Positions 1 through 64,000 of a stretch of 64,000 nucleotides of DNA are shown in pieces. The notes under the pieces were generated by a model. That model saw only the letters and a list, made by a program, of their open reading frames with translations. It searched no databases and was not told where the DNA came from. The stretch covers positions 1,792,001-1,856,000 of the forward strand of contig OY969474.1 of the NCBI GenBank assembly GCA_963700145.1, read 5' to 3'. The stretch's first letter is position 1. Every line of letters begins with the position of its first letter. Source of the DNA: an uncultured Acidobacteriota bacterium. Its GTDB lineage: Bacteria > Acidobacteriota > Thermoanaerobaculia > Multivoradales > UBA5704. The position numbers were made by a program, and so were the translations under genes.

Positions 1-260
1 ACGATGTGGCACGCCGCGTCGCAGATCACCTCGCTGCCGGGCGGAGCGTGGAGGTGGAGGGAGATCTGGTTGCCCATCGTGCCGGAGGGGACGAAGAGCG
101 CGGCCTCGGTCCCCACTGCGGCGGCGGCCTCTTCCTCGAGGACGGCGACAGTCGGGTCCTCGCCGAAGACGTCGTCCCCCACCTCGGCCTCCGCCATCGC
201 CCGGCGCATCTCGGCGTCGGGGCGGGTGACGGTGTCGGAGCGGAGGTCGATCGGGGGCAC
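1..260 (-). CDS. ltaE: Low-specificity L-threonine aldolase (N-terminal part; runs off window start)
   Basis: Not in the ORF track. Minus strand from GTG at 260 reads [38 protein letters not shown]...[10 protein letters not shown], the DLRSDT/GDDV.GEDPT/PSGTMGN signature. Confidence 0.92.
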
Positions 261-304
261 GACGAGCGATCCTAACGTTGCCAGGGGCGGAGACACCCTC
301 CGGC

Positions 305-354
305 TGTCATCCCGAGCCCCTGGCTGTCATCCCGAGCGTAGCGAGGGATCTGGG
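305..354. repeat. REP-like palindromic element TGTCATCCCGAGCGTAGCGAGGGATCTGGG (full copy 325-354, partial copy 305-317)
   Basis: Near-identical copies at 5369-5399 (reverse) and an inverted pair at 52001-52107. Confidence 0.8.
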
Positions 355-1334
355 CGGGGGGCATTCAGGTACTCCGCCTTCAGGTCGCCGAGCGCCATCC
401 CTTCCCCGCCCGCCAGCGCCTCCTCCACCACCTGCCGCCCGAGCGCGTCGAGCCACGGCAGCACACCCAGGTTCCCCTCGCGCGCCAGCGCCTCGGCGTC
501 GCGCTCGCTGCGGTCGAGGTGGCGCGCCGCCGTGTAAAGCGCTTCCCCCTGCCGCTCCGCCCGCCCGAGGCGGAGCCAGAGCTCCGCCGCCAGCGCCAGG
601 GCGGCGGCGGCGCGGCGGTTGGCGCGCAGGCCGCGCGGCCCGGGCGGCAGCGGCCGCGGCGGGAACGGGTCGAGCCCGTGGCGGGCGGCCACGCGGTCGA
701 AGGCGCGCTCGGCCGGCGCGGCGCGGTGGAAGAGCGCCTCGTAGACCGCGGCGTCGCGCCCTTCGGCGAGCGCGCGCCGGTCCTGTGGCGCCAGGCGCAC
801 CGACACCGCCTGCGCGTGGCGCACGCCGGCGGCGGCGAGACGGGCGCAGCCGTCGTCCCAGAGGCGCGGCTCGTCGGTCAGGCCGGGGAGGAGCGGCCAG
901 ACGGCCACGGCCTGCGGCGGCACGCGGGCGAGCGGCTCGAGGTCGCCGGCGAGGAGCGGTGCCAGGAGATCGGCGGCGAGGAGCACTGCCCCCGCGCCGC
1001 CGAGGTCGGGCGCCGGCTCGCCCGCGACGACCTGCACGAGCAGCGGCGTCCCCTCCGCGGCGCAGCGCCGCGCGAGCCGATCGCGGGCGGCGGCGAAGGC
1101 CGGCGCGGCGGGCGGCAGGTAGAGGAGGTCGTCGAGCCCGCCGCCGTCGAGCGCCAGCTCCGGCGCACTCGACTGCATCGGCGCGAGGTCGCGCCGCGAC
1201 TCCCCGAGCGTGCCGCGCGCGAGGTCGAGCCAAGCGCCGTCCGGCCCCGGCCAGGCGCGCGGCGCGTGGCGGATCCAGAGGCGGCCGGGGTCGGGGAGGC
1301 GCTCCTCCAGCCGCACCCGGAAGGGCGGGATCAC
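327..1334 (-). CDS. Hypothetical protein: degenerate SplB/Rv2578c-like radical-SAM region plus C-terminal PolX-type helix-hairpin-helix-like domain
   Basis: 335-aa ORF overlapping the ribE stop. PLLPGLTD...LAAAG segment; C-terminal NRRAAAAL...ALYTAARHLD...GNLGVLPWL; no CxxxCxxC. Confidence 0.6.
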   Translation of the reverse strand: MIPPFRVRLEERLPDPGRLWIRHAPRAWPGPDGAWLDLARGTLGESRRDLAPMQSSAPELALDGGGLDDLLYLPPAAPAFAAARDRLARRCAAEGTPLLVQVVAGEPAPDLGGAGAVLLAADLLAPLLAGDLEPLARVPPQAVAVWPLLPGLTDEPRLWDDGCARLAAAGVRHAQAVSVRLAPQDRRALAEGRDAAVYEALFHRAAPAERAFDRVAARHGLDPFPPRPLPPGPRGLRANRRAAAALALAAELWLRLGRAERQGEALYTAARHLDRSERDAEALAREGNLGVLPWLDALGRQVVEEALAGGEGMALGDLKAEYLNAPRPDPSLRSG

Positions 1335-1942
1335 GCCGGCAGCCCGCGCGCCGCGAGCGCCTGGTGAACGTACTTGGCGAGCACGTCCACCTCCAGGTTC
1401 ACCCGGTCGCCGGCGCGGAGGCGGTGGAGGGTCGTGACTTCCAGGGTGTGCGGGATGAGCGCCACCTCGAAGCGGTCCGCGGCGAGGACGGAGATCGTCA
1501 GGCTCACCCCGTCGAGCGTCACCGAGCCCTTCTCGACGAGGTATATCGCCAGCGCCGCCGGCAGCTCGAACGCCACGACCGCGTGGTCGCCGAGGTCGCG
1601 CCGCTCGACGACCGCGACGGTGCCGTCCACGTGCCCCTGCACCCAGTGCCCCCCGAGCGGGTCGCCGGCCCGCAGCGCCGGCTCGAGGTTCACCTCGTCA
1701 CCGCGGCGGAGGCTGCCGAGGGTCGTGCGCGCCAGGGTCTCGGGTGAAAGCTCGACCTCGGTGCGCCCAGGTGCGGCAGCGACGACGGTGAGGCAGACGC
1801 CGGAGACGGCGAGGCTGGCGCCGAGGGTCAGCCGCTCGGAGAGCGCGGCACCGTGGCCGATCGCCAAGCGCACGCCTCCTTGCGCCGACGGCAGCGGCTC
1901 CTCCAGCAACCGCCCGCGCTCGACGACCAACCCCGTGAACAT
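1331..1942 (-). CDS. ribE: Riboflavin synthase (alpha chain)
   Basis: MFTGLV N-terminus, GVCLT, VNLE, GGHWVQGHVD, KGSVTLDGVSLT. Confidence 0.97.
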   Translation of the reverse strand: MFTGLVVERGRLLEEPLPSAQGGVRLAIGHGAALSERLTLGASLAVSGVCLTVVAAAPGRTEVELSPETLARTTLGSLRRGDEVNLEPALRAGDPLGGHWVQGHVDGTVAVVERRDLGDHAVVAFELPAALAIYLVEKGSVTLDGVSLTISVLAADRFEVALIPHTLEVTTLHRLRAGDRVNLEVDVLAKYVHQALAARGLPA

Positions 1943-1996
1943 GGCCGGCGAGGCTACAGGAAATCCGCTCCGCGCCCTGCTGCTCCTCGGGCTGTC

Positions 1997-2233
1997 CTAT
2001 CCGCGTGCAGGCCGCGTCGAACGCTTGGTCGGGCGCGGAGCCGTCGTCCCCATCCGCTCCGCGACCGCCTCTTGGGTCAGGCCCGCTCGCGAGCGAGCGC
2101 CGAGCAATTCACGCGCGAGGGCGTACTCGTCCTCGAGCTTCTCGTGGGCCTCCTGAAAGCCCTTGCGCTTCCGTGCCTTCTCGAGGAAGGCCTCCTGATC
2201 ATGGGGGACCGGTCGATACTTCAGCTCAGCCAT
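1997..2233 (-). pseudogene. Truncated HTH (HigA/XRE-type) antitoxin
   Basis: ARSRAGLTQEAVAERMGTT, then similarity is lost mid-HTH; start overlaps the toxin fragment's stop. Confidence 0.7.
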
Positions 2234-2330
2234 CTCGCACCTCTTTCATTCTCTTCCGGGCGATTCGCAGATCACTCTCTGGGGTCGTCCGTGCCTTCTT
2301 CATGAAGGCGTGCAGGATCACCATGCGTTG
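2226..2330 (-). pseudogene. C-terminal fragment of RelE/HigB (Gp49-like) toxin
   Basis: Minus strand reads QRMVILHAFMKKARTTPESDLRIARKRMKEVRDG*; the 5' part is missing. Confidence 0.75.
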
Positions 2331-2372
2331 ACCAGATGTGAGAACCAAGGTCAACCAGCAGCGCCAGCCGTG

Positions 2373-3032
2373 TTAGCCGGCCCGCCGCGTGCGGTACGAG
2401 AGCCACCAGTAGTACTGGAGCTCGGTGATTTCAAGATCAGTTCCAGAGGCTGCCGCGGCACTCCTCAGCTCAGCGGCGCTGGGAAAGTTCTTCAGAATCT
2501 CGACCTCGGTCCCGTCAGAGAGCGCGCGAACCTGATACGTGTTGCCTACGGAATCGGTGCGCGAGATGGGAGTACTGCTGCCAGGCACCAAGCGATTATC
2601 GACGAAGACCACCTTCACACCGAGTCCAACTGTGTCGGAGATCGCGGCAAGGAACTCTGGCAACCGCTCATGCGGGACGTGCGACCACCAGAAGCCGGCA
2701 AAGATGGCCGTGAAGCGACCCGCGGCCACGGGCAGGCTGAACGCGTCGGCTACCGCGAAACTCACGGTGCTCGACGGGAAGCTCCTGCCGCGTGCCGCGT
2801 TAGCCATGGAGATGGCGGCGTCGGTCGCGAGAACCGAGTGGGCGACCTTCGCGATCAGTTGGGTCCAGTATGCGGTCCCGCAGGCCAGTTCGAGAACCCG
2901 ATCGCCCACGAAGGCGCTGGCTACGGCTGAGCGGAGCTGCTCGAGGTCCGCCTGCCTCTCAGGCTTGGCGTAGATCGCGTCGTACTCGGGAAGTCGACGG
3001 GCGTAGTAGTCAGGTAAGCTGGGCTGTGGCAT
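2373..3032 (-). CDS. Class I SAM-dependent methyltransferase (gene-cassette-like)
   Basis: VLELACGTAYWT motif I; FAGFWWSHVP. Confidence 0.9.
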   Translation of the reverse strand: MPQPSLPDYYARRLPEYDAIYAKPERQADLEQLRSAVASAFVGDRVLELACGTAYWTQLIAKVAHSVLATDAAISMANAARGRSFPSSTVSFAVADAFSLPVAAGRFTAIFAGFWWSHVPHERLPEFLAAISDTVGLGVKVVFVDNRLVPGSSTPISRTDSVGNTYQVRALSDGTEVEILKNFPSAAELRSAAAASGTDLEITELQYYWWLSYRTRRAG

Positions 3033-3051
3033 TCACGGACGATGCCGCGAC

Positions 3052-3091
3052 GGCTAACGGCGTATGAGTTCAGCGGCAACGAGGGTTGGGC
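3052..3091 (-). mobile_element. attC-like integron recombination site relic
   Basis: Minus strand GCCCAAC (RYYYAAC)...GCCGCTGAACTCATACGCC-GTTAGCC. The complementary GGCTAAC overlaps the methyltransferase stop (2372-2378). Only 40 bp, shorter than a complete attC. Confidence 0.5.
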
Positions 3092-3130
3092 GTTTGCTCG
3101 CTGCGCTCGGGCTTCATAGTCTTGTCGATC

Positions 3131-4020
3131 TCAAAGCTCTCGGAATGGTACCGACGATTGCCGGACAGCGACATTCCTGTACGCGTGTCTATCGAGGAGG
3201 AGAGTGGCTGCCTTAATGGCTAGTGACTCCATCCGGGAACTTCCGACAATGACCTCCGTTATCGGCAAGACGGGAGGGTCTGTGGTAGCAGCGAGCATGT
3301 CGATGAACGGCAATAGCAGGCCGCCCGCGGCCCGGAAATGGAGCGAGGCAGCGTTGGGCGCGAAGTGAACGATTCGGAACTCGTCTTCTTGCTCGAAGGC
3401 CGAGTCCTTGAAGAAGCAAAGGTCTTGAAGGAGCTTGCGGAGAAGTGTGGCCTCGACCGCAGAGCGGAACGGCTCGTGGTCGGCGCGCCCTTGGAGGAGA
3501 ACTGTGCATGCTCTGTCGATGGCATCCGCGACTCTGCTCCGCTGCCGATCGCGATCGTAGTGAACTGGCCCGTTTGCTGAGGGGTGCGCTATGCGAGCTG
3601 CATTAACCAAAGAGCCGCGGTCAAACCAATGCAGTATCTACCGGATTGCCCTCCGTACCCACGCCATTGACTAAGCCGATCGGGCGTTTGGCAGAAGCAG
3701 GTGAGGTAGAAGTCCGTGGCCTCAAGAGGTGTGGACGCGAGCCTGTCATAGATCCTATTTAGGAATGAACTCTCTTCAGCCTCAACCCTCTCATGAACCA
3801 CCTCGTGAACCAGCTCCCGTCCGTAGGTGATTTCAGAGGTATCGTTGAGGTAACTGTAGTTCGACCCCCAGAGTGTGCCGGATGAGACGATTCCGTAGAG
3901 TCCGCTCGCAGACGTGTAGTGATAGACAGTTTCGGGGAGAAAGTCATCAGGATTGAGAGAGCCGAGACGGAAGAATCCGGCTTCCAGGCTATCGAGCAGG
4001 TTCTGTTCGGCTTCATTCAT
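3131..4020 (-). pseudogene. DUF2971-domain protein, frameshifted near 3624
   Basis: YHYTS...LW...YLND.SE...CFC...LSQWRGY in one frame and FKDSAFEQEDEFR in the next; one extra T in the TTT run joins them (IGFDRGSLVN). Confidence 0.75.
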
Positions 4021-4112
4021 GCGAGCCGCTTCCGGTCCCTTGTCCTTGTCGAGGCTGACACCGCGAGTCTCCCCGCCTTGGACCCGGTACCCGTCGCGTA
4101 CAAGCCGTGGGC

Positions 4113-4364
4113 TCATCCCGCGCGCAGTTCCTCGCGAATGACCCTCCTCAGGGTGTCCTCCAAGGGCTCTCGCCTTCGGTCGATGTACTCCCTCAAGGCG
4201 GTGTTGATGAGGCTCTGGTAGTTGCCGCCTCCGGCGGCATGGACCTGGTGCTTGAACCACTCCAGGATGTCGTCGTCGAGGCGGATCGTGATCCGCGTCT
4301 TTCCCTGCGGCACAGGGACCACAGGGCCCCGTTCGGCTTGGCTGAAGTCGTACTCTTTTCTCAT
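4113..4364 (-). CDS. BrnA-family antitoxin
   Basis: MRKEYDFS...KTRITIRLDDDILEWFK...GNYQSLINTALREY. Confidence 0.9.
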   Translation of the reverse strand: MRKEYDFSQAERGPVVPVPQGKTRITIRLDDDILEWFKHQVHAAGGGNYQSLINTALREYIDRRREPLEDTLRRVIREELRAG

Positions 4365-4366
4365 CT

Positions 4367-4634
4367 CTACCTCTCGTAGCGGCGCCGTTCCTTGCCGGTT
4401 GCCTTGCGGGCCGAGATCGGGCGGATGCGCTCTCCCCGCCAGGTGTAGATCACGACGAGCAGCCGGCCGTAGGGATCGTTCCCCATCGTGATGAACCGCT
4501 CCTCGGGTCCGGAGCCCGGATCGCGCATCGTCAGGGCAAAGTTCGTCTTCGAACACCTGGACGGCGTCGGCGAAGTCGACGCCGTGCTTGCGGAGATTGG
4601 CGACCGCCTTCTCGCCGTCCCACTCGAACTCCAC
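4367..4634 (-). pseudogene. BrnT-family toxin, frameshifted near 4540
   Basis: MEFEWDGEKAVANLRKHGVDFADA...FED in one frame; EERFITMG...LLVVIYTWRGERIRPISARKAT in another. Confidence 0.8.
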
Positions 4635-4693
4635 GCGCTATATCGTATGCACACGCGTGCAGCGCCGTCAACCTGACGAAGTGTCGCCGCCAT

Positions 4694-5343
4694 CGGAAAT
4701 TGACCCCGCACGCTGGGAAATTCTCCCCACGACCTGGGGAATCCTCCTCGCGACCTGGGGGATGCTCCCCACGACCCGGGGGATGCTCCCCACGAGCCGG
4801 GGAGCACTCCCCACGAGGCGGGGTGCGCTCCCCATCAGCCGGGGAGTACACCCCGCGAGCCGGGGTGCGTTCCCCACCGGCCGGGGAGCACTCCCCCACG
4901 GCCGGGGAATGCGTCCCATCGGCCGGGGTGCGTTCCCCGTCGTCGGGGGAGCGTTCCCTGCGACGCGGGATGCACTCCCCACGCGGTGGGACGGCTTTCC
5001 CGCGTCTCGGCGAGAGCGCCCGGAGAGCCGGTGCGAACGCCCTGTCACCTCGGGGGGTCGTTTTCGGTGTCTGGATCTCTTCCCCAGGCGCGCCGGAGCT
5101 CGTACGGGGCGTCCGTACTTTCACCCCGCGCATGAGTTCCGACTCCCCGCGTCTCCGGGAGGCTGTACGAGACGCCGGGGAGCCTGTACCGGGTGATCGG
5201 GAGCTTGTACGGACGGCCGGGGAGACTTCCCCGAGCGGCCGGACGGCTGTACTGGGCCTTTCGGAGCTTTTGCAGAGAGACGAGGAGTTTTCCCAGAGCG
5301 GCGGGAATCTCGTACCGAGCAACGGGGAGCTTGTACTGGCGCT
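4694..5343. repeat. Degenerate 21-bp tandem array (GGGG-N5-CCCC units drifting to GGAG-CYTGTAC units)
   Basis: Consecutive units e.g. TGGGGGATGCTCCCCACGACC / CGGGGGATGCTCCCCACGAGC / CGGGGAGCACTCCCCACGAGG. Confidence 0.8.
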
Positions 5344-5368
5344 CGCCCCTCGTCCTGAGGCTCCCCCA

Positions 5369-5399
5369 CCCAGATCCCTCGGCTGCGCTCGGGATGACA
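5369..5399. repeat. REP-like element, reverse copy (CCCAGATCCCTCGGCTGCGCTCGGGATGACA)
   Basis: Reverse complement matches the copies at 325-354 and 52001-52032. Confidence 0.8.
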
Positions 5400-5489
5400 T
5401 GGCCCGAGGTTGGCGAGCTGTGCCAGCAGATCGCCGCCGGCGGTTCGCTATGATCGTCTCTAAGGAACAACGATAAGGGACCCCCCCCA

Positions 5490-6584
5490 CTGAGCTTCGT
5501 CGGCACGCTCGAAGAGATCGGCTTTCCGGACCTGCTGCAGGCCCTGGGGTCGGGGCACAAGAGCGGGCGGCTGACGCTCTCCGGGCGGCAGGGGTACGGG
5601 GTCGTCGTGCTGCGCGGCGGGCGGATCGTCTACGCGGCCAGCAACTCGGCGCGGGAGACGCTCGGGAAGCTGCTGGTCGGGCGGCACCTGATCACCGAGG
5701 AGGTGCTCCAGGAGGCGCTCGAGATCCAGCACCGCTTCAAGGAGAAGCGGCGGCTGGGGCAGATCCTCCTAGCGCAGGGCTTCGTCCGCGAGGAGGACCT
5801 GGCCGACGTGCTGCGCCAGCAGGTCGAGGCGGTGCTCTCGGAGCTGCTGGGCTGGAAGGAGGGCTTTTTCAAGTTCGAGCCGCTGGACGTGCCGGCGCAC
5901 ACCGCGGGGGAGCCGGAGGTCGACATCACGGACTTCCTACTGCACGAGGGGGCGTCGGCCGACGCGCTGATGCTGGAGGCGGCGCGGCTCCTCGACGAGG
6001 CGTCCCGCCCCGCGCGCCGCGCCAGCCCGGCGGCCCACCAGCTCGCCACCCTCAAGGCGATCCTCGCCGGCCTGCGCGCGCCGGCGGTCACCAACGAGGT
6101 GAGCCAGCAGCTGCTGGCGCTGGCGCGCGGCGTCTTCGGCCGCGCGGTGCTCTTCGCCGTCCGCGCCGACGGCTTCCGCGGGCTCGGGCAGACCGGCCTG
6201 GCGACGACGCACGACGGCGACCCGGACGACGCGGTCCGCTTCCTGCTGCTGCCCTGGGAGCAGTCCGTCCTCACCCAGGTCGCCGAGCGCCAGGAGACGT
6301 TCCGCGGCCGGCTGGAGCGCAACGCCGGCAACCAGGCGCTCCTCGCCGCGCTCGGCGGCGGCGAGCCGGGGGAGGCGGTGGCGCTGCCGCTCCTCGTCGG
6401 CGGCTCGACGGCCCTCCTCGTCTACGGCGACGACCTGCCGCACCGGCGGCCGATCGGCGACCTGGACGGCCTCGAGCTGCTGGCGTTGCAGGTGGGGCTG
6501 GCGCTCGAGAAGAACCTGCTGGAGCTGAAGCTGCGGGCGCTGGAGGCGAAGCTCGACCTGCCAGCCGCGGCGGGCGAGCTCTAG
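5490..6584 (+). CDS. DUF4388 (PatA-N-like) domain protein with C-terminal GAF-like region; probable CTG start
   Basis: In-frame extension upstream of the 5607 ORF reads (M)SFVGTLEEIGFPDLLQALGSGHKSGRLTL; LGKLLV/LGQILL; W.EG.FKF. Confidence 0.8.
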   Translation: MSFVGTLEEIGFPDLLQALGSGHKSGRLTLSGRQGYGVVVLRGGRIVYAASNSARETLGKLLVGRHLITEEVLQEALEIQHRFKEKRRLGQILLAQGFVREEDLADVLRQQVEAVLSELLGWKEGFFKFEPLDVPAHTAGEPEVDITDFLLHEGASADALMLEAARLLDEASRPARRASPAAHQLATLKAILAGLRAPAVTNEVSQQLLALARGVFGRAVLFAVRADGFRGLGQTGLATTHDGDPDDAVRFLLLPWEQSVLTQVAERQETFRGRLERNAGNQALLAALGGGEPGEAVALPLLVGGSTALLVYGDDLPHRRPIGDLDGLELLALQVGLALEKNLLELKLRALEAKLDLPAAAGEL

Positions 6585-6620
6585 ATCCGCACCCACGCTG
6601 TGTGATTTAATCTTACAGCC

Positions 6621-6839
6621 ATGCGAGAGACACTGACCGTCAGTCTGCCGGGTAAGACGAAGCAGCTCATCGAGCGGGCGGCGAGCGAGAGCGGGTTGAC
6701 CACCAGTGAGTACGTGCGCCTGGCCATCTTCCGCAAGCTGTGGCAGGACGCCACCGCGGAATCGCGTCGTAACGCCGTGCCGAACGCCCGCCGCAAAGGA
6801 GTCTTCACGGACGAGGACGTCTTCCGTCTCATTTCGTGA
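6621..6839 (+). CDS. Ribbon-helix-helix (CopG-like) antitoxin
   Basis: TLTVSLP...SEYVRLAI...GVFTDEDVFRLIS; overlaps the PIN gene (GTGA). Confidence 0.8.
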   Translation: MRETLTVSLPGKTKQLIERAASESGLTTSEYVRLAIFRKLWQDATAESRRNAVPNARRKGVFTDEDVFRLIS

Positions 6840-7228
6840 GGGTCGTCTTCGACACCAACGTGGTCGTGGCGGGTCTCGTCGCCGAGGGGCTTTGCCGGGA
6901 GATCGTCGAAATCCACCTGCCGCAGCACACCGCGCTCCTGTCGCCCTGGCTCTGGGAGGAGCTGGTGACGAAGCTGCGCGAGAAGTTCGACCTCGGGCTC
7001 GACGAGCTGCCACTGCTCCACATCTATCGACGACACGCCCTCTGGATCGAAGCGGCAGCGCTCGAACAACCTGCCTGCCGAGACCCCGACGACGATTGGG
7101 TCATCGCCACCGCCGTTGCCGGCGAGGCGGAGGTCATCGTCACGGGCGACGGGGACCTGCTCGACCTGCGCAGCTACCGAGGGATCGCCATCCTCACCCC
7201 GCGGGCCTTCCTCGAACGCCTCTCGTGA
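6836..7228 (+). CDS. PIN-domain (VapC-like) toxin
   Basis: VVFDTNVVV, CRDPDDD, IVTGDGDLL, ILTPRAFL. Confidence 0.9.
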   Translation: MRVVFDTNVVVAGLVAEGLCREIVEIHLPQHTALLSPWLWEELVTKLREKFDLGLDELPLLHIYRRHALWIEAAALEQPACRDPDDDWVIATAVAGEAEVIVTGDGDLLDLRSYRGIAILTPRAFLERLS

Positions 7229-7241
7229 GTAGCCGACCCCT

Positions 7242-8360
7242 TCAGCTTCGCTCGAGGCGCGCCAAAAGCTCGTCGAGCGCGCCCTTCCGGAAACCTGAAA
7301 GGACCACGTCCTCGCCGCGGCGGCGGATGGCGAGGTCCTCCAGTCGCGGCGCCGCGGCGAGTGGGCCGGTGCCGGTGCCGGCGATTGGCCCCGACGCTTC
7401 CCTCCCGCCGATCAGCAGCGGGGCGTAGGCCGCTTCCACCCGGTCCCAGAGGCCGCTGACGACGAAGGCGGCGTGGGCCTCGGCGCCGCCCTCGACGAGG
7501 ACGCTCTGGACGCCGCGCGCGTGGAGCGCCGCGAGGACCGCCGTCGGCTCGACGCTCTCCAACCGTTCCACCCGCGCTCCCCGCTCTTCGAGGGCCGCCC
7601 GCCGCTTCTCGTCGCCCGACTCCGTGAAGATCAGCACGTCCCCCTCCTCACCCAGCATCTTCGCCGCCGCCGGCAGCCGCAGCCGCCGGTCGAGCACGAC
7701 CCTCAGGATCGGTCCATCCGCCAGCCCTAACCGCCGGGTCAGCAGCGGGTCGTCGGCGAGCGCCGTGCCGCTTCCCACCAGGATCGCGTCGTGCTCCTCG
7801 CGTAGCTCGAGCGCCCACTTCCGCCCTGCCTCCGAGGAGATCCAGCGGCTCTCGCCGCCGGCGGTGGCGATCTTGCCGTCGAGGCTCATCGCCCACTTGA
7901 GCGTCACCGCCGGGCGGCCGAGCGTCTGCGCGGTCAGGAACGGCAGGTTGAGCGCCGCCGCGTCGCGGGCGAGCGCGCCGACCTCGACCTCCACCCCCGC
8001 CTCGCGCAGCCGCGCGAAGCCGCCGCCGCCGACGCGCGGGTCGGGGTCGCGGTGGCTCGCCACCACCCGCGTCACGCCGGCGGCGAGGAGGGCGTCTGTG
8101 CACGGCGGCGTGCGGCCGTGGTGGCAGCAGGGCTCGAGGTTCGTGTAGAGCGTGGCGCCGCGGGCGCGCTCGCCGGCGGCGGTGAGGGCTTCGCCCTCGG
8201 CGTGCGGCCCGCCGACCCGACGGTGCCACCCCTCCCCCACCACCGCGCCGTCGCGCACCAGGACGGCGCCGACGCGCGGGTTGGGAGCGGTGCGGTAGCG
8301 CCCGCGGGCGGCCAGGCGCAGGGCCCGCCGCAGGTGGGCTTCGTCGGCGGTTCTAGCCAA
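7242..8360 (-). CDS. ribD: Bifunctional riboflavin deaminase/reductase
   Basis: PNPRVGAV, HAE, LEPCCHHGRTPPC, SLDGKIA, VEGG. Confidence 0.97.
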   Translation of the reverse strand: MARTADEAHLRRALRLAARGRYRTAPNPRVGAVLVRDGAVVGEGWHRRVGGPHAEGEALTAAGERARGATLYTNLEPCCHHGRTPPCTDALLAAGVTRVVASHRDPDPRVGGGGFARLREAGVEVEVGALARDAAALNLPFLTAQTLGRPAVTLKWAMSLDGKIATAGGESRWISSEAGRKWALELREEHDAILVGSGTALADDPLLTRRLGLADGPILRVVLDRRLRLPAAAKMLGEEGDVLIFTESGDEKRRAALEERGARVERLESVEPTAVLAALHARGVQSVLVEGGAEAHAAFVVSGLWDRVEAAYAPLLIGGREASGPIAGTGTGPLAAAPRLEDLAIRRRGEDVVLSGFRKGALDELLARLERS

Positions 8361-9345
8361 GGAGCGCTGAGGCGAATTCTTGGGGCTGGAAGTCCACCAG
8401 GTCGTCGGCCGACTCGCCGACCCCGAGGTAGAGGACGGGGAGCTTGAGCTCGCGCGCCACCGCCACCGCCATCCCGCCCTTCGCCGTGCCGTCGAGCTTG
8501 GCCAGGAGGATGCCGTCCACCTGCGCGACCTGGGTGAAGGTGCGGGCCTGGGCGATGGCGTTCTGGCCGGTCGTGGCGTCGAGCACCAGGAGCGTGCGCC
8601 GCTCCCAGTCGGCTGCCTCGCGCTCGATGACCCGGCGGATCTTCGAGAGCTCGGCCATCAGGTGGTCCTTGGTGTGGAGGCGGCCGGCGGTGTCGACGAG
8701 GAGGTGCGTGGCGCCGCGGGCGCGGGCGGCGTGGAGGGCGTCGTAGACCAGGGCCGCGGGGTCGGTGCCCGGCTGCGCCCGCACCACCTCGACCCCGAGG
8801 CGGTCGCCCCAGACGGCGAGCTGCTCGATGGCGGCGGCGCGGAAGGTGTCGGCGGCGGCGATCAGCACCCGCTCCCCCTGCCGCTGGAGGCGGCGGGCGA
8901 GCTTGGCGATCGAGGTCGTCTTGCCGACGCCGTTGATGCCGACGACGAGCGTCACCGTCGGCCTGCCGCTCGCCGCCGGCGGCCGCGGCGCCTCGGCGAG
9001 GAGGCGGCCCATCTCCTCGACCAGCTTGCCGCGCAGGATCGCGAAGTCGGCCGGCTCGTCGCGCCGCACCCCCTTGCGCAGCCGCTCCACCAGCTCGAGC
9101 GACGTCTCGACCCCGAGGTCGGCGGCGATCAGCGCCTCCTCGACCTGCTCGAGCGTCGCCTCGTCGAGCACGCGCTTGCCCTGTGCCGCGGCCGAGATCC
9201 GCTCGATGATCTCCGTGTGCGTCATGAAGAGCGCGCGGTTGAGCTTCGTCAGGAAGCCCGCGCGCGGCGCTTCGGCGGGCGCCTCCAGCTTCACCTCGTC
9301 GGCGAGCTCCAGGTACTCGCGCGCCGGCGTGCGCTCCTCGGCCAT
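8353..9345 (-). CDS. ftsY: Signal recognition particle receptor
   Basis: GINGVGKTT, DTFRAAA, DTAGR, KLDGTAKGG. Confidence 0.97.
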   Translation of the reverse strand: MAEERTPAREYLELADEVKLEAPAEAPRAGFLTKLNRALFMTHTEIIERISAAAQGKRVLDEATLEQVEEALIAADLGVETSLELVERLRKGVRRDEPADFAILRGKLVEEMGRLLAEAPRPPAASGRPTVTLVVGINGVGKTTSIAKLARRLQRQGERVLIAAADTFRAAAIEQLAVWGDRLGVEVVRAQPGTDPAALVYDALHAARARGATHLLVDTAGRLHTKDHLMAELSKIRRVIEREAADWERRTLLVLDATTGQNAIAQARTFTQVAQVDGILLAKLDGTAKGGMAVAVARELKLPVLYLGVGESADDLVDFQPQEFASALLG

Positions 9346-9375
9346 GGGGCGATGATAGCGGCTCGTCGAGCCGCC

Positions 9376-9738
9376 TCAGAAGATCTCTTGGCGGAGCTGC
9401 TCGGCGGCGTCCAGGAGACTGGCGCGGGCCTGGGCGACGAGGCCGGGCTGGTGCTGCACGAGGGCGAGGCAGTAGCCGTCGGGGAGGGGGATGGCGTAGA
9501 TGTGCGCCGCCTGCTGCGCGATGTGGATGAGGCGCGGCTCGCCGAGCTCGTAGCCGGCGAAGAGGCGGTCGAGCTGGCGCAGGTAGATGCCCAGGTAGGC
9601 GCCGAGGACGCGCAGCTCGTAGGGGGTGATGGCGGCGCAGGCATAGCCGACGGTCTCGCCGCCGGCGTCGAGGAAGAGCGCGCCGGCGGCGCGGTCGTTG
9701 CGGGCGAGGAGATCGTGGAGGACGGCGTCGAAGGGCAT
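9376..9738 (-). CDS. Roadblock/LC7-like small protein
   Basis: 120 aa; GALFLDAGGETV and an alpha/beta pattern typical of roadblock/MglB-like folds. Confidence 0.6.
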   Translation of the reverse strand: MPFDAVLHDLLARNDRAAGALFLDAGGETVGYACAAITPYELRVLGAYLGIYLRQLDRLFAGYELGEPRLIHIAQQAAHIYAIPLPDGYCLALVQHQPGLVAQARASLLDAAEQLRQEIF

Positions 9739-9780
9739 CGGGGTGGGCCGCGGCGGGGCGTCGCGGCGCGGGCGGGAAGT

Positions 9781-11535
9781 CTAGCTCGCCTTGGCCTCGA
9801 GGGGCTGCGGCGCGGCGGCCGGGCGCGGCGCCGCCATCCGCACCTCGCCGGCCTCGAAGGCGCGCAGGAAGGCGGTCACCACCTTGGCGTCGAAGCGGCT
9901 GCCGGTGAGCTTGGTGATCGTCTCGACCGCGAACTTCAGGCTGTAGGCCTGCTGGTAGGGGCGGTTGGTGGTGATGGCGTCGAAGCAGTCGGCCACCGCC
10001 ACGACGCGCGCGATGAGCGGGATCTGCTCCCCCTTGAGGCCGTCCGGGTAGCCGCGCCCGTTCCACGCCTCGTGGTGCCAGCGCACCGCCGGGATCACCT
10101 CGCGGAGCTGCTCGATGGGCGAGAGGATCTCCGCCCCCTTGAGGGTGTGCAGCTTCATCTGCTCGTACTCGTCGGGGCTGAGCACGCCGGCCTTGGTCAG
10201 GATGCGGTCCTCGACGCCGATCTTGCCGACGTCGTGGAGGAGAGCGCCGATCCACACCTTGTGCTGCAGCTCCTCGGCGAGGCCGAGGTGGCGGGCGATG
10301 GTGCGCGCCAGAGTCGCCACGCGCTCGGAGTGGCCGCGGGTGTAGGGGTCCTTGGCGTCGATCGCGGCGGCGAAGGCGCGCAGCGAGCCGATGAAGAGGT
10401 CGCGGTTGGCCTGCGCCGCGTCGCGGAGCTGCTGCACCTGGCTCGCCACCTGGCCGCTCATGCGGTTGAAGTTGGCGGCGAGGTCGGAGAGCTCGAAGGC
10501 GAGGCCGTGGCTCTCGACCCGGCCGCCGAAGCTGCCGGCGGCGATCTGGGAGCTGGTGTCGGCGAGGCGCTGGATCGGCTCCCCCACCCGGCGGGCGACC
10601 CAGTAGGCGAAGAGCAGCGCCAGGGCGACGAGCGGGACCGCGGCGACCGCGGCGTTGCCGAACATGCGGTCCACCAGCTCGAAGGCCTCGGAGACCGGCT
10701 TCTGCGCCACCACTCCCCAGCCGCTCGCCTCGACCGGGCTGACCTGCGCCAGCATCTCGGTGCGCTCGCCGCTGCGCTCGCCGCCGTACTGCGTCGTCAG
10801 GCTGAGCGGCATGGCGACGAAGGAGCGCACGACCTGCGAGGCGAGGAGCGCCCGCTCGGCCTCCCTGTCCGCGCCCTGCGACCAGAGCAGGCGGCCGTCG
10901 CGGTCGAGGAGGAAGACCTCGACGCCGCCGCTGGCCTCGCTGGCGACGAGCCCGTGGATCGGCCGCAGGGCGTAGACCGCTTCGGCCACCAGCCGCGGCC
11001 GGCCGTCGGCCCCGACCGCCGGCACCGCCAGCACGGCCGCCGGGCCCTCCGGCAGCTCGACGAAGCGGTAGACCGGAGCGGTGCCGCTGCGCGCCGTGGC
11101 GAAGGCGGCGTCGAGCGCGGCGAGGGCGGCGGGGCCGGCGTCCTGCGCGCTCGAGCGCGGCCCGGCGCCGTCGAGGTCGAGGAGGCGCAGGTCGAGCACC
11201 CCCGGCGTGTCGGCGACGAAGCGCTCGAGGCTCTCCCGCACCCAGGGCGCGCGCAGGCGCGCCGCGACGGGGCCGCCCGCGGACGGTGCGAGGACGCCGC
11301 CGCCGAGCTGCGCCAGCTGCCGCCGCAGGGCCTGGAGCTCGCCGTCGAGCTCGCGCGACAGGGCGAGCGCGGAGGTGACGAGCTGCTCGCGCTGCTCGTC
11401 GCGCAGGATCTGCCGGTTCTGCCGCACCAGGAGCCAGCTGCTGACCGCCAGCGGCAGGGTCCCGGCGAGCAGCAGGACCGCGAAGAGGACGTGGCGCAGC
11501 CGGGCGCGTGCGAGGAGATTCCGGGCGCTCAGCAT
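9781..11535 (-). CDS. Membrane HD-GYP cyclic di-nucleotide phosphodiesterase with extracytoplasmic sensor and HAMP domain
   Basis: Two TM segments, HAMP, DAKDPYTRGHS, LHDVGK, HHE.WNGRGYP. Confidence 0.92.
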   Translation of the reverse strand: MLSARNLLARARLRHVLFAVLLLAGTLPLAVSSWLLVRQNRQILRDEQREQLVTSALALSRELDGELQALRRQLAQLGGGVLAPSAGGPVAARLRAPWVRESLERFVADTPGVLDLRLLDLDGAGPRSSAQDAGPAALAALDAAFATARSGTAPVYRFVELPEGPAAVLAVPAVGADGRPRLVAEAVYALRPIHGLVASEASGGVEVFLLDRDGRLLWSQGADREAERALLASQVVRSFVAMPLSLTTQYGGERSGERTEMLAQVSPVEASGWGVVAQKPVSEAFELVDRMFGNAAVAAVPLVALALLFAYWVARRVGEPIQRLADTSSQIAAGSFGGRVESHGLAFELSDLAANFNRMSGQVASQVQQLRDAAQANRDLFIGSLRAFAAAIDAKDPYTRGHSERVATLARTIARHLGLAEELQHKVWIGALLHDVGKIGVEDRILTKAGVLSPDEYEQMKLHTLKGAEILSPIEQLREVIPAVRWHHEAWNGRGYPDGLKGEQIPLIARVVAVADCFDAITTNRPYQQAYSLKFAVETITKLTGSRFDAKVVTAFLRAFEAGEVRMAAPRPAAAPQPLEAKAS

Positions 11536-11617
11536 CGGCTACGGCGGGGTGAGGGCACTGCGTGGGCTCGCTGTAAGTCTTTCCACCATTATATCTGATC
11601 GCTCCCGATGAAACGTT

Positions 11618-12760
11618 TCACAACGGGGCGAAGGGATCGGCGAGGAACGGAACGAGGGCGTCCCGGACCTCCTCCGGCGGCACCCCGGCGACGACCCGCC
11701 CGCTCCCGAGGGCGGCCGGCAGCACCCACGCGAGGCCGTCCTCGCGCGCCTTCTTGTCGCGGGCCAGGAGCGGCAGGAGGACGTCGGGGTCGAGCGGCGG
11801 CAGCGGCGGCAGGTCGAGGCGGGCGAGGAGGGCGCGGGTGCGGGCGGCGGCCTCGGCGGAGAGCGGCGGGACGCCCGCGGCGCCGTCAAGACGCTCGGCC
11901 AACCGCAGGGCGAAGAGGATGCCGTAGGCGACGGCCTCGCCGTGCCGCAGCCCGGTGTAGCCGAGCGCGGCCTCGATCGCATGGCCGAGGGTGTGGCCGT
12001 AGTTGAGGAGGCGGCGCTCGTCGCGCTCCGCCGGGTCGCGCTCGACAACGCCGATCTTGGCCGCCGCGGCCCGCGCCACGACCGGCGCCAGCGCCGCGGG
12101 GTCGCCGGCGAGGAGGCGGTCGAGGTCGGCCTCGACGGCGGCGAAGAGGCCGGCGTCGAGGAGCGCCCCCATCTTGACGACTTCGACCAGCCCGGAGCGC
12201 AGCTCGCCGCGCGGCAGGGTGGCGAGGACGTCGGTGTCGGCCAGGACGAAATCGGGGTGGTGGAAGAGGCCAACCGTGTTCTTGCCGTCGGGGAGGTCGA
12301 CGCCGGTCTTGCCGCCGAGCGCGGCGTCCACCTGGGCGAGGAGGGTGGTGGGGAGCTGCGCGTAGGCGATGCCGCGCAGGAAGCACCCCGCGACGAAGCC
12401 GCCGAGGTCGCCGGCGCTGCCGCCGCCGAAGGCGAGCAGCCGGCTGTCCCGCTTGCCGCCGGCGGCGAGCATCTCGCCCCACAGCCGTTCTGCCGCGGCG
12501 GCGGTCTTGGCGGCCTCGCCCTCCTCGGCGGTGAGCACGACCCAGCGGCCGGCGGCGCGCTGGAGCGGCTCGAGCCGCTCGCCATGGAGGTCGAGGACGC
12601 GGGGCGTCGAGAGGAGGAAGACGGTACGGCCGGTGAGCCAGGGAGTAAGCTCCGCCGCCCCCTCTTCCAGCGCCCCGGACCCCACCAGGACCGGCGTCTC
12701 CCCCGCCGGATGGCGGAGCGTCAGGCGATGGAAGGGACTCTCGGCGGCGGGAAGGTGCAC
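11618..12760 (-). CDS. aroB: 3-dehydroquinate synthase
   Basis: GGG..GDL.GF, PTTLLAQVDA, GGKTG, LNYGHTLGHAIE, HGEAV. Confidence 0.96.
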   Translation of the reverse strand: MHLPAAESPFHRLTLRHPAGETPVLVGSGALEEGAAELTPWLTGRTVFLLSTPRVLDLHGERLEPLQRAAGRWVVLTAEEGEAAKTAAAAERLWGEMLAAGGKRDSRLLAFGGGSAGDLGGFVAGCFLRGIAYAQLPTTLLAQVDAALGGKTGVDLPDGKNTVGLFHHPDFVLADTDVLATLPRGELRSGLVEVVKMGALLDAGLFAAVEADLDRLLAGDPAALAPVVARAAAAKIGVVERDPAERDERRLLNYGHTLGHAIEAALGYTGLRHGEAVAYGILFALRLAERLDGAAGVPPLSAEAAARTRALLARLDLPPLPPLDPDVLLPLLARDKKAREDGLAWVLPAALGSGRVVAGVPPEEVRDALVPFLADPFAPL

Positions 12761-12773
12761 GTGGGAGAGCAGT

Positions 12774-14207
12774 CTACTCCCGCGTTCCGGTGGGCTCGGA
12801 GAGGTCGAGGGCTTGCGCGGCGAAGGCGCGCCAGCGGGTGCGGAGGGAAGCGGCGCGATCGGCGGGCCAGGCGGGGTCGCGGCGGAGGCGGGCGGGCGGC
12901 GCGGCAGCTAGGTCGATGTCGATCCCGGAGGCGGCCGCCGCGAGGCGGGCGGCGCCGAGGAGGCCCGTCTCCTCCTGCTCCGCCACCTCGACCGCGACCT
13001 GCCCGGCGTCCGCCAGCAGGCCCACCAGCCCCGCGAGCCGCGCCAGCTTCCCCGAGACCCGCAGCACCGCCGGCGCGAGCCCCGCCTCGCGCAGCGCCTC
13101 GACGCAGTCGAGGACACGCATCGCGACGCCGGCGAGCACGCCGCCCACCAGCTCCTCCCCGGTCGTCGCGAGCCCCAGACCGGCCGCCACTCCGGAGGCT
13201 TCGGCCCGCCACCAGGGCGCGCCGGCGCCCGCCAGCGCCGGCAGCACCCACGGCAGCCGCTCCGGCTCCAGCTCGCGCTCGGCCCAGGCGGCGAGCGGCA
13301 CGCCGGCGAGACGGCAGGCCCAGTCCACCGCGCTGCCGGCGCTGTTGACCGTGCCTTCGAGCTGGAAGCGGCGCCCGTTGGCCGTGGACGCCAGCACCGC
13401 CGAGAGCAGCGCCGGGTGCCGCCGCACGGCGCCGCCGGTGGACGCCAGCACGAACGCCCCCGTCCCGAAGTGCGCTGCGGCCACGCCCTCCGCCCAGCCG
13501 CCGTGCCCCAGGAGCGCCGCCTGCTGGTCGCCGAGCACGGCGCGGAGCGGCACGCCGTCCGCCTCGCCCCAGTCGCCGGCGCTCGGCCGCAGCGCCGGCA
13601 GCGCCGCCTCCGGCACGCCCCAGAGGGCGCACAGCTCCGGCGACCAGCGGTCGGCTTCCAGGTCGTAGAGGAGGGTGCGCCCGGCGTGCCCAGGCTCGGT
13701 GGCCGCCGTCCCGGTCAGCCGCCCGACCAGCCAGGCGTCGAGCGTGCCGGCCATGAGCTCGCCGGGGCGCGCCCGCTCCATCCCGTCCGGCAGCGCCGCC
13801 AGCAGCCCGGCGAGCTTGGGCGCGGCGTAGTGCGGCGAGAGCCGCAGCCCGGTGCGGCGCGCGATCTCCTCCGCGTGCACCGCCATCCCGCGCACCCGCT
13901 CGGCCTCCCGCCGGTCCTGCCACGACACCGCCGGGGTGAGCGGCCGCCCGCTCGCCCGCTCCCAGACCAGGCAGGTCGAGCGCTGGCAGGCGAGCCCGAG
14001 CGCCGCCGGCTCCCCGTGCCGCCGGAGCTCACCCAGCAGCTCGCGCACGCTCGCCAGGAGCGCCTCGGGGTCGTGCTCGACCCGGGCCCCCTTGACGCGC
14101 CGCGCGACCGCCACCGCGGCCGTCGTCAGTTCCCGCCCGTCCGACGCGAAGAGCGCCCCTTTGGTGGCGGTCGAGCCCTGGTCGATGGCGGCGACGAAAG
14201 CGGTCAC
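12774..14207 (-). CDS. FGGY-family carbohydrate kinase (glycerol kinase-like)
   Basis: IDQGST, CQRST, WQDRR, GDQQAAL, FGTGAF. Confidence 0.88.
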   Translation of the reverse strand: MTAFVAAIDQGSTATKGALFASDGRELTTAAVAVARRVKGARVEHDPEALLASVRELLGELRRHGEPAALGLACQRSTCLVWERASGRPLTPAVSWQDRREAERVRGMAVHAEEIARRTGLRLSPHYAAPKLAGLLAALPDGMERARPGELMAGTLDAWLVGRLTGTAATEPGHAGRTLLYDLEADRWSPELCALWGVPEAALPALRPSAGDWGEADGVPLRAVLGDQQAALLGHGGWAEGVAAAHFGTGAFVLASTGGAVRRHPALLSAVLASTANGRRFQLEGTVNSAGSAVDWACRLAGVPLAAWAERELEPERLPWVLPALAGAGAPWWRAEASGVAAGLGLATTGEELVGGVLAGVAMRVLDCVEALREAGLAPAVLRVSGKLARLAGLVGLLADAGQVAVEVAEQEETGLLGAARLAAAASGIDIDLAAAPPARLRRDPAWPADRAASLRTRWRAFAAQALDLSEPTGTRE

Positions 14208-14328
14208 GGTGAGGCCGCGATCCTATGTGCCGCGGCCCCCGCAAGCGGGTTCACGCTAGAATCCGTCGGTTTCGGCCTCATCGCCCGCTCGCCGGGCGTC
14301 CCTCTTCCCGTCCACGGAGAACCCGCTT

Positions 14329-16257
14329 TTGGCCCGCAAGATGCTGATCAACGCGCAGCGCCCCGAGGAGCTGCGCGTCGCCATCGTTTCCGGCTCCCAC
14401 CTCGAGAGCTACCAGGTCGAGGTCGCCACGTCGGGGCTCACCCGCGGCAACATCTACCGCGGCCTCATCGCCAACGTCCAGCCTTCCTTGAACGCCGCCT
14501 TCATCGACTACGGCGGCGACCGCCACGGCTTCCTGGCCATCCAGGACGTCGTCCCAGAGGCCTACTACCACTCGCCGCGCGGCGGCGGCAAAGCGCGCAT
14601 CGAGGAGGTGCTCGAGAAAGGCAAGCCGATCGTCGTCCAGGTGACGCGCGAGGCCGAGGGGGGGAAGGGCGGGGCGCTCACCACCAACCTCTCCCTCGCC
14701 GGCCGCTACCTCGTCCTCACCCCCTTCGACGACACCCGCGGCGTCTCGCGCAAGGTCGAGGACGAGGACGCCCGGCGCCAGCTCAAGGAGCTGGCCGGGA
14801 AGCTCGACCTCCCCGCCGGCTGCGGCGTGATCCTGCGCACCAACGCCCTCGCCCAGACCAAGGCGACGCTCGGGCGCGACCTCGCCGCCCTGCTGCGCAT
14901 CTGGAAGCGGGTGCAGGCCGAGGCGCGAGAAGGCAAGGGAACGCGCCTCCTCTACAGCGACCAGGGGCTGATCCTGCAGGCGCTGCGCGATCACCTCGAC
15001 AGCTCGATCGACGAGGTGCTGGTGGACGACGACGACGCCCACGAGGAGGCGCTCGCCTACCTGCAAGGGTTCGCGCCGCGCACCCGCACCCGCCTCCAGC
15101 GCTACACCGAGCGGGTGCCGCTCTTCTCGCGCTACGGCGTCGAGCCGCAGATCGACCGCATCTACGACCGCACGGTGCAGCTCCCGGGCGGCGGCTCGAT
15201 CGTCATCGACCGCACCGAGGCGCTGACCGCGATCGACGTCAACTCCGGCCGCGGCTCGCGCGGCGCCACGCAGGAGGACACGGCCCTCCAGACCAACCTG
15301 GAGGCCGCCCGAGAGGTGGCGCGCCAGCTCCGGCTGCGCGACCTCGGCGGCCTGATCGTCGTCGACTTCATCGACATGCGCAGCGCCAAGTACCAGCGCA
15401 GCGTCGAGAAGGAGCTCAAGGAGGCGATGAAGGCCGACCGGGCGCGCTCGACGGTCGGCCGGCTGAGCCCCAACGGCCTGCTCGAGATCAACCGCCAGCG
15501 CGTCCAGCAGGCGCTGCAGATGCGCACCCACCGCCCCTGCCCCACCTGCGCCGGCACCGGCCGGATCGCCAGCCCGGAGATGGTGGGGCTCAACCTGCTG
15601 CGCCGGGTCGAGGAGCGGGCGGCGGCCGGCGCGGTCGGCGGCGTGCGGATTTCTCTCCACCCCGAGCTCGCCGACGCCTTCCAGAACAGCCGCCGGCGCG
15701 AGATCGCCGAGCTCGAGGAGGAGTTCGGGATCCACGTCGAGGTGATCGCCTCGCCGCGCCTCCACCGGCCCCAGGAAGAGATCGAGTGGCTGCCGCGCGA
15801 CGCCTCGGCGCCGCCGCCGAAGCCGCGGGCGCTGCGCCCGGCGGTGACGGCGGCGGAGCTGGCCGAGCCGGAGCCGGAGGCGGCCGTTGGGCCGGCGGCG
15901 GACGAAACGGGCGAAGGGGAGAACGGCGAGACCGCGGCAGAGCGCGAGAAACGCGGGCGGAAGCGCCGGCGCGGCGGGCGGGGGCGGAAGAAGAAAGAGC
16001 AGGTGGAGGAAACCAGAGAGACGGCCGCCGCGCCGCAAGCCGACGCGGAGGCCGCGGCGGCCGAGCCCGGCGGCGACGAGGCGCCCGAAACGGCCGAGCC
16101 CGGCCGTCCGAAGCGCCGCCGCGGCCGCCGCGGCGGCCGGGGACGCCGGAAGGGGAACGGCGCGCAGCCGGCGCAGGAGGGGGACGAGGCGCCGGCCGCT
16201 CCTGCCGAAGAGGCCCTTCTACCGGTTCATGTTCATTCCGAGCAGAGCGAGGACTGA
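14329..16257 (+). CDS. rne: Ribonuclease E/G family
   Basis: GNIYRG, AAFIDYG, IDVNSG, LRLRDLGGLIVVDFIDM, CPTC; Arg-rich tail; TTG start. Confidence 0.93.
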   Translation: MARKMLINAQRPEELRVAIVSGSHLESYQVEVATSGLTRGNIYRGLIANVQPSLNAAFIDYGGDRHGFLAIQDVVPEAYYHSPRGGGKARIEEVLEKGKPIVVQVTREAEGGKGGALTTNLSLAGRYLVLTPFDDTRGVSRKVEDEDARRQLKELAGKLDLPAGCGVILRTNALAQTKATLGRDLAALLRIWKRVQAEAREGKGTRLLYSDQGLILQALRDHLDSSIDEVLVDDDDAHEEALAYLQGFAPRTRTRLQRYTERVPLFSRYGVEPQIDRIYDRTVQLPGGGSIVIDRTEALTAIDVNSGRGSRGATQEDTALQTNLEAAREVARQLRLRDLGGLIVVDFIDMRSAKYQRSVEKELKEAMKADRARSTVGRLSPNGLLEINRQRVQQALQMRTHRPCPTCAGTGRIASPEMVGLNLLRRVEERAAAGAVGGVRISLHPELADAFQNSRRREIAELEEEFGIHVEVIASPRLHRPQEEIEWLPRDASAPPPKPRALRPAVTAAELAEPEPEAAVGPAADETGEGENGETAAEREKRGRKRRRGGRGRKKKEQVEETRETAAAPQADAEAAAAEPGGDEAPETAEPGRPKRRRGRRGGRGRRKGNGAQPAQEGDEAPAAPAEEALLPVHVHSEQSED

Positions 16258-16260
16258 GCC

Positions 16261-16797
16261 ATGCCCCACCGCTTCCCGCAGGAGGCCTTTCTGCGCGACG
16301 GCCGCCGCCTGCTGATCCGCCCCTTCGGCGCCAACGACGTCGACGCCCTCTACGACCTCTTCCAGCGCCTGCCGCTCGAGGTGCGCCGCTTCGCCTGGGA
16401 CAAGCTCGACCACCGCGCGCTGGTCGAGGAGTGGGGCCGCGAGCTCGACTACGCGAGGGTCTTCCCGCTGCTGGCCCTGGACGGCGCCAAGGTGGTGGCC
16501 GACGCCACGCTCCACCGCCGCGACGGCAGCCCGCTGCGTCTGGTCGGCCGGATCAAGTGGCTGATCGACCCCGCCTACCGCGGCGCCGGCCTCGGCACCG
16601 TGCTGGTCAACAACTTCATCTCGATGGCGCGCGACAACGGCCTGCGCCACCTCACCTGCATGCTGGTCTCCGACTTCGAGGCCGACGCCGTCGAGACCCT
16701 CCGCGGCCTCGGCTTCACCGGCCACACCATCCCCGGGTACGGCACCGACCCCGACGGCAACCAGCACGACATGATCAAGATGGTGCTCAAGCTGTAG
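16261..16797 (+). CDS. GNAT N-acetyltransferase
   Basis: LRDGRRLLIRP, IDPAYRGAGLG acetyl-CoA motif. Confidence 0.85.
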   Translation: MPHRFPQEAFLRDGRRLLIRPFGANDVDALYDLFQRLPLEVRRFAWDKLDHRALVEEWGRELDYARVFPLLALDGAKVVADATLHRRDGSPLRLVGRIKWLIDPAYRGAGLGTVLVNNFISMARDNGLRHLTCMLVSDFEADAVETLRGLGFTGHTIPGYGTDPDGNQHDMIKMVLKL

Positions 16798-16806
16798 CGG
16801 GACCCT

Positions 16807-18879
16807 TCAACGCGGCAGCCGCGGCACCTCGGTGCCGTAGACGTAGCGCTCGAACCAGGGTTGCCAGTCGCCGCCGGTGAGCTCGTCGAGAGTGGCGACC
16901 AGGCCGGCCGTCGTGCCCCAGCCGAGGTGGTTGCGCTTGAGGAAGGTGCGCAGCAGAGCGATGAAGTGGCGGTCGCCCTCGGCGGCGCTCCCCTTCTGGC
17001 GCTGCAGCTCCAGCCGCAGCGCGTGGACGACCAGCGGCCCCTTGGCGTAGTGGAGGCGCAGGAGGTCGTCGAAGCTGCGCTCATCGTCCATGGACAACCG
17101 CGAGGAGAGGTAAAGGCTGGCGCCCGGGCCGAGCTCGGCCGCGGCCTGCACCCACTGCCTGACGATCCCCTCGAAGGCCTGGCCGCCGCCGCGCTCCTCG
17201 CCGCGCAGCCGCCAGAGCGCCAGCGCCGCCGTGTAGTCCGAGAAGGCCTCGATCAGCCAGGCCTCCTCGAAGGCGTCCATCTTGACCACGTGCCCCCACC
17301 AGCCGTGGGCGATCTCGTGGAGGAACCGCTCCTCGAGCCCCTGGAAGAAGACGCGCGTCCGCCGCTCGACCGGCGCGGTGTAGAACTCGCGGGTCAGGAA
17401 GAGGATCCCCGGAGGCGCCTGGCCGAAGCCCCAGGAGTTGATCTCGACGATCGAGAAGTTGCGGAAGGGGTAGGGGACGTCGAAGAGCTCCTCGAAGAGA
17501 CGGCGGGCGGGGAAGAACTGCGCGATCAGCTCGCGCGCCGCCTTCTCCTTGAGCAGGGCGTAGGTCGCGGCGCGGCAGGTGACGTCGTCCTGCGTCTCCT
17601 CGATCACCTTGTACTTCCCGGCGGTGACGACCGCGAACTGCATCGGTTGCTCCAGGCGGGTGACCAGCCGGCGGCGGCCTCCGGCCGTCGTGCGCGAGAC
17701 CTCCGCGCCCGAGGCGAACGGCGTCAGCGCCTCGGGAACGTCCACCTCGATCTCCATCGTCGCCCGCTCCCCCGCCAGCTCCTGGCGCGGGTACCAGGGC
17801 CAGGTGCCGAGGAGCCAGTAGGAGTGTCCGGACGGCCGCTGCGCGAGCTGGCCTTCGAGGGCGACCTCCACCTCGACCGCGTCGCCGAGGGCGAGCGTGC
17901 GGCCGAGCGCCACCACCAGCTCGCCGTCGTCGTGGAGGAACTCGGCGGCGCGGCCGTCGACCTGGACGCCGCGCACCGTCACCGGCCGCTGCCGGCCGAG
18001 CGGGTCGTCGAAGGCGCGATCGACGAGCTGCGCCTGCCAGACCGCGACGCCGGCGTGGTTGGCCCGCAGGCGCGAGCGGCTGGCGACGCGGATCTGCTCG
18101 CCGGCGGGGTTCTCGACCCGCAGCGCTTCGTGCTCCGCCGTCAGCTCGGCGGGCGGCCGCACCCACCAGGGGCGGCCGATCGGTTGCGCGGCGAGGGGAG
18201 CGGCCCGCACGCCTTCGCGAAAGGTCGTGCCGGGGTCCGTGACGCGCGCCAGCCGGTAGAGGTTCTCCTCGCCCGCGGCGGGATCGACGTGCAGCAAGAG
18301 ATTCTCCCGCCGGCCGAAGAGGAGCGCGTAGCGGAGGTCGGCGTTGCCGTTCGCCTCGGCGGCCAGGAGGTCGTGCGAGGGCGGGGTGAAGCGGCGCGCG
18401 GCGAGGAGCTTCGCCGCCCACGCGGGCAGGGCGCCGGGCGCCCCGGGCGCCGGCATCGCAGCGGCCTCGCCGGGCGGGGCCAAGCCCCATCCCCAGACCA
18501 CCGCCCCGGTCAGCTCCTCGTTGACCTCGAGTCCGGCTTCCGACCGCGCCGGGGCGAGGGCCGAGACCCGCTTCAAGTTGCGCTCCGCCACCGGCACCGA
18601 GAAGCGGTCCTCGACGCGGTAGCGGAACCGGGCGGGGCCGTCGACGAGCAGGCCGCAGGGAACCCCTTGCGCGAAGAGCGGATGGACGCGGGCCCCCGGC
18701 GCGACGGCGATCTCGCCGCGGCCGACGGCGAGGGGAGCGGCGAGCGCGATCGGGGCGCCGACCCGCGGCCCGTCGATCGCCGCCGCGCGGTCGGCGAGCG
18801 GGCCGCCGCGGCCGGGCGCCGCCCCGGCGAGCGCCAGGGCCCCGCCGAGCACGGCACGTTTCCACGGCGCGGCCCTCAC
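16807..18879 (-). CDS. Secreted M1-family (gluzincin) aminopeptidase
   Basis: Signal-peptide-like start from GTG 18879; HEIAH..WW plus downstream E (WLIEAF); YAKG. Confidence 0.85.
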   Translation of the reverse strand: MRAAPWKRAVLGGALALAGAAPGRGGPLADRAAAIDGPRVGAPIALAAPLAVGRGEIAVAPGARVHPLFAQGVPCGLLVDGPARFRYRVEDRFSVPVAERNLKRVSALAPARSEAGLEVNEELTGAVVWGWGLAPPGEAAAMPAPGAPGALPAWAAKLLAARRFTPPSHDLLAAEANGNADLRYALLFGRRENLLLHVDPAAGEENLYRLARVTDPGTTFREGVRAAPLAAQPIGRPWWVRPPAELTAEHEALRVENPAGEQIRVASRSRLRANHAGVAVWQAQLVDRAFDDPLGRQRPVTVRGVQVDGRAAEFLHDDGELVVALGRTLALGDAVEVEVALEGQLAQRPSGHSYWLLGTWPWYPRQELAGERATMEIEVDVPEALTPFASGAEVSRTTAGGRRRLVTRLEQPMQFAVVTAGKYKVIEETQDDVTCRAATYALLKEKAARELIAQFFPARRLFEELFDVPYPFRNFSIVEINSWGFGQAPPGILFLTREFYTAPVERRTRVFFQGLEERFLHEIAHGWWGHVVKMDAFEEAWLIEAFSDYTAALALWRLRGEERGGGQAFEGIVRQWVQAAAELGPGASLYLSSRLSMDDERSFDDLLRLHYAKGPLVVHALRLELQRQKGSAAEGDRHFIALLRTFLKRNHLGWGTTAGLVATLDELTGGDWQPWFERYVYGTEVPRLPR

Positions 18880-18886
18880 CCTCCGA

Positions 18887-20992
<2,106 letters not shown>

Positions 20993-21055
20993 CGGCCGAG
21001 CGTATCGCGGGGCGCGGTTTCGGCTGCGGGGGGCGGCTGTGTCTATAGTGGTGCG

Positions 21056-21976
21056 ATGAGCCGAGCCCTCGCCGTCCTTTCCCTCCTCCTCCTGCTGGCC
21101 TGCGCCGCCTGCGCCAAGCGGGCGGCGGAGGAGGCAGCGGAGGAGGCGGTCGGCGACCAAGCGGCTTCGGGCGTCGCCAACGCTCCCGAGCCCCCTCCGC
21201 CCCCCGCTCCCGAGCGCGCCTTCGACAAACAGGCGGGCGCGGACGCGGCGCAGCAGGCCGCGCCCCTCGCCCCCCTCTCGCGCAAGCTGATCAAGACCGT
21301 CGACATCCAGATGCTGGTCGCCGACACCGCCAAGGCGGCGCGCGAGGCCCAGCTCCTTGCCGTGAGCCTGGGCGGCTACGTCGCCAACATGACGGCGCAG
21401 CGCCAGAACGGCCTCCTCCATTACTCGATCACCCTGCGCGTGCCGGTCGAACGGCTGGACGCCGCGCTCGAGCGCATCCGCCGGCTCGGCGAGCAGATCG
21501 AGCGCGAGAGCGTGCGCAGCGAGGACGTGACCGAGCAGTTCGTCGACCTGGGGGCGCGGCTGACGACGCTGCGCGCCACCGAGCGGGAGCTCCTAGAGCT
21601 TCTCTCCGAGGCGCGCGAGCGCGGCCAGAAGCTCGAGGACGTGATGGCGGTGTACCGCCAGCTGACCGAGATCCGCACCTCGATCGAGCAGATCCAGGGG
21701 CAGCTCAAGGTGCTGACCACGCTCACCACGCTCTCGACGATCAACCTCGAGCTGCTGCCGGCCGAGGCCGGGAAGCCGCTGGTCGAGGAGTGGCGCCCGG
21801 CCGAGACGCTGCGCGCCAGCGCCCGGGCGCTGGTCAAGCTCCTCCAGGCGCTCGTCGACCTGGCGATCTGGCTGCTCGTGACGGTGCTGCCGGTCGTCGC
21901 GCTCCTGGCGCTCCTGATCTGGGCGCTCCTGCGCCTCCGCCGGCGCTTCCGGCGGCCCCCCGCGACGCCTTCCTAG
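21056..21976 (+). CDS. DUF4349-domain lipoprotein
   Basis: Lipobox-like LLLAC, RKLIKT, ITLRVP, EDVTEQFVDL, C-terminal TM. Confidence 0.88.
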   Translation: MSRALAVLSLLLLLACAACAKRAAEEAAEEAVGDQAASGVANAPEPPPPPAPERAFDKQAGADAAQQAAPLAPLSRKLIKTVDIQMLVADTAKAAREAQLLAVSLGGYVANMTAQRQNGLLHYSITLRVPVERLDAALERIRRLGEQIERESVRSEDVTEQFVDLGARLTTLRATERELLELLSEARERGQKLEDVMAVYRQLTEIRTSIEQIQGQLKVLTTLTTLSTINLELLPAEAGKPLVEEWRPAETLRASARALVKLLQALVDLAIWLLVTVLPVVALLALLIWALLRLRRRFRRPPATPS

Positions 21977-21982
21977 CGCGGC

Positions 21983-23848
21983 GTGCCTCGCACCTCGCGC
22001 TGGGTCGCCGCCTTCGCCGTCCTCGCTCTCGCCGACCTCCTCTGGGTGGCGCCGCGGCTCCTCGTCCCCGACCTCAACCTCGACTACCCGTTCACCGACG
22101 GCGACTCCTGGGACTGGATCGCCAACGGCCTCGCCTTCGCCGGCCACTCGGTGCGCGACCCCGGCCGCTCGCCGCTCCTGCCGCTCCTGCTGGCGGCGCT
22201 GGCGCGGCTCGGCGCGCTGGAGCTCTGGCCGCTCCTCCAGCAGGCCCTCGTGCACGCCACCGCGGTGGGGTTCGTGGCGCTCGCCGCGCGCCTCTACGGG
22301 CCGCGCGCCGCCGTCGCGACCGGCGCGGCGCTCCTCTTCAACCACTCCTACCAGGGGCTGTCGGTCGATCTGATGGCCGACGTCCTCGGCTCCTGCCTGC
22401 TCTTCGCCGCCGCGGCGGCCTTCCTGGTCGCCGCCGAGCGCCCGCGCGCCTACCTCGCGGCCGGCCTCGCCGGCGGGCTCGCGGCGCTGGCGCAGCAGGC
22501 GGCCCTCCTCGCGGCGCTGCCGGCCGCGGCCGCGGTCCTCTTGGCGCGCCGGCGCCACCTCCGCGCGCCGGCACTCTGGGCGGGCGCCGCGGTCTTCCTC
22601 GCGCTCCAAGTCGCCTGGCTCCTCCTCAAGCAGGCCCGCTACGGCACCTTCGGCGACGTGCTGACGCGCTACTCGACGCTGCTGCGCCTCCATGACGGCG
22701 GCTCCCTCGGCGCCTACCTCTGGTCGCTCGCCTCGCTGCTAGGCCTGCCCGGCGCGCTCCTCCTCACCGCGGGCGTGGGGCTCGCTCTGCTCGGCTTCCG
22801 GGCGAGCAACCCCGCGGCCGCCGGCCGGCTGTTCCTCGGGGGCACGGTCCTGGCCCTCTTCCTCTTCTTCGCCTGCGCCTACGACTTCCACGCGAAACGC
22901 TTCCTCGTCCTCGCCTACTGGCTGGGAGGCCTCTTGATCGCGGAGGTCCTCGCCCGACTCCGCCACCCGGCCCTCTTCTGGGGGGCCGCGGGCCTCTTCG
23001 TCGGCGCCTCGCTCCTGTCGCTGCCGGCGCCCGGCCGCGACCCGTCGTACGTCGCGCTCTGGCCCGTGCCGCCGGTCTACGCCCGCGCCGAGCCGGCCTT
23101 CGCTCCGACCGGCGCCGTAATGCCGAACCTCGCGCGCGTCGAGGTCGTCCGCCCGCCGCTGCGGGAAGTTCTCGCGGCGGAGCACCACGCGCGCCTGCGC
23201 GACGCCGCCCGGCGCCTCCGGCCGGCGCCGCGCCTCGACCCGGCGCTCCTTGCCGCCGATCGAGGCGCGCTCTATCTCTATGGGCCGGGGGAGGCCGGCG
23301 CCCGCTACCGCACCGTGACGCGGCTCGGCAACGCGTTGCGCAAACCGCTCAAGTTCGTGCCGGCGGCCTGGCTCGAGCCGTACTTCGGGCTGCTCGACGT
23401 GGAGTCGCTCGGGAGCGTCGGCGAGGCGGAGGTCTTCCGCGCCCGGGTGCGCGGCCTCGCCGGCACCTGGCTCCTGGCCGCGGCGGCTGACGGCCCGGCG
23501 CGGGCGCACCTCGCCGCGGCGGCCGCCGCCCCGCCGGCTCCCGGGGCGGTCCCTGGCGGGCGGGTCGAGCGCGGGCGCCGGCGCGCCCACGCCGTCGCCG
23601 CCTGGCTGGCCGAGAGCGACGCCTACGTCGCCCTCCTCCCGGGGCCGGAGCAGGACCTGGCCCGCCTCTACCTGCCCTTCCTCCTCGAGACGACCGAGCT
23701 GTACGTGATCGAGCCGGAGCAGGAGGCCGGGGCCCGCGGCATGCTGGCCGCCGCGCCGCTCTACGCCGAGCGCCGCTTCGGCCCGCTTCGGGCCCGGCGG
23801 ATCGAGCTCTTCGGCCGTCCCTCGGCGGTGATTGGGAACGGAGGCTGA
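21983..23848 (+). CDS. Multi-TM GT-C fold glycosyltransferase (ArnT/PMT-like)
   Basis: DYPFTDGDSWDW loop after TM1, R.PLLP, about ten TM segments. Confidence 0.65.
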   Translation: MPRTSRWVAAFAVLALADLLWVAPRLLVPDLNLDYPFTDGDSWDWIANGLAFAGHSVRDPGRSPLLPLLLAALARLGALELWPLLQQALVHATAVGFVALAARLYGPRAAVATGAALLFNHSYQGLSVDLMADVLGSCLLFAAAAAFLVAAERPRAYLAAGLAGGLAALAQQAALLAALPAAAAVLLARRRHLRAPALWAGAAVFLALQVAWLLLKQARYGTFGDVLTRYSTLLRLHDGGSLGAYLWSLASLLGLPGALLLTAGVGLALLGFRASNPAAAGRLFLGGTVLALFLFFACAYDFHAKRFLVLAYWLGGLLIAEVLARLRHPALFWGAAGLFVGASLLSLPAPGRDPSYVALWPVPPVYARAEPAFAPTGAVMPNLARVEVVRPPLREVLAAEHHARLRDAARRLRPAPRLDPALLAADRGALYLYGPGEAGARYRTVTRLGNALRKPLKFVPAAWLEPYFGLLDVESLGSVGEAEVFRARVRGLAGTWLLAAAADGPARAHLAAAAAAPPAPGAVPGGRVERGRRRAHAVAAWLAESDAYVALLPGPEQDLARLYLPFLLETTELYVIEPEQEAGARGMLAAAPLYAERRFGPLRARRIELFGRPSAVIGNGG

Positions 23849-23866
23849 GCCCCGTCACAGCCGGCG

Positions 23867-23881
23867 TGGCACACGCCTTGC
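23867..23881 (+). promoter_or_regulatory. Sigma54 (-24/-12) promoter
   Basis: TGGCACACGCCTTGC, a perfect TGGCAC-N5-TTGC match, 48 bp upstream of ATG 23930. Confidence 0.7.
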
Positions 23882-23929
23882 GGCGCTTCCCTCCCGTCGG
23901 GCCGCCGTTCGACCCCGGAGGAGACTGCG

Positions 23930-24283
23930 ATGGAGATCAATCTCTCGAAGGTGGAGCGCCTGGGGTCGCTGATCGCCGGCGGCGCGCTCCTCGCCTGGGC
24001 GGTCGCGCGACGACGGTCGCCCCTGAGGCTGCTGACCGCTCTGGGCGGGGCCGGCCTCGCCGCGCGCGGCGCCAGCGGCCACTGCCCGGTCTACGGCGCG
24101 CTGGGGTGGAACACCGCCGACGACGAGCCGGGCCTGGCCCGCGCCGAGACGCCCCCGCCGCCGCCGCGCCCCTGGGCGCAGCCGCGCCGCTGGCGCGAGG
24201 AGCTGGACGTCGTCGACGAGGCCTCGGTGGAGTCCTTCCCGGCCAGCGACCCGCCGTCGTTCACACCGGAGAAGATCGGGTAG
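23930..24283 (+). CDS. DUF2892 (YgaP-like) membrane protein with C-terminal ESFPASDPP motif
   Basis: N...VER...RGASGHCPVYGALG; VVDEASVESFPASDPPSFT; GGAG RBS. Confidence 0.8.
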   Translation: MEINLSKVERLGSLIAGGALLAWAVARRRSPLRLLTALGGAGLAARGASGHCPVYGALGWNTADDEPGLARAETPPPPPRPWAQPRRWREELDVVDEASVESFPASDPPSFTPEKIG

Positions 24284-24320
24284 CGCCCGGCCTACGTGCC
24301 GGGCGTTTTCGGAAGAATCC

Positions 24321-25181
24321 TCAGCTCGCGGCCGTCTGCGGCGGCGGACCGGACGGCGCGACCGGCCCGCCCACGACCTGGATCCCCTGCGCCTCCCACC
24401 CCTTCTCGCCGCGCTTCAAGAGGAACTGCAGGATGACCTCCCGGTTGGGCAGGCGGTCGAAGACCGTCTCGTCCTCGAGCTCGGTGACGTGGAAGAAGCA
24501 GTTGGCGAAAGGCGAGCCGGGGCGGCGGGAGTCGTAGAGCCAGAGGTTCTCGTTGATCCGCTGCAGGAAGCGCAGGAATCCGTACCCCTTGTCGCGGTCC
24601 ACCCAGTAGCAGGCGCCGCGCACCCGCGAGCCCTCCTCGCCCCAGGGCTTCTTCTCCGCCGTCTCGGGGGTGGAGAGAAGGTTGGGGATGACGTAGCCGG
24701 AGAGGAAGAGGTCGGCCTGGTTGCGCAGGTCGGAGGAGACGTTGTCGAAGGCCACGACCTCGATCCTGAGGCCGCGGTTCTGGAGCGCCTCGACGACCTT
24801 GGTGAAGTCGCCGTCGCCGGTCGCCAGCACCACCCGGTCCAGCCGCTCCGACTGCAGGAGGAGGTCGACCGCCATGTCGAGGTCGGCGTTGGCCTTGCCG
24901 TAGCGCTCCTTGGTCTGGGTGTCGACGAGCCAGCGGATCGGCTTCTCGACGACCTTGAAGCCGATGTCGCGCAGCCGCGAGTGGAACTCCAGCACCGTGG
25001 CGTAGCCGGGATCGCGCCGCCGCGCCCGCTCCTCGTCGAAGCGGACGTAGGCGTTCATGCGCAGCGCCTCCGAGCCGTCGCGGCAGGCGAACTCCCGCAG
25101 CACGTCGTAGCGCATGCCGTAGCCGCCGTTGCGGGTGATGTTCTCGACGTCGACGTAGATCCCGACCTTGGATGCCATCAC
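24321..25181 (-). CDS. NYN (LabA/DUF88) domain protein with C-terminal cold-shock-like OB fold
   Basis: IYVDVEN, DLDMAVD, LATGDGDF; C-terminal DKGYGFL...CFFH. Confidence 0.85.
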   Translation of the reverse strand: MMASKVGIYVDVENITRNGGYGMRYDVLREFACRDGSEALRMNAYVRFDEERARRRDPGYATVLEFHSRLRDIGFKVVEKPIRWLVDTQTKERYGKANADLDMAVDLLLQSERLDRVVLATGDGDFTKVVEALQNRGLRIEVVAFDNVSSDLRNQADLFLSGYVIPNLLSTPETAEKKPWGEEGSRVRGACYWVDRDKGYGFLRFLQRINENLWLYDSRRPGSPFANCFFHVTELEDETVFDRLPNREVILQFLLKRGEKGWEAQGIQVVGGPVAPSGPPPQTAAS

Positions 25182-25277
25182 ACCCCCCCAACCCCTCCCA
25201 GGGGTCGCGGGATTGTAGCCCGAGGCCGACGGCCGGGCGGAGAGCCCGGCCGTCGGTACGTTCGCGAAGAGACGCGT

Positions 25278-27839
25278 CTACTGGTACGTCACCGTCAGCT
25301 GCGGCCGGTTTGCCGCCGTCGCGGTCTCACCGGGGTAGAAGCCGATGTAGTCGAAGGCCAGGTCGTCGTTGTCGCCGAGCGTGCAGTAGGGGCGGAGCTG
25401 CGTCGTGCCGGTCTTGTTGATGGCGCTCAACCCGGCCGCGTTCAGGCTGCCCGTCGAGGCCGCGCCGTTGACGGTGGGGTTCGACAGGGTGACTACTGCG
25501 TTGGCCGTCGCCGCCGCCTGCCAGTCGGAGAAGGCGAAGGCCGTCGAGCCGCCGAAGCCGCCGGTCACGATGTCGGCGACGCACGGGCCGTGGGTGGTGT
25601 AAGGGTTGGTGCCGGAGATGGCGCCGCGCACCAGGCGCAGGCTCGCCGAGAGGATCGTCGCCCCGTCCGGGATCGACGCCGTGTTGAAGGAGACGATGTT
25701 CTTGTACTGCTCGTCGGCGTTGGTGTCGCCGACGCGCAGGGCGATGGTCGAGTTCTCGGTCGCGTTGCCGCCGCCGCCGACGTTGCCGTTCTCTCCCGAC
25801 TCCCAGATGCGGCCGTCCTGGGAAGCCACCGAGTCGAAGGTCAGCGTGGTCGAGCCGCTGGTCACGGTCAGGGTGATCTGCGCCGAGCCGGGGAGGCCGC
25901 CGCTGTCGGTCACCGAAGCGGTGATGGTGTGGTTCCCCGCCGAGAGCGACGAGGTGCTGAACGAGGCCCCGCTGCCGATGGTGCCGTTGATGCTCGAGGT
26001 CCAGGTGAGGCTTGTCGAGATGTTGCCGTCTTCGGCGTCGTTGGCGGTGCCGGTGAAGGTGATCGAGGCGCCCTGGGCGAAGGAGCTGCCGTTGGCCGGC
26101 GCGGTGATGGTCACCACCGGCGCCGTGTTGCCCGGCCCGCCGCCGATCTGGAACCCGGCGGCGTAGACGTCGACCGAGTCGGTGCCGCCGCCACTCTCGT
26201 TGCGGTTGTCGGTGAAGATCGTGATGAGCTGGTTGCCGACGACGTCGAGGCCGTTGTAGTCGCCCCACTCGAAGCCGGTGTCGATCTGCGGCGAGAGCAC
26301 GCTGGTCAGGCGCACCGGCGTCGGCCAGGTGTCGCCGCCGTCGGAGGAGACCGAGTAGAAGATGTCCACGCCGACGCGCGTCGGGCTGCGGCGGGTGTCG
26401 TAGAAGGCCACGTAGACCTTGCCGTCCGGCCCGACCCCGAGCCAGGGGTGGAAGCGGTCGACGCTCGCGGCGTCGGCCGTCTCGTGCGGCGTGCGCACCG
26501 TCCAGGTGGCGCCGCCGTCGCGGGAGTAGGCGACGCGGATGCGGCCGTGGTTGTTGGCCGGCGGCGAGGTCTCGGGGGCGGTGGTGTCGGTCCAGGCGAC
26601 GTAGATCGAGTTGGCGAAGGCGCCGCTCGACAGGTCGGCGTCGGCGGAGGCGTAGATGAAGGCGCGGCGCGTCTCCATCGCCGGGATCGCGAAGTCGTAG
26701 CCGTCCTGCGTGGTGGCCACGGTGACCACCGCGGCGAAGCTCGTGCCGCCGTTGGTCGACTTGCGCGACAGGATGGTCTTGCCGTTGGTGGCCGGCCAGA
26801 AGTAGTAGACGTTGCCGCTCTTGTCGGTCGTCAGGTCGCAGCCGATGCCCGACTGGCTGGAGCCGCTCGACATCGTCAGCGGCGCGCTCCAGGTGTGGGC
26901 GAAGTCGGTCGAGCGGGAGTGCTTCAAGGTGTTGTTGTCGTGCCAGCACTGGTAGATGTTGTCGCGGAAGGGGGAGGTCGCGAACTTGTCGACGTGGATG
27001 TACTGCTTGTCGCTGGTGTTCGCCGACGTCACCTCGCGCCGGGGGTCGCCGGGGGTGATGGTCGCCAGGTCGCTCCAGGTGGCGCCGCCGTCCGACGAGC
27101 GGTAGACCCAGACGTTGCACACGGCGCCGCAGCCGCCGAGGGTCGAGGTGTAGGCGTACTGGCCGTTCGAGGACCAGTCCACGGTGGGGTCGCAGCAGGT
27201 GCCGCCCAGCGGCAGGGCGGCGGCCTGGGTCCAGGAGGAGCCGCCGTTGGTCGAGTACCACATGATCTGCCCGGACCCCGGGCCGTTCGAGCCGGCGACT
27301 ACCTTGTTGACGTCGGTCGGATGGATCTTGATCGCCGACTCGGCGGCGCCGGTGGGCGAGGTGACGCGCACGTCGGAGGTCAGGGCCTGCTCCTCGAACT
27401 CCTCCTCGGTGATCCCGTCCTCCTCGACGACGATGAAACGGCCGTCCTGGAAGATCGCGCCGCGGTAGAGCTTGCCGTTGACCAGGTAGCCGCCGTACTT
27501 GAGCTCGAAGACCTGCAGCGCGCTGCGCGGGTACTGGGCCGGACCCGTGCGCGCCATGCCGGGGTTGGCCTTGCGCAGCTCGATGCGGAAGAAGACCGGG
27601 ATGGGGTCCTTCAGCTCGTGCTCGTTGGGGGCGAGGACGGCGAGGTCCTGGAGCCTGACCTGGTAGTTGCGGTCGTCCCACGGGCCCAGCTGGGTGAAGG
27701 ACCCATAATCGACCCGGTGGTCCACGCCCCTGCCCTGCTCCACCGGCTGCGCCGCAGCCACCGTGGTGAACGCGGCGGCCGCCAACACGCCGGCCGCCCA
27801 TAAGGTCCGCCAGCGGCGGACTGCTCCAATGCCTGTCAT
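25278..27839 (-). CDS. Secreted Asp-box (BNR/sialidase-like) beta-propeller protein with Ig-like and C-terminal beta-sandwich domains
   Basis: Signal peptide; several S.DGG.TW boxes; PVVTITAPANG Ig repeat; IPDGATILSASL. Confidence 0.85.
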   Translation of the reverse strand: MTGIGAVRRWRTLWAAGVLAAAAFTTVAAAQPVEQGRGVDHRVDYGSFTQLGPWDDRNYQVRLQDLAVLAPNEHELKDPIPVFFRIELRKANPGMARTGPAQYPRSALQVFELKYGGYLVNGKLYRGAIFQDGRFIVVEEDGITEEEFEEQALTSDVRVTSPTGAAESAIKIHPTDVNKVVAGSNGPGSGQIMWYSTNGGSSWTQAAALPLGGTCCDPTVDWSSNGQYAYTSTLGGCGAVCNVWVYRSSDGGATWSDLATITPGDPRREVTSANTSDKQYIHVDKFATSPFRDNIYQCWHDNNTLKHSRSTDFAHTWSAPLTMSSGSSQSGIGCDLTTDKSGNVYYFWPATNGKTILSRKSTNGGTSFAAVVTVATTQDGYDFAIPAMETRRAFIYASADADLSSGAFANSIYVAWTDTTAPETSPPANNHGRIRVAYSRDGGATWTVRTPHETADAASVDRFHPWLGVGPDGKVYVAFYDTRRSPTRVGVDIFYSVSSDGGDTWPTPVRLTSVLSPQIDTGFEWGDYNGLDVVGNQLITIFTDNRNESGGGTDSVDVYAAGFQIGGGPGNTAPVVTITAPANGSSFAQGASITFTGTANDAEDGNISTSLTWTSSINGTIGSGASFSTSSLSAGNHTITASVTDSGGLPGSAQITLTVTSGSTTLTFDSVASQDGRIWESGENGNVGGGGNATENSTIALRVGDTNADEQYKNIVSFNTASIPDGATILSASLRLVRGAISGTNPYTTHGPCVADIVTGGFGGSTAFAFSDWQAAATANAVVTLSNPTVNGAASTGSLNAAGLSAINKTGTTQLRPYCTLGDNDDLAFDYIGFYPGETATAANRPQLTVTYQ

Positions 27840-27950
27840 GAACGGTCTCCCAAGGAAGGTGCCTCGCGGCTCTTTTGCCGCGCGACGGAGAGATGCCTTG
27901 CTAAAAGAAGAGGGTGCGCGCCGAGGGTGAGAGCGCGCCTGGGCTACTGC

Positions 27951-28481
27951 TCAGGCCGCGTCGAACTCGGGGGCGTAGCGGGCGAGGCCGGCGGCGCCGG
28001 CGAGGGCGCCGGGGCGGAGCTCCTGGGCCATGAAGACCTCGTCGGGCACGTCGTAGGTCGAGCGGACGCCGAAACGGCTCGCGGGGACGTAGCCGAAGCG
28101 CGGGTAGTACTCGGGATGGCCGAGGACGATCGAGGCGCCGTAGCCGGCCGCGCGGCAGCGCGCCAGCCCCGCCTCGACGAGACGCGAGCCGATGCCCCGG
28201 CGTTGCAGCTCGGGGAGGACGGCCATCGGCGCGAGCCCCGCGGCGGTCGCGGCGGCGCCGCCGGCGTCAGGCTCGATCCGCACCTCGCTGAACAGGATGT
28301 GCCCGACGACCCGCCCGCCGGCGACGGCGACGAGCGCGACGACCGCCTTCCCCGCGGCGCGCAGCGCGTCCACGAGGTCGGCCTCGACCGGCTGCCCGAA
28401 CGCCAGCTCGTTGACCGCGCGGACCGCGGCGGCGTCCGCCGGCTCCTCCGCGCGGATGACTGTCCCGGTGTCTTCCGCCAT
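27951..28481 (-). CDS. GNAT N-acetyltransferase (YhbS-like)
   Basis: VGHILFS, LAPMAVLPELQRRGIG, VLGHPEYYPRFG. Confidence 0.9.
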   Translation of the reverse strand: MAEDTGTVIRAEEPADAAAVRAVNELAFGQPVEADLVDALRAAGKAVVALVAVAGGRVVGHILFSEVRIEPDAGGAAATAAGLAPMAVLPELQRRGIGSRLVEAGLARCRAAGYGASIVLGHPEYYPRFGYVPASRFGVRSTYDVPDEVFMAQELRPGALAGAAGLARYAPEFDAA

Positions 28482-28500
28482 TTTCGGATGCTACGCCGCC

Positions 28501-28529
28501 TTGATTTACGCCCGAGTTGCGCCTAGTCT
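28501..28529 (+). promoter_or_regulatory. Sigma70-type promoter of dnaE2 (probably leaderless)
   Basis: TTGATT-17 bp-TAGTCT, then 6 nt to GTG 28536. Confidence 0.55.
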
Positions 28530-28535
28530 CCCACT

Positions 28536-31500
28536 GTGAGGGATCGCAAGGCCGAGACGCTGCCGGGGGACCGGCCGGGCGAGGCGCCGGTGCCGCTGCC
28601 GCCGCGTCCGCCTCCCCCGCCGCCCCGCCGCGCGCGCGGCGCCAAGGCCCCGCCCTACGCCGAGCTGCGCGCCGCTTCCGCCTTCTCCTTCCTCGACGGC
28701 GCCTCGCTCCCCGAGGACCTGGTCGAGCAGGCCGCCGCCCTGGAGCTGCCGGCGGTGGCGCTGGTGGACGCGCAAGGGGTCTACGGCGCGCCGCGCTTCT
28801 ACCAGGCGGCGCGCCAGGCCGGCATCAGGGCGCTGGTCGGGGCGGAGGTGGCGATCGACCCGGCGCGGCCCGGGCGCCGCTCGGGGCCGCTGGGGCTGGT
28901 GGCGCCGCCGGAGACCGCCGCCGCGCCGCGCCCGGAGTCGCGCGCCGTGCCGCCGCCGGTGCCGCCGGGCGAGCGGCTCACCCTGCTCGTCGAGAGCCGC
29001 GCCGGCTACAAGAACCTCTGCCGCCTCCTCTCCGCCGCGGCGCGCGGCCGGCCCAAGGGGGAGGCGCGGGCCACCTGGGAGCTGGTCGCCGAGCATGCGG
29101 CCGGGCTGCGCTGCCTGACCGGCGGCCCCGACGGCCCGCTCGCCGCCGCCCTGCGCCAGGGCGGCGCGGAGCGCGGCCGCCGCCTGCTCGAGCGGCTCGG
29201 CCGCCTCTTCCCCGGCCGCCTCCACGTCGAGCTGCAGCGCCACCGCCGGCCCGAGGAGGAGCACGCCAACCGCGCCGCCGTCGAGCTGGCGCGCGCGCTC
29301 GGCCTGCCGCTCGTCGCCACCAACGGCGCCCGCTACGCGCGGCCGGAGGACAAGGCCCTCCACGACGTCCTCACCTGCATCCGCCACCACACGACCCTCG
29401 ACGCCGCCGGCACCCTCCTCGCCGCCCACCGCGAGCGGCACTTGAAGCCCGCCGCCGAGATGGCCCGCCGCTTCGCCGACCTCCCCGAGGCGGTCGCCGG
29501 CGCCGCCGAGCTCGCCGCGCGGCTCGACTTCACCTTGGCCGACCTGGGCTACCGCTTCCCCGACTACCCGCTGCCGCCCGGCGAGACGCCGGCCTCCTAC
29601 CTCCGCCACGTCACCTGGAACGGCGCCCGCGCCCGCTTCCGGCCGCTCACCGCGCGCGCCCAGGCGCAGCTCGAAAAGGAGCTGGCGCTGATCGAGAAGC
29701 TCGACCTCGCCGGGTACTTCCTGATCGTCTGGGACATGGTCCAGTTCTGCCAGCGCGAGTCGATCCTGGTGCAGGGGCGCGGCTCGGCGGCCAACAGCGC
29801 GGTCTGCTTCGCGCTCTCCATCACCGCCGTCGATCCGGTCAAGATGGACCTCCTCTTCGAGCGCTTCCTCTCCGAGGAGCGCGGCGAGTGGCCGGACATC
29901 GACCTCGACCTCCCCTCCGGCGACCAGCGCGAGAAGGTCATCCAGTACGTCTACCGCCGCTACGGCGAGCACGGCGCGGCGATGACCGCCAACGTCATCA
30001 CCTACCGCGACCGCTCGGCGACACGCGAGGTGGCGAAGGCCTTCGGCTACTCGGCCGAGCAGATCGACCGCCTCGCCGACCAGCTCGGCAGCTTCACCTA
30101 CGACCTGGCGCGCGGCGACCCCAAGTCCTTCGCCGCCGAGCTCGCCGCCGGCGGGCTCGACCCGCAGGAGGGGCGGGTGCGCCGCTTCGCCGACCTCTGG
30201 ACGCGCATCCACAACCTGCCGCGCCACCTGGGGCAGCACTCGGGGGGGATGGTGATCGCCGCCGGGCGGCTCGACGAGGTGGTGCCGCTCGAGCCGGCCG
30301 CGATGCCCGGGCGCGTCGTCGTGCAGTGGGACAAGGACGACTGCGCCGACCTGGGAATCGTCAAGGTGGACCTCCTGGGCCTCGGCATGCTCGCCGCCTT
30401 CGAGGAGATGGTGCCGGTGGTGCGCCGGCACGAGGGCACGCACCTCGACCTGGCCCAGCTCCCGGCCGACGACCCGGCGGTCTTCGCCATGCTCCGCCGC
30501 GCCGACACCGTGGGGGTCTTCCAGGTCGAGAGCCGCGCCCAGATGGCGTCGCTGCCGCGCAACGACCCCAAGCGCTTCTACGACATCGTGATCCAGGTCG
30601 CCATCATCCGCCCCGGCCCGATCGTCGGCAAGATGGCCCACCCCTACTTCGAGCGGCGGCAGGGGCGCGAGGCGGTGACCTACCCGCACCCGAGCCTGAA
30701 GCCGATCCTGGAGCGCACCCTCGGCGTGCCGCTCTTCCAGGAGCAGCTCCTGCGCATCGCCATGGTGGCCGCCGGCTTCACCGGCGGCGAGGCCGAGGAG
30801 CTGCGGCGGGCGATGGGGTTCAAGCGGTCGGTCGAGCGGATGCGCGCGATCGAGCGGCGGCTGCGCGACGGCATGACGGCGCGCGGCATCGCCGGCAAGA
30901 CGCAGGAGGAGATCGTCCACGCCATCACCGCCTTCGCCCTCTACGGCTTCCCCGAGTCGCACGCCGCGAGCTTCGCGCTCATCGCCTACGCCAGCGCCTA
31001 TCTCAAGGTCCACCACCCGACCGCCTTCTACCTCGGGCTGCTGAACGCCTGGCCGATGGGCTTCTACCACCCGGCGACCCTGGTCAAGGACGCCGAGCGG
31101 CACGGCGTCGAGGTGCGGCCGGTGGACGTCCAGCGCTCGGAGTGGAAGTGCGCCTGGGAGGAGCGGGAGGGCGGCGCGACCGGGCCGGCCGGGGCGTTGC
31201 GCGTGGGCTTCCGCTTCGTGCGCGGCCTGCGCGCCGCGGCGGGCCAGCGGATCGGCGCGGAGCGGGCGCGCGGCGGCGCCTTCCGCGACGCCGAGGACCT
31301 GGCCCGCCGCTGCGGGCTGCGCGAGGACGAGCTCGAGACGCTGGCCGCGATCGGCGCGCTCGGCGCCTTCGGCCTCAGCCGCCGCGCCGCGCTCTGGCAG
31401 GTGGCGCGGATCGCCCGCCCGGCCGGCCCGCTGCTCGACGCCCTGAAGGACACCGAGCCCTCGCCGCTCCCCGAGATGACCCCGGCCGAGGAGACCCTGG

Positions 31501-31892
31501 AAGACTTCGGCGGCACCCAGCTCACCCTCGGCCCGCACCCGGTCGCCTACCTGCGCGAAGCGCTGCGGCGGAAGGGCGTGGTAGCGGCAATCGACCTGCC
31601 GCGCTACCGCAACGGCGACCGCGTGCGGATTGCCGGCTCGGTCATCGTCCGCCAGCGCCCCGGCACCGCCAAGGGCCTCCTCTTCATCACCCTCGAGGAC
31701 GAGACCGGGATGTCGCAAGCCATCGTCCAGCCCGAGCTCCTCCAGAAGCACCGCCGCCTGGTCGTCGGCTCGTCGGGCCTGGTCGTCGAAGGGGTGCTCC
31801 AGAACCGCGACGGCTCGATCTCCGTCCGCGGCGAGCGCTTCTGGGGGCTACAAGAGCTGGCGGCGGCGACGCCGAGCTATGACTTCCACTGA
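28536..31892 (+). CDS. dnaE2: Error-prone DNA polymerase DnaE2
   Basis: YAEL...SAFSFLDGAS, QGRGSAANS, PDIDLD, QVESRAQM, YGFPESHAASF, RQRPGTAKG, SYDFH C-terminus. Confidence 0.96.
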   Translation: MRDRKAETLPGDRPGEAPVPLPPRPPPPPPRRARGAKAPPYAELRAASAFSFLDGASLPEDLVEQAAALELPAVALVDAQGVYGAPRFYQAARQAGIRALVGAEVAIDPARPGRRSGPLGLVAPPETAAAPRPESRAVPPPVPPGERLTLLVESRAGYKNLCRLLSAAARGRPKGEARATWELVAEHAAGLRCLTGGPDGPLAAALRQGGAERGRRLLERLGRLFPGRLHVELQRHRRPEEEHANRAAVELARALGLPLVATNGARYARPEDKALHDVLTCIRHHTTLDAAGTLLAAHRERHLKPAAEMARRFADLPEAVAGAAELAARLDFTLADLGYRFPDYPLPPGETPASYLRHVTWNGARARFRPLTARAQAQLEKELALIEKLDLAGYFLIVWDMVQFCQRESILVQGRGSAANSAVCFALSITAVDPVKMDLLFERFLSEERGEWPDIDLDLPSGDQREKVIQYVYRRYGEHGAAMTANVITYRDRSATREVAKAFGYSAEQIDRLADQLGSFTYDLARGDPKSFAAELAAGGLDPQEGRVRRFADLWTRIHNLPRHLGQHSGGMVIAAGRLDEVVPLEPAAMPGRVVVQWDKDDCADLGIVKVDLLGLGMLAAFEEMVPVVRRHEGTHLDLAQLPADDPAVFAMLRRADTVGVFQVESRAQMASLPRNDPKRFYDIVIQVAIIRPGPIVGKMAHPYFERRQGREAVTYPHPSLKPILERTLGVPLFQEQLLRIAMVAAGFTGGEAEELRRAMGFKRSVERMRAIERRLRDGMTARGIAGKTQEEIVHAITAFALYGFPESHAASFALIAYASAYLKVHHPTAFYLGLLNAWPMGFYHPATLVKDAERHGVEVRPVDVQRSEWKCAWEEREGGATGPAGALRVGFRFVRGLRAAAGQRIGAERARGGAFRDAEDLARRCGLREDELETLAAIGALGAFGLSRRAALWQVARIARPAGPLLDALKDTEPSPLPEMTPAEETLEDFGGTQLTLGPHPVAYLREALRRKGVVAAIDLPRYRNGDRVRIAGSVIVRQRPGTAKGLLFITLEDETGMSQAIVQPELLQKHRRLVVGSSGLVVEGVLQNRDGSISVRGERFWGLQELAAATPSYDFH

Positions 31893-31956
31893 AACGCGGG
31901 CTACGGCTTGGGCGGCGGATCGGGAGCGGAGGCGAAATCCCGCACTCGAGGGCTTG

Positions 31957-32094
31957 GGGCAGGACCCGGGCAGCGCCGAGCAGGATGAGCTTGTGAAGCG
32001 GAGCCAGCTCAAGGAGCTGACCCGCGGCGAAGGACAACCAGCCGACCACTACCAGGGCAACAGGACCGAGCCTGACGAACACGTCTTTGGCCAT
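31957..32094 (-). CDS. Possible small hydrophobic membrane peptide (MAKDVFV...ARVLP)
   Basis: AAAGGAG RBS before ATG 32094. The frame reads on antisense into dnaE2, so the true end is uncertain. Confidence 0.35.
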
Positions 32095-32328
32095 GGTCAA
32101 CACTCCTTTCTGCCTTTCGGCATCCGAAGCGCTGCCAGGGTTGCCCTGCTCCGCCAACGGCTTACGCTGCACTGGCCCGCATCGCTATGGGGCCTCAGCG
32201 TGTACCTAGGCGCGAACTCGGGTGTCCGCCGTAGGCCCGGGGTTGGCCGCCCAACCTATCCTGCTCGTGTATGTAGCCATGACCCATGGCCTCTTGGCGG
32301 GGTCTCGTCGAAGGGGCACGGCTTTTTA

Positions 32329-33417
32329 TCACTGAGGCGCGGAAGCCTGGCAGTAAACCCTTTTTGTGCTGATATTAGCTCGACAGGTAACGTTACCTCC
32401 ATTGAATTGGAGATCGGAGTTCACCGCAAAGGCCGTTTTCTTACCACCTTGCTGAACATAGCCAGTCAATGTCATCTTGTAGTATCCCTGCGGCAAACTC
32501 ATGAAAGTCGCATATCCAGACCTGAAAAGGGCACTCCCCGAGCCACCCTCCCTCCTGAGAAAGTTTGTTGACTCATCACCCACAAGTTGAACCCTGAACT
32601 CCGTCACCGTCAGATCGAGCACCTCTCCGTAGGTCACTGCCACGCCTAGGCTGCCAGTATCGCGGGCTGCCCTTCTTTGCGCAGGAGGAACTGGGCGCCT
32701 GCCGAAACTTTTGCCCTTGAGCAGAAATACTTCGCCTCTGATCTCCAAACTGCCTAGGGCGCTCACCCCATGTTGATCGCCGTAGAACAGAATTTCTCTT
32801 GCACCATCTGGAAGTCGCATCACCGAGTACGCTTTCGCCTCTAAGAGATCGCCCAACTCGGGACTGCTTAGCCTGTAGAAAGCTACCTCGTTAGGTGAGC
32901 CGGGAACCTTCTCTACCTTATAAGGCTCATCAGTAAACAGAAAGCGTACCGTGTCGGATACGTCCAGGAAGTTCCAGTAACCAGCCAACTTCTTCACACT
33001 CTCGTAGTCCGTCAAGTCCTTGTTACTCTTCCTCCGATGATACTCCGTTGTGGTTCCATTTGTTGTCACCATGACGAGCAAATCGGGATTTTTAATAGTC
33101 AGATCAAGCTGCGCGAAGCCTTCTTCGTCCGCAAACTTCAGAAACAGTATGGCCGTCTCGCTGTTCCCAATGATAGAGTAAGCGGCATTGAGGCCGTCAA
33201 TTTTGTAGAAAGTCAGATTGAAAGTGTCGAAGTCGTGAACAAACCCTACATTCTCTGTGAACTCAACCAGCATGTCAGAGTTGCCGACCTGCCACTTACC
33301 CAAGACTGCCTTGACACGGGCATTGTCGGTCAAATTTTCTTTCTGAGCATAGCCCGAGCCCGCGCAAAGGATCAAAACTAGGAATGGTGCGACCAATCTA
33401 CCGTAGCGTGGTTCCAT
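32329..33417 (-). CDS. Low-GC secreted hypothetical protein
   Basis: GGAGGG RBS, signal peptide (LVAPFLVLILCAGSGYA), two x-G-x-W starts, visibly AT-richer than the flanks. Confidence 0.75.
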   Translation of the reverse strand: MEPRYGRLVAPFLVLILCAGSGYAQKENLTDNARVKAVLGKWQVGNSDMLVEFTENVGFVHDFDTFNLTFYKIDGLNAAYSIIGNSETAILFLKFADEEGFAQLDLTIKNPDLLVMVTTNGTTTEYHRRKSNKDLTDYESVKKLAGYWNFLDVSDTVRFLFTDEPYKVEKVPGSPNEVAFYRLSSPELGDLLEAKAYSVMRLPDGAREILFYGDQHGVSALGSLEIRGEVFLLKGKSFGRRPVPPAQRRAARDTGSLGVAVTYGEVLDLTVTEFRVQLVGDESTNFLRREGGSGSALFRSGYATFMSLPQGYYKMTLTGYVQQGGKKTAFAVNSDLQFNGGNVTCRANISTKRVYCQASAPQ

Positions 33418-34009
33418 TTCACCCTCCATATTGCGGCAAACCGGCGACAGCCGCGACGGCCAACCTCGGCTTCGAACGACTCGCCGAGGCCCGCGCATGT
33501 CGGTATAGCCGCCAGATGGGTGTCGTCTAGGTTCCGGCGGGGCCCCGAATGCCCGGTGCTCCATGCGTGTGGCTTGTCAGTTAGGCACTATAACAGGAGA
33601 GGAGGCACGAGCTCCCTCCGGCGAGGGGGGTCGCCTGAGGTGCGCCAGCGGACGCGGCGGCTGAGTGTCCTGAAGCTCGCGACGCCACGGGCGGGCGGTT
33701 TGAGGGCGCCTGGGACCTGAAGCTTTCCGAGCTGCTTTCAGAGCGTGGCGGTGCGCGCTCTCGCTCTCCCCTCTTGGAGCGGCTGGAGGTGGAACGGTCT
33801 GTGGGCGGTGAGCGGAGGGAGCGGGTGCCGAATTGCGGCGGTCGGGGCGGTGACTCCGGACGGCGGGGTTCGGCCTCGGGCAGGACTACGAGGCGGAGGG
33901 TGCGCGGGGGGAAACTCGTAATCCGGGCGGCTGGAGTCGGGGAGGCTGCCGCGGGCTTGGTGGCGACCGCCGAAGGGCCGGCGGCGGACGCCTTGTGAGG
34001 CGGCGAAGA

Positions 34010-34300
34010 GCGGGAATCCGACCGGGGAGAGTGGGAATCGGACCGGGGCAAGCGTACTTTTCACGAGTACGTTCGTACCGGCCGTCGGTACGCTTGTACT
34101 TTGCCAAAGTACATATGTACCGCGCGTCGGTACGCTTGTACTTTGTAAAAGTACACTTGTACCGGCCGGCAGTACGCCTGTACTTTGAAAAAGTACGCCT
34201 GTACCGGGCGAAAGTACGTTTGCACCGGGCATCGGTACGCTTGTACCAGACGAAAGTACGCTTGCACCGGCCGTCGGGACGCTCGTACCGGGAGAATTCC
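34010..34300. repeat. 21-bp tandem array with GTAC-N4-GTAC core
   Basis: About 11 units from 34067: GTACGTTCGTACCGGCCGTCG / GTACGCTTGTACTTTGCCAAA / GTACATATGTACCGCGCGTCG and onward. Confidence 0.85.
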
Positions 34301-34499
34301 CCCTGATCCGGCCGAGAAGTACGTCCCTCTCTGCCAACATCCCGTGAGACAGCAGAGCGCTGCCGAAATAGGGTAGAGGGCGGAGAGAGGCGAAGGCGAT
34401 GAGGCGATCGTTGGCGAGGCAGAAGGAGTGGGGGGTCCGGGGGGCGGACCCGGGGGTGGCTGGGGAGGCCGGGGGAGTGGGAGGAGAGGCCTCCCCAGG

Positions 34500-35956
34500 G
34501 GGTTGTCCCTCCCGCTGTTGAAAGAGCAATGAGGTGAAGGCGGCTCCTCGGCCCACCTGATCGAGAATCGGGTTGGTCGAATAACCGGCCCCGCCAGGGG
34601 GCCAAGGAGCCGTGATGAAGACGAGAGCAGAAAGGCGGGTGGTGTGGCAAGGGGGCCGTGCGGCGCGCATCAGCCACGGGCTACAAGCGCTGCTGCGGCC
34701 GATGGTCGAGGGCATCGAGGCCAGCCGCCAGGGGCTGCTGGAGCTGTTTCACGCCGCGGGCGTCGAGGCCCTGGGGCGGCAGCTCGCGGACGAGGTCGAG
34801 GCCGTCGTCGGTCCGAAGCGTCGGCGCAATCCGACCCGCGAGGCGTACCGCTGGGGCTCGACGGCGAGCGAGTTCGTGCTGGGTGGCCGCCAGGTGGCGC
34901 TGCCGCGACCGCGCGTCCGGCGACGCGACGGTGGCGAGATGAGCTTGCCTTCGGTGCGCGCCTTTCAGGACGAAGATCCCTTCACGGAGCGGGTGATCGA
35001 GCAGGCGCTGGTCGGCGTCTCGCAGCGCCGCTACGGTCGGAGCTTGGAGCCGCTCGCAGAGTCGGTGCCGGAGCGCGCGACGAGCAAGAGTGCGGTCCAG
35101 CGCCGGCTGGTGGCGGGGACGCGTCGTCTGCTGGGCGCGTGGCTGCGCCGAGACCTGTCGGACTTCCAGCCCCTGATCCTGATGATCGACGGGCTGGAGG
35201 TGGCCGGCCACACCCTGGTGGTGGCACTCGGCATCGCGCGCGACGGGACCAAGCGGGTGCTCGGCCTGCGTGAAGGCGCGACGGAGAACGCGGCGCTCTG
35301 TACCGGCCTGCTCCAGGAGCTGTTGGAGCGAGGCCTCGCGATGCCGCCGCGCTTCTTGGCGGTGCTCGACGGCGGCAAGGGGCTGCGCAAGGCCGTGCGC
35401 GCCGTCTTCGGGGACGCAACCCACGTCCAGCGCTGCCAGCTCCACAAGCGCCGCAACGTCCGCGACCACCTGCCCAAGCAGCTCCAAGCCCGGGTCGACC
35501 GCCTGATGGTCGAGGCCTACCAGAGCGCTCGCTTCGACCTCGCCAAGCGTCGCCTCGAGCAGCTTGCCCGCTGGCTCGAGCACGCAGGCCACGCGGGCGC
35601 CGCGGGCAGCCTGCGCGAGGGCCTCGACGAGACCCTCACCGCCTTGCGGCTGAAGCTGCCCGACGCTCTGCGCCGGTTGCTCGCCTCGACCAACGCGATC
35701 GAGAACACGATCGGCTCGATCCGTACGACGACGCGCAACGTCAAGCGCTGGCGCGGCGGCGACATGGTGCTGCGCTGGGTCGCCCTGGCGCTGTGTGACG
35801 CGGAGGCTGGCTTCCGGCGTGTCAAGGGACATCGGCACCTCGGGGCTCTCGAGCTCGCGCTCGCGGCGATCGAGGAACCGACGAACACCAAGGCCGTGGC
35901 ATGATCAACCGAGCCGCTTTCCCTCTTTCGGCTTTCAACAGGGAACGGGGCATCCC
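34500..35956 (+). mobile_element. IS256-family insertion sequence
   Basis: Imperfect TIRs GGGTTGTCCCTCCCGCTGTTGAAAG (34500-34524) and CTTTCAACAGGGAACGGGGCATCCC (35932-35956), 19/25 match; no target duplication seen. Confidence 0.85.
34612..35904 (+). CDS. IS256-family (Mutator-type) transposase
   Basis: GVSQRRY, LMIDG, G.K.VLG..EGATEN, LDGGKGL, QRCQLHK, STNAIE. Confidence 0.93.
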   Translation: MMKTRAERRVVWQGGRAARISHGLQALLRPMVEGIEASRQGLLELFHAAGVEALGRQLADEVEAVVGPKRRRNPTREAYRWGSTASEFVLGGRQVALPRPRVRRRDGGEMSLPSVRAFQDEDPFTERVIEQALVGVSQRRYGRSLEPLAESVPERATSKSAVQRRLVAGTRRLLGAWLRRDLSDFQPLILMIDGLEVAGHTLVVALGIARDGTKRVLGLREGATENAALCTGLLQELLERGLAMPPRFLAVLDGGKGLRKAVRAVFGDATHVQRCQLHKRRNVRDHLPKQLQARVDRLMVEAYQSARFDLAKRRLEQLARWLEHAGHAGAAGSLREGLDETLTALRLKLPDALRRLLASTNAIENTIGSIRTTTRNVKRWRGGDMVLRWVALALCDAEAGFRRVKGHRHLGALELALAAIEEPTNTKAVA

Positions 35957-35967
35957 CCCGCTCCCCC

Positions 35968-36040
35968 GGTATCGAGCCCTGATACCTAGGTAGCACCGGC
36001 CGATACCCCCGTAGCGAGCGCCGATACCCAGGTATCGACG
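35968..36040. repeat. Short 21-bp array, GGTAKC-N7-GATACC units
   Basis: Unit starts at 35968, 35989, 36010 and 36031. Confidence 0.7.
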
Positions 36041-36044
36041 GTTC

Positions 36045-36920
36045 CTACCCCGCCGGCCGCTCGCCCGGCGCCGGGGCCTTGCGCTGCGCCGGGGCGGGGC
36101 CGCGCTCGCCGAAGATCCAGACCGGCTCCGGCTTCTTCGCCGGCTGCCACTGGAGACCGAACTCCTCCGTCGCCGCTTCGCGGATGCGCGCCACCGCCTC
36201 CTCCGGGGAGTCGGTGACCACGATCCGCTCGAGGTCGGCGGCGGCGATCGTGCCGCGGCGCACCATGGTGTCGCGGAGGAAGGCGATCAGCGGCTGCCAG
36301 TAGTCGCTGCCCATGAGGATCAGCGGGAAGTCCTTGATCTTGCCGGTCTGGATGAGGGTGGCGCACTCGAAGATCTCGTCCATCGTCCCGAAGCCGCCGG
36401 GCAGCGCCACGAAGGCGTAGGAGTACTTGACGAGCATCACCTTGCGGACGAAGAAGTAGCGGAACTCCAGCCACTGGTCGAGGTAGGGGTTGGGCTGCTG
36501 CTCGTGCGGCAGCGTGATGTTGCAGCCGATGTTGCGGCCCCCGGCTTCGCGCGCGCCGCGGTTGGCCGCCTCCATGATCCCCGGGCCGCCGCCGGTCATC
36601 ACCGTGAAGCCGGCCCTGGCGAGCCGCGCCCCGACCTCCTGCGCCAGCGCGTAGTACGCGTGGTCGGCGGCGAAGCGGGCCGAGCCGAAGACGGTGACGC
36701 ACGGGCCGGCGAAGTGGAGGGCGCGGAAGCCGCGCACGAACTCGCCGAGGATGCGGAAGAGGCGCACCAGCTCGGCGAAGCGCGACTGCGGGCCGGCGAG
36801 GAAATGCCCTTCCTCGGCGCTCTCCGTGCGCTTTCCCCACTCGGGCCGCCCGGGGACGTCCGGGGCGGGCGCCGCGGGGTCCCCGGGGCGGGGCAGCTCC
36901 TCCGGTCCGCTCTCCTTCAC
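36045..36920 (-). CDS. LOG-family (TIGR00730-type) protein
   Basis: VTVFGSAR, TGGGPGIMEAANRGA, FFVRKVML, PGGFGTMDE. Confidence 0.92.
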   Translation of the reverse strand: MKESGPEELPRPGDPAAPAPDVPGRPEWGKRTESAEEGHFLAGPQSRFAELVRLFRILGEFVRGFRALHFAGPCVTVFGSARFAADHAYYALAQEVGARLARAGFTVMTGGGPGIMEAANRGAREAGGRNIGCNITLPHEQQPNPYLDQWLEFRYFFVRKVMLVKYSYAFVALPGGFGTMDEIFECATLIQTGKIKDFPLILMGSDYWQPLIAFLRDTMVRRGTIAAADLERIVVTDSPEEAVARIREAATEEFGLQWQPAKKPEPVWIFGERGPAPAQRKAPAPGERPAG

Positions 36921-37041
36921 GGCGAGGCAGTGTAGCAACCCAGTTGCCAGGAGCCCGGCGCCGGCGCGCCGGACAATCGCGGCGCCTTGCCGCTGGAAAC
37001 CTCTTTGCTTGCTATGCTCTGGCCCTCCGGGCCCGTTCCGC

Positions 37042-38433
37042 ATGAACCGCAGACGACGACTCCGCCGGAGCCTCCCCCTGCTCGGGGGCGCGGCTCTCCT
37101 GACGCTCCTGCTGCTGGCGCCGCGCGCCGCCGCGCCCGCGGCACAGCAGCGGCCGGGGCCGCGCTTCCCCAACGTCGTCGTCGTCACCATCGACACCCTG
37201 CGCGCCGACCACCTCTCCGGCTACGGCTACCGCCGCGCCACCACCCCCAACCTCGACCGCTGGATGGCCTCGGGCGCGCGCTTCGTCCAGGCGCGGACCG
37301 TCGAGCCGCTGACCAACCCGGCCGTCTGCTCGATGTTCACCTCGCTCTACCCGCACGAGCACGGCGCGACGCGCAACGGCCTCGCCATGCGCCCGGGGCT
37401 GCCGTCGGCGGCGGCGGCGCTCCGCCGGCGCGGCTACCGCAGCGCCGCCTTCGTCGGCAACTGGACGCTCAAGGACCGCATCTCGGGGCTGGGGGACCAC
37501 TTCGAGAGCTACCACGAGCTCTTCACCCGCAAGCGCTGGTTCGGAGTGTTCAAGGGGGAAGCGACGGCCGAGGACCTGACGGACGCATCGCTCGACTGGC
37601 TGGCCGACCACCAGCAGGCGCGCCCTGGGCCGTTCCTGCTCTGGGTCCACTACGTCGAGCCGCACGCCCCCTACCGGCTGCAGGCGGGGTTCGCCGGGCG
37701 GCTCGGCATCGCGGCGGCGGGCGAGCCGCCGCGGCAGGACCGCTACGACAGCGAGATCGCCTTCGCCGACCACCACGTCGGGCGCCTGCTGGCGGCGGTC
37801 GAGCGCGACGCCGCGCTCGCCGCCAACACCATCGTCCTCTTCACCGCCGACCACGGCGAGAGCCTCGGCGAGCACGGCGCCTGGGGGCACGGGCGCCAGC
37901 TCTACGACACGACGCTGCGCATCCCGCTGGCGATCGCCTGGCCGGGGCGGATCCCGCCGGGGGTGATCGAGGCGCCGGCCTCCAACCTCGACATCGCCCC
38001 GACGCTGCTCGGGCTCGCCGGCCTGCCGGTGCCGGGCGGCTTCCGCGGCTTCGACTGGAGCGCCGTGCTGCAGAGTGGCGCGGCGCCGCCGCGTGGTCGC
38101 GTCGTCTGGTTCCAGGCGCACAAGGGGGCGGTGCTGAGCCAGCAGGAGGCGCGGGCCGGGGCGCGCCGGCGCGGCCTCCTCGAGGTCGCGCTCCTCACCG
38201 GCATGCGCAAGGAGATCCTGCGGCTGGAAGGGACGCGCCGCTGGCTCTTCGACCTGGCGCGCGACCCGGCCGAGCGGCGCGGCCAGGCGGCGGACGCCGG
38301 CGCCGCCTCCGCCGAGCTGCGGCGCTGGATGACCCAGGTGCAGCAGGGGCTGGCCGCCAGCGACCGCCTGGCCCCGATCGAGCTCGATCCGGAGAGCGTC
38401 GAGAAGCTCCGCGCGCTCGGCTACGCGGAGTAG
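37042..38433 (+). CDS. Secreted sulfatase-like hydrolase/transferase (alkaline phosphatase superfamily)
   Basis: IDTLRADHL, WVHYVEPH.PY, TADHGE, WGHG, LRALGY; Thr at the nucleophile position (LTNPA). Confidence 0.88.
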   Translation: MNRRRRLRRSLPLLGGAALLTLLLLAPRAAAPAAQQRPGPRFPNVVVVTIDTLRADHLSGYGYRRATTPNLDRWMASGARFVQARTVEPLTNPAVCSMFTSLYPHEHGATRNGLAMRPGLPSAAAALRRRGYRSAAFVGNWTLKDRISGLGDHFESYHELFTRKRWFGVFKGEATAEDLTDASLDWLADHQQARPGPFLLWVHYVEPHAPYRLQAGFAGRLGIAAAGEPPRQDRYDSEIAFADHHVGRLLAAVERDAALAANTIVLFTADHGESLGEHGAWGHGRQLYDTTLRIPLAIAWPGRIPPGVIEAPASNLDIAPTLLGLAGLPVPGGFRGFDWSAVLQSGAAPPRGRVVWFQAHKGAVLSQQEARAGARRRGLLEVALLTGMRKEILRLEGTRRWLFDLARDPAERRGQAADAGAASAELRRWMTQVQQGLAASDRLAPIELDPESVEKLRALGYAE

Positions 38434-38459
38434 CCGCCCCGAGGCGGCGACCGCTCCGC

Positions 38460-39299
38460 GTGAAGCTCTGGGCGATCGCCGACCTTCACCTGCGCTACGA
38501 GGTCAACCGCAGCGCGCTGCAGGCGCTCCCCGCCTACCCCGAGGACTGGCTGATCCTGGCCGGCGACGTCGGCGAGACCGAGGAGCAGCTCGCCTTCGCG
38601 CTCGAGGTCCTCGCGCCGCGCTTCGCGCGCCTGCTCTGGGTGCCGGGCAACCACGACCTGTGGGCCATGCCGGGCAGGAGCGGCGAGCCGCGCGGCGAGC
38701 GGAAATACCAGCGGCTCGTCGCCGTCTGCCGCGCCCGGGGCGCGCTGACCCCGGAGGACCCGTTCGCCGACTGGCCGGGACCGGGCGGCCCCTGCTCGGT
38801 CGCCCTCCTCTTCCTGCTCTACGACTACAGCTTCCGGCCCGACCACGTGCCGCTCGCCGAGGCGGTGCGCTGGGCCGCCGAGGAGAACGTCGTCTGCTCC
38901 GACGAGGTGCTCCTCGACCCCGAGCCCTACGCCGGCCGTGCCGAGTGGTGCGCCGCGCGCTGCGACGCCGCCGAGCCGCGCCTCGCCGCGGCGGCGGCGC
39001 GCGCGCCGCTCGTCCTCGTCAACCACTGGCCGCTGCGGCGCGACCTCGCGGTGCTGCCGCGGGTGCCGCGCTTCACCCTCTGGTGCGGCACCCGCCGCAC
39101 CGAGGACTGGCACCGCCGCTTCCGCGCCCTGGCGGTGGTCTACGGCCACCTGCACATCCGCGGCAGCCACCACCGCGACGGCGTGCGCTGCGAGGAGGTC
39201 TCGCTCGGCTACCCGCAGAACTGGGAGCCGCGGCGGGGCATCGCCCCTTATCTGCGGCAGATCCTCCCCGGGCCCGATGGCGACAACGGAGCGGGCTAA
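38460..39299 (+). CDS. Metallophosphoesterase, PptH/Rv2795c-like
   Basis: WAIADLH, DWLILAGDV, WVPGNHDLW, LYDYSF, VNHWPL, LWCGT, VYGHLH, EVSLGYP. Confidence 0.85.
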   Translation: MKLWAIADLHLRYEVNRSALQALPAYPEDWLILAGDVGETEEQLAFALEVLAPRFARLLWVPGNHDLWAMPGRSGEPRGERKYQRLVAVCRARGALTPEDPFADWPGPGGPCSVALLFLLYDYSFRPDHVPLAEAVRWAAEENVVCSDEVLLDPEPYAGRAEWCAARCDAAEPRLAAAAARAPLVLVNHWPLRRDLAVLPRVPRFTLWCGTRRTEDWHRRFRALAVVYGHLHIRGSHHRDGVRCEEVSLGYPQNWEPRRGIAPYLRQILPGPDGDNGAG

Positions 39300-39364
39300 G
39301 TGATAACGTTCCCACCCGGCCGGCGAGCCGCCTCCGCGCGCGCCTCCCGCCGTCCCCCAAACGG

Positions 39365-40366
39365 ATGAAACGGATCGGCATCCTCTTCGGCCAGGAGAGC
39401 ACCTACCCGCAGGCGTTCATCGAGCGGGTCAACGCCAAGCAAGCGGACGGCATCGTCGCCGAGCCGGTGCGCATCGACAAGCTCCTGCAGGGGGAGGACA
39501 GCGGCTATGCGGTCATCGTCGACCGCATCTCGCAGGACATCCCCTTCTACCGCGCCTACCTCAAGAACGCCGCCCTCAACGGCACGGTGGTGGTCAACAA
39601 CCCCTTCTGGTGGAGCGCCGACGAGAAGTTCTTCAACAACTGCCTGGCGACCAAGGTCGGCGTGGCGGTGCCGAAGACGGTGCTGCTGCCCTCGAACCAG
39701 CACCCCGCCGACACCGACGCGCGCTCGATGACCAACCTCGCCTACCCGCTGGCCTGGGAAGAGATCTTCGCCTACGTCGGCTTCCCGGCCTACTTCAAGC
39801 CCTTCGCCGGCGGCGGCTGGAAGAACGTCTACCGCGTGCGCGGCCCGCAGGAGCTGTACGAGGTCTACGGCCAGACCGGGCAGCTGGTGATGATGCTGCA
39901 GGAGGAGATCGTCTTCTCCGAGTACTTCCGCTGCTACTCGGTGGACCGGCGCGAGGTGCGCATCATGCGCTACGACCCGCGCGCCCCCTTCCACGAGCGC
40001 TACGTGCGCAACCCGCCGCCGATCGAGCCGGACCTCCTCGAGCGGCTGATCGGCGACGTGCTCAAGCTCAACCGCGCCCTCGGCTACGACCTCAACACCG
40101 TCGAGCTGGCGGTGCGCGACGGCATCCCCTACGCCATCGACTTCTGCAACCCGGCCCCCGACGCCGACCTGCACTCGATCGGGCCGGAGAACTTCGAGTG
40201 GATCGTCGAGGCGACCGCCAACATGGCGATCCGCCAGGCGCAGGAGCAGGTGCCCGGCCGCTTCAACCTGGTCTGGGGGGACTTCGTCCGCTTCACCCGC
40301 GGCTTCGCCGAGCCCGGCGCGGCCGGCAAGCCGCGCCCCGAGCCGGCCGCCGCGGCCACCCCCTGA
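39365..40366 (+). CDS. RimK-like ATP-grasp ligase
   Basis: VGVAVPKT, FPAYFKPFAGGGWKNV, LQEEI, YAIDFCNPAPD. Confidence 0.85.
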   Translation: MKRIGILFGQESTYPQAFIERVNAKQADGIVAEPVRIDKLLQGEDSGYAVIVDRISQDIPFYRAYLKNAALNGTVVVNNPFWWSADEKFFNNCLATKVGVAVPKTVLLPSNQHPADTDARSMTNLAYPLAWEEIFAYVGFPAYFKPFAGGGWKNVYRVRGPQELYEVYGQTGQLVMMLQEEIVFSEYFRCYSVDRREVRIMRYDPRAPFHERYVRNPPPIEPDLLERLIGDVLKLNRALGYDLNTVELAVRDGIPYAIDFCNPAPDADLHSIGPENFEWIVEATANMAIRQAQEQVPGRFNLVWGDFVRFTRGFAEPGAAGKPRPEPAAAATP

Positions 40367-40383
40367 CGCCCGCCAGCCCCACG

Positions 40384-41523
40384 ATGCCCTCCCTCCCACC
40401 CTTCACGCTCGGGATCGAGGAGGAGTTCCAGCTCATCGATCCGGAGAGCCGGGACCTACGCTCGCACGTCTACCAGCTCCTCGAGGACGGCAAGGAGATC
40501 CTCAAGGACCAGGTCAAGGCCGAGCTGCACCAGTCGATCGTCGAGGTGGGCACCGCGATCTGCCGCGACATCGACGAGGCGCGCTCCGAGGTCGTCCGCC
40601 TGCGCTCCGGCCTGGCGGCTCTGGCACGCAACCGCAGGCTCACCATCGCCGCCGCCGGCACCCATCCCTTCTCGCACTGGCAGGACCAGGAGATCACCGA
40701 CCTGCCGCGCTACCACGAGATCATCGAGGACATGCAGCAGGTGGCGCGCGCCAACCTGATCTTCGGTCTGCACGTCCACGTCGGGGTCGAGGACCGCGAG
40801 CTGGCGATCCAGATCATGAACACGGTGCGCTACTTCCTGCCGCACATCTACGCGCTGTCGACCAACTCCCCTTTCTGGGAAGGGCGGAACACCGGCTTCA
40901 GGTCCTACCGCAGCAAGATCTTCGACCGCTTCCCGCGCACCGGCATCCCCGACAACTTCCGCAGCCGCGGCGAGTACGACAGCTACCTGGCGCTGCTGAT
41001 CAAGACCGGCTGCATCGACAACGGCAAGAAGATCTGGTGGGACATCCGGCCGCACCCCTTCTTCGACACCCTGGAGTACCGCATCTGCGACGTGCCGATG
41101 CGGGTGGACGAGACGGTGGCGCTGGCGGCCCTGATGCAGGCGATCACCGCCAAGGTCGCCAAGCTGATCAAGCAGAACCTCGGCTTCCGCCTCTACCGGC
41201 GGCTGCTCATCAACGAGAACAAGTGGCGCGCCGCGCGCTACGGCATCTCCGGCAAGATGATCGACTTCGGGCGCCAGACGGAGGTCGACACGGTGGACCT
41301 GATCCACGAGCTGCTGGAGTTCGTGGACGACGTGGCGGACGAGCTGGGGAGCAGGAAAGAGCTCGCCTACATCGAGGAGATCCTGCGCGGCGGCACCGGC
41401 GCCGACCGCCAGCTCGCCACCTGGAACAACACCAACGACATGAAGGCGGTCGTCGACCACATCGTCTGGGAGACCCACCTCGGGCTCTCCCCCGGCGTGC
41501 TCGGCGCAGCGCAGCAGGCGTGA
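40384..41523 (+). CDS. Carboxylate-amine ligase, YbdK/GCS2 family
   Basis: TLGIEEEFQ, AGTHPF, GLHVHVG, NSPFW, WWDIRP, EYRICD. Confidence 0.92.
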   Translation: MPSLPPFTLGIEEEFQLIDPESRDLRSHVYQLLEDGKEILKDQVKAELHQSIVEVGTAICRDIDEARSEVVRLRSGLAALARNRRLTIAAAGTHPFSHWQDQEITDLPRYHEIIEDMQQVARANLIFGLHVHVGVEDRELAIQIMNTVRYFLPHIYALSTNSPFWEGRNTGFRSYRSKIFDRFPRTGIPDNFRSRGEYDSYLALLIKTGCIDNGKKIWWDIRPHPFFDTLEYRICDVPMRVDETVALAALMQAITAKVAKLIKQNLGFRLYRRLLINENKWRAARYGISGKMIDFGRQTEVDTVDLIHELLEFVDDVADELGSRKELAYIEEILRGGTGADRQLATWNNTNDMKAVVDHIVWETHLGLSPGVLGAAQQA

Positions 41524-41537
41524 GGAGGAGGGAACCG

Positions 41538-42548
41538 ATGCTGACGGCAGTGACGGCGGGCGCCGAGCTCGCCCCGGGGGCGCGCAACGCGATCCACACC
41601 TGCCTGCGCCTCCGGCCGGAGGAGCGGATCACCCTGATCACCGACCGCGAGTCGATCGAGATCGCGGCGGCGCTGGCGCAGGAGGTCGAGGCGGTGGGCG
41701 CCGCCTACACGCTGATCGTGCTCGAGGACCACGCGCCCCGCCCGCTCGCGGCGATGCCGGCGCCGGTCCTGACCGAGCTCGAGCGCTCGCAGGTCTCGGT
41801 CTACGCCGCCTCGGCGCTGCCCGGCGAGCTGCCGGCGCGCATCGCCATGACCGAGGTGATCAATCGCCGCGGCATCCGCCACGCCCACATGGTCAACATC
41901 GACCGGCAGATCATGCTGGAGGGGATGCGCGCCGATTACCTGGAGGTGGACGCGCTCTCGACCCGGCTCATCGTCAAGGCGCGGGGGGCGCGCGCGATCC
42001 GCGTCACCTCCCCCGGCGGCACCGACCTGACCGCCACCTTCTCGCCGCGCCTGCGCTGGATCAAGACCAGCGGCATCATCACCCCCGACAAGTGGGGCAA
42101 CCTCCCGGGGGGCGAGATCTTCACCTGCCCGGCGGGGGCCGAGGGGCGGTTCGTGGTGGACGGCGTCGTCGGCGACTACCTGTGCCGCAAGTACGGCGAC
42201 CTGCGGGCGACGCCGCTGGCGATCGAGGTCCGCGGCACGCGCATCGCCTCACTCGCCTGCGACGACCCCGAGCTCCTCGCCGAGTTCCGCGCCTACACCT
42301 CGACCGACCGGAACAGCGACCGCGTCGGCGAGTTCGCCATCGGCACCAACGTCGCGGTGCGCGACGTCATCGGCAACATCCTCCAGGACGAGAAGATCCC
42401 CAGCGTCCACATCGCCTTCGGCCACCCCTACGCCGAGCACACCGGCGCCGACTGGCTCTCCACCACCCACATCGACTGCGTGGCGCGCGAGTGCAGCATC
42501 GCGATCGACGGCGAGCCGGTGATGGAGCGGGGCCGGTTCCTGATCTGA
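41538..42548 (+). CDS. M29 (aminopeptidase T-like) metallopeptidase
   Basis: NLPGGEIFTCP, GEFAIGTN, LQDEK, HIAFG, THID; GGAGG RBS. Confidence 0.85.
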   Translation: MLTAVTAGAELAPGARNAIHTCLRLRPEERITLITDRESIEIAAALAQEVEAVGAAYTLIVLEDHAPRPLAAMPAPVLTELERSQVSVYAASALPGELPARIAMTEVINRRGIRHAHMVNIDRQIMLEGMRADYLEVDALSTRLIVKARGARAIRVTSPGGTDLTATFSPRLRWIKTSGIITPDKWGNLPGGEIFTCPAGAEGRFVVDGVVGDYLCRKYGDLRATPLAIEVRGTRIASLACDDPELLAEFRAYTSTDRNSDRVGEFAIGTNVAVRDVIGNILQDEKIPSVHIAFGHPYAEHTGADWLSTTHIDCVARECSIAIDGEPVMERGRFLI

Positions 42549-42565
42549 CCGCGGGCCGTTAGCCC

Positions 42566-43768
42566 ATGGACCCGGCGCTCCGCCGCGCCTTCAACGCCGC
42601 CTTCAGCGAGGAGAAGTACCGGGCCGTCGTGCGCCAGCTCGACGACGAGCTCGGCTTCCCCGTCCCGTTCCGGATCAGCGAGACGCCGATCTTCCTCACC
42701 CCCGAGCTGACGGCGGAGCTGGCGGCCGCCGCCGAGGAGATCGTCGCCGCCGTCACCGCGCCGGAGTACCTGGCCGCGGCCGAGCGCGCCGTGCCCCCGG
42801 AGCTGGCGGTCCCCGGCGCGGAGGGGCGGCCGCCCTTCGTGCAGGTGGACTTCGCGCTGGCCGAAGGCGAAGGCGGGCGGATCGAGCCGCGGCTCATCGA
42901 GCTCCAGGCCTTCCCCTCGCTCTACGCCTTCCAGTGGCTTCTCGACCGCATCTACCGCGAGCACTACGACATCGCGCCCGGGCTCGCCAGCTACTTCGAC
43001 GGCCTCGACCACGACGGCTACGCGGCGCGCCTGCGCGAGACGATCGTCGCCGACTGCGACCCCGAAGAGGTCGTGCTCCTCGAGATCGAGCCCGAGCGGC
43101 AGAAGACGCGGCCGGACTTCGCGGCCACCGAGCGTCTCCTCGGCGTGCGCAGCGTCGACGTGCGCGAGGTCGCCGAGCGCGGCGGCCGCCTCTCCTACCG
43201 GCGCGACGGCCGTGAGGTGCCGATCCGCCGCCTCTACAACCGGGTGATCTTCGACGAGCTGGTGCGCCGCGGCCTGCCGCGGGAGCCGCTCTTCACCGAG
43301 CCGCTGGACGTCGTCTGGGTGGGGCATCCCAACTGGTACTTCCGCATCAGCAAGTTCTCGCTCCCCTTCCTGCGCAGCCGCTACGCGCCGCGGGCGCACT
43401 TCGTCTCCGACCTCGCGGCGGCGCCGGACGACCTCGGCGACTACGTGCTGAAGCCGCTCTACTCCTTCGCCGGGCTGGGGGTGGAGCTGGACGTCACCCC
43501 CGAGCGCCTGGCCGCGCTGCCCCGCCCCGAGGAGTGGATCCTGCAGCGGAAGGTCGTCTACGCGCCGGCGATCGAGACCCCCGACGGCCCGGCCAAGGCG
43601 GAGGTGCGCATGATGTTCCTCGGCACGGATCGCCTGCGCCTGGTCAACAGCCTCGTGCGCATGAGCAAGGGCGCGATGATGGGCGTCGACTTCAACAAGG
43701 CCAAGACCTGGGTCGGCGCCAGCGTCGCCTACCACCCCGAGATCCCCGGCCCTAACCGTCAGCGGTAG
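42566..43768 (+). CDS. Circularly permuted ATP-grasp-like ligase (glutathionylspermidine-synthetase-like)
   Basis: VDF...LIELQ, LYNRV, YVLKPLYSFAG.GV, WILQRKV. Confidence 0.7.
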   Translation: MDPALRRAFNAAFSEEKYRAVVRQLDDELGFPVPFRISETPIFLTPELTAELAAAAEEIVAAVTAPEYLAAAERAVPPELAVPGAEGRPPFVQVDFALAEGEGGRIEPRLIELQAFPSLYAFQWLLDRIYREHYDIAPGLASYFDGLDHDGYAARLRETIVADCDPEEVVLLEIEPERQKTRPDFAATERLLGVRSVDVREVAERGGRLSYRRDGREVPIRRLYNRVIFDELVRRGLPREPLFTEPLDVVWVGHPNWYFRISKFSLPFLRSRYAPRAHFVSDLAAAPDDLGDYVLKPLYSFAGLGVELDVTPERLAALPRPEEWILQRKVVYAPAIETPDGPAKAEVRMMFLGTDRLRLVNSLVRMSKGAMMGVDFNKAKTWVGASVAYHPEIPGPNRQR

Positions 43769-44595
43769 AAGAACCGTAGCGCCTGCGGCAGGCGGCGGCG
43801 CCAGCTCGTCTCGCTGTGCGTTCCGCGGCTGTCGCAGCGCCAGAGCAGGCGGTCCGGACCGTAGCCGCGGCCCGCGAGCTGGTCGGCGAGGACGGCGGCG
43901 AGCGGCCGCAAAGTGCCGCGCCCCTCGCGGGCGCCGCAGTCGAGATAGATGCGCGACACCGGCGGATTCGGGCGGGCGGCGATCTCGTCGAGAATCGCGC
44001 CTTCGGCCACCCAGAGCGCCGGCGACATGGCGAGCGCGCCGCCGAAGGCCTCGGGGTGGCGGAAGTGCGCGTAGAGCGCGGCGAGGCCGCCCATCGAGGA
44101 GCCGCCGACGATCGTGCCGGCCAGCGAGGGGTGGAGCGGGTAGGCCGCGGCGAGCGCCGGCAGCAGGGTCCCCACCGTCCAGTCGAGCAGCAGGTCGAGC
44201 CGCCCGGGCTCGCCGCGCACCGGGAAGGGCGAGAGCTCGCCGATCCGCGCCGTGCCGCCGTGGTCGATGCCGGCGATGATCGGCGCCGGGCGCCGCGCCT
44301 TCGCGAGCTTCTCGACGGCGGCGTGCAGGCGCCAACCGCCGGCATACGAGGGCGTGTCGTCGAAGAGGTTCTGGCCGTCGAACATCAAGAGGAGGTGGCG
44401 CGTTTCTTCCGGTGTGAAGTCCCGCGGCAGGTAGAGGCGGAGGCGCCGCGGCGCCAGCCCCGGCACCGGGTACGGCCCGAGCACGTGGACCTCGCCCGGG
44501 CGTAAGCTCGCCAGCGCACCTGGATCGAGCGCGGCGAGGGCCGGCGGCTCGAGGGTCGGGGCGACAGCGTCTCCGACGGTTTCGACGTCGTTCAC
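43759..44595 (-). CDS. Putative esterase (alpha/beta hydrolase)
   Basis: FDGQNLF, GGSSMGG nucleophile elbow, IYLDCG, HSETSW. Confidence 0.88.
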   Translation of the reverse strand: MNDVETVGDAVAPTLEPPALAALDPGALASLRPGEVHVLGPYPVPGLAPRRLRLYLPRDFTPEETRHLLLMFDGQNLFDDTPSYAGGWRLHAAVEKLAKARRPAPIIAGIDHGGTARIGELSPFPVRGEPGRLDLLLDWTVGTLLPALAAAYPLHPSLAGTIVGGSSMGGLAALYAHFRHPEAFGGALAMSPALWVAEGAILDEIAARPNPPVSRIYLDCGAREGRGTLRPLAAVLADQLAGRGYGPDRLLWRCDSRGTHSETSWRRRLPQALRFFYR

Positions 44596-44632
44596 GCCCG
44601 GAATCATAGCGGCCGCCCGTGCGGCGCAGCGG

Positions 44633-45529
44633 TCAGGCGGCGGCCGCGCGCGTGCCCGCCGCGTCCAGGAACTCGACCACTTCGGCCACGACACGCGCGT
44701 CGCGCAGCAGCCGCCGGTGCCCGAGGCCTTCGACGCGGACGAAGCGCGAGCCCGGCCACGCCGCGGCGACCCGGCGGCCGTGCTCGAAGGGGACGTCGAG
44801 GTCGCCGGCGTCGTGGACGACCAGCACCGGCAGGTCGAGGTCGCGCGCCACGCGCGGCACGCTCCACTCCTCCCAGGTGCCGCCGATCTCGGCGCGGATG
44901 AGCTCCACCACCCGCGCCGCCCGCGCGCCGCGGAAGCCCAAGGAGTGGGCCACGATCCAGGCGAACTCCAGCGGCTCGGCGCCCGGCGCCAGCAGCGCCA
45001 CGGCGTCGGCGGCGAGCCCCTGGCGCAGGGCGTAGACGGTGGCGGCACCGCCCAGCGAGTGGGCGACGATCCCGGCCGGCGGTCCGGTCAGCTCGGCGAC
45101 GGCGCGGATCGCGGCGGCGAAGTCGAGGGCGGTGGCGCGGCGGCCGGTCGAGGCGCCGTGCGCCGGCATGTCGAAGGCGACGGCGCGGAAGCCGGCGGCG
45201 ACGAGCCCCGGCACGAAGCCGGCGAGCTGCGCCGCCTGCCCTTCCCAGCCGTGGACGAGCAGCACCGGCCGCCCTTCGCCCCAGCTCCAGCCGGCCAGTT
45301 GCTGGCCGGCGGCGGCGAGGCTCCACGAGCGGCGGGCGAGGCCCGGCACCTCGGGCGCTGCGGGTCGGCCCAGCCGGCGCGGGGTGAAGAACTGGCGCGC
45401 GGCCCAGCGCTCGGCGGCGGCCGGCGCAACCGCCGAGGCGGCGCGCAGACCGGCGCGCACGACGCGGAGCGCGAGCGGCGCGGGACGAACGGTCGTGCTT
45501 TTCTTGGACGTACCGGCGGCGGCGGACAT
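44633..45529 (-). CDS. Alpha/beta hydrolase
   Basis: VHGWEG, DMPAHG, AHSLGG, HDAGD, GLGHRR. Confidence 0.9.
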   Translation of the reverse strand: MSAAAGTSKKSTTVRPAPLALRVVRAGLRAASAVAPAAAERWAARQFFTPRRLGRPAAPEVPGLARRSWSLAAAGQQLAGWSWGEGRPVLLVHGWEGQAAQLAGFVPGLVAAGFRAVAFDMPAHGASTGRRATALDFAAAIRAVAELTGPPAGIVAHSLGGAATVYALRQGLAADAVALLAPGAEPLEFAWIVAHSLGFRGARAARVVELIRAEIGGTWEEWSVPRVARDLDLPVLVVHDAGDLDVPFEHGRRVAAAWPGSRFVRVEGLGHRRLLRDARVVAEVVEFLDAAGTRAAAA

Positions 45530-45545
45530 GGCTCTCTCCTCTCTC

Positions 45546-46133
45546 TCAGGGTCGGACGGAAGCGACGAGGCGGTCGTAGGCGGCGCGGGCGCGCCGCGGC
45601 GCCTGCGGGTCCTGGAGCAGACGCTTGGCGTTGTGGTAGCCGAGGATGATGCCGTAGAGCTCGAAAGCGAACTGGCGGGGATCGAGGTCGGAGCGGAAGT
45701 GCCCCTCCTCCACCGCCAGCCGCGCCGCCTTGGCGAGGGTGTCGAACCAGTCGCGCTTCGCCCCCACCAGGAACTCGCGCTGCGGGCCAGGGCGGTCGTC
45801 AAACTCGACCTCGGCGGCGATCAGGACGCAGCCCCCCGGCATCCCGCCGGCGTCCCAGTCGAGCCAGCGCTCGAAGAAGGCGCGGATGCGGGGCTCGCCG
45901 CGCGGCGCCGCGAGGCCGGGGCGCACGACGACGTCCTTGAACCGCTCGACCGCCGCCTGCAGCACCTGGAGCTGCAGCTCCTCTTTCGAGCCGAAGTGGG
46001 CGAAGAGGCCGCTCTTCGAGAGGCCCAGCTCGGTCGCCAGGCCGCCGATCGAGAGGCCGTCCAGGCCGTCGCGGCTCGCCAGGCGCACCGCCTGGTCGAC
46101 GATGCGCTCCTTGGTCTCGGCGCCCCTACCCAT
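45546..46133 (-). CDS. TetR/AcrR-family regulator
   Basis: LSIGGLA...LSKSGLFAHFGSKEEL HTH; GGC motif. Confidence 0.93.
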   Translation of the reverse strand: MGRGAETKERIVDQAVRLASRDGLDGLSIGGLATELGLSKSGLFAHFGSKEELQLQVLQAAVERFKDVVVRPGLAAPRGEPRIRAFFERWLDWDAGGMPGGCVLIAAEVEFDDRPGPQREFLVGAKRDWFDTLAKAARLAVEEGHFRSDLDPRQFAFELYGIILGYHNAKRLLQDPQAPRRARAAYDRLVASVRP

Positions 46134-46139
46134 GCGGAA

Positions 46140-46169
46140 ATAGTACGACCGTTCGTTTTTCGCTGTCAA
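46140..46169 (-). promoter_or_regulatory. tetR promoter with overlapping palindromic operator
   Basis: TTGACA-18 bp-TACTAT, 6 nt before ATG; the spacer holds ACGAACGGTCGT. Confidence 0.75.
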
Positions 46170-46966
46170 GCCGGCAGCGCGGCGACCCGCTCCAGGAGCT
46201 CCCGCACCTCGCCCGGATCGTGGAGGGAGTAGGCCGCGGCGGTCGGGCGCGGGTGGTCGGCGACCAGGATGCCGACGCCGGTCTCCGCCACGGCGCGGAA
46301 AGCGTCCTCGTCGGTGAGGTCATCGCCGACGTAGAGCGGCACGCCGCGCCCGCCTTCGAGGCCCCAGGCGGTGAGGAGCCAGCGCAGCGCCTCCCCCTTG
46401 TCCCAGGCGACCGCCGGCCGTAGCTCCCAGACCTTCTTGCCCGCCGCCTTGCGCAGCACCGGGTGCGCGTCAGCCGCGCGGTCGACCGCGGCCTCGATCG
46501 CCGCCAGGTCTTCCGGCCGCGCCAGCCGCCAGTGGACGGCCACGCTGAAGCGCTTCGGCTCGACCAGCACGCCCGGGAACCCGCGGAGCGCGCGCTCCAG
46601 CTCCGCCGCCGCGGCGCCGATCTCCGCCGGCGTCCCCTCCCCCACCTCGTGCCGCAGCTCCCGTCCCGGCCCGCCGCCCGCGATGTCGAAGCCGTGGCTG
46701 CCGGCGTAGACGATCTCCGGCAGCCGGACGAGCGCCGCCACGTCCTCTCGCCCGCGCCCGGAGAGCACCGCCAACGGAAAGCGCCGCGCCAAGCGCGCGA
46801 GGAGGTCGCGCACCCCGCCGTCGAGCACCGCCAGCTCGGGGCGGGCGACGATCGGCGTCAGCGTGCCGTCGTAGTCGAGGAAGAGGACCGGCCGACCGGC
46901 GCGCAGCCGCCGCTCGATCTCCGGCCACCGCTCGAGGGCCGAGGGGGGCAGCGCCGCGGCGCCCAC
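46166..46966 (-). CDS. otsB: Trehalose-6-phosphate phosphatase
   Basis: FLDYDGTL, SGR, GSHG, ELRP...DKG, GDDLTDEDAF. Confidence 0.95.
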   Translation of the reverse strand: MGAAALPPSALERWPEIERRLRAGRPVLFLDYDGTLTPIVARPELAVLDGGVRDLLARLARRFPLAVLSGRGREDVAALVRLPEIVYAGSHGFDIAGGGPGRELRHEVGEGTPAEIGAAAAELERALRGFPGVLVEPKRFSVAVHWRLARPEDLAAIEAAVDRAADAHPVLRKAAGKKVWELRPAVAWDKGEALRWLLTAWGLEGGRGVPLYVGDDLTDEDAFRAVAETGVGILVADHPRPTAAAYSLHDPGEVRELLERVAALPA

Positions 46967-46967
46967 C

Positions 46968-48470
46968 TCAGAGCTCGATCCAGGCGTCTTCGAGGTCGAG
47001 TTGCGGGAAGTACTCCTTGGGGGTGCGGAAGTCGTCCGGCGCCTCGCCGAGCGCCGTCTTCAAGTAGACGTCCACCCACCAGAAGATGTCCTGCTGGCGC
47101 AGGATCTCCTGCATCGCGCGCATCCGCCGCAGCCGCTCCTCGGCCGGCAGGTAGAGCGCGTAGTGCAGGGCGTCGGCCATCCCTTCGATGTCGTGCGGGT
47201 TGACCAGCAGGGCCCCGACCTGGAGCTGCGCCGCCGCGCCGGCGAACTCCGAGAGCACCAGCGCGCCGTGGCCGTCCACCTGGCAGGCGCAGAACTCCTT
47301 GGCCACCAGGTTCATGCCGTCCTTGAGCGAGGTGACGAAGCCGACCCGCGCCATGCGGTAGAGCGCCACCAGGTCGCGGCGCGGCAGGTGGCGGTAGTAG
47401 TAGTGCACCGGCACCCAGCCGGCGGTCGAGAACTCGCCGTTGATCTCGCCCACCAAGCGCTCGACCTTCGCCTTCAGCGCCTGGTACTCGGCCACCCCCT
47501 CGCGGCTCGGCACCACGAACTGCATCAGCCGCGCCTTCTCGCGCAGGTCGGGGTAGCGCTCGAGGGCGTTGCGGAAGGCGAGGAGCCTCTCGGGGAGCCC
47601 CTTGGTGTAGTCGAGTCGGTCCACCCCGACGACCAGGTCGTACGGGCCGATCCGCCGCCGCAGGTCCTCCATCCGCCGCTCGACCTCGTCGGAGAGCGCG
47701 GCCTCCTCGAAGGAGGCGTAGTCGATGCCGATGGGGAAGGCGCCGACGCGCACCGTTCGCTCCCCCACCTTCACCTTGTCGGCGGCGCCGCCGTGGACGG
47801 TGCGCACCTCGGGCAGCAGGTGCTTCAAGCAGGTCATGAAGTTCCGCTTGTCGCGCGGCGTCTGGAAGCCGAGGAGGTCGTAGGCGAGCATGGCCGCGAG
47901 GACCTGGCCGCGCCAGGGGAGCTTCAGGAAGATGTCGAGCGGGGGGAAGGGGATGTGGAGGAAGAAGCCGATGCGCCGCGCCGCGGCCTGCGGGCGAAGG
48001 AACTCGGCGACGTGGATCAATTGGTAGTCCTGCACCCAGATGAAGTCGTCGGGCAGCCCGTGCTCGACCACCGCGTCGGCGAACTTGCGGTTGACCTCGA
48101 GGTAGGCGTACCAGTAGGCCGGGTCGAAATCGCAGGAGCCGGTCAAGTCGTGGAAGAGGGGCCAGATCACGGCGTTGGAGAAGCCCTCGTAGAAGAGCTT
48201 GACCTCGCGCTCAGAGAGCAGGATCGGTTCGAGCTCGTAACCGCGCTCGCGGAAGCCCTCGGCCATGAGCTGCTCCCACTCGCCGCCCTTCTCCAGCGCC
48301 ATCCCCGGCCAGCCGATCCAGACGCCGCCGCGGTGGGAGAGCACCGGCGCCAGGGCGTTGATCAGGCCGCCCGAGCCCGGCTTGAGCGACCAGCCGGTCT
48401 CGGTCTTTTCGAGCACCACGGGAAGGCGGTTGGAGACGACGAGGAGACGGCGAGAGAGGGGAGGGCTCAA
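46968..48470 (-). CDS. otsA: Trehalose-6-phosphate synthase
   Basis: [44 protein letters not shown]. Confidence 0.96.
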
Positions 48471-48525
48471 GCGAACGGCATTGTAGCCCTCGCGCCGAGC
48501 CGCGGGGTGCTACGATCGGGCGCAA

Positions 48526-50835
48526 ATGGGACGTAATCTAGCCGCCGCAGCGCTCCCGGACACCGCCGCCGCGCCCGGCACGCTCGGTTGGCTCGTCGAC
48601 GAGCTCCGCCACGACCCGCGGCTGGGACCCCAGCTCGTCCACGCGGCGCACCTGCCCGGCTCGGCGGCCCGCTTCGCGCCGCTCGCGCCGCCGCTGCCGC
48701 CGCGGCTCGCGCAGGCCCTCGCCGGCGCCGGCGTGCCGGGGCTCTGGACGCACCAGGCGGAGGCCCTCGCCGCCGTCCGCCGCGGCGAGGACGTCCTCGT
48801 CACCACCCCCACCGCCTCCGGCAAGTCGCTCGTCTTCCAGGTGCCGCCGCTCGAAGAGGCGCTCGCCGGCGGTCCCGGCCGCGCTCTCTTCCTCTTCCCG
48901 CTGAAGGCGCTCGGCCAGGACCAGCGCGGCAAGTTCCTGCGCCTCGCCGCCGCCTGCGGCCTCGACGAGGAGGCGGCGGGCTGCGCCATCTACGACGGCG
49001 ACACGCCGCGCGGCGAGCGCAACGCGATCAAGCGGCGCTTCCCGCGCGTCGTCGTCACCAACCCCGACATGCTGCACTTGGGCATTCTTGGCGCCTGGAC
49101 CGGCTGGGGGCCCTTCTTCGCCGACCTGCGCTGGATCGTCCTCGACGAGCTACATACCTACCGCGGCATCTTCGGCAGCCACTTCCACCACGTGCTGCGG
49201 CGCCTCCTCCGCCTCTGCCACGCGGTCGGCGGCGATCCGGTGCTCGTCGCCTCCTCGGCCACCGCCGCCAACGCCGGCGACTTCGCCGCCGAGCTGGCCG
49301 GCCGCCCCTTCCACTGGATCGCGGAGTCCGGGGCGCCGCGCGAGGGGCGCCACCTCCTCCTCTTCCGCCCGGCGGCGAGCCCCTACACGCTGGTCCTCGA
49401 GCTCTTCGCGCGCCTGCTCGCGGCGGGGCTCAAGACCATCGTCTTCACCAAGGCGCGGCGGATCACCGAGCTGCTCTACTCCTGGCTGCGCGCGCAGTCG
49501 CCGGAGCTCGCCGCGCGCGTCGCCAACTACCGCGCCGGCTTCCTGCCGGAAGAGCGGCGGCGGATCGAGGGCGACCTCTTCGCGGGGCGGATCGACGGCG
49601 TCATCTCGACCTCGGCCCTGGAGATGGGGATCGACGTCGGCGGTCTCGACGCCTGCATCCTGGTCGGCTATCCGGGCAGCGTCATGGCGCTCTGGCAGCG
49701 CTCCGGGCGGGTGGGGCGGGCGGACCGCGAATCGCTGACCGCGCTCGTCGCTCTCCCCGACGCCCTCGACCAGTTCTTCCTCGATCATCCCGACGCGCTC
49801 CTGGGCCGCCCGTGCGAAAGGCTGATCGTCGATCCCGGCAACGACCTCGTGGCGCGCTCGCACCTCGTCTGCGCCGCCTCCGAGCTGCCGCTCGATCCCG
49901 CCGGCGCTCCCGACGACCGCGCCTGGCTGGCGCGCCACGCGCCGGTGGTGAGCGAGCTGGTCGGCCGCGGCGAGCTGCTGGAGCGCGGCGACGGCGGCGA
50001 GCTCTACGCCCTCCGCCGCCGGCCGCAGCGCGGAGTCGAGCTGCGCGGCGCCGGCATGCCCTACGACATCCTCGACGCGCGCGACGCGCGGCCGATCGGC
50101 ACGGTGAACGGCGTGCGCGTCCTCCACGAGTGCCACCCCGGGGCGGTCTACCTCCACGCCGGGCGGCAGTACCTGGTCGAGGAGCTGGACCCCGACGGCC
50201 GCCGCGTGGTCGCCGCGCCCGTCGAGCTCGACTGGTTCACCACGCCCCTGACCGAGAAGGAGACCGAGGTGCTGGAGATCCTCGCCGAGCGGCGCGACGG
50301 CCGGCTCGCCGCCCGCCTCGGGCGCCTGGAGGTCACCGAGCGCGTCGTCGGCTACGAGCGCAAGCGGGTGCACGGCCAGGAGGTGCTGGACCAACACCCA
50401 CTGGAGCTGCCGCCGATCGTCTTCGAGACGGTGGGTCTCTGGTGGGAGGCGCCGCGGCCGGTCGAGGAGGCGCTGCGGCGGGCCGGGGAGCACTGGGGCG
50501 GCTCGCTACACGCCGCGGAGCACGCGGCGATCTCGCTCCTGCCGCTTGTCGCCCTCTGCGACCGCGGCGACGTCGGCGGCATGTCCTTTCCCTACCACCC
50601 GCAGGTCGGCTGCGGCGCCGTCTTCCTCTACGACGGCCACCCGGGCGGCATCGGCATCGCGGCGCGCGCCTTCGCCGACCTGCCGGGGCTGCTCGGACGG
50701 GTGCTTTTGCTCCTCGACTCGTGTCCCTGCGACGCCGGGTGCCCTTCCTGCGTGCAGTCCCCGAAGTGCGGCAACGGCAACCGCCCGCTCGACAAAGGGG
50801 GCGCGGCGCACGTCCTGCGTCTCCTGCTCGGCTGA
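48526..50835 (+). CDS. DEAD/DEAH helicase with C-terminal DUF1998 (MrfA/SftH-like)
   Basis: TASGKS, DELH, SAT, QRSGRVGR, C-terminal CPCDAGCPSC. Confidence 0.92.
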   Translation: MGRNLAAAALPDTAAAPGTLGWLVDELRHDPRLGPQLVHAAHLPGSAARFAPLAPPLPPRLAQALAGAGVPGLWTHQAEALAAVRRGEDVLVTTPTASGKSLVFQVPPLEEALAGGPGRALFLFPLKALGQDQRGKFLRLAAACGLDEEAAGCAIYDGDTPRGERNAIKRRFPRVVVTNPDMLHLGILGAWTGWGPFFADLRWIVLDELHTYRGIFGSHFHHVLRRLLRLCHAVGGDPVLVASSATAANAGDFAAELAGRPFHWIAESGAPREGRHLLLFRPAASPYTLVLELFARLLAAGLKTIVFTKARRITELLYSWLRAQSPELAARVANYRAGFLPEERRRIEGDLFAGRIDGVISTSALEMGIDVGGLDACILVGYPGSVMALWQRSGRVGRADRESLTALVALPDALDQFFLDHPDALLGRPCERLIVDPGNDLVARSHLVCAASELPLDPAGAPDDRAWLARHAPVVSELVGRGELLERGDGGELYALRRRPQRGVELRGAGMPYDILDARDARPIGTVNGVRVLHECHPGAVYLHAGRQYLVEELDPDGRRVVAAPVELDWFTTPLTEKETEVLEILAERRDGRLAARLGRLEVTERVVGYERKRVHGQEVLDQHPLELPPIVFETVGLWWEAPRPVEEALRRAGEHWGGSLHAAEHAAISLLPLVALCDRGDVGGMSFPYHPQVGCGAVFLYDGHPGGIGIAARAFADLPGLLGRVLLLLDSCPCDAGCPSCVQSPKCGNGNRPLDKGGAAHVLRLLLG

Positions 50836-50846
50836 AGCGGCCTTTT

Positions 50847-50861
50847 CGGCACAGAAATTGA
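50847..50861 (+). promoter_or_regulatory. Sigma54-like promoter
   Basis: CGGCACAGAAATTGA upstream of the GGAGG RBS and ATG 50888. Confidence 0.5.
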
Positions 50862-50887
50862 AGGGTTACTAGTCGGGGAGGTGTCCC

Positions 50888-51259
50888 ATGGCACTGACGA
50901 CCGGCAGTCATCAGGCGTACCGCATCCTCCACTTCGGCTTCACCGTCGCCCCGATCATCGCGGGGCTCGACAAGTTCACTCACATCCTGACCGACTGGAC
51001 GCAGTATCTGGCGCCGTTCATCCCGCAGACGCTGGGCATGTCTGCGGACACGTTCATGATGATCGTGGGCGTGATCGAGATCGTCGCCGGCCTGCTGGTC
51101 GCGGTGAAGCCGCGCTTCGGCGGCTACCTGGTGGCGGCCTGGCTCTTCGGGATCATCGTCAACCTGCTGATCCTGGGCAGCTACTTCGACGTCGCGCTGC
51201 GCGACCTCGGGTTGATGCTCGGGGCGCTGGCGCTGGCGCGGCTGGCGGAGGACGCGTGA
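50888..51259 (+). CDS. DoxX-like membrane protein
   Basis: AGLDKF...W..YLAP...VG.IEIVAG...DVALRD. Confidence 0.85.
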   Translation: MALTTGSHQAYRILHFGFTVAPIIAGLDKFTHILTDWTQYLAPFIPQTLGMSADTFMMIVGVIEIVAGLLVAVKPRFGGYLVAAWLFGIIVNLLILGSYFDVALRDLGLMLGALALARLAEDA

Positions 51260-51747
51260 GGGCGACGCGCGACCCGTGGGGCGGGGTGACGGTCGCGCTG
51301 GCCGCGGCGGCGGTACTGGCGGTCGTCGGCTGCTCGGGGCTCGGGTTGGAGCAGGTCTTCGAGCAGCCGACGGTGCGGTTGACGGACCTCGAGGTGGAGC
51401 GCGTGAGCCTCGACGGGGCCGATCTGCGCTTCGATTTCGAGGTCGAGAACCCGAACCCGATCGGGCTGCCGCTGGGCGGCATCGATTACGAGCTGCGCAT
51501 CGACGGTGAGCGGTTGCTCGACGGCCTCGACCGCCGCGGCCTGGAGATCGCGGCGCGCGGCGAGACACCGGTGGACCTACCGCTGACGCTCCGCTTCGCC
51601 GACCTACGCCGCGTTTGGCAAAGCGTGCGCCAGCCGGGGCGGTCGCGCTACGAGCTGGACGCTGACTTTCTCTTCGATGTACCGGTGATTGGCGAGGTAA
51701 GGGTTCCGCTTCGGCGTAGCGGCGACTTGCCCGAGCTCATTCAATAG
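51256..51747 (+). CDS. LEA type 2 (WHy domain) lipoprotein
   Basis: VVGC lipobox; VENPNPIGL...IDYEL; GTGA overlap with the upstream gene. Confidence 0.85.
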   Translation: MRATRDPWGGVTVALAAAAVLAVVGCSGLGLEQVFEQPTVRLTDLEVERVSLDGADLRFDFEVENPNPIGLPLGGIDYELRIDGERLLDGLDRRGLEIAARGETPVDLPLTLRFADLRRVWQSVRQPGRSRYELDADFLFDVPVIGEVRVPLRRSGDLPELIQ

Positions 51748-51771
51748 AAGATCCCGCGCGGGGCGGATAGT

Positions 51772-51943
51772 GCCGCGTGAGATGCCGGGCCACCCGGCCC
51801 GCGAAGAGGCGCGCCCGCTTCGCGGGTTCCTGGTTGGAAGAGGAAGTGGCGGATGAGTCGGGTCGGCTTCGTTCGCGTGCGGTAGTGGCCCCCTCACCGG
51901 AACGCGCCGCTTCGCGGGCCTCTGGCCCGGCACATCACGCGGC
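51772..51943. repeat. Long imperfect inverted repeat (~41-bp arms)
   Basis: GCCGCGTGAGATGCCGGGCCACCCGGCCCGCGAAGAGGCGCG pairs with CGCGCCGCTTCGCGGGCCTCTGGCCCGGCACATCACGCGGC. Confidence 0.75.
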
Positions 51944-52000
51944 GCCATGACTCGCAACTCTGAAGTGACGTCCGTTAGAGAAAAGAGGGGACAACCCTCC

Positions 52001-52107
52001 TTGTCATCCTGAGCGAGAGCGAAGGATCTGGGCGAGGGGCGGCGCGATGCCGGTGAGTCTTCGCGCCACCCAGCCCCCAGATCCCTCGCTCACGCTCGGG
52101 ATGACAA
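52001..52107. repeat. Inverted doublet of the REP-like element
   Basis: TTGTCATCCTGAGCGAGAGCGAAGGATCTGGG ... CCCAGATCCCTCGCTCACGCTCGGGATGACAA. Confidence 0.85.
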
Positions 52108-52320
52108 AGGGGGGCTCCACCGCCGGTTCTAGGGCCCGCAGGTCTCTGGAGCGCCGGGCGCTCCGTCCGCTCCCCCTGGCAGGCCACCGTGCGAGGCGCC
52201 GAAGCCACCTCGGTGTTTGCCGGCAACCCCCTCTGTACCAGCACGCGCAGCGCGGACACAAAGGAGCGCCCGGTGCGGAAGAGAGCCTGCGGGACCCCAC
52301 ACCGGAACGGCCGCAGCAAG

Positions 52321-52839
52321 CTATCTTTTCTTGCGTTTTCCGCCGAGCTCTTCGTGCAGCAGCAAATGCCGATACCCGCGATACCAGTAAACAAGAGGCG
52401 GGCCGAGAGGCTCGGGGGTGCCGCTGGCTTCTACGGAGCCGACGTAGATGGTGTGGGTGCCGGCGCGCAGGCGGCCGGCGATCGTGCAATCGAGCCAAGC
52501 CAGCGAATCCTCCAGGATCGGCGCCCCGGTAACCGCCGTCGTCCAGCTTCCTTCCTCGAAGCGGTCCTCGTCCTTGAGCCATGCGAAGCGGTTCGAGAGC
52601 TCCATCTGCTCCTGGCGCAGGACATTCACCGCGAACACCGCCCCCTCCTCCTCCAGCATCGGCCACGCCTTGTGCCGGTTGTCGATCACCACCGTCACCA
52701 GCGGCGGGTCGGCCGAGACCGAGGCGAAGGCCGAGACCGTCAGGCCGTGGATCCGGTCGCCGGCGCGGATCGTCGTGATCGTGACGCCAGCCGGGAAACG
52801 GCAGAGAGCGTTGCGGAACTCCTCCGAGCTGATGGGCAT
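52321..52839 (-). CDS. Flavin reductase-like protein
   Basis: FRNALCRFPAGVT, SVSADPP, FAVNVL, GTHTIYVG, PLVY. Confidence 0.9.
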   Translation of the reverse strand: MPISSEEFRNALCRFPAGVTITTIRAGDRIHGLTVSAFASVSADPPLVTVVIDNRHKAWPMLEEEGAVFAVNVLRQEQMELSNRFAWLKDEDRFEEGSWTTAVTGAPILEDSLAWLDCTIAGRLRAGTHTIYVGSVEASGTPEPLGPPLVYWYRGYRHLLLHEELGGKRKKR

Positions 52840-52848
52840 GCGCCCATC

Positions 52849-53484
52849 CTATGCGGCGGCGAGGCGCTCCGCGACCCGCCGCAGGTCCGCGACGAGCTGC
52901 TCCCGCGCCGCCTCGCGCGCCGCACGGTCGGGCATGCGTAGGACCGCCGAAGGGTGGAGCGTCGCCAGCAGCCAGCGTGCCTGCGGCACCTCCAGGAAGC
53001 GCCCGCGCTCCTTGGTAATGCGGAAGGCGGGGCCGAGGAAGGCCTGCGCCGCGGTCGCGCCTAGGCAGACGATCCCCTCCGGTTTGACGAGCGCCAACTC
53101 CGCCTCCAGCCAGGGTCGGCAGGCGCGCACCTCGCCGAGGGTCGGCTTCTGGTGGATCCGCCTCTTGCCGCGCAGCTCGTGTTTGAAATGCTTGACGGCG
53201 TTGGTGAGAAAGACCTCGCCGCGCGGGATGCCGGCCTCGGCGAGGGCGTCGTCGAGGACGCGCCCGGCCGGGCCGACGAACGGCTTGCCTTGCAGGTCCT
53301 CCTGGTCCCCCGGCTGCTCCCCCACGAGCAGGGCGCGCGCGGGACGCGGGCCGGCGCCGAGCACCGCCTGCGTCGCCCCCTTGTAGAGGTCGCAGGCGGT
53401 GCAGTGTTGCGCGGCCCGGGACAGCGCCGCGAGCGACAGCCGCGGCGGGATGAAGCTCTCGGCCGGAGGGTGGACCTCCGCCAT
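52849..53484 (-). CDS. udgX: UdgX-type uracil-DNA binding protein (family 4 UDG-like)
   Basis: CTAC, GEQPG, NAVKHFK, KRRIH R-loop, HPS. Confidence 0.9.
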   Translation of the reverse strand: MAEVHPPAESFIPPRLSLAALSRAAQHCTACDLYKGATQAVLGAGPRPARALLVGEQPGDQEDLQGKPFVGPAGRVLDDALAEAGIPRGEVFLTNAVKHFKHELRGKRRIHQKPTLGEVRACRPWLEAELALVKPEGIVCLGATAAQAFLGPAFRITKERGRFLEVPQARWLLATLHPSAVLRMPDRAAREAAREQLVADLRRVAERLAAA

Positions 53485-53495
53485 CGAGCGTGCCG

Positions 53496-54188
53496 TCAGG
53501 CCTTGGCCTTGAGCAGCACGTCCACCCGGCGGTTGAGCTGGCGGCCGGACTCGGTGGCGTTGCTCGCCACCGGGTAGCCCTCACCGTACCCCTCGGCGAC
53601 GATGCGCTGGCCGTCCACGCCCTGCTGCGTCAGGTAGCGCTCGACCGAGGTGGCGCGGCGCTCGGAGAGGGCGTCGTTGTGGGCGTCGCTGCCGGTCGAG
53701 TCGGTGTGCCCCTGCACCACGACCGCCGTCTTCTTGTACTCGGTAAGCACGTCGGCGACCTGCTCGAGGGTGCCGCGGCCGGAGGAGTCGATGGTCGCCG
53801 AGTCGACGGCGAAGAGGACGTCGGAGTCGAAGTGGACGAGGAGGGTCTCCTTGTCGACGCGCTCGACGGTGGTGCCCGGGATGCGCGCGATCTTCTCCTC
53901 CTGGGCGTCCATGTAGGCGCCGATGCCGGCGCCGACGCCGGCGCCGATCGCCGCGCCGACCAGGATCTCGTCGGCCTCGCGCTTGCCGGCGGCGACCGCT
54001 CCGGCGGCGCCTACCACCGCGCCGATGCTGCCGCCCTTGACGGTCTTGTCGCGCTTGGTCATGTACGGCTCGTTGCGTCGGGTACGTGGCGCGTCGTTGC
54101 CGCCGCCGGCGCAGGCGGCGAGGAGGGAGGCCGCGAGGAGGGCGGCCACCGAGGCGGTGAACGAGCGGGACCTCGTGGTGTTCTTCAT
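53496..54188 (-). CDS. OmpA-family lipoprotein with glycine zipper
   Basis: LAAC lipobox, GAAIGAGVG, GHTDSTG, LSERRA, NRRV. Confidence 0.93.
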   Translation of the reverse strand: MKNTTRSRSFTASVAALLAASLLAACAGGGNDAPRTRRNEPYMTKRDKTVKGGSIGAVVGAAGAVAAGKREADEILVGAAIGAGVGAGIGAYMDAQEEKIARIPGTTVERVDKETLLVHFDSDVLFAVDSATIDSSGRGTLEQVADVLTEYKKTAVVVQGHTDSTGSDAHNDALSERRATSVERYLTQQGVDGQRIVAEGYGEGYPVASNATESGRQLNRRVDVLLKAKA

Positions 54189-54248
54189 GGCGGTGTCTCC
54201 TTTTCGGTCGCCCCGGCCGGGATAGCGCCGGCGCCGGAAGCCTGTTCT

Positions 54249-54263
54249 TCAAGGGCTGTGCCA
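54249..54263 (-). promoter_or_regulatory. Sigma54-like promoter of the OmpA gene
   Basis: Minus strand TGGCACAGCCCTTGA. Confidence 0.5.
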
Positions 54264-54308
54264 TTGTTCGCTAGAGTGGCGGCGCTGGAGCCCGGGAGGA
54301 ACGCACTT

Positions 54309-57300
54309 TTGGCACCCTCCAAGATCCTGGACGCGCTCTCCCGCTGGCCGGTCGCCCGGCAGCTCCGCGATGGCGACTGGACGGCCCTCGCCGGCCCCGC
54401 CCGCTCCCCCCGCACCGAGGCCCTCGCCCCCCGCACCGAGCGGGCCGACCGGGTGGTGCGCTCGGTCTGCCCCTACTGCGCCGTCGGCTGCGGCCAGCTC
54501 GTCTACGTCCAGGACGAGCGGATCACCGACATCGAGGGGGACCCGGACTCGCCGATCTCCCGGGGGTGCCTCTGCCCCAAGGGGGCGGCCACCTTCCAGC
54601 TCGTCACCGGCTCGCACCGGGTGAAAACCGTCCTCTATAGAGGACCCTACGGGACCGCCTGGGAGGCCATCCCCCTGGAGCGGGCGATGGACATGGTCGC
54701 CGAGCGGGTCAAGGCGGCTCGCGAGGCCACCTGGGAGGAGCGCCGCGCCGACGGGGCTCCCCTGCGCCGCACGATGGGCCTCGCCCACTTGGGCGGCGCC
54801 ACCCTCGACGACGAAGAGAACTACCTGATCAAGAAGCTCTTCACCGCCCTGGGGGTCGTCCAGATCGAGAACCAGGCCCGGATATGACACTCCGCCACGG
54901 TCCCCGGTCTGGGGACCTCCTTCGGGCGCGGCGGCGCCACCACCTTCCAGCAGGACCTCCAGAACGCGGACTGCATCGTGATCCAGGGGTCCAACATGGC
55001 GGAGTGCCACCCGGTGGGGTTCCGCTGGGTGATGGAGGCGAAGGCCCGCGGCGCGAAGGTCGTCCACGTCGACCCGCGCTTCACCCGCACCAGCGCGGTG
55101 GCCGACCTCCACGTGCCGCTGCGGGCGGGGAGCGACATCGCCTTCCTGGGCGGCCTGGTGAGCTACATCCTCGAGGAGGAGCGCTGGTTCCGCGACTACG
55201 TCGTCCACTACACGAACGCGGCGACCCTGGTCTCCGAGGACTTCCGCGACACCGAGGAGCTGGACGGCCTGTTCAGCGGCTGGGACCCGGAGAGCGGCCA
55301 CTACGACCCCAGCTCGTGGGCCTATGAAGGGGCCCCGGCCTCCGTGCCGACGGCGCACCGCGAGACGACGACCGGCGAGCCCGGCCCCGAGCGCAGCAAG
55401 CACCGCAAGCCGGCACGCACCGACCCCACCCTGCAGCACCCGCGCTGCGTCTTCCAGGTGCTACGCCGCCACTTCGCGCGCTACACGCCGGAGATGGTCG
55501 AGGAGGTCTGCGGCGTGCCGCGCGCCCTCTTCCTGCGCGTCGCCGAGACGATCTGCGCCAATTCCGGGCGCGAGCGGACGACCGCCTTCTGCTACGCCGT
55601 CGGCTGGACGCAGCACACGGTCGGCGTGCAGTACATCCGCACCGCGGCGATCGTCCAGCTCCTGCTCGGCAACGTCGGCCGCCCCGGCGGCGGCATCCTC
55701 GCGCTCCGCGGCCACGCCTCGATCCAGGGCTCGACCGACATCCCGACCCTCTACAACCTCCTTCCCGGCTACCTGCCGATGCCCAAGGCGCCGGCGGACC
55801 GCGACCTCGCGGCCTACCTCGAGCACAACACCGCCGAGACCGGCTGGTGGCACGAGCTCCCGAAGTACGCGGTGTCGCTGCTCAAGGCCTGGTTCGGCGC
55901 GGCGGCGACGGCTGTCAACGACTACCTCTTCGACGCGCTGCCGGCGATCGACGGCGACCACTCGCACATGGCGACGGTGGCGGCGATGGCCGACGGGAAG
56001 GTCAAGGGCTACTTCCTGATGGGCGAGAACCCGACGGTCGGCTCGATGCACGGCGGCCTTCAGCGCGCCGCCATGCGCCGGCTCGACTGGGTCGTGGTGC
56101 GCGACTTCGCGGTCACCGAGAGCGCCGAGGACTTCTGGCGCGAAGCGCCGGAAGAGGTCGAAACCGAGGTCTTCTTCTTCCCCTGCGCCGCGCACACCGA
56201 GAAGGACGGCACCTTCACCAACACGCAGCGGCTCCTGCAGTGGCACCACAAGGCGATCGAGCCGCCGGGAGACTGCCGCAGCGAGCTGCACTTCATGCTC
56301 CACCTCGGAAGGCGGCTCAAGGCGCTCTACGCCGGCTCGACCGACGCCAAGGACCGCGCGCTCCAGGCGCTGACCTGGGACTACCCCACCGTCGGCCCGT
56401 ACGACGAGCCGGACGCCGCGGCGGTGCTGGCCGAGATCAACGGGTACCGCGTGGCGGACGGGGCGCCGGTCGCCGGCTTCGGCGAGCTGGCCGCCGACGG
56501 TTCCACCGCCTGCGGCTGCTGGATCTACTCCGGCTGCTGCGCCGGCGGCGAGAACGGCCCGGCGCGGCGGCGGCCGGCCGGCGAGCAAAGCTGGGTGGCC
56601 CCCGACTGGGGGTGGGCGTGGCCGGCCAACCGGCGGCTCCTCTACAACCGCGCCTCGGCCGATCCCGAGGGGCGCCCCTGGTCGGAGCGCAAGCGCTACG
56701 TCTGGTGGGACGAGGCCGCCGGCCGCTGGACCGGGCACGACGCGCCCGACTTCCCCGTCGACCGTGCGCCTTCCTACCGGCCGCCGCGGGGCGCGCGCGG
56801 CGTGGCGGCGATCGGCGGCGCCGACCCCTTCGTCATGCAGTCCGACGGCCACGGCTGGCTCTTCGCGCCGAACGGCCTCCTCGACGGCCCCCTGCCGACT
56901 CACTACGAGCCGCAGGAATCGCCGATCGAGAACCCGCTCTACGCCCAGCAGCGCAACCCGGCGCGCCTCGAATGGCGGCGCCGCGACAACCCTTACCACC
57001 GCGCCGCGGGCGACCCGCGCTACCCCTACGTCCTCACCACCTACCGCCTGACCGAGCACCACACCGCCGGCGCCATGAGCCGCTGGCTCTCCTGGCTCGC
57101 CGAGCTGCAGCCCGAGCTGTTCTGCGAGGTCTCGCCGGAGCTGGCGGCCGAAAAGGGGCTAGCGCACGGCGGCTGGGCGACGATCTCGACGGCGCGCACG
57201 GCGATCGAGGCGCGGGTGCTCGTGACGCGGCGGCTGCCGGCGATCCGGCTCAAGGGGCGCGTCGTGCACCAGATCGGCCTCCCCTACCACTGGGGGAGCA

Positions 57301-57428
57301 AGGGGCGGGTGCGTGGCGACGCGGCCAACGAGCTGATCGGCTTCGTCGCCGACCCCAACGTCTCGATCCAGGAGTCGAAGGCCCTCACCGCCGACATCGC
57401 GCCGGGGCGGCGGAGCCGGAGCGCCTAG
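54309..57428 (+). CDS. Selenocysteine-containing formate dehydrogenase alpha subunit (in-frame TGA at 54885-54887)
   Basis: TTG start after GGGAGG; CPYCAVGC...C; NQARI-U-HSATV read through in frame into the 54978 ORF; RGHA; molybdopterin-binding domain. Confidence 0.92.
54899..54917 (+). promoter_or_regulatory. Bacterial SECIS hairpin
   Basis: GGTCCCC-GGTCT-GGGGACC begins 11 nt after the TGA, the same geometry as E. coli fdhF. Confidence 0.8.
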
Positions 57429-57430
57429 CC

Positions 57431-58225
57431 GTGGCCGTCGGTTTTTTCACCGACACGACCGTCTGCATCGGCTGCAAGGCCTGCGAGGTGGCCTGCAAGG
57501 AGTGGAACCAGCTCCCCGACGACGGCTTCCACTTCACCGGCATGTCCTACGACAACACCGCCGCCCTCGGCGCCTCCACCTGGCGGCACGTCTCGTTCGT
57601 CGAGCGGCCGGTGGCGCTCTCCGAGCAGCTCACGGGCCTGGGGCAGTTCTCGTGGCTGATGATGTCGGACGTCTGCAAGCACTGCCAGCGCGCCGGGTGC
57701 CTGGAGGCCTGCCCCACCGGCGCCATCCTGCGCACCGAGCACGACACCGTCTACGTCCAGCCCGACATCTGCAACGGCTGCGGCTACTGCGTCACCGCCT
57801 GCCCGTTCGGGGTGATCGACCGGCGCGAGGACGACGGCCGCGCCTGGAAGTGCACGCTCTGCTACGACCGGCTCAAGGGCGCCCTGACGCCCGCCTGCGC
57901 CAAGGCCTGCCCCACCGACTCGATCCAGTTCGGCGAGCTCGACGAGCTGCGCGAGCGGGCGGCGCGGCGGCTGGCGGTGCTCCACGAGCGCGGCGTCGGC
58001 GAGGCCTGGCTTTACGGCGCCGACGCCGCCAGTCAGCCGGGAACTGGCGGCTTGAACGCCTTCTTCCTCCTCGTCGACCGGCCGGAGGTCTACAACCTGC
58101 CGCCCGAGCCGGTCGTGCCGACCCACCGCGCCGGCGAGGCCTGGGGGGCGATGGCGCTCGCCGCGCTCGGCATGGCGGCTGTGGCGCTGGGGTCCGTGCT
58201 GGCAACCCGATCCGGCCGCGGATGA
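57431..58225 (+). CDS. Formate dehydrogenase iron-sulfur (beta) subunit
   Basis: CIGCKACEVAC, CKHC...C...CP, CNGCGYC...CP, KCTLC; C-terminal TM. Confidence 0.93.
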   Translation: MAVGFFTDTTVCIGCKACEVACKEWNQLPDDGFHFTGMSYDNTAALGASTWRHVSFVERPVALSEQLTGLGQFSWLMMSDVCKHCQRAGCLEACPTGAILRTEHDTVYVQPDICNGCGYCVTACPFGVIDRREDDGRAWKCTLCYDRLKGALTPACAKACPTDSIQFGELDELRERAARRLAVLHERGVGEAWLYGADAASQPGTGGLNAFFLLVDRPEVYNLPPEPVVPTHRAGEAWGAMALAALGMAAVALGSVLATRSGRG

Positions 58226-59250
58226 CCGATTCCGGCGGCGACGGCCGCTACGTCGATCCAGAGCTCGGCCTCCTCCTCGGCGAAGGCGCGGCGCAGCGGA
58301 TCGCGGCGGGCGAGGCGCGCGAGATCTGGCGCGACGTCGCCGCCAGCCTCCCCGCTCCCGGCGAAGGGCCCACCTACTACGACCGCCCGGTCCTCAAGGA
58401 GCCGGTCTGGATCTGGTCGGTGCCGGTCTACTTCTGGGCCGGTGGCACGATGGGAGCGGCGCTCGCCCTCGGCGGCGCGGCGCAGCTCGCCGGCGGCGAG
58501 GAGCTGCGCCCCTTCGTCCGCCGCTGCCGCTGGGTCGGCGCCGTCGGCGGCGCGGCGAGCGCCGCCCTCCTGATCCACGACCTCGGCCGCCCCGAGCGCT
58601 TCCACCACATGCTGCGGGTCTTCCGCCCGACCTCGCCGATGAGCGTCGGCTCCTGGGTCCTCGCCGCGGCGTCGACCCTGGCCGGCGGCGCCGCCCTCCT
58701 CGGCCGCCGCCGCGGCCTGCTGCGCGGCGCCGGCGACCTCGCCGGCCTCGGCGCCGCCCTCCTCGGCCTGCCGCTCGCCGGCTACACGGCGGTCCTCGTC
58801 GGCAACACCGCGGTGCCGGTCTGGCTGGCGGCGCGGCGAAGCCTGCCGTTCCTCTTCATCGCCTCCTCGATGTCGGGGGCGGCATCGTTTTTCGACCTAG
58901 GCTCCCTCAGACCGCGCGAGGCGAGGATGGTGCGCGCCTTCGGGATCGCCGGCAAGGCCGCCGAGCTGGCGGCGATGGCGGCGGTCGAGAGCGAGGCGGG
59001 ACGCGTCGAGCGGGTCGGGCGGCCGCTCCGCGAGGGGGTCTCCGGCGCCCTCTGGACCGCCGCCAAAGTGCTCACGGCCGCCAGCTTGGCGGCGACCCTC
59101 CTCCCCCGCCGCTCGCGCCGCGCGGGCCTCGCCGCCGGCCTCCTCGGCACTGCCGGCGCCCTCGCCCTCCGCTTCGCGGTCTTCCACGCCGGCAAGGCCT
59201 CCAGCCGCGATCCCCGGGCGACTTTCCTCCAGCAACGCGGCGGCGCCTGA
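58222..59250 (+). CDS. NrfD/PsrC-family membrane anchor
   Basis: YY..PVLKEPVW, DLGRPERF, SPMSVGSW, YTAVL, multiple TMs. Confidence 0.9.
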   Translation: MTDSGGDGRYVDPELGLLLGEGAAQRIAAGEAREIWRDVAASLPAPGEGPTYYDRPVLKEPVWIWSVPVYFWAGGTMGAALALGGAAQLAGGEELRPFVRRCRWVGAVGGAASAALLIHDLGRPERFHHMLRVFRPTSPMSVGSWVLAAASTLAGGAALLGRRRGLLRGAGDLAGLGAALLGLPLAGYTAVLVGNTAVPVWLAARRSLPFLFIASSMSGAASFFDLGSLRPREARMVRAFGIAGKAAELAAMAAVESEAGRVERVGRPLREGVSGALWTAAKVLTAASLAATLLPRRSRRAGLAAGLLGTAGALALRFAVFHAGKASSRDPRATFLQQRGGA

Positions 59251-59416
59251 ATCTCTTTGGTGCCGACTTGCGAAACTTCTCCTGCCTGGGCGATACTCGG
59301 TTGTCCCGATCCGCTCACTGCAGGACACCATCAGGTGCAGAGCCGTCAAGCTAAGCTATAGACGGCCATCTATTTACGGCCGGCACGCCGGCCATCGGAC
59401 GGAGAGGGGAGAAAAC

Positions 59417-59680
59417 ATGAAGCGTTCGCTTATCCGATCCTTGACAGCCCTGGCCGTGACGACTTTGCTTATGCTCGCACTCGCTCCAGCAGCAAACGCC
59501 GCCCCCTGGGGGCTGGCGGTCGAAAGCGGCTTTCGCGGCGCCGGCTGGTTCGAGAGCGCGCGCGAGTGGCTCCAGAGGCTCTTCGGGATGCAGTCGCCCG
59601 CTCCGAAGGCCAAGCAGAAGGCAGTGCAGCCGACCGGCTGCGGCATCGATGGGAATGGGAACCCGACTCCCTGCAGATAG
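59417..59680 (+). CDS. Small secreted peptide precursor with C-terminal GCGIDGNG..C motif
   Basis: GGAGA RBS; signal peptide ending ANA-A; C-terminus GCGIDGNGNPTPCR. Confidence 0.75.
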   Translation: MKRSLIRSLTALAVTTLLMLALAPAANAAPWGLAVESGFRGAGWFESAREWLQRLFGMQSPAPKAKQKAVQPTGCGIDGNGNPTPCR

Positions 59681-59703
59681 CTCTCCCTCGGAGGTTGAGT
59701 GCG

Positions 59704-61068
59704 ATGAAGGATCACCCGACCCCACGTGACCTCGAGGACTTCCTCGAGGGTTCGGCTCCCCCCGAAGTGAACCGGGGGGTGGTGCGCCACCTCCTCGCCG
59801 CCTGCACGGCGTGCCGCGGAGCCCTCCAGAGCATGGGATGGCGACCCGAGCGCCTCGAGCGCATCGTCTCCCTGGGCACGAGCAATCCGGAGGAGCTTCC
59901 GGAGTGGACGGTCGGGACCGAGAACCACGACTACGATCGCGCCTTCAGGAGGGCCTGGGAGGCGTGCGTGCAGGAGCTCCATTCGCCGACACCGCAGCGG
60001 CCCTCGCCTGCAGTCGACAGCGCCGACGAGGACCTACAGGTCGAGGAGCTTCTCGTGGGCGCCGAGGATCGTGTCCCCGAGTCCCGTCTGGTCGAGCTGC
60101 TCCTGGCACGCAGCCACGCCGCGCGCTATCGCGATGTCAGGGCGATGCTGCGCTGGGCGCGGTTGGCGCGGATCCTCGCGGAGCGTTGTGACGCAGCCGC
60201 CGCGGGAGGCGAGATCGCCCTCTTCGATTTGAAGGCGCGCGCTTGGGGACAGTGCGGGAATGCGTTGCGCGTGGCAGGCCGTCTGCGTGAAGCGGCAGCG
60301 GCGCTCGATCGATCCGGGACCTATGCTGCCCGGGGAAGTGGGGATGTCGCATTCAAAGCCCAGCTTCTGAGCTGGACCGCGAGCTTGCGGATCTTCGAGC
60401 GGCGATTCGACGACGCGATCACGCTGCTCGACGAAGCCGCTCGCATCGCCCGCAACCTCGGGATGCGAAGCGAGCTGGCGTGGTATCTGTCGAACCGGGC
60501 GCTCGCCACCGTCTACTCGGGCGACCCGGAGACGGCGATCCACATCCTGGACGAAGCGATGCCGCTGATCGATCCTGCGGAGCCCCACCTTCTCGTGGCC
60601 ATCTATCACAACCTGATCTACTGCTACGTCGAGGCCGGGCGGTTGCAAGAGGCCTTGGCGTTGATGCCGCGGACCCGCAGCGTCGGCGAGGAGATCGAGG
60701 ACGAGCTGCTGGGGCTCCGTCTCCTCTGGCAGGAAGCGCGGATCCTCTGCGAGCTCGGGCTCCTCGAGGAGGCCGAAGCCCAGTTCTCGCGCGCCCGCGA
60801 CGGGTTCCTCGAGCGCGACCTCTCGTACGAAGCGGCCGTCGTCTCCCTCGACCTCACGGCCGTCTACGTCAAGCTCGGCCTGCACACCGAGGTGCGCCGC
60901 ACGATCGGCGACATTCTGCCCATCTTCAGCAGCCTCCGCGTCGGCCGCGAGCTCCTCGCCTCGCTCATCCAGCTCCAGCAGGCCGAGGACCAGACCCAGG
61001 CCCTCCAGCTCATCCGCGCCCTCTCCCGCGAGCTCGTCGCCGGGCCCAAGCTGCCGCCGTCGGTTTGA
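59704..61068 (+). CDS. TPR-like helical-repeat protein with N-terminal zf-HC2-like motif
   Basis: GGAGG RBS; H...RHLLAACTACR; repeated TPR-like helices (GNALRVAGRL.EA). Confidence 0.8.
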   Translation: MKDHPTPRDLEDFLEGSAPPEVNRGVVRHLLAACTACRGALQSMGWRPERLERIVSLGTSNPEELPEWTVGTENHDYDRAFRRAWEACVQELHSPTPQRPSPAVDSADEDLQVEELLVGAEDRVPESRLVELLLARSHAARYRDVRAMLRWARLARILAERCDAAAAGGEIALFDLKARAWGQCGNALRVAGRLREAAAALDRSGTYAARGSGDVAFKAQLLSWTASLRIFERRFDDAITLLDEAARIARNLGMRSELAWYLSNRALATVYSGDPETAIHILDEAMPLIDPAEPHLLVAIYHNLIYCYVEAGRLQEALALMPRTRSVGEEIEDELLGLRLLWQEARILCELGLLEEAEAQFSRARDGFLERDLSYEAAVVSLDLTAVYVKLGLHTEVRRTIGDILPIFSSLRVGRELLASLIQLQQAEDQTQALQLIRALSRELVAGPKLPPSV

Positions 61069-61094
61069 CCGCGGCCGTCCGCCCGGCCCGGCCT

Positions 61095-62126
61095 CTAGGT
61101 CCCCAGCTTCTCCCAGTCGCTGTCCGGGGCGTCCTGGGCGATGGCCAGGCCGCCGTCTGAGCCGACGAAGACCGGGTCCTTGACCACCCGCACCTTGCCG
61201 CCGCCGACCTCGGCGAGCGCGCGCTCGAGGCGCGGCCCGAGGCCGCGGACGAGGCCGGTGCCGCCCGAGAGGACGACGTTGTTGCGCACCCGTTCCTGGT
61301 ACTCGGGCTCGACGCGCGACAGCAGATCGAGCATCGACTCGACGAGCGGCGGCAGGACGCCCTCGCAGGCCTGGCGCATCTCGGCGGTGATGTCGATCTG
61401 CGTCGGCTTGCCCTCCACCGGCACCGTCACCACGACCGGGGCCTTGGTGTCGCCGACGAAGCTCGCCTCCTCCTTCCAGGCGCGCACCATGTGGATCGAG
61501 AAGCGCGCCTGCGGCTGCCGCTCGCGCAACAGGCGGAAGAGCTGCTCATCGATCCAGTCGCCGGCCACGGTCAGCGTGCGCTGGTCGTCCTCGGTCGGCA
61601 GGCGGCCGTTCATGACGCAGAGGTCGGTGGTGCCGGCGCCGATGTCGATGATCATCGAGTGCAGCAGCGCCTCCATGCCGTAGGCCACGGCGAACGGCTC
61701 GGAGACGATGAGCAGGTTGTCCACCGCCCCCTGCAGCGCCTTGCGCACGTGCTGCTTGTTGACCCGCAGCGCCTCGGCCGGCACGCCGACGACGGCGCGC
61801 ACCTTGGCGCCGTTGCGCGCCGCCGGGTCGACGCCGGCCAAGCCCAGGAGGTGGCGCAGGAGCTCGCGCACCGCCGCTTCGTCTTTCTCCGAGCCGTCCT
61901 TGATCAGCCCCGCTTCCAGCGGCCGGTGGAGGTCGAGCATGGTGCGGTTGTCGAGCGCCTCGCGGCCGATCAGCACCGGGCGCTTGAGCACCTTGCGGGC
62001 CACCATGTCGAGCGGCCAGCCGACGTAGCTGTCCACCACGTGGCGCTGGCCGTTGGAAGCGGAGATCGAGCTCCTCGAGGTGCCGAGGTCGATCCCCACG
62101 AGCACGACGTCGGGGCGGTCGGTCAT
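61095..62126 (-). CDS. MamK-like actin-family ATPase
   Basis: GIDLGTS, VGVPA, VSEPFAVAYG, IIDIGAGTTD.C, G.LP..DDQ.TL..AG..IDE.L, PEYQ, VKDP.F.G, W..LG; closer to recalled MamK than to MreB. Confidence 0.85.
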   Translation of the reverse strand: MTDRPDVVLVGIDLGTSRSSISASNGQRHVVDSYVGWPLDMVARKVLKRPVLIGREALDNRTMLDLHRPLEAGLIKDGSEKDEAAVRELLRHLLGLAGVDPAARNGAKVRAVVGVPAEALRVNKQHVRKALQGAVDNLLIVSEPFAVAYGMEALLHSMIIDIGAGTTDLCVMNGRLPTEDDQRTLTVAGDWIDEQLFRLLRERQPQARFSIHMVRAWKEEASFVGDTKAPVVVTVPVEGKPTQIDITAEMRQACEGVLPPLVESMLDLLSRVEPEYQERVRNNVVLSGGTGLVRGLGPRLERALAEVGGGKVRVVKDPVFVGSDGGLAIAQDAPDSDWEKLGT

Positions 62127-62131
62127 CGCGG

Positions 62132-63157
62132 TCAGATTCCTTTCTGGGCGGCGGCGACGCCGGCGGCATAGGTGCGCACGCCGGCGGCGAGCGCCTCGGC
62201 GATCGCCTGCCGGTAGTCGGGGCTGGCGAGCAGGCGCGCCTCCTCCTCGTTCGAGAGGCAGGAGACCTCGGCCAGCACCGAGGGCATCTCGGTGGTGATG
62301 AGGACGATGAAGGGGGCGGCCTTGACGCCGCGGTCCTGGAGCGCCGGGTTGGCCGGGGCGAGCGAGCGGACGAGCGACCCCTGGAGCACCTCGGCGAGTC
62401 GCCGCGACTCCACCTGGCGCACGTCGGTGTAGATGCGTTCGAGGAGCGGCTTGAGGTCCGCCAGCGAGTAACCCGAGTCGTGGTTCTCGGCGGCGGCGAG
62501 GCGGTTGACGATGGGGTCGTCGCTGGCGCCGGCGTAATAGGTCTCGACGCCGCGCGCCGCGCGGTCCTCGATCCAGTTGAGGTGGATCGAGAGGAACAGG
62601 TCGGCGCCGGCCTCGTTGGCGAGCCGCGCCCGCTCCTTGAGCGGCACCTCGCGGTCGCCGCGGCGGGTCAGCACGGGCTCGAAGGCGTCGGCCGCGAGGC
62701 GGCGCGCGAGGCGGCGGGCGATGTCGAGCGTCAGCTCCTTCTCGAGCGGCCCCTGCGCGGCGCGGGTGCCGAGGCTGGCGCCGCCGTGGCCGGGGTCGAT
62801 CGCCACCCGCCGCACCGCGAGCGGGAAGACCGCGGGGTCGATCGGCCGCGGCGCGGGGAGGAGCGCGGCGGCGCGGGCGGCCGACGGCACCGCGAGCGCC
62901 GGCGCGGCGGCAGGGGTCGCCGCGGCGGCCGCCCGGGGGGCCTCCCGGCCGCCGCGGCCGCCGAGGAGCTGCGAGGAGCCGTAGAGCGCCACCGGCAGCA
63001 GCAGCACCACACCGAGGCGGAGCACCTCGCGCCCCAGCCAGCGCCGGCGCCGCCGCCGCGGCGGCAGGCCGTGGATCAGCTCGAGGTTCTCTTGCACGAG
63101 ATCGCGGAGCAGACGGCGCTTGCGCCGGGCGGAGAGCGCGGGCAGACCCAACGGCAC
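62132..63157 (-). CDS. Membrane-anchored N-acetylmuramoyl-L-alanine amidase (Amidase_3)
   Basis: IDPGHGG, EKELTL, LTR, FLSIHLN, PSVLAE; N-terminal Arg-rich stretch and TM. Confidence 0.92.
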   Translation of the reverse strand: MPLGLPALSARRKRRLLRDLVQENLELIHGLPPRRRRRRWLGREVLRLGVVLLLPVALYGSSQLLGGRGGREAPRAAAAATPAAAPALAVPSAARAAALLPAPRPIDPAVFPLAVRRVAIDPGHGGASLGTRAAQGPLEKELTLDIARRLARRLAADAFEPVLTRRGDREVPLKERARLANEAGADLFLSIHLNWIEDRAARGVETYYAGASDDPIVNRLAAAENHDSGYSLADLKPLLERIYTDVRQVESRRLAEVLQGSLVRSLAPANPALQDRGVKAAPFIVLITTEMPSVLAEVSCLSNEEEARLLASPDYRQAIAEALAAGVRTYAAGVAAAQKGI

Positions 63158-63223
63158 GACGGCGGCGGTTCCTCGGAAGTTGCTCGATTAAATACGGTTG
63201 CGGAGTGTACTACAGCTCGCGCC

Positions 63224-64000
63224 TCAGCCCCGGCCCAAGCGCACGACAAGCGCGCCGTCCACCTCGCGGACGGCGCGAACCACGACCCCGCGGTCGGCCA
63301 GGTCGAGCACCAGGTGGAGCTCGTCCTCTCCCGGCAGCACGTGGTGGCCGGTGCGCACCTGCTTCAGGTGCGGCGAGCCGACGGCGAGGAGGGCGCGGCC
63401 GAACGGGCGCTCGACGCCGCGGATGCGGAAGACCTCGCGCGGCGCCGGGCCGTCGAGGCGGTCGCGGGCGTAGCCGCCGGCCGCGATCGGCCCGTCACCG
63501 CGGATCGTCACCTCCGTCTCGCCGTCCACCTGCCGCCAGTCGATGCTGCGGATCGCGGTGAGGCGGACCGTGGGTGCCGGCGCGGGCGCGGCGGCGGCCG
63601 GCGGAGGGGCGGCCGGCTCCGCGAGGGTCGGCGGTTCGGCGCCAGGAGCGGCGGCGGCTGCCGCGGCGGTGTCGTCGCCGACGAGCGCCGGGAGCGGCTC
63701 CGGGATGGCGTCGTCCGAGGCGGCCGCCGCGGACGCCGGCGCTCCGGCCGGCGGCGCCGCCGGCGTCTCGGCGGTGGCAGTGGCCGAGCGCGCCGCCGGC
63801 CCCCGCTCGGGCGCCGCGCCGTCGCCGCCGAGGAGCCCGAAGCGGCGCATCAGGGGCTCCTGGAAGGCGAAGGCCGCCACGCCCAACGCGACGACCGCCA
63901 GCACCGCGGCGAGAGCGGCGATCCGCCGTGGGCTCCTCCGCTCGGGCGGGGGCGCGGCGGCGGCGTACGTGGCGAGCGGCGCCGGCGGCACCGGGAGAGG
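63224..64000 (-). CDS. Membrane protein with Pro/Ala linker and C-terminal AMIN-like domain (5' end outside the window)
   Basis: TM, low-complexity linker, VTIRGDG...LDGPAPREVF...LKQVRTG...LHLVLDL; frame open to the window edge. Confidence 0.7.
   Translation of the reverse strand, partial: PLPVPPAPLATYAAAAPPPERRSPRRIAALAAVLAVVALGVAAFAFQEPLMRRFGLLGGDGAAPERGPAARSATATAETPAAPPAGAPASAAAASDDAIPEPLPALVGDDTAAAAAAAPGAEPPTLAEPAAPPPAAAAPAPAPTVRLTAIRSIDWRQVDGETEVTIRGDGPIAAGGYARDRLDGPAPREVFRIRGVERPFGRALLAVGSPHLKQVRTGHHVLPGEDELHLVLDLADRGVVVRAVREVDGALVVRLGRG

What the first reader, a model, noticed from the sequence alone, without database searches (positions are those of the whole stretch)
59417..61068. 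Secreted Cys/DGNG peptide plus Zn-finger-like/TPR protein: candidate peptide-signalling or RiPP-like pair
Seen: an 87-aa ORF with a signal peptide, an amphipathic W-rich middle, a basic linker and a compact C-terminal core GCGIDGNGNPTPCR with two Cys that could form a disulfide. It is followed 23 bp later by a 454-aa protein with no signal peptide, an HxxxxCxxC motif and TPR-like repeats. Known: RRNPP quorum-sensing systems pair an exported propeptide with an adjacent intracellular TPR receptor, and zf-HC2 motifs mark anti-sigma factors. Inference: a diderm analogue in which the processed peptide controls a TPR anti-sigma or regulator.
Basis: partly seen in the sequence, partly recalled or inferred. 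Interest (0 to 1): 0.75.

Follow-up and report, generated by a model that had tools for sequence, protein, structure and literature searches.

The report
Exported peptide with anti-sigma TPR receptor
A small exported peptide gene sits in front of a cytoplasmic protein that joins a zinc anti-sigma domain to a peptide-binding-type TPR domain, and the pair looks like a peptide-signalling switch of the Gram-positive kind in a soil Acidobacterium, with strain-specific peptide and receptor variants.

Summary
An 87-aa signal-peptide ORF (59417-59680) lies 23 nt before a 454-aa cytoplasmic protein (59704-61068).

- **A repeated cassette.** 13 of 14 full-length paralogs in this genome carry such a peptide gene upstream. 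Relatives hold 8-43 copies per genome. The peptide family has 1178 cluster representatives and no Pfam or NCBIfam model.
- **The protein.** Its N-terminus is a zinc anti-sigma domain: H4, H29, C34 and C37 are conserved, and the best PDB profile hits are DdvA and ChrR. The rest is an eight-repeat TPR solenoid closest to peptide-binding TPRs (APPBP2, LGN, Rap, NprR).
- **The sigma link.** In other genera an ECF sigma gene lies between the two genes; the window's cassette has lost it. It keeps a shared promoter-like motif, TGTCCCG-N17-CACC.
- **Allelic variation.** In a sister genome the flanks are about 97% identical, but the peptide's C-terminal core and receptor residues 1-300 are replaced (47% identity). 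The peptide leader and the receptor's C-terminus stay conserved. At least six core types ride on one leader.

Best reading (about 0.45): an exported peptide ligand controls a TPR anti-sigma receptor. Binding, processing and uptake are untested. The scan noted this family before on other genomes.

The parts
59302..59329 (+). Promoter-like two-block motif TGTCCCG-N17-CACC. It ends 87 nt before the peptide ATG and is probably read by an ECF sigma.
   Evidence: The strict pattern TGTC[AC]CG-N16/17-CAC[TC] occurs in 17 of 34 upstream regions of family peptide genes, with unrelated spacers and at similar distance. Genome-wide there are 23 hits against 14-18 in Markov simulations. No sigma-70-like site was found in 59150-61250.
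59401..59411 (+). Shine-Dalgarno-like GGAGAGGGGAG before the peptide ATG
   Evidence: Read from the sequence
59417..59680 (+). Peptide precursor gene, 87 aa (P0001)
   Evidence: 13 paralogs in the genome. 1178 cluster representatives at E<=1e-3. No Pfam or NCBIfam family.
59417..59500 (+). Sec-type signal peptide, residues 1-28 (MKRSLIR, hydrophobic core, ANA|A)
   Evidence: Hydropathy maximum 1.95 at residue 5. The cleavage site is inferred from the A-x-A rule. 143 of 146 family representatives have such a start.
59534..59587 (+). W-rich amphipathic helix of the leader, residues 40-57
   Evidence: Hydrophobic moment 0.43. The pattern W..A..WL is kept across 34 family members.
59630..59677 (+). 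Variable C-terminal core PTGCGIDGNGNPTPCR, residues 72-87: two Cys around a D-x-x-G turn
   Evidence: D78 and G81 are invariant in 34 peptides. 138 of 146 representatives have the Cys pair. At least 6 core types occur on one leader.
59690..59694 (+). GGAGG ribosome-binding site of the receptor gene
   Evidence: Read from the sequence
59704..61068 (+). Anti-sigma-domain/TPR protein gene, 454 aa (P0002)
59704..59868 (+). Zinc anti-sigma domain, residues 1-55, four helices. Ligands H4, H29, C34, C37.
   Evidence: H29, C34 and C37 are invariant and H4 is at 90% or more in 46 sequences. Profile hits: DdvA 4.5e-4, ChrR 2.3e-3. VIA top hit is MucA-cyto at Z 4.8; RsiW scores 3.5 and RslA 3.4.
60040..61041 (+). 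TPR solenoid, residues 113-446, about eight helix pairs
   Evidence: AlphaFold model, pLDDT 86.1. TPR_12. VIA Z 26.8 to APPBP2, 25.0 to LGN, 24.1 to RapJ-PhrC, 22.7 to NprR.
59630..60603 (.). Hypervariable allelic block: peptide core, intergenic spacer and receptor residues 1-300
   Evidence: Against the syntenic locus L032, nucleotide identity is 90-98% up to about 59628, 45-63% within the block, and 80-100% from about 60600-60780 onward. In amino acids: receptor 1-300 is 46.8% identical, 301-454 is 89.5%, and the flanking genes 96.6-96.9%.

Best explanation
**What it is (well supported).** This is one cassette of a large, uncatalogued Thermoanaerobaculia family. Each cassette pairs a gene for a small exported peptide with a gene for a cytoplasmic protein made of a zinc anti-sigma domain and a TPR solenoid.

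**How it most likely works (inferred).**
1. The precursor is exported by Sec, and its signal peptide and leader are removed.
2. The C-terminal core is released outside the cell. It is a D-P/G-x-G turn, usually closed by two cysteines.
3. The core is taken up again and binds the groove of its cognate TPR domain.
4. Binding changes how the N-terminal anti-sigma domain holds an ECF sigma factor.
5. That sigma reads the TGTC(C/A)CG-N16/17-CAC(T/C) promoters in front of the cassettes, giving feedback.

The window's cassette has lost the sigma gene that sits between the two genes in other genera. It would therefore act on one of the four sigma paralogs encoded elsewhere in this genome. The variable peptide core and receptor residues 1-300 form the specificity pair, which exists as discrete strain-specific alleles, like pherotypes.
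For: **Shown**
- *Pairing.* 13 of 14 paralogs in this genome have the peptide. It was found in 23 of 29 loci from relatives.
- *Anti-sigma domain.* The zinc ligands are invariant. The four best PDB profile hits are all anti-sigma factors.
- *Sigma link.*
  - An ECF sigma (Sigma70_r2/r4) lies inside two own cassettes and divergent from a third.
  - It lies between the peptide and receptor genes in L049, L052 and L054, and directly before the receptor gene in L047, L050 and L051.
  - Sigma and receptor co-occur: both are present in 26 of 31 genomes, neither in 3, and one alone in 2.
  - In the window's taxonomic family (coded f1) there are 3-7 sigmas against 8-43 receptors per genome.
- *TPR fold.* The top structural neighbours are all peptide-binding TPRs. 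They include Rap-Phr, NprR and PlcR-PapR complexes at Z 19-24.
- *Promoter motif.* The shared motif occurs in 17 of 34 upstream regions.
- *Allelic block.* In L032 the flanks are 96.6-96.9% identical, and peptide residues 1-53 are identical despite synonymous changes. The core is replaced, receptor 1-300 is 46.8% identical and 301-454 is 89.5%. This is not conversion by a paralog: the next-best paralog is at most 32% identical.
- *Core diversity.* Among 16 peptides of this ortholog group, leader identity averages 84% and core identity 41%.
- *Co-variation.* Among 8 peptide/receptor pairs, core identity tracks receptor 1-300 (Spearman 0.61) and not the leader (0.15).
- *Repeated cores.* Some precursors carry three copies, 3x AGIQIDGNG, in L047 and P0182.
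- *Fused forms.* Distant homologs carry an XRE HTH fused to the TPR.
- *Uptake parts.* Three Opp/Dpp-type binding proteins are encoded in the genome.

**Inferred:** processing, uptake, binding and sigma release.
Against: - No result here shows that peptide and receptor touch.
- The conserved Cys pair points to a disulfide made outside the cytoplasm. It would be reduced inside, which is awkward for a cytoplasmic receptor.
- No importer, protease or exporter gene travels with any of the 13 cassettes.
- The window's cassette has no sigma gene. Its anti-sigma domain is itself part of the hypervariable block (40-48% identity to the L032 allele in residues 1-50). That is odd if it must hold a conserved sigma encoded elsewhere.
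- The promoter motif is upstream of only 2 (strict) or 3 (loose) of the 13 own cassettes. Genome-wide it is barely enriched: 23 hits against 14-18 simulated.
- The mosaic pattern is seen at this locus but not at the other loci comparable with the same sister genome. c797 (92.7%), c1858 (91.1%) and the part of c799 that is covered (91.9%) are continuous in nucleotide identity.
- The core/receptor co-variation could follow from physical linkage inside one imported DNA segment.
- TPR similarity is not specific to RRNPP: APPBP2 and LGN score as high or higher.
- Pfam zf-HC2 matches only 2 of 15 N-terminal domains, at E 0.24 or worse.
Confidence: 0.45

Rival explanations
1. Secretion-coupled partner switch. 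The TPR domain binds the precursor inside the cell before export, as a dedicated chaperone does. The balance between bound precursor and free receptor sets whether the anti-sigma domain holds the sigma. No uptake is needed.
For: - The receptor is cytoplasmic and the precursor is made in the same compartment.
- The cysteines would be reduced there.
- No importer is linked to the cassettes.
- The top structural hit is APPBP2, a TPR that reads a C-terminal degron (Z 26.8).
- Leader identity tracks the receptor's C-terminal third (Spearman 0.56) and core identity tracks its first 300 residues (0.61). That would fit a long precursor lying along the whole groove.
- TPR class II chaperones of type III secretion that double as co-activators (IpgC-MxiE) are a precedent. 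This is recalled, not checked here.
Against: - Strain-level discrete alleles on a conserved leader are typical of traits that act between cells, not of internal housekeeping.
- A conserved Cys pair (138 of 146) and repeated cores suggest a released extracellular product.
- Sec substrates are usually exported quickly.
Confidence: 0.2
2. Regulator plus its regulated product. The peptide is a secreted effector, such as a membrane-active bacteriocin-like or kin-discrimination peptide. The anti-sigma/TPR protein only controls its expression in response to some other cue and does not bind it.
For: - The peptide has a W-rich amphipathic helix (moment 0.43) followed by a disulfide-closed turn.
- Hypervariable alleles between close strains are also typical of antagonism loci.
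- ECF operons commonly include their target genes.
- The peptide gene is the first gene behind the shared promoter motif.
Against: - There is no immunity-like small membrane protein in the cassettes.
- The variable block covers the receptor's first 300 residues together with the core. That is hard to explain if the two never meet.
- 8-43 cassettes per genome is very many for toxins without immunity genes.
Confidence: 0.2
3. RiPP precursor, with the TPR protein as a recognition or scaffold element for a modifying enzyme encoded elsewhere.
For: - Conserved leader with hypervariable core.
- Multi-core precursors.
Against: - No modifying enzyme is conserved next to any of 13 cassettes.
- A Sec signal peptide precedes the leader.
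- The partner carries an anti-sigma domain.
Confidence: 0.05

Closest known systems
RRNPP peptide quorum-sensing cassettes of Firmicutes and their phages (Rap-Phr, NprR-NprX, PlcR-PapR, Rgg-SHP, AimR-AimP)
   Same: - An adjacent gene for an exported propeptide whose C-terminal end is the conserved or variable business end.
- A cytoplasmic TPR receptor of about the same size and superhelical shape (Z 19-24 to Rap, NprR and PlcR complexes).
- Many paralogous cassettes per genome.
- Allelic specificity classes.
   Different: - The output domain is a zinc anti-sigma domain, not an HTH or a phosphatase-type bundle.
- The host is a diderm Acidobacterium.
- The peptide gene is upstream of the receptor gene.
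- The core usually has a Cys pair.
- No sequence family shared with RRNPP beyond generic TPR.
- Uptake and binding are untested.
Zinc-binding class I anti-sigma factors (ChrR, RsiW, RslA, RsrA, DdvA)
   Same: - An N-terminal helical domain with His/His/Cys/Cys ligands spaced as in ChrR (H6, H31, C35, C38 against H4, H29, C34, C37).
- Profile similarity.
- An ECF sigma directly upstream in the ancestral cassette form.
   Different: - H-x4-C instead of H-x3-C.
- No membrane segment.
- The sensor is a cytoplasmic TPR solenoid.
- Most copies, including the window's, have no adjacent sigma.
- A small exported peptide gene leads the operon.
Pherotype loci such as comQXP of Bacillus subtilis (PMC4408185, passages read) and PlcR-PapR polymorphism (seen only as a reference-list entry in that paper)
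   Same: Near-identical genomic background with a sharply divergent block that covers the signal's specificity part and the sensing part of its receptor. Discrete allele classes.
   Different: - Different proteins and phylum.
- No modifying enzyme in the block.
- Functional cross-talk between alleles is untested.
- That the comQXP block reaches into the N-terminal part of comP is recalled, not read here.
APPBP2 (CRL2 substrate receptor) bound to an RxxGP C-degron, PDB 8jal/8jaq
   Same: Best structural match of the TPR domain (Z 26.8 with 335 aligned residues, and Z 26.1). It is a TPR that reads a short Gly/Pro-containing C-terminal motif.
   Different: A eukaryotic ubiquitin-ligase adaptor with 12-13% identity. 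The resemblance is of fold and ligand type only.

Membership tests
RRNPP receptors | Cytoplasmic receptor with a TPR-type peptide-binding solenoid | tested here: met
   TPR_12 E 3.4e-14. No hydrophobic segment. Model pLDDT 86.1. Z 24.1 to RapJ-PhrC, 23.6 to RapF-PhrF, 22.7 to NprR, 19.0 to PlcR-PapR. LGN and APPBP2 score as high, so the fold is not RRNPP-specific.
RRNPP receptors | Adjacent small gene for an exported propeptide | tested here: met
   An 87-aa ORF with a signal peptide lies 23 nt upstream. 13 of 14 paralogs have one.
RRNPP receptors | Effector part is an N-terminal HTH DNA-binding domain or a Rap-type three-helix bundle | tested here: not met
   The N-terminus is a zinc anti-sigma-like domain. 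No HTH family was found in P0002. Some distant homologs do carry HTH_3.
RRNPP receptors | Mature peptide is re-imported (Opp) and binds the receptor | not testable with these tools
   Only the parts are present: three SBP_bac_5 genes in the genome. This needs binding and uptake experiments.
RRNPP receptors | Sequence homology to a described RRNPP family | tested here: inconclusive
   The full-length profile hits RapF at E about 1e-8, but among generic TPR proteins that score better. Pfam and NCBIfam name no RRNPP-specific family.
Zinc-binding class I anti-sigma factors (zf-HC2 / ZAS) | H-x3-C-x2-C motif with a fourth upstream ligand | tested here: met
   H29, C34 and C37 are invariant and H4 is at 90% or more in 46 sequences. 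The spacing is H-x4-C-x2-C, one residue longer than canonical. HMMER aligns it to ChrR and DdvA with a one-residue gap.
Zinc-binding class I anti-sigma factors (zf-HC2 / ZAS) | Sequence or fold similarity to known anti-sigma domains | tested here: met
   Profile A2 against PDB: DdvA 4.5e-4, ChrR 2.3e-3 and 2.5e-3, full-length DdvA 6.9e-3, RslA 0.29. VIA on the N-terminal model: MucA-cyto Z 4.8 ranks first of 48161 chains, RsiW 3.5, RslA 3.4. These Z values are low. Pfam zf-HC2 matches only 2 of 15 at E 0.24 or worse.
Zinc-binding class I anti-sigma factors (zf-HC2 / ZAS) | Encoded next to its ECF sigma factor | tested here: not met
   For the window's own copy there is no sigma gene beside it. 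For the family it is met in part. Two own cassettes have the sigma inside and one has it divergent. L047, L049, L050, L051, L052 and L054 have it directly before the receptor gene.
Zinc-binding class I anti-sigma factors (zf-HC2 / ZAS) | Binds and inhibits a sigma factor | not testable with these tools
   Needs a pull-down or two-hybrid test with the four sigma paralogs listed.
RiPP precursor/biosynthesis pair | A modifying enzyme encoded with the precursor | tested here: not met
   Pfam on 96 ORFs around 12 of the paralog loci shows no enzyme shared by the cassettes. The window's neighbours are a formate-dehydrogenase-type membrane subunit and a MamK-like actin.

The most novel reading that the evidence does not exclude
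A peptide quorum-sensing system native to a double-membraned phylum. Disulfide-closed C-terminal peptides would exist as discrete strain-specific pherotypes. Dozens of cytoplasmic TPR receptors per genome would read them, with a zinc anti-sigma domain as output, so many private peptide channels converge on only 3-7 ECF sigma factors.

A bolder sub-reading, about 0.07 on its own: the imported peptide's disulfide is handed to the receptor's zinc-bound cysteines, so that thiol-disulfide exchange, as in RsrA, releases the sigma.
Probability: 0.3. Interest if true: 0.9.

Novelty: new variant of a known kind. Interest (0 to 1): 0.8.

Why it matters
Genetically encoded peptide signals read by cytoplasmic TPR receptors are regarded as a Firmicutes speciality. 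The RRNPP survey passages I read frame them that way (PMC10075063).

Here the same two-gene logic appears in soil Acidobacteriota, with three differences:
- It is wired to ECF sigma factors instead of HTH or phosphatase outputs.
- It is expanded to 8-43 cassettes per genome.
- At this locus it is split into discrete peptide/receptor alleles on an otherwise 97%-identical background.

If the peptide is the ligand, this gives a directly testable model for cell-cell signalling and strain discrimination in a dominant but poorly understood soil phylum. It would also be a new way of gating anti-sigma factors. The core/receptor allele pairs are ready-made specificity swaps for experiments. If instead the peptide is an effector or a chaperoned cargo, the family is still a large, uncatalogued regulatory module: 1178 peptide clusters with no Pfam or NCBIfam model.

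Tried and rejected
- **Complex prediction** of receptor residues 75-454 with the mature peptide 29-87. No verdict: scores 0.24 and 0.02 against a mark of 0.32, and the controls were not run. It says nothing either way.
- **Foldseek of the N-terminal domain model** against PDB. Nothing at E<=0.001.
- **Pfam and NCBIfam on the peptide**. Only noise.
- **Pfam zf-HC2 on 15 N-terminal domains**. 2 weak matches.
- **Metagenome scan with P0002**. Only 2 loci. L079 carries the same allele as L032.
- **RNA evidence**.
  - One soil metatranscriptome run holds three short contigs of relatives: 59359-59574 with 19 differences, 59699-59941 with 6, and 60750-60795.
  - The library is RNA, but DNA carry-over was not excluded and no silent control stretch could be laid.
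  - So transcription is not shown, no transcript start can be read, and uncovered parts mean nothing.
- **A sigma-54 reading** of TGGCAC-N..-GC upstream of three paralogs. Rejected because the GG-GC spacing is 12, not 10.
- **Sigma-70 promoter and intrinsic terminator scans** of 59150-61250. None found.
- **The promoter motif upstream of the two sigma genes outside cassettes**. Not found.
- **Paralog gene conversion** as the source of the L032 allele. Rejected, since the best paralog is at most 32% identical against 47% for P0002.
- **Mirror-tree covariation across paralogs.** Not attempted. Adjacent genes duplicate together, so congruent trees would not separate interaction from linkage.
- **Literature.**
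  - No paper holds both RRNPP and Acidobacteria.
  - "Anti-sigma" with RRNPP gives 2 unrelated reviews.
  - Thermoanaerobaculia with tetratricopeptide gives 1 unrelated paper.
  - A four-term search on quorum sensing in Acidobacteriota gives 3 unrelated papers.
  - The search on signalling peptide, anti-sigma factor and TPR domain lists only RRNPP papers with no anti-sigma term.
  - Passages of the ECF reclassification (PMC7826278) mention TPR only as an ECF42 extension and a FecR-like partner of ECF267.
Full report
**1. Observation**

The window holds an 87-aa ORF at 59417-59680 (+) and, after a 23-nt gap, a 454-aa ORF at 59704-61068 (+). Both have purine-rich ribosome-binding sites: GGAGAGGGGAG at 59401-59411 and GGAGG at 59690-59694.

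The small protein has four parts:
- a Sec-type signal peptide (hydropathy maximum 1.95 at residue 5; ANA|A site by the A-x-A rule);
- an amphipathic W-rich stretch (moment 0.43 at residues 40-57);
- a basic linker;
- the core PTGCGIDGNGNPTPCR.

The large protein has no hydrophobic segment (maximum 1.28), the motif H29-x4-C34-x2-C37, and TPR repeats (TPR_12, E 3.4e-14). No Pfam or NCBIfam family matches the peptide.

**2. It is a repeated cassette, not a chance pair**

- The genome is one 5.46-Mb contig of 71.5% G+C. It holds 14 full-length paralogs of the large protein at 31-39% identity, plus four fragments.
- A blind scan of 59535 open frames found 46 ending in [ILMV]D[PG]xG. Nine of these have a signal-peptide-like start, and 9 of 9 lie just upstream of a paralog on the same strand.
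- A profile of 12 peptides finds 13 full-length matches among 71315 frames, all upstream of paralogs. One of them, at 4274662-4274883, has lost its own stop codon. The next hit (E 1.7e-3) is a signal peptide only.
- One paralog, at 3645700, has no peptide gene.
- In 31 related genomes, counting the window's own, 27 have the large protein. That includes 18 of 18 in the window's taxonomic family, with 8-43 copies each.
- In the 29 loci fetched from relatives I found a peptide of this build in 23: 16 by profile, 5 by motif and 2 by signal peptide plus helix. It was not found in L043, L045, L046, L050 and L055. L044 starts at a contig end and cannot be judged.
- I did not check in every locus that the peptide belongs to the central TPR gene. 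In L047 it belongs to a neighbouring cassette.
- Sources name the homologs only 'tetratricopeptide repeat protein' or 'hypothetical protein', from Thermoanaerobaculia MAGs.
- A profile of 34 peptides finds 1178 representatives of 50%-identity clusters at E<=1e-3, and 164 at E<=1e-10.
- Of the 146 new representatives among the best 150, 144 have D[PGAST]xG and 138 have a flanking Cys pair. The commonest ring has 9 residues between the cysteines (75 cases), with consensus TGSCIDPxGxPxPC. The x in DPxG is highly variable.
- In the 34-sequence alignment only D78 and G81 are invariant.

**3. The large protein**

- In 46 homologs H29, C34 and C37 are invariant and H4 is at 90% or more. The spacing mirrors the four zinc ligands of ChrR, with one extra residue between His and Cys.
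- A profile of 15 N-terminal domains has as its four best PDB hits DdvA (4.5e-4), ChrR (2.3e-3 and 2.5e-3) and full-length DdvA (6.9e-3). RslA follows at 0.29.
- An AlphaFold model of the N-terminal 114 residues (pLDDT 76.9) has MucA-cyto as the best of 48161 chains (Z 4.8). RsiW (3.5) and RslA (3.4) are in the top 15. These Z values are low, and Foldseek found nothing.
- Pfam's zf-HC2 barely sees the domain: 2 of 15 at E 0.24 or worse.
- The full model (pLDDT 86.1, pTM 0.70) shows four N-terminal helices, a partly disordered linker (residues 94-112) and a solenoid of about eight TPR pairs (residues 113-446).
- The solenoid's neighbours are peptide-binding TPRs: APPBP2 with an RxxGP degron (Z 26.8), LGN (25.0), RapJ-PhrC (24.1), phi3T Rap with pheromone (23.7), RapF-PhrF (23.6), NprR (22.7) and PlcR-PapR (19.0) (Foldseek agrees). 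This shows the kind of TPR, not membership of RRNPP.

**4. The sigma connection**

- Two cassettes of this genome carry an ECF sigma gene (Sigma70_r2 and r4) between the peptide and receptor genes. A third has one divergently next to the peptide gene. A fourth paralog, at 4071146, stands alone among housekeeping genes.
- In loci from other genera and families the sigma gene lies directly before the receptor gene. It lies behind the peptide gene in L049, L052 and L054.
- The three-gene form peptide-sigma-receptor is therefore probably ancestral, and the window's two-gene form derived. This is an inference.
- Sigma and receptor co-occur: both in 26 of 31 genomes, neither in 3, one alone in 2 (G024 and G029, both with the weakest hits). 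In the window's taxonomic family there are 3-7 sigmas against 8-43 receptors.
- Since all sigma-less copies keep the zinc ligands, they probably act on a sigma encoded elsewhere. This is also an inference.

**5. A shared promoter-like motif**

- K-mer enrichment in 34 upstream regions pointed to TGTCCC, TGTCAC and TTTACG.
- Aligning them shows TGTC(C/A)CG, then 16-17 unrelated bases, then CAC(T/C). In most cases the motif ends 86-117 nt before the start codon.
- The strict pattern is in 17 of 34 regions, and 7 more fit a relaxed form.
- In the window it lies at 59302-59329.
- Its two-block form with fixed spacing is that of ECF-type promoters. Which sigma reads it is not shown.
- Against this: the whole genome has 23 strict hits where Markov simulations give 14-18. 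Only 2 (strict) or 3 (loose) of the 13 own cassettes have it. So it marks the window's clade and some three-gene cassettes rather than the whole family.
- No sigma-70-like promoter or intrinsic terminator is found in 59150-61250.

**6. Allelic structure of this locus (the main new result)**

Four same-genus genomes hold the syntenic locus between the formate-dehydrogenase-type membrane subunit gene and the MamK-like gene.

| Genome (locus) | Flanking genes, % aa identity | Receptor, % aa identity |
|---|---|---|
| G004 (L030) | 97.9 and 98.8 | 95.6, uniform |
| G003 (L031) | 85.6 and 95.0 | 70.9 (N-terminal 110: 53; rest: 77) |
| G001 (L032) | 96.9 and 96.6 | 61 overall (1-300: 46.8; 301-454: 89.5) |
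| G002 (L033) | 78.6 (only one flanking gene is covered) | 58.6 |

- In L032, nucleotide identity is 90-98% up to about 59628 inside the peptide gene. It then drops to 45-63% through the core, the spacer and receptor residues 1-300, and returns to 80-100% from about 60600-60780.
- Peptide residues 1-53 are identical in amino acids although the DNA differs: 2 synonymous codons in residues 1-28 and 11 in residues 29-72. The core is replaced, CGIDGNGNPTPCR by ...GDTGCVVDPTGAPCTK.
- The foreign segment is not a copy of another paralog. Its best match in this genome is P0002 itself at 47%, and the next paralog is at most 32%.
- Public proteins add more alleles. Sixteen peptides share the leader (mean identity 84%, minimum 68%). 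Their cores average 41% (minimum 12.5%) and fall into at least six types.
- I assembled eight peptide/receptor pairs: five from genomes and three paired by equal contig length, which is an inference. Among them:
  - core identity tracks receptor 1-300 (Spearman 0.61) but not the leader (0.15);
  - the leader tracks receptor 301-end (0.56);
  - between core types, receptor 1-300 sits on a plateau of 46-56%.
- This is the pattern of pherotype loci such as comQXP. There, housekeeping genes are near-identical while the signalling genes differ by 30-35% between groups (PMC4408185, passages).
- Caveats:
  - The eight pairs are kin, and the two co-varying parts are physically contiguous.
  - In G001 the other comparable cassettes show no mosaic: c797, c1858 and the part of c799 that is covered are continuous at 91-93% nucleotide identity.

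**7. Mechanism**

The best-supported reading is that the exported peptide's C-terminal core is a ligand for the TPR domain, and that binding controls the anti-sigma domain and so an ECF sigma, with feedback through the shared promoter. What is shown and what is inferred:

| Shown | Inferred |
|---|---|
| Gene pairing | Processing of the precursor |
| Domain identities | Uptake (the genome has three Opp/Dpp-type binding proteins, none linked to the cassette) |
| The sigma association in the family | Binding of peptide to receptor |
| The promoter motif | Sigma release |
| The allelic block | |

The conserved Cys pair argues for an extracellular, disulfide-closed product. That fits a released signal but sits awkwardly with a cytoplasmic receptor.

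The rivals are:
- binding of the unexported precursor (a chaperone-like, secretion-coupled switch);
- a regulator with its secreted effector;
- a RiPP, for which no enzyme is present.

**8. Comparison and novelty**

It works like an RRNPP cassette but is not a member: the effector domain differs, and no RRNPP-specific sequence family is shared. It carries a class I zinc anti-sigma domain, but with atypical spacing, no membrane anchor, a TPR sensor and, here, no adjacent sigma.

My searches found no description of this pairing. The ECF reclassification passages list no such anti-sigma type. Supplements were not consulted.

Earlier notes of this scan described the same family on two other genomes (e1-721623 and e1-6750365). 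I re-derived the pairing, the anti-sigma domain and the sigma link independently. I added the allelic block, the promoter motif and the sigma/receptor counts.

**9. Verdict**

This is a real, conserved, uncatalogued cassette. It is a new variant that joins RRNPP-like logic to an ECF anti-sigma output, with pherotype-like alleles at this locus. The function is untested. Interest 0.8.

Noticed in passing
Just beyond the window's end: G000:C1:1856718-1858294 (-), read as L023:4004-5577: A second cassette of the same family lies on the opposite strand about 0.7-2.3 kb past the window's last base. Its peptide ends in ...GLAGDPNG. It carries the loose form of the promoter motif.
   Followed up: partly
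L017:5361-8406, L019:5532-9087, L021:224-4001, L024:5918-8435: Four cassettes sit in a larger repeated module. It holds a small XRE-type HTH protein (convergent or divergent), a 260-274-aa protein with its own H..xxxC..C-like motif, and several conserved ORFs without any Pfam family. Its meaning is unknown; it may be a second partner set for the TPR proteins.
   Followed up: partly
G000:C1:4274662-4274883 (+), read as L025: This peptide paralog has lost its own stop codon and reads on in frame over the start of its TPR gene. It is probably a decaying cassette.
   Followed up: no
L047:3645-3959 (+) and protein P0182: Precursors with three tandem copies of AGIQIDGNG in place of a single core, as in multi-copy pheromone or RiPP precursors.
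   Followed up: partly
L026:2075-3439 (-): A more distant paralog of 455 aa with the H..C..C motif and TPR_12, back to back with the cassette at 336552. The P0002 search did not list it, so the family in this genome is larger than 14.
   Followed up: no
L028:513-1799 (+) and L028:2570-3859 (+): A phage-type integrase and a Mutator-family transposase lie next to the cassette at 2753416-2755182, whose sigma gene is divergent. This hints that some cassettes move with mobile DNA.
   Followed up: no
window 61069-61094 and the matching places in L030, L031 and L032: The short spacer between the TPR gene and the convergent MamK-like gene is a hot spot for insertions. The relatives carry about 250 nt (L030), 560 nt (L031) and 1.1 kb (L032) of extra DNA there.
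   Followed up: no
G000:C1:122988 (-), 721517 (+), 1195996 (-), 1427049 (+), 3415420 (-): Other strict matches to the promoter motif of the form TGTCCCGC...GCACT lie away from any cassette. They may be chance or further targets of the same sigma. The genes behind them were not examined.
   Followed up: no
G000:C1:1860979-1862022 (+), read as L023:7998-9569: One of the genome's three Opp/Dpp-type peptide-binding lipoprotein genes lies about 2.7 kb from the second cassette. This is too loose to call linkage.
   Followed up: no
protein P0179 (metagenome contig, 90 aa): The leader of this peptide family is fused after residue 56 to the C-terminal residues of the upstream formate-dehydrogenase-type subunit. 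It is either a deletion variant or an assembly artefact.
   Followed up: no
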